A stretch of 10,796 nt of DNA, from contig JAZDMQ010000121.1 of the NCBI GenBank assembly GCA_043800755.1, positions 1 through 10,796 of the forward strand. The letters run 5' to 3'. The position numbers were made by a program, and so were the translations under genes. The stretch is from a bacterium (GTDB taxonomy: Bacteria; Methylomirabilota; Methylomirabilia; CAVQYV01). This document shows, in pieces, positions 1 through 10,796 of the stretch. The stretch's first letter is position 1, and each line of letters starts with the position of its first letter. Under the pieces are notes generated by a model. It ran no database searches. It was given only the letters and a program-made list of their open reading frames with translations, and was not told the DNA's origin.

Positions 1-35
1 CCCACGACGAGGGGCTCCGAACTCTTCACACTCAA
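1..35 (-). CDS. Probable 5' end of a downstream gene (TTG start, MSVKSSEPLVV...), running off the window; product unknown
   Basis: On the minus strand, AAGGAGG (47-41) lies 5 nt before TTG (35-33), 27 nt after the hisF stop. The frame is open to the window edge. Too short to identify. Confidence 0.4.
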   Translation of the reverse strand, partial: MSVKSSEPLVV

Positions 36-62
36 GCGGTCCTCCTTCCCTTTCATCTCGGG

Positions 63-833
63 TTACAGCTTGACCGCAATCCCCTTGTTTCTGAGATACT
101 CCTTGGCCTCCCGGATCGTGTGTTTCCCAAAGTGGAAGACCGAGGCCACCAGCACGGCATCGGCCTTGCCCTCCACGATCGCCTCATAGAGATGCTCCAG
201 GCTCCCTGCACCCCCGGAGGCGATGACCGGGATCTTCACCGCCTCGGCAATCGCCCGATTCATCACCAAATCGTACCCCGCCTGGGTCCCGTCGGTATCC
301 ATGCTGGTGGGCAGGATCTGGCCGGCGCCCAGACCCTCCACCTCTTTGGCCCAGGCCACTGCATCCTTTCCGGTCTTGACCGTTCCGCCGCTCACCGTCA
401 CCTCGAAACCCGAGGGAAGGCCAGGGTTGGCCGCAGTGTCGATGGCCACCACGATCCTATCGCTCCCGAAGCGCTTGGCCGCCTCCTCCACCAGCCTGGG
501 ATTCTTCACTGCCGCAGTGTTGATCGAAACGGCCGAGACCCCTGCCTCCAGGAGGGCGTCAATGTCCTTGATCTCTCCGATCCCGCCTCCCACGGTGAAG
601 GGAACCGTGACGCGCTGGACCGCCCTCTTCACCACCCCCATAAAGGTCTTCCGTCCCTCGATGGTGGCGGTGATGTCCAGGAGGACGATCTCGTCCGCCC
701 CGGCCCGGCTATAAGCCTCGCCAATCTCCGCCGGATCCCCCACATCCTTGAGATTGACGAAGTTGACTCCCTTCACCAGCCTTCCCTCCTTGGTATCCAA
801 GCAGGGGATGATCCTGCGATACGCATATTTCAT
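63..833 (-). CDS. hisF: Imidazole glycerol phosphate synthase cyclase subunit HisF (atypical paralog, see findings)
   Basis: Motifs RRIIPCLD, GRLVKGVNF, GDP, VPFTVGGGI, SINTAA, VVAID, TSMDTDGT..GYD, PVIASGGAG, ASVFHF. Start set at ATG 833 (MKYAYRR), preceded by a GGGAGGGAGG RBS at 850-841, rather than the track's 878. Confidence 0.95.
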   Translation of the reverse strand: MKYAYRRIIPCLDTKEGRLVKGVNFVNLKDVGDPAEIGEAYSRAGADEIVLLDITATIEGRKTFMGVVKRAVQRVTVPFTVGGGIGEIKDIDALLEAGVSAVSINTAAVKNPRLVEEAAKRFGSDRIVVAIDTAANPGLPSGFEVTVSGGTVKTGKDAVAWAKEVEGLGAGQILPTSMDTDGTQAGYDLVMNRAIAEAVKIPVIASGGAGSLEHLYEAIVEGKADAVLVASVFHFGKHTIREAKEYLRNKGIAVKL

Positions 834-867
834 GGACCTTCCTCCCTCCCTCAGAATTGAGCCCGCA

Positions 868-2034
868 TCAGGCCTCACCCTCCACCATTAGGATCTCCTC
901 TGCCACCCAGGCATTGTTGGGAGGACAGCCCTTGACGAAATGGCTGCCCCGTTGTTCCTTGGGCACGCAGGCCCCGACGGTAACGACCCGCTCGGCCGAG
1001 ATGCCGGCCGGGGCCTCAACCCCTGGCCCGGTGATGATCATCAGGTCCCGTAGATATCCCAGCTGATTCGCCTTCCTCATATCGAAGAGGGCGGAGAGCA
1101 CCGTATTGCGGCAGCCGGTGCAGGATCCCTCGGCATGTAACACCTGCAGACCCTCCACCTCCACCCGCCGATCCTCGGAGGATCTCATGAAGCGCCTCTG
1201 CAGCCCTTCCCAGGGCTCTCCCCGTATTTCGATCTGCCCGAGGTCGAGATGGCCCAGTCCCCTCTCCGCCCCGTGCCGGGTGATCAGCACCTCCTCCGGG
1301 GCAAAGCCCATGACCCTTCCCGCCATGGCGTCCACCGCCACCAGATCACGGCTGGCCAGGATCAGGTTTATCTCCAGCGTGCGGCCATGCACTGGCCCCA
1401 ATCCCTCCTGGCAAAAGGTCCCATCCACCACCGCCAGTGCCGGACGGAAGGCCTCATAGAGGTCCAGCACGCCCTGCAGGACCCCCTCCTGGTGCAGCCT
1501 CCGCTTGTCCAGATCGTCAATGAGCCCCTTCAGGTTTTTGAGGGACAGGGTGATCTCGGTCTGATCGTGGGTCTTCATCACCGGGACCGAGATGATGGCC
1601 CTCGCCTCCTCCACCAGGTCGAAGGTAGTCACCTCTTTCAACACCAGACCCCCGGGGAGGGCCCGCTTGACCCGGGGCCGGGCCTTCAGGTCCACCACCT
1701 CGTAGCCCTTTTCCCTCAGCTTGTCGTATCCGGTCGCCGCGATGACCTCTTCGGTCTCCACCCCCACCGCGGCCGAATCCGCGATGACCGGCTTTCCCCC
1801 TGCCTCTCGCACTAGGTCCGCAACCGCCTTGCAGACCTCCCAGCGGGTCACCGCCCCATTCAATCGATGGGGAGGCACCACCACCAGGTTGGGCTTGATC
1901 AGGACCAGGTCCCTGGAGGAGAAGAGCCCCTCCAGGCCCCCGCTCAGGGAGATTGCCTCCCGGATTCCCTGCTCGATCTCCTTATATCCATGCCCCTTGG
2001 TCTTTACGATGGAAACCAGGCTCTTATGCCCCAT
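868..2034 (-). CDS. DUF362-domain protein with a C-terminal Cys-rich, probably Fe-S-binding, extension
   Basis: DUF362-type motifs VLIKPNLV, ISVPVMKTH..ITLSLKNLKG, VVDG..CQEGLGP..G, ILASRDLVAVD. C-terminal CTGC, GAC and GCPP motifs. Start lies 3 nt after the upstream stop. Confidence 0.85.
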   Translation of the reverse strand: MGHKSLVSIVKTKGHGYKEIEQGIREAISLSGGLEGLFSSRDLVLIKPNLVVVPPHRLNGAVTRWEVCKAVADLVREAGGKPVIADSAAVGVETEEVIAATGYDKLREKGYEVVDLKARPRVKRALPGGLVLKEVTTFDLVEEARAIISVPVMKTHDQTEITLSLKNLKGLIDDLDKRRLHQEGVLQGVLDLYEAFRPALAVVDGTFCQEGLGPVHGRTLEINLILASRDLVAVDAMAGRVMGFAPEEVLITRHGAERGLGHLDLGQIEIRGEPWEGLQRRFMRSSEDRRVEVEGLQVLHAEGSCTGCRNTVLSALFDMRKANQLGYLRDLMIITGPGVEAPAGISAERVVTVGACVPKEQRGSHFVKGCPPNNAWVAEEILMVEGEA

Positions 2035-2037
2035 TGG

Positions 2038-2490
2038 TCACATCTCCTGAAGGACCTCTTCTTCCAACATCCGTTCCAGCCGGAATTTGTGTCTTCGCTC
2101 CTCCGCTGCCAGGCATTCCGACAGGGCCCTGGCCTCGGCCTGCTCCAGGCCCTTGGCCAATTGCTCATAAAAGGCGAAGGCCATCTCCTCCTCCCGGATC
2201 GCCAGCCTCACCGCCTCCTCTGGGGTCAAGTCCTGGTCGAACTTGACATCGCGCTGTTGCCCGGCCACGCCTAGGTCAGGCAAGGAGGCGAGAGGACACC
2301 CTTTGACCTTGCCACCCCGCCATCCCTCCAGGATCTCCTTATGCCTTTTCTCTTCCTCGACCAGTTCCGCCAGCATCTGCTGGCTCCCCGGATGGCTCAC
2401 CCGCTTTGCCAGCGCCTGGTAATTGGAGCTGGCCTCCTGCTCCTTGGCGATGGCTCGATTCAGGATCTGCTCCCAGGTCATCTCCTCCAT
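2038..2490 (-). CDS. Ferritin-like / rubrerythrin-family di-iron protein (no rubredoxin domain)
   Basis: Two repeats of AI..E..A..FY/NY..LA...L..EExxH (EEKRH and EERRH). AGGAGG RBS at about 2500-2495. Confidence 0.85.
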   Translation of the reverse strand: MEEMTWEQILNRAIAKEQEASSNYQALAKRVSHPGSQQMLAELVEEEKRHKEILEGWRGGKVKGCPLASLPDLGVAGQQRDVKFDQDLTPEEAVRLAIREEEMAFAFYEQLAKGLEQAEARALSECLAAEERRHKFRLERMLEEEVLQEM

Positions 2491-2567
2491 ATTCCCTCCT
2501 TCACTTTCACACTCATCCGGACCAGAAGCGGCATTCCCCGCTCCGCCTCATTCGCACAGTGCGCCCC

Positions 2568-2597
2568 ATGTTAACCCAGTGGGATGGAGCAGGTCAA
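2568..2597 (-). promoter_or_regulatory. Candidate sigma70 promoter for the ferritin-like/DUF362/hisF operon
   Basis: Minus strand TTGACC (2597-2592), 18-nt spacer, TAACAT (2573-2568), about 75 nt upstream of the ATG at 2490. Confidence 0.5.
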
Positions 2598-2604
2598 GCC
2601 ATAT

Positions 2605-2626
2605 CCAGCCAGAACCAGCCAGAACC
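2605..2626. repeat. Tandem 10-bp direct repeat (CCAGCCAGAA x2 + CC) between divergent promoters
   Basis: CCAGCCAGAA at 2605-2614 and 2615-2624. Confidence 0.6.
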
Positions 2627-2653
2627 CGAAGAATGGCGGTCCAGAAATGGGCC

Positions 2654-2683
2654 TTGACGGAGGGGGCACCATTTGGTTAGTAT
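2654..2683 (+). promoter_or_regulatory. Candidate sigma70 promoter for the BCAM0308-like gene and gltX
   Basis: TTGACG (2654-2659), 18-nt spacer, TAGTAT (2678-2683), 45 nt upstream of ATG 2729. Confidence 0.5.
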
Positions 2684-2728
2684 GAAATACAGCGGAAGGG
2701 CAATGGGCAATCCGCGAAGGAGGGAGAT

Positions 2729-3235
2729 ATGGGTGGAGAGAAAGGAAGCTATTTTCGCCGCGACCAGGCGATCTCTGGTACCGATATCTACAGCTACAAC
2801 ATTCATTTTCCTGAGCCTTCGATCTGCCAGAGGTGCCAGGCCGTCTGGAAAAAGGGCAAGTGGTCCCTGGACGAGGCCCTGCGCGCCGAAGTAAAGAGAT
2901 GGGAACAGCCCAAATCGGTGCTCTGCCAGGCCTGCCGCCGCATCGCGGATGATTACCCGGCAGGGATCGTCACCCTGAAGGGGGCTTATCTGCAAATCCA
3001 CAAAGAGCAGATCTTACAGACCATCCACAATGAGGAGGCGAACTCCAAGCGGAAAAACCCGCTGGAGCGCATCATAAAGATGGAGGAAGCGAAGGGAACC
3101 CTGACCATCACTACCACCGATTCCAAATTGGCGAGGAGGATCGGCAAGGCGGTGAGCGAGTCCAACGGAGGTCAATTGGAGATCAAGTTCTCGCATGGGG
3201 ATGAATTAGTGAGGGTCTATTGGGAGAGGAATTAG
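2729..3235 (+). CDS. BCAM0308-family-like protein with two CxxC zinc knuckles
   Basis: EPSICQRCQAVW..GKW, CQACRRIADDYPAGIVTLKG, NPLERII, ITTTDSKLARRIGKAV, VRVYWER match my recollection of this family. AGGGAG RBS at 2721-2726. Confidence 0.75.
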   Translation: MGGEKGSYFRRDQAISGTDIYSYNIHFPEPSICQRCQAVWKKGKWSLDEALRAEVKRWEQPKSVLCQACRRIADDYPAGIVTLKGAYLQIHKEQILQTIHNEEANSKRKNPLERIIKMEEAKGTLTITTTDSKLARRIGKAVSESNGGQLEIKFSHGDELVRVYWERN

Positions 3236-3240
3236 AAAAG

Positions 3241-4653
3241 ATGGAGACACCGGAGTCAGCCGTGCGGGTCCGCTTCGCCCCCAGTCCCACCGGTGTTCTC
3301 CATGTGGGAGGGGCCAGGACTGCCCTCTACAACTGGCTCTTCGCCCGCCACCACGGGGGCAGCTTCATCCTGCGCATCGAAGACACCGACCTGGAGCGAT
3401 CCACGGAGGAATCGGCCGGGGCGATCCTGGAGGGAATGGAGTGGCTGGGCATGGATTGGGACGAAGGCCCCTATCGCCAAGCGGGGCGGATGCACCTTTA
3501 CGCCGAGCACGCCCAGAGGCTGGTCGATCAGGGCAAGGCCTACTACTGCACCTGCCGCCCCGAGGAGTTGGAGGAGCGGCGCAAGACAGCCCTGGCCGCC
3601 GGCCAATCCCTGAAATACGACGGCCGCTGCCAGGACTCTTGCCACTCCGAGGGCGCCCTCCGCTTCCGGCTGTCCCAGATGGGCACCACGGTGGTGGAGG
3701 ACCTGATCCACGGACCGGTCTCCTTCGACAACTCCAACCTGGATGATTTCATCATCCTGCGGGAGGATGGCCATCCCATTTACAACTTCGCTGCGGTGGT
3801 GGACGATGCAGCCATGGGGATCAGCCATGTCATCCGCGGGGATGACCACCTCTCCAAGACCCCGCGGCAGGTCCTACTCTATCAGGCCTTCGGCTATCCC
3901 TTACCGCGCTTTGCCCATGTCCCCATGATCCTGGGTCCGGATCGGACGCGGCTGAGCAAGCGACACGGGGCCACCTCGGTCACCGCCTATCGGGAGATGG
4001 GCTACCTCTCCCAGGCTCTGGTGAATTACCTGGTTCGTCTGGGTTGGTCTCACGGGGACCAGGAGATTTTCACGGTCGAGGAGATGATCCGCTACTTCTC
4101 TCTGGAAAAAGTAGGCAAGACGCCCGCCATCTTCGATCCCCAGAAATTGGAATGGGTCAATGCACATTACATCAAAACCCAGCCCGCCTCCTATCTGGTG
4201 GGCCAAATGAGGCCCTTCTGGATTCAGGCGGGGATTAGCGAGGAGGAGCTGGGGGCCAGCAAGGAGGGATGGCAGGAGGCGATCATCGACTCCCTGCGGG
4301 AGAGGGCACGGACCCTGGTGGAGATGGCCCAGACTTCCCGCTACTTCTTCCGCGACCCGGAAGGCTATGACGACAAGGCTAAGAAGGCCCTGGCGGCCAT
4401 TGCGCAACCCCACCTGGACGAGCTCGGTTCGCAGCTACAGGGCCTGTCCGATTTCTCTGCCCCGTCCCTGGAGGAACTCTACCGCCAGTTCGCCGAGCAA
4501 AAGGGCCTCAAGCTGTCCCAAATCGCCCAGGCCACTCGGGCTGCCCTCACCGGAACCACGGCAAGTCCTCCCCTTTTCCAGATCATGGAGATCCTGGGGA
4601 GGGAGAAGGTGCTGCGGCGGCTGAGCTTGGCCCGATCTCACATTAGCCCTTGA
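3241..4653 (+). CDS. gltX: Glutamate--tRNA ligase
   Basis: VRFAPSPTG, HIGH motif HVGG, LRIEDTD, zinc motif YCTC..YDGRC, YNFAAVVDD, IRGDDH, KMSKS-equivalent RLSKRHG, C-terminal RAALTG..SP. Start set at ATG 3241, 5 nt after the upstream stop. Confidence 0.97.
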   Translation: METPESAVRVRFAPSPTGVLHVGGARTALYNWLFARHHGGSFILRIEDTDLERSTEESAGAILEGMEWLGMDWDEGPYRQAGRMHLYAEHAQRLVDQGKAYYCTCRPEELEERRKTALAAGQSLKYDGRCQDSCHSEGALRFRLSQMGTTVVEDLIHGPVSFDNSNLDDFIILREDGHPIYNFAAVVDDAAMGISHVIRGDDHLSKTPRQVLLYQAFGYPLPRFAHVPMILGPDRTRLSKRHGATSVTAYREMGYLSQALVNYLVRLGWSHGDQEIFTVEEMIRYFSLEKVGKTPAIFDPQKLEWVNAHYIKTQPASYLVGQMRPFWIQAGISEEELGASKEGWQEAIIDSLRERARTLVEMAQTSRYFFRDPEGYDDKAKKALAAIAQPHLDELGSQLQGLSDFSAPSLEELYRQFAEQKGLKLSQIAQATRAALTGTTASPPLFQIMEILGREKVLRRLSLARSHISP

Positions 4654-4690
4654 TTTCCTCCCCAAATTGTGGCATATTCCCCCCGCCCGT
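4650..4690 (+). promoter_or_regulatory. Sigma70-type promoter for the tRNA pair
   Basis: TTGATT (4650-4655, overlapping the gltX TGA stop), 17-nt spacer, TG-G-CATATT extended -10 (4670-4678), then a GC-rich discriminator-like stretch CCCCCCGCCC typical of stable-RNA promoters. Confidence 0.6.
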
Positions 4691-4764
4691 TGGGGAGTCG
4701 TCTAGTGGTAGGACTGCAGACTCTGGATCTGCCTACCGAGGTTCGAATCCTCGCTCCCCAGCCA
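4691..4764 (+). tRNA. tRNA-Gln (anticodon CTG)
   Basis: Acceptor stem TGGGGAG/CTCCCCA, anticodon arm GCAGA-CT[CTG]GA-TCTGC, T arm CGAGG-TTCGAAT-CCTCG, encoded CCA. Confidence 0.97.
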
Positions 4765-4768
4765 AGCT

Positions 4769-4844
4769 GGCCCCATCGTCTAGTGGCCTAGGACGCGGCC
4801 CTCTCAAGGCCGAAACGCGGGTTCGATTCCCGCTGGGGCCACCA
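4769..4844 (+). tRNA. tRNA-Glu (anticodon CTC)
   Basis: Acceptor stem GGCCCCA/TGGGGCC, anticodon arm CGGCC-CT[CTC]AA-GGCCG, T arm GCGGG-TTCGATT-CCCGC, encoded CCA. Confidence 0.97.
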
Positions 4845-4935
4845 ATCCAATCGCGCCACTCCTCATCCCTGCTTCTCCCTCTCCTTGACCCCAGCAAGAA
4901 TTAATTTCCCCGCGTCCAGCAATCCAGCTGCCATT

Positions 4936-6615
4936 TCAACCTGAAATTACAATTAGTTGCGTGGAAATGTCAAAATTAAAGACCTGACCCCATGACCCCG
5001 CCACGGCGCGGATGCGCTCCGGGTTTTTCACCAGCACGGCCATCTTGGCGGCGCGTTTGGCGAGGTCGTCGCGGTCCTGTTCGCTCAGGTCGCCGGTGAT
5101 CCGCTGGAACGCCTCGTCGATTGCCGCCTTGTCAATTTGGAGCCGCACTTCCGGTGCCTCGAAATGCAGCGGCAGCGTCGCCTTGTCCCGTATGGACTCC
5201 TGAAACGAATACCGGCTCATATAGCCCTTCTCGTCCTCGTCGGCGCCGAAGGGCCAGAAGGTGTTCCGGTCGGCGTGGTTGATGGGCGTGCCGGTGAGGC
5301 CAAAGAGGAACGCATTCGGCAATGCGTCGCGCATCTTGCGGCCGAGGTCGCCTTCCTGCGTGCGGTGCGCCTCGTCCACCATCACGATGATGTTGGAGCG
5401 CTCGTTTAACTTGTCGCCTGCCTCGGCGAACTTGTGAATCGTGGTGATGAGCACCTTGCGTACGTCCTGCGCGAGTAAGGTCTGCAGTTCCTGCCGCGTG
5501 GCGCACCCGACCATGTTGGGCACGTCGGCGGCGTTGAAGGTGGCGGTGATCTGGGTGTCGAGGTCGATGCGGTCCACGACGATGATGACCGTGGGATTGC
5601 CCAGCCTCGGATGCAGCCGGAGCTTCTGGGCGGCGAAGACCATGAGCAGCGACTTGCCGCTGCCCTGGAAATGCCAGATGAGGCCCTTCTTGGGGTAGCC
5701 GGCCACGACGCGCGCCACGATCTTGTTCGCCGTCTCATATTGCTGGTAGCGGCAGATGATCTTGATGCGCCGGTGCTTCTTATCCGTGGCGAAAAGGGTG
5801 AAGTTTTGCAGGATATCGAGCACCACCTCGGGCCGCAGCATGCTCTGCACGCTGGCCTGCACATGATGTAACTGGCCTTCGGCTTGGTTCTCCTCGTCAC
5901 GCCAGGGACCCCATATCTCGATGGGCATCTTGATGGAGCCGTAGCGGAAGAGCTTTCCCTCGGTGGCGAAGGAGAAGATGTTCGCCACGAACATGGCCGG
6001 GGCTTCCTTCTCATAGATCTGATTGATTTGAAAGGCGCCGTCGAACCACGTCACCGCGCGGCGCGTGGGCGTCTTCGCCTCGCCGATGACCAGCGGCAGA
6101 CCGTTGACGAGGAAGACCACGTCGAACCGCTTCTCTACCGGGCCGGCTTGGTAAATCCATTGGTTGGTCACGGTGAGCCGATTCTTCCCCGGCTGGGCGG
6201 CGTCCACGAGGCGGATGGGGACGTACTCGCCGCTCGGGCCGAAGGGCATGGTCTTCTCGCCGCGTAGCCAGGCCATAAAGTTCTCGTTGGCCCGGACCAG
6301 GCCGTCCGCCTGTACGGAGAGAATGCAGGCGCGTAGGTTGTAGATGACCTCGTCGGCGCGGTCGGGCTGGGCGGCGATCTCGGGGTTGAGACGCATGAGT
6401 GCCTCGCGTACCCACGGCTCGACCATCACGTCGCCAGGCTGACGCGGGAGCTGGGTGGCGGGGACATACATCCAGCGCGCTGGTCGAAACTCACCTCCGA
6501 GCGACAATCCCCAGCCGGGCCGGGTTTCGTGCAAGGCCAGCGGCTCGCCACCGCTGCCGGTTGTTACGGCATTGAGAATCATCTGCTCGACGGTGTTAGA
6601 TTCGGTGAACGTCAT
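4936..6615 (-). pseudogene. hsdR: Type I restriction enzyme R subunit, truncated at the 3' end (homologous part about 6615-5000; last ~20 aa are read-through into unrelated DNA)
   Basis: Nuclease motif RFDVVFLVNGLPLVIGEAK plus QxxxxY, Walker A HFQGSGKS, VVDRIDLDTQ, DEAH (VDEAHR), motif III GLTGTP, DKATLPL. It stops after PERIRAVA, so the second RecA-like domain (motifs IV-VI) and the C-terminus are missing. 559 aa versus roughly 1000 aa typical. Confidence 0.9.
4978..4999 (+). repeat. Left junction motif AAAGACC-TGACCCC-A-TGACCCC at the hsdR breakpoint
   Basis: TGACCCC at 4985-4991 and 4993-4999. HsdR-like sequence ends immediately to the right (about 5000). Confidence 0.7.
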
Positions 6616-7997
6616 TCAACCACCTCCCAATGCCCACCCTTGTCGGGGCCGACGCGCTGGATTCGGCCTTCTTCGCGCAGTCTGGCAATCTGCTTTTCCA
6701 CTGCCCTTGGGGAAATCCCCAGCTCGTCGGCAATCGCCCTGGCAGCTAACTTAGGGTCGGCTCTCAACAGCCCCAGAATCTTCTCCGAACTTTTCTCCGA
6801 ACTTTTCTCCGAACCAGCGGCCGGTTCCTCCGAACTTATCACGGCTTTCCGAGTAATCGTGGCCGTGAACAGGGAGCCGTCCCGATCGTCGGTGAAGTCG
6901 ATCTCGGGCCAGTTCTCCAGCGCTCGCTTGATGCCGGAGCCCAAGCCCCGGTAGGGCAAGAGCCCCTTGGCAATGTAGGACACCAGGATCGGATTGCGGA
7001 TATTGGAATTGCCGGCCCTGATTTTCGCCACGGTCAGGTTGTCGGGCAGGTGGCCGGGGCTGATGATCTCGATTCGATTGTCGAAGATGAAGAGCCTGAT
7101 CGGGGCGCTGACCAGATAGTCCCGATGCACCAGGGCGTTGACCAGCAATTCCTCGAAGACAAGCGGCGGAATCTCCGGCACCCCCGGCGCATTAACCCCT
7201 TGCCCGGTCTGCACCTTGCGCAGGTTGCGCATGACAAAGGCCATGGCACCCTCAAACATCGCGGTCAGTGGCCCGGTAAAATCCTCGGTATCGAGATACT
7301 TGCTCACATGAATGGCATTGCCGGGATAGCGGATGGCCTTAACGATGAACTGCGGCTTGATCCACTCCGGCCGTTCGGCGAACAACAGCACCCCGGCAAG
7401 GTTCAGCATGCCGTCATCCGTGGCTAGATTCATGTTCTGCAGGAGCGTCAACAATTCGTCCGGTGAACCCGGCCAGGGCTGCTGGTACACATCCCGCAGA
7501 AAATCCCGGAAGCGCAGCTTGTCCAGTTTGTCGATACCCGCTTTGGTCGGTAGCTCATCGGCATGAAACTGGTCTACACTTTGGAACAGACGGCGCAGCT
7601 CCTCCTTGGAGTTCACCCGCCGCTTGTCGGCTCCACTCTTGAGCCAGATGACCCCATTGCGGTCGAAATAGGGCTTGTCCTGCCCCTTGGGAATGGTGAG
7701 CACGATGACCACACGCTCATCGCCCAGGCTGATGTTCTCGGTCTGCACTGTGAGCGGGCTGCGTACATGCTGCGAAGCTGCGTTGCCGATCAATTGGTTC
7801 AACCGCGTCACGTCCGCCCGGCTCAGCCCAGGCAGAGAACCGTCATCCGCCACGCCCAGAAATATCGTGCCCCCCTCGGAATTGGCAAAGGCAGCCATCT
7901 CCCCGGCGAGCGAGTCGGCATTGGTGACATCCCGCTTGAACTGCCGGCGGGTGTCTTCGCCGAGGGCGATTTGGGCTTTCAGTTCCGTCAACGTCAT
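6612..7997 (-). CDS. AlbA_2 (Schlafen-like) domain + 'RecG C-terminal'/HATPase_c_4-like domain + C-terminal winged HTH protein (often annotated as ATP-binding protein or transcriptional regulator)
   Basis: GED..RQFK, AAFANSEGGTIFLGVADDG, EELLVNALVHRDY, IFDNRIEIISPGHLP, SNIRNP, GLGSGI, and a C-terminal HTH (ARAIADELGISPRAVEKQIARL..IQRVGPDKGGHW). Start set at ATG 7997 (MTLTELK), not 8084. Its stop overlaps the hsdR start as ATGA. Confidence 0.85.
   Translation of the reverse strand: MTLTELKAQIALGEDTRRQFKRDVTNADSLAGEMAAFANSEGGTIFLGVADDGSLPGLSRADVTRLNQLIGNAASQHVRSPLTVQTENISLGDERVVIVLTIPKGQDKPYFDRNGVIWLKSGADKRRVNSKEELRRLFQSVDQFHADELPTKAGIDKLDKLRFRDFLRDVYQQPWPGSPDELLTLLQNMNLATDDGMLNLAGVLLFAERPEWIKPQFIVKAIRYPGNAIHVSKYLDTEDFTGPLTAMFEGAMAFVMRNLRKVQTGQGVNAPGVPEIPPLVFEELLVNALVHRDYLVSAPIRLFIFDNRIEIISPGHLPDNLTVAKIRAGNSNIRNPILVSYIAKGLLPYRGLGSGIKRALENWPEIDFTDDRDGSLFTATITRKAVISSEEPAAGSEKSSEKSSEKILGLLRADPKLAARAIADELGISPRAVEKQIARLREEGRIQRVGPDKGGHWEVVE
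6781..6814. repeat. In-frame 12-bp tandem repeat TTTTCTCCGAAC (~2.8 copies) encoding SEKS repeats
   Basis: Partial copy at 6781-6790, full copies at 6791-6802 and 6803-6814. A further CTCCGAACTT lies at 6828-6837. Confidence 0.9.
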
Positions 7998-8077
7998 GCG
8001 GGTGCCTCCGCGCCCCCACGTTTTGCGACGGCGTCGGGAATCGTTTGCTCGATGGTGTTGGGTTCGGTGAAGGTCAT
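7994..8077 (-). pseudogene. 27-aa mini-ORF MTFTEPNTIEQTIPDAVAKRGGAEAPA, a relic copy of the hsdR N-terminus
   Basis: By manual alignment, 12/17 aa and 41/51 nt match the hsdR start at 6615-6565. ATGA overlaps with the hsdS stop (8074-8077) and with the next start (7994-7997). Confidence 0.8.
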
Positions 8078-9264
8078 GATGCACCTCCGAAGAATGCCGT
8101 TAGCATTCCAGACAGCATGCTTATCCTGCGTCGTCTGTTCTCAAGACCTGCACTCAATACAGAATCGAGTTCTTCCAATTCGGCGCAGATCTTTTCCTGC
8201 ACGTCCGGCTTTGGAATCGGAGCGATGTATTCCCCCAACTCGACTCTGTTGATTTTGGGGATTCCAGTCCGCACACAGCGTGAAACCGCGAAGGATGTGA
8301 AGTGCTCCCCGAGCAGGAGCACGAGCAGGTATCGCTCAATTATGACCCCTTGCTTTGGGCGGAGCGGATACATGTCTGCGCTGCAAAGCCCGCGAAACTC
8401 GGCAACGAAGCACTTCTGGAGATTTGGGAGAATCTTGCTGTAAACCACATCACCTGGCTGAAACAGATACTTGCCGCTGATGGCGTTCTGTTGTGCGGCC
8501 GTCTCGGTTACGAGAAGCCGGCCACTGCCTTGTTCAATGTGATTTGGCGCGACCAAAAACATCGAACGATACGGCTCTTCTTTCGGGTCAACTTGGCCAG
8601 AGACGATATCAAAGGACTCGACCAGGGGCGCGGACGGCCATTTCTCGAATGCGGATGAGTCAGTTAATGTGGCGGTCTTTGCAGCGCGGACTTTCGCCAC
8701 GCTTTCCAGAAGCCAATCCGAGGTTTGGTTGACCTCATCAACCGCCCAGAGGATTTCGGCGATGCGGCGCTGCTGGTCGAGCGGCGGGAGGTCGAACTCG
8801 AAGCGGGCGAGACTGCTCCAGTTGGTGCGCGGCGAGAGCGAACCGGCCGAAGTCCCGACCGCGTGCTGAAAGAACCGCTCCGCGAGGCAGAGGAACGACA
8901 GCAGTTTGGACAGCAGGCGGTCGTTCTTCGCCGCGAGCACGTAGATGTCGCCCGAGACCACCGCATCGAACTCAGCCACGGCCACCTTACGCTGGTGGGC
9001 GCGGCGTTTACCGAAGAGCACCTGCCCCGGTCGACAGCGGCGCGTGAACGTGGTGCCATCCGCCACATTGCCCCACGCCCGGGTGTGCAATGACCCCGGC
9101 TCCAGATGCTCCAGCCCGATGAACCGTTCGATGCCGGCCGCGTTCGGATCGCGCTCGGTTTCGTTGAGGTTCTCGGCCACATCTCCGAAGTGCATCCGCT
9201 GCCATTTCGAGCGGTCGAAAAGCGGGAGCCTGGCCCAGTCGGATGTGAGATCCATTGTGCTCAC
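8074..9264 (-). CDS. hsdS: Type I restriction-modification specificity subunit
   Basis: Two TRD-conserved region repeats: W..MHFGDV / GQVLFGKRR / LPPLDQQRRIAEIL and WP..PLVE / GDVVYSKI / IPKPDVQEKI..L. The GTG start overlaps the higA stop (GTGA); ATG 9255 is an alternative start. Confidence 0.9.
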   Translation of the reverse strand: MSTMDLTSDWARLPLFDRSKWQRMHFGDVAENLNETERDPNAAGIERFIGLEHLEPGSLHTRAWGNVADGTTFTRRCRPGQVLFGKRRAHQRKVAVAEFDAVVSGDIYVLAAKNDRLLSKLLSFLCLAERFFQHAVGTSAGSLSPRTNWSSLARFEFDLPPLDQQRRIAEILWAVDEVNQTSDWLLESVAKVRAAKTATLTDSSAFEKWPSAPLVESFDIVSGQVDPKEEPYRSMFLVAPNHIEQGSGRLLVTETAAQQNAISGKYLFQPGDVVYSKILPNLQKCFVAEFRGLCSADMYPLRPKQGVIIERYLLVLLLGEHFTSFAVSRCVRTGIPKINRVELGEYIAPIPKPDVQEKICAELEELDSVLSAGLENRRRRISMLSGMLTAFFGGAS

Positions 9265-10358
9265 TCCGTTTCCTCATACGGCCAACGGTAGAAAATCTTC
9301 AGTTTGTTCCCGTGGGATTTGAGCAGCAGGCGATCGTGTTGCAAACGACCGACCACAATGCCCGGCGCGATGCCTATCTGGTCGGCAAAGCGTATAATCT
9401 GAGCATGAGAGCGGCGGTCCCAGCTCTCCAAAAAAGCGCGTAACGTAGCCGGAGAAATCAGCTTGTCGCTAGCAAAAGCGTTGGCCTCTTCCTCTTTCTC
9501 ACCATCCGGGTCGTTGCCCTCGATGAAAATCTCCTTGCGGCCATGCTTGATGATGTGGCCCGCTTCATGGAAAAACGTGAACCAAAGTTGGTCGTTACTC
9601 TTGTAGCGCAGGCTCAGTTGTATGACGGCTTTTTCGCTTAACCATCGGGTTGCGCCACAAACGCCTGTTTTGGGAAGCTCGGGAATAAAAACCACTGCTA
9701 CCCCGGCGGAGGCGCAAAGCTTCACCAATTGCGGTTGAAAAACCCGAGGCTCTTCCCTGGTCAGACCACGAATGTCCTCAAGAACCTCTTGGAAACGCTT
9801 TTTATCGAACGGCGCGCACGGCATCTTCTGTGCATCGATCTCCCCCTTGCGAAGCCAAGCGGAAACAGATTCGGCGCAGGCCTCGAAGCGTTGCGTTTGA
9901 CGATACGCAACCTGATACTCTTGCCATACGGTCTTCCATTGCTCGGGAGAGGCGACGCCGAAAAAGCGCAGGACCTCTTCGAGCTGGGAAACCTTGTCTG
10001 TTCTTTCAGGAATCCACCCCAGCTTGGTCAGGGCGTTTACAGGCACCTTCTTCAACCAATCCAGGTATGAGTGCAGGCGCTCTTTCTCGGCAAGGCGCGA
10101 GCGGTCCTCCTGGAACTGCCTTTCCATGTTGTTCCAGAAGTGAGCCGGACGGCCAAGGGAACGCTCCAATTTCAGAGCGGTTTCAGGGGTAATCGGCGAC
10201 TTCCCCTTGATGATTTCATTGATGGTTTTCTTGGCCAGCCCGGTTCTTGCGGCCAATTCGGCCTGGGCCATGCCGTAGGCCTCAAGGTACTCCTCAAGCA
10301 CCTCTCCCGGCGTAACCAGGTAATCCGGAACATATTGATTCAGCATTGTTTCAGTCAT
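9261..10358 (-). CDS. higA: HigA-family XRE HTH antitoxin fused to an ImmA/IrrE-type (peptidase M78) domain
   Basis: TPGEVLEEYL..GMAQAELAARTG..KTINEIIKGKSPITPETALKLE..FWNN (HigA HTH). C-terminal QLSLRYKSNDQLWFTFFHEAGH (HExxH) and EEEANAFA. Confidence 0.88.
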   Translation of the reverse strand: MTETMLNQYVPDYLVTPGEVLEEYLEAYGMAQAELAARTGLAKKTINEIIKGKSPITPETALKLERSLGRPAHFWNNMERQFQEDRSRLAEKERLHSYLDWLKKVPVNALTKLGWIPERTDKVSQLEEVLRFFGVASPEQWKTVWQEYQVAYRQTQRFEACAESVSAWLRKGEIDAQKMPCAPFDKKRFQEVLEDIRGLTREEPRVFQPQLVKLCASAGVAVVFIPELPKTGVCGATRWLSEKAVIQLSLRYKSNDQLWFTFFHEAGHIIKHGRKEIFIEGNDPDGEKEEEANAFASDKLISPATLRAFLESWDRRSHAQIIRFADQIGIAPGIVVGRLQHDRLLLKSHGNKLKIFYRWPYEETE

Positions 10359-10521
10359 GAGTGTCCTCCACTCCCAGGATTTTAATGGCGGTCACCTTGG
10401 ACCAGTCCAATCCGCCGTCCTCGCGCACCGGGACCGGATCATGGTCAGGGATGAAAATCAGACGAAAGGGATGGTCCAAGTCCATGGACAGTTGGCCGGA
10501 CCTTTGCCCCTCAGTCAGTTC
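10351..10521 (-). pseudogene. higB: C-terminal half of a HigB/RelE-like 'killer' toxin; 5' half missing
   Basis: ELTEGQRSGQLSMDLDHPFRLIFIPDHDPVP..DGGLDWSKVTAIKILGVEDTH matches the C-terminal pattern of these toxins. Its stop overlaps the higA start by 8 nt. The upstream frame turns into Pro/Ser-rich repeat translation. Confidence 0.8.
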
Positions 10522-10568
10522 GGGGGGGAATAGAGGGGACGGGGGAATAGAGGGGGAATAGAGGGGAC
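10522..10568 (+). repeat. Right junction: stuttered G-rich repeat, GGGGGAATAGA x3 with GGGGAC x2
   Basis: G7-AATAGA-GGGGAC-G5-AATAGA-G5-AATAGA-GGGGAC, directly abutting the higB breakpoint. Confidence 0.85.
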
Positions 10569-10651
10569 GTTGGTGCAGAGCGTGCATTGCCCCTCCTCCA
10601 ACCGAAGATCCGGGGAAAAGAATCTTGCCCTACTCAACTCCCGACCCCCCC

Positions 10652-10705
10652 AAAAAAAAAGCAAAAGGCACCGTGATCTTCGAAAAACGATCTATCCGGT
10701 GCCTT
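10652..10705 (-). terminator. Probable intrinsic terminator or attenuator hairpin for a leftward transcript
   Basis: Perfect 9-bp stem AAGGCACCG (10665-10673) / CGGTGCCTT (10697-10705), with an inner GATC/GATC stem. On the minus strand it is followed by TTGCTTTTTTTTT. Confidence 0.6.
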
Positions 10706-10796
10706 CAGTTTCCACTTTCTTCCTCCGACCGAACTCGGTTATATTTGGCCAGGATATTACGAGGTCTATTAGGAAACCCTCAGCGGGTGAGCTGTT

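Follow-up and report, generated by a model that had tools for sequence, protein, structure and literature searches.

Solo TIRtron/TIRYT-type end-repeats at both edges of a truncated restriction-modification and HigBA fragment near a tRNA-Glu gene

The window (the whole 10,796-nt stretch of DNA analyzed, on contig C49 of a 166-contig draft genome) carries a 5.5-kb fragment with incomplete type I restriction-modification (RM) and HigBA genes. This fragment is probably the remnant of an island integrated at tRNA-Glu and trimmed by deletions of flanking DNA anchored at terminal inverted repeats (TIRs). Both breaks fall inside genes, 9 nt (left) and 41 nt (right) beyond the outer GGGG(T/A)C end of a TIR, and the gap between TIR end and gene break is filled by a stutter, in which the TIR tip and a few bases of the flank recur in tandem. 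The identity of the motifs and their association with transposase genes show that they are solo end-repeats of the TIRtron/TIRYT family. Two motif-anchored deletions that trimmed an older island had been the second choice of the first-pass annotation, and that alternative fits best.

Boundaries and gene content of the fragment

Table 1. Features of the fragment and its surroundings (window coordinates)
Feature	Position	Strand	Remarks
tRNA-Gln (CTG)	4691..4764	+	ARAGORN
tRNA-Glu (CTC)	4769..4844	+	ARAGORN; an att-type direct repeat has its left copy in the last 45 nt (4801-4845)
Putative remnants of earlier repeat ends, same orientation	4885..4911	+	TTGACCCC, then degenerate copy AGCAAGAATTAATTTCCCC
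Solo TIR, subfamily C	4967..4991	+	ATGTCAAAATTAAAGACCTGACCCC; outer end GGGGTCAG faces hsdR
Left stutter and filler	4985..5000	+	TGACCCC, A, TGACCCC, G; tandem score 7, period 8
hsdR, N-terminal 538 residues only	5001..6615	-	HSDR_N and first motor domain; ~455 C-terminal residues missing
Schlafen AlbA_2/HATPase_c_4/winged-HTH protein	6612..8084	-	Apparently whole
hsdS specificity subunit	8074..9264	-	Pfam Methylase_S
HigA-type antitoxin fused to Peptidase_M78 (ImmA/IrrE-like) domain	9261..10358	-	Pfam HTH_3, Peptidase_M78; TIGR02607
HigB-like toxin gene, C-terminal 56 residues only	10351..10521	-	Identity from relatives
Right stutter, 41 nt	10522..10562	-	TCTATTCCCCC, TCTATTCCCCC, GTCCCC, TCTATTCCCCCCC; score 15, period 11
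Solo TIR-like repeat, subfamily F	10563..10590	-	GCAATGCACGCTCTGCACCAACGTCCCC; outer end GGGGACGT faces higB
Right arm of island	10574..10796	.	97% identical to the end of C85, which runs ~250 nt on to the second tRNA-Glu 3' copy

An end of hsdR homology at about 5000, directly against the motif, had been proposed, and it was placed to the base at 5001. The HsdR model TIGR00348 aligned with residues 48 to 540 of the ORF at profile positions 17 to 506 of 674, and the 993-aa HsdR of metagenome locus L222 was 81% identical over window residues 1 to 538, with the DNA alignment stopping at 5001. Past the break follow G (5000), TGACCCC (4993 to 4999), A (4992), and then the left TIR, whose tip matched the GGGGWSAS consensus at 8/8 positions. 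The closest copy of this TIR (1 mismatch, at C110:4717) is the right end of the unit that holds the C110 Y1 transposase gene, and further C-type copies were found on C42 and C150. Re-iteration of the form [TGACCCC + X] was also seen in other genomes. The older repeat-end remnants between tRNA-Glu and the left TIR are putative, read from the sequence and compared with the C110 copy AGCAAGAGTAAAGACCTGACCCC.

The right boundary had been set at 10521, where higB homology meets the motif, and alignments of toxin relatives support this position to the base. These relatives are 80 to 105 aa long and align from the E codon at 10519 to 10521, the N-terminal part being absent from the window; the start of the listed toxin ORF (10351-10587) comes from the stutter. 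Two of the 12 relatives carried the source name "proteic killer suppression protein," and the fragment itself had no match in Pfam, even at E<=5. The right TIR tip fits the consensus at only 6/8 positions. Other F-type copies are present at C108:125238, C162:3785, C4:1769, and on C78; those on C108 and C162, as well as one in the sister genome G001, had a stutter of their own, and those on C4 and C78 had none. While the C-type repeat has a cognate gene in the genome, in the C110 unit, none was found for the F type, either in this genome or beside copies in 40 relatives, where hits to the F-type pattern were mostly one-mismatch chance matches with no transposase link. An independent assembly of run X1 yielded a 595-nt contig that crosses the truncated higB, the stutter, and the TIR and continues 123 nt past the window. 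It covers 10294 to 10796 with 28 nt fewer, with the gap at 10524, and the junction is unchanged; the length of the right stutter is thus polymorphic at a constant junction. Both boundaries carry the inverted G(A/T)CCCC motif with its C-run toward the cargo and a local stutter, just as first described.

Neither gene system in the fragment is complete. The type I RM set consists of 538 of 993 residues of HsdR and an hsdS gene, with hsdM absent from the window, and the HigBA pair has a recognized antitoxin (TIGR02607 at 60.1 bits, cutoff 47.7) and a toxin without its N-terminal part. Relatives of the AlbA_2 protein with 73 to 90% identity were found in RM loci in a metagenome scan, and residues 9 to 182 of the window HsdS were 79% identical to the L222 HsdS. 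Only L222 among the AlbA_2 relatives keeps the hsdS-AlbA_2-hsdR synteny, and its upstream half differs and lacks higBA. No intact version of the island turned up, which leaves the deleted DNA to be inferred. The RM/TA fragment occurs once in the assembly, and the other half of hsdR or higB occurs nowhere in it. The hsdR/hsdM genes on C68, C160, C41, and C45 were considered as the missing halves and rejected for want of DNA similarity; the N6_Mtase matches on C41 and C45 show no DNA relatedness to the locus.

The first-pass annotation had reported no duplication of a tRNA 3' end. This holds inside the window but not on the neighboring contig C85, where 45 nt of the tRNA-Glu 3' end recur at 100% identity (C85:16280-16324), and the RM/TA fragment therefore lies in a decayed tRNA-Glu island. 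The adjacency of C49 and C85 would follow from a 221-nt overlap (10574-10794) that is 97% similar rather than identical. Partial tRNA-Glu 3' copies are also present on C45 and C135, and G001 has three extra copies in tandem. The earlier statement that integrase and transposase are lacking is true for the window: C49 has no Y1_Tnp or Phage_integrase match, and PF00589 matches were located only on C62, C43, and C93. No island boundary was visible in base composition.

Repeat copies and Y1 transposases in the genome

The motifs are not unique in the genome, and the link to RAYT-like Y1/HUH transposases, which the first-pass annotation had offered, was right: the repeats match the published TIRtron/TIRYT family, and here they stand as inverted repeats, C-run outward, around four such genes with a C-terminal HTH. 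A regular expression of the type AAGAYNTGACCC had 32 matches, and 47 repeat copies in seven subfamilies were recognized genome-wide. Y1_Tnp matches occurred at six loci, all near repeat copies and none in the window. Inverted pairs with their C-runs outward bracket the Y1 genes on C53 (12/1074), C128 (9479/10405), and C110 (3237/4717); the Y1 genes on C134 and C10 have an outward-pointing copy at their one assembled end, and the copies on C9 point toward the Y1 gene. The C110 protein (292 aa) matched NF047646, "REP-associated tyrosine transposase," at 88.3 bits (cutoff 80), and HTH_3, HTH_38, and HTH_23 matches at residues 248 to 284 indicate a C-terminal HTH. An HxH motif and a conserved Tyr are common to four paralogues (alignment A1). 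Subfamilies B, D, and G fit GGGGWSAS, and A and E each fit at 7/8 positions. Folding energies of the repeats ranged from -0.5 to -3.5 kcal/mol and were no better than those of shuffles in 6/8 repeats (z-score above -1.1), and no repeat carried a GTAG tag. CRISPR-like or guide-like mini-arrays and promoter motifs had also been considered and were dropped when the transposase link emerged. A circular form of C53, suggested by a 141-nt terminal overlap, was rejected; this contig carries acetyl-CoA synthase/CO dehydrogenase genes and is thus chromosomal.

The repeats are not confined to this genome. The TIR occurred 13 to 114 times in five related genomes (reversed control, 0), and units of ~900 to 950 bp that it bounds lie beside homologues of the gene in Nitrospirota, Proteobacteria, Acidobacteriota, Elusimicrobia, and others. 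TIRYTs rank with the most widespread of the Y1/HUH proteins, with a relative encoded in at least 597 of at least 610 matched stretches in one scan. Dimers of the TIR without a gene were found on C113 (102 bp) and C156 (79 bp), and in G014 and G038 dimers of ~85 bp occurred over 50 times.

Enrichment of motif copies at gene truncation points had been put forward as a test, and genome-wide none was found: 13/15 interpretable neighboring genes were intact on the side facing the repeat. Since most copies lie beside intact genes, truncation is not a general property of the repeats and deletion is not their regular outcome. One possible further truncation, on C122, was below the Pfam cutoff. A third case was observed on C135: the tRNA-Glu 3' fragment there is shortened to 32 nt, and a TIR C-run plus 10 nt lies directly against it.

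Origin of the breaks and the stutter

We scored a stutter as a junction-spanning tandem duplication with a score of >=8 and used as controls 3,000 G[AT]CCC[CT] sites sampled from 6,997. Stutters were present at 19/46 scorable copies in this genome, compared with 1.6% of the control sites. In other phyla they were found at 30/94 TIR ends (24/58 loci) against a high control rate there of 53/384, which probably reflects unrecognized TIR variants in the same loci. The association of stutter with TIR ends holds genome-wide and across phyla. A target-site duplication was rejected, as complete units have unlike flanks at their two ends, and a fixed nick site at the left edge of every stutter unit was rejected because the position of this edge, counted from the TIR tip, ranges from -1 to below -9. 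On C53 and C147 an identical TIR and first stutter unit are followed by two different distal flanks, so the DNA beyond the stutter can differ. The first-pass annotation had called the signature a candidate undescribed one. This does not apply to the GGGGWSAS repeats and their transposases, which are published as TIRtrons/TIRYT. For the stutter we found no description: the published passages on these elements mention neither it nor truncated neighbors, and duplication, target site, slippage, direct repeat, and truncation go unmentioned in the main text of the account.

According to the preferred reading, a type I RM/HigBA defense island would have integrated at tRNA-Glu and later decayed, each TIR end serving as the anchor for loss of the adjoining DNA. 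The left loss would have removed the 3' half of hsdR, probably with the island integrase, and the right loss hsdM and the 5' end of higB. Anchoring might have come about in either of two ways: the cognate transposase cleaves a strand or stalls at the TIR tip, after which the flank is lost and the ends are rejoined, or TIR copies of the same orientation recombine. The stutter would arise later at the same point through short re-copying across the junction, by synthesis that is primed at the TIR tip and slips or is displaced.

Alternatively, small TIR elements, single or dimeric, may have entered intact hsdR and higB genes whose other halves were lost later by ordinary deletion or by homologous recombination between TIRs of the same orientation, with the transposase uninvolved in the deletion. 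The gene-less dimers, the same-orientation remnants upstream of the left TIR, and the fact that most insertions are intergenic and harmless are all compatible with this course of events. However, it needs two separate coincidences, one deletion stopping no more than 9 nt and another no more than 41 nt from a TIR tip. The absence of a second half of either gene from the assembly also counts against it, and repeats of 25 to 28 nt would be poor substrates for homologous recombination. We regard this alternative as unlikely.

Somewhat less likely again is a stutter produced independently of any transposase, by plain replication slippage at C-runs, the other strand of which is a G-run or G4 prone. 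C-run microhomology does bound the units, several opposite strands contain four or more G-runs, and the variable left edge fits no single nick site. Against this stand the scarcity of stutters at the control sites and the many stutters that have no G/C-run beyond the TIR tip, such as TTTCTTTCTC on C9.

The reading that the first-pass annotation had favored is very improbable; in it, part of the interior of a foreign RM/TA operon was captured between two motif-defined ends by a sequence-specific nickase acting in trans. Both ends are indeed cut mid-gene and adjoin the motif with filler, and the different flanks on C53 and C147 count in its favor. But gene-bearing units all have the C-run as the outer end of their repeats, which places the fragment outside both elements, and the ends belong to two subfamilies, C and F, each of which would need its own enzyme, as one repeat family per transposase gene has been described. 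Additionally, the fragment is single copy, and the classical att-type duplication of tRNA-Glu that brackets the locus accounts for its arrival.

Least credible of all are chimeric metagenome-assembly joins at short low-complexity repeats: despite the draft state of the assembly, a window that ends inside a repeat, and 7/47 motif copies within 350 nt of a contig end (where 4.8% of the genome lies), the X1 contig spans the right junction, although X1 may be the source sample, and unrelated genomes show the same architecture in contigs that are complete or long.

Returning to TIR-anchored deletion, we can offer a generalization, albeit a tentative one: TIRYT-type Y1 enzymes may act at the GGGGWSAS tip, leave junction-spanning micro-duplications as a diagnostic scar that goes on expanding and contracting, and sometimes remove the DNA past the tip or swap it for other DNA. 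If true, this would amount to a mutational signature of an HUH family, undescribed and shared across phyla, and to a route by which tRNA-adjacent islands erode or reshuffle. The scar would mark where the enzyme or repeat perturbs DNA and predict the working end of the repeat, and stutter length would be a simple assay readout. The edges of a decayed defense island can coincide exactly with TIRYT repeats, and for annotation, two breaks inside genes and several contig breaks of the draft are explained once the repeat is recognized.

Comparison with known systems

The locus resembles tRNA-integrated islands in its direct repeat, which comprises the 3' half of the tRNA starting at the anticodon loop, its RM and TA cargo, and the tandem accretion seen in G001, but it has no remaining integrase and is reduced to ~6.2 kb. 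The deletions and one-ended events adjacent to IS1, IS10, and IS91, which involve DDE or Y2 enzymes, likewise have one endpoint at the element tip and the other at a variable position in neighboring DNA; we know of no filler stutter in these deletions.

IS200/IS605 elements of the IS608 type share the catalytic fold (Pfam Y1_Tnp), and their expected chemistry is single-strand cleavage, after which one side ends in a 3'-OH and the other carries a 5'-phosphotyrosine. Their hairpins are subterminal, and they are not known to have inverted terminal repeats or to duplicate the flank, whereas the repeats here are inverted, lack a significant hairpin in 6/8, and show variable re-iteration of the flank. 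REP/REPIN-RAYT systems are similar in having one repeat family per transposase gene, a gene that lies between inverted copies, and dimers of ~70 to 100 bp spread in intergenic DNA. They differ in their stable palindromic hairpin with a GTAG or CGTC tag; of our repeats, 6/8 lack such a hairpin and none has GTAG, and the copy number in this genome is low.

The closest match is to TIRtrons/TIRYT, described as Y1 transposase elements with the TIR consensus GGGGWSAS (Di Nocera et al. 2013, PMC3733652) and corresponding to subclass 2.1 TnpA_REP, which has a C-terminal HTH and no REP sequences (Quentin et al. 2018, PMC6006769). In the passages that treat the elements, these accounts mention neither an activity nor a cleavage site nor a biological effect. 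Unlike those elements, the window contains only solo repeats with no gene, and its right repeat fits the tip consensus in part. In this genome, as in the elements described there, a RAYT-related Y1 HUH transposase with a C-terminal HTH is encoded by a gene flanked by inverted repeats that are not palindromes and whose tips fit GGGGWSAS, and the repeats are also dispersed as singles, dimers, and clusters.

Gene breaks at the two repeats

The draft genome comprises 2.43 Mb in 166 contigs, one of which is the window in its entirety. The first-pass annotation had placed the ends of hsdR and higB homology directly against reiterated G(A/T)CCCC motifs, and its coordinates are exact to the base, because the DNA alignment of hsdR with a metagenome restriction-modification (RM) locus (L222) ends at window 5001 and the similarity of the toxin fragment to its full-length relatives starts at the E of ELTEGQRSGQ (codon 10519-10521), the N-terminal part being absent. 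In the HsdR model search, residues 48-540 of the window ORF corresponded to 17-506 of 674 in profile TIGR00348, and the 993-aa HsdR of L222 was 81% identical to it across residues 1-538. The toxin fragment had 12 relatives of 42-105 aa (80-105 aa for the full-length ones). The junction observation is real and precise.

Genes of the window and sequences adjoining the two breaks
Feature	Position	Strand	Remarks
gltX	3220-4653	+	followed by tRNA-Gln and tRNA-Glu, also +
Left break, adjoining sequence	ATGTCAAAATTAAAGACCTGACCCC at 4967-4991		G, TGACCCC, A, then ATGTCAAAATTAAAGACCTGACCCC
559-aa ORF, type I restriction subunit		minus	first in listed order; HSDR_N and SWI2_SNF2 domains
Schlafen AlbA_2/HTH protein		minus	second in listed order
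hsdS		minus	third in listed order
HigA-type HTH fused to Peptidase_M78 domain		minus	fourth in listed order
78-aa ORF (toxin fragment)		minus	fifth in listed order; without Pfam match
Right break, adjoining sequence	stutter 10522-10562; GCAATGCACGCTCTGCACCAACGTCCCC at 10563-10590	minus	41-nt stutter, then GCAATGCACGCTCTGCACCAACGTCCCC

A 168-aa ORF at window 2729-3235 has a weak NMD3-family Pfam match (E 4e-7), which is odd for a bacterial genome; it overlaps opposite-strand ORFs and may be spurious. A palindromic, terminator-like repeat at 10657-10705 (AAAAGGCACCG...CGGTGCCTT) also occurs elsewhere in the assembly, in at least 12 partial copies (79-90% identity, on other contigs), and is a family distinct from the repeats at the breaks.

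TIRtron repeats and their Y1 transposases

The elements at the breaks are repeats of a known kind, the terminal inverted repeats (TIRs) of TIRtrons, the right one being TIR-like. In Di Nocera et al. 2013 (PMC3733652), TIRtrons are named as RAYT-like genes flanked by inverted repeats and encoding TIRYT proteins, and GGGGWSAS is common to many of the repeats; in Quentin et al. 2018 (PMC6006769), most TIRYTs belong to subclass 2.1, with a C-terminal HTH, without REP, and with the quoted repeat GGGG[AT][CG]A[CG]. The link that the first-pass annotation made between GGGGAC-type motifs and RAYT-like Y1 transposases is therefore right, and the motif family was already published. The left tip GGGGTCAG fits GGGGWSAS fully and the right tip GGGGACGT at 6 of 8 positions. 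A literature text search for the motif strings themselves gave no match in relevant papers.

Neither motif is unique in the genome. The left type occurs in 32 copies (loose regex), and the left, right and a third type together in 47 copies of seven subfamilies, although a few of the mismatched copies, such as one inside an ORF on C70, are probably false. Copies lie near all six Y1_Tnp matches in the genome. An inverted TIR pair with its C-runs outward brackets the Y1 gene on C53 (1063-bp unit), C128 (927 bp) and C110 (1481 bp, also holding mscL), and the Y1 genes on C134 and C10 each have a single assembled, outward-pointing TIR end. On C9 the adjacent TIRs face the Y1 gene (C9:2936-3811), which is of a different, classical RAYT-like type and carries an in-frame TAG. 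The C110 protein scored above the cut-off of the NCBIfam model 'REP-associated tyrosine transposase' and has an HTH at its C-terminal end. Four Y1 paralogues have the HxH motif and conserved tyrosines in common, with a separate repeat subfamily for each. No significant hairpin folding was found for 6 of 8 repeats.

Composite ends at C150:2316-2385 and C140:5680-5742 pair a B-like repeat with a like-oriented E-type repeat about 22 nt further on. An E-type TIR directly precedes an intact Cas3 HD-domain gene (C113:8386-9316, L166), and a second class I Glu/Gln-tRNA synthetase gene begins directly outside the C110 TIRtron (C110:2337-3267, L164), echoing the gltX-tRNA-TIR neighborhood of the window.

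In five related genomes the pattern AAGAYNTGACCCC occurred 13, 14, 14, 114 and 105 times, whereas the reversed pattern used as control gave 0 matches; two of these genomes have it mostly as inverted dimers of about 85 bp. G014 and G038 (e.g., loci L038, L044 and L048) each hold more than 50 such dimers of C-type TIRs, which are a REPIN-like expansion. A search with the four Y1 paralogues, using one genome per species, returned at least 597 relatives among at least 610 matched stretches; the best 80 of them came from Nitrospirota, Desulfobacterota, Gamma- and Betaproteobacteria, Acidobacteriota, Elusimicrobia, candidate phyla and others, and most of these 80 loci were units of about 900-950 bp with the end ...AGACCTGACCCC.

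Stutter and truncation at repeat tips

Stutter was scored as a tandem duplication starting in the last 8 nt of a repeat or no more than 3 nt past its end. Scores of at least 8 were found at 19 of 46 scorable copies in the genome and of at least 10 at 13 of 46, compared with 1.6% and 0.4% of control G[AT]CCC[CT] sites (3000 sampled from 6997). Among the best 80 loci from other species, 58 had a recognizable tip, and 30 of 94 ends, over 24 loci, scored at least 8 against a high in-locus control (53/384), most likely due to variant tips of the same loci being scored as controls. In G014 and G038, 2 of 14 inspected ends stuttered. The duplicated unit, occurring 2-5 times, always crosses the tip/flank junction; its repeat portion ranges from 1 to more than 13 nt and its flank portion from 1 to about 19 nt. 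Neither a single nick site at its left edge, given these variable extents, nor a target-site duplication fits.

The stutter is variable: copy number and unit length differ among ends, and an assembly of sequencing run X1, perhaps the source sample and hence not fully independent, has one contig through higB', the right stutter, the repeat and 123 nt further, in which the stutter is 28 nt shorter at an identical higB' junction. This comparison indicates that the right stutter changed after the junction arose. No description of stutter was found in the literature covered: the main text of PMC3733652 lacks 'duplicat', 'target site', 'slipp', 'direct repeat' and 'truncat', and stutter goes unmentioned in the passages covered from PMC3337134 and PMC5581495.

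The proposed enrichment of the motif at gene truncation points did not emerge in this genome. A Pfam scan of every open frame reaching a repeat at the 44 copies outside the window (76 frames) gave matches in 15, and 13 of these were complete on the repeat-facing side. The C122 frame (galT-like C-terminal domain, Pfam score below cut-off) is possibly cut at the repeat, and one surveyed copy inside a gene is probably false. C135 provides a further clear truncation: a tRNA-Glu 3' fragment cut down to 32 nt adjoins a repeat tip and 10 nt beyond it. Truncation at TIRs thus happens occasionally rather than regularly, in this case within dispensable island DNA.

A probable tRNA-Glu island and proposed flank loss

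Contig C85 carries a 100% identical copy of the final 45 nt of tRNA-Glu, about 470 nt inside a contig end that overlaps the window end by 221 nt (97% identity). The best reading of the RM/TA fragment is therefore that it is left over from a tRNA-Glu island, which would measure about 6.2 kb provided that C49 (the window) and C85 adjoin. The direct repeat begins in the anticodon loop, as it does at integrase att sites. Downstream of gltX-tRNA-Gln-tRNA-Glu, the sister genome G001 (L031/L032, C3:500000-528000) has three additional 3' copies of tRNA-Glu, all with an identical 30 nt behind them; the segments that they bracket hold either caspase/CHAT/patatin genes or metabolic genes but lack an integrase, and the window locus likewise has none, as first noted. 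The window's layout recurs at C9:4380-4740, C45:600-900 and C135:2060-2480: a tRNA-Glu gene or 3' fragment, then a terminator hairpin and, 25-150 nt further, a TIR whose C-run points away from the tRNA.

For the two breaks, we favor flank loss with the repeat tips as anchor points. If it works like IS608-type Y1 enzymes, the cognate TIRYT would cleave the strand ...TGACCCC-3' or stall synthesis on it; short re-copying primed at this 3' end, with C-run microhomology as bounds, could yield the junction-spanning duplications, and loss and rejoining of the broken flank could yield deletions with one fixed endpoint. At either step, stutter or deletion, plain slippage or recombination between repeat copies might possibly act in place of the TIRYT. 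A more active reading than flank loss is kept open by C53 and C147, which have the same repeat and first stutter unit and then different stutter continuations and distal flanks (141-nt graph overlaps); the identical 141 nt, which include the left end of this TIRtron on C53, form three contig ends (C53:1-141, C53:19740-19880 and C147:13538-13678). C53 is chromosomal, not a plasmid, because it carries acetyl-CoA synthase/CO dehydrogenase genes. Capture of the fragment between two motif-defined ends, as first proposed, is unlikely, since the C-run is the outer end in all gene-bearing units, so that the fragment lies outside both repeats, the left (C) and right (F) repeats belong to different subfamilies, the assembly holds no second copy of the fragment, and the att duplication explains its arrival; these four points are why flank loss is favored.

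Stutter, with flank loss as an occasional companion, seems to be an undescribed trait of the TIRYT enzymes, a family that is very widespread and functionally unstudied. IS-mediated adjacent deletions have one fixed endpoint, and the flank loss proposed at TIR tips is like them in this respect.
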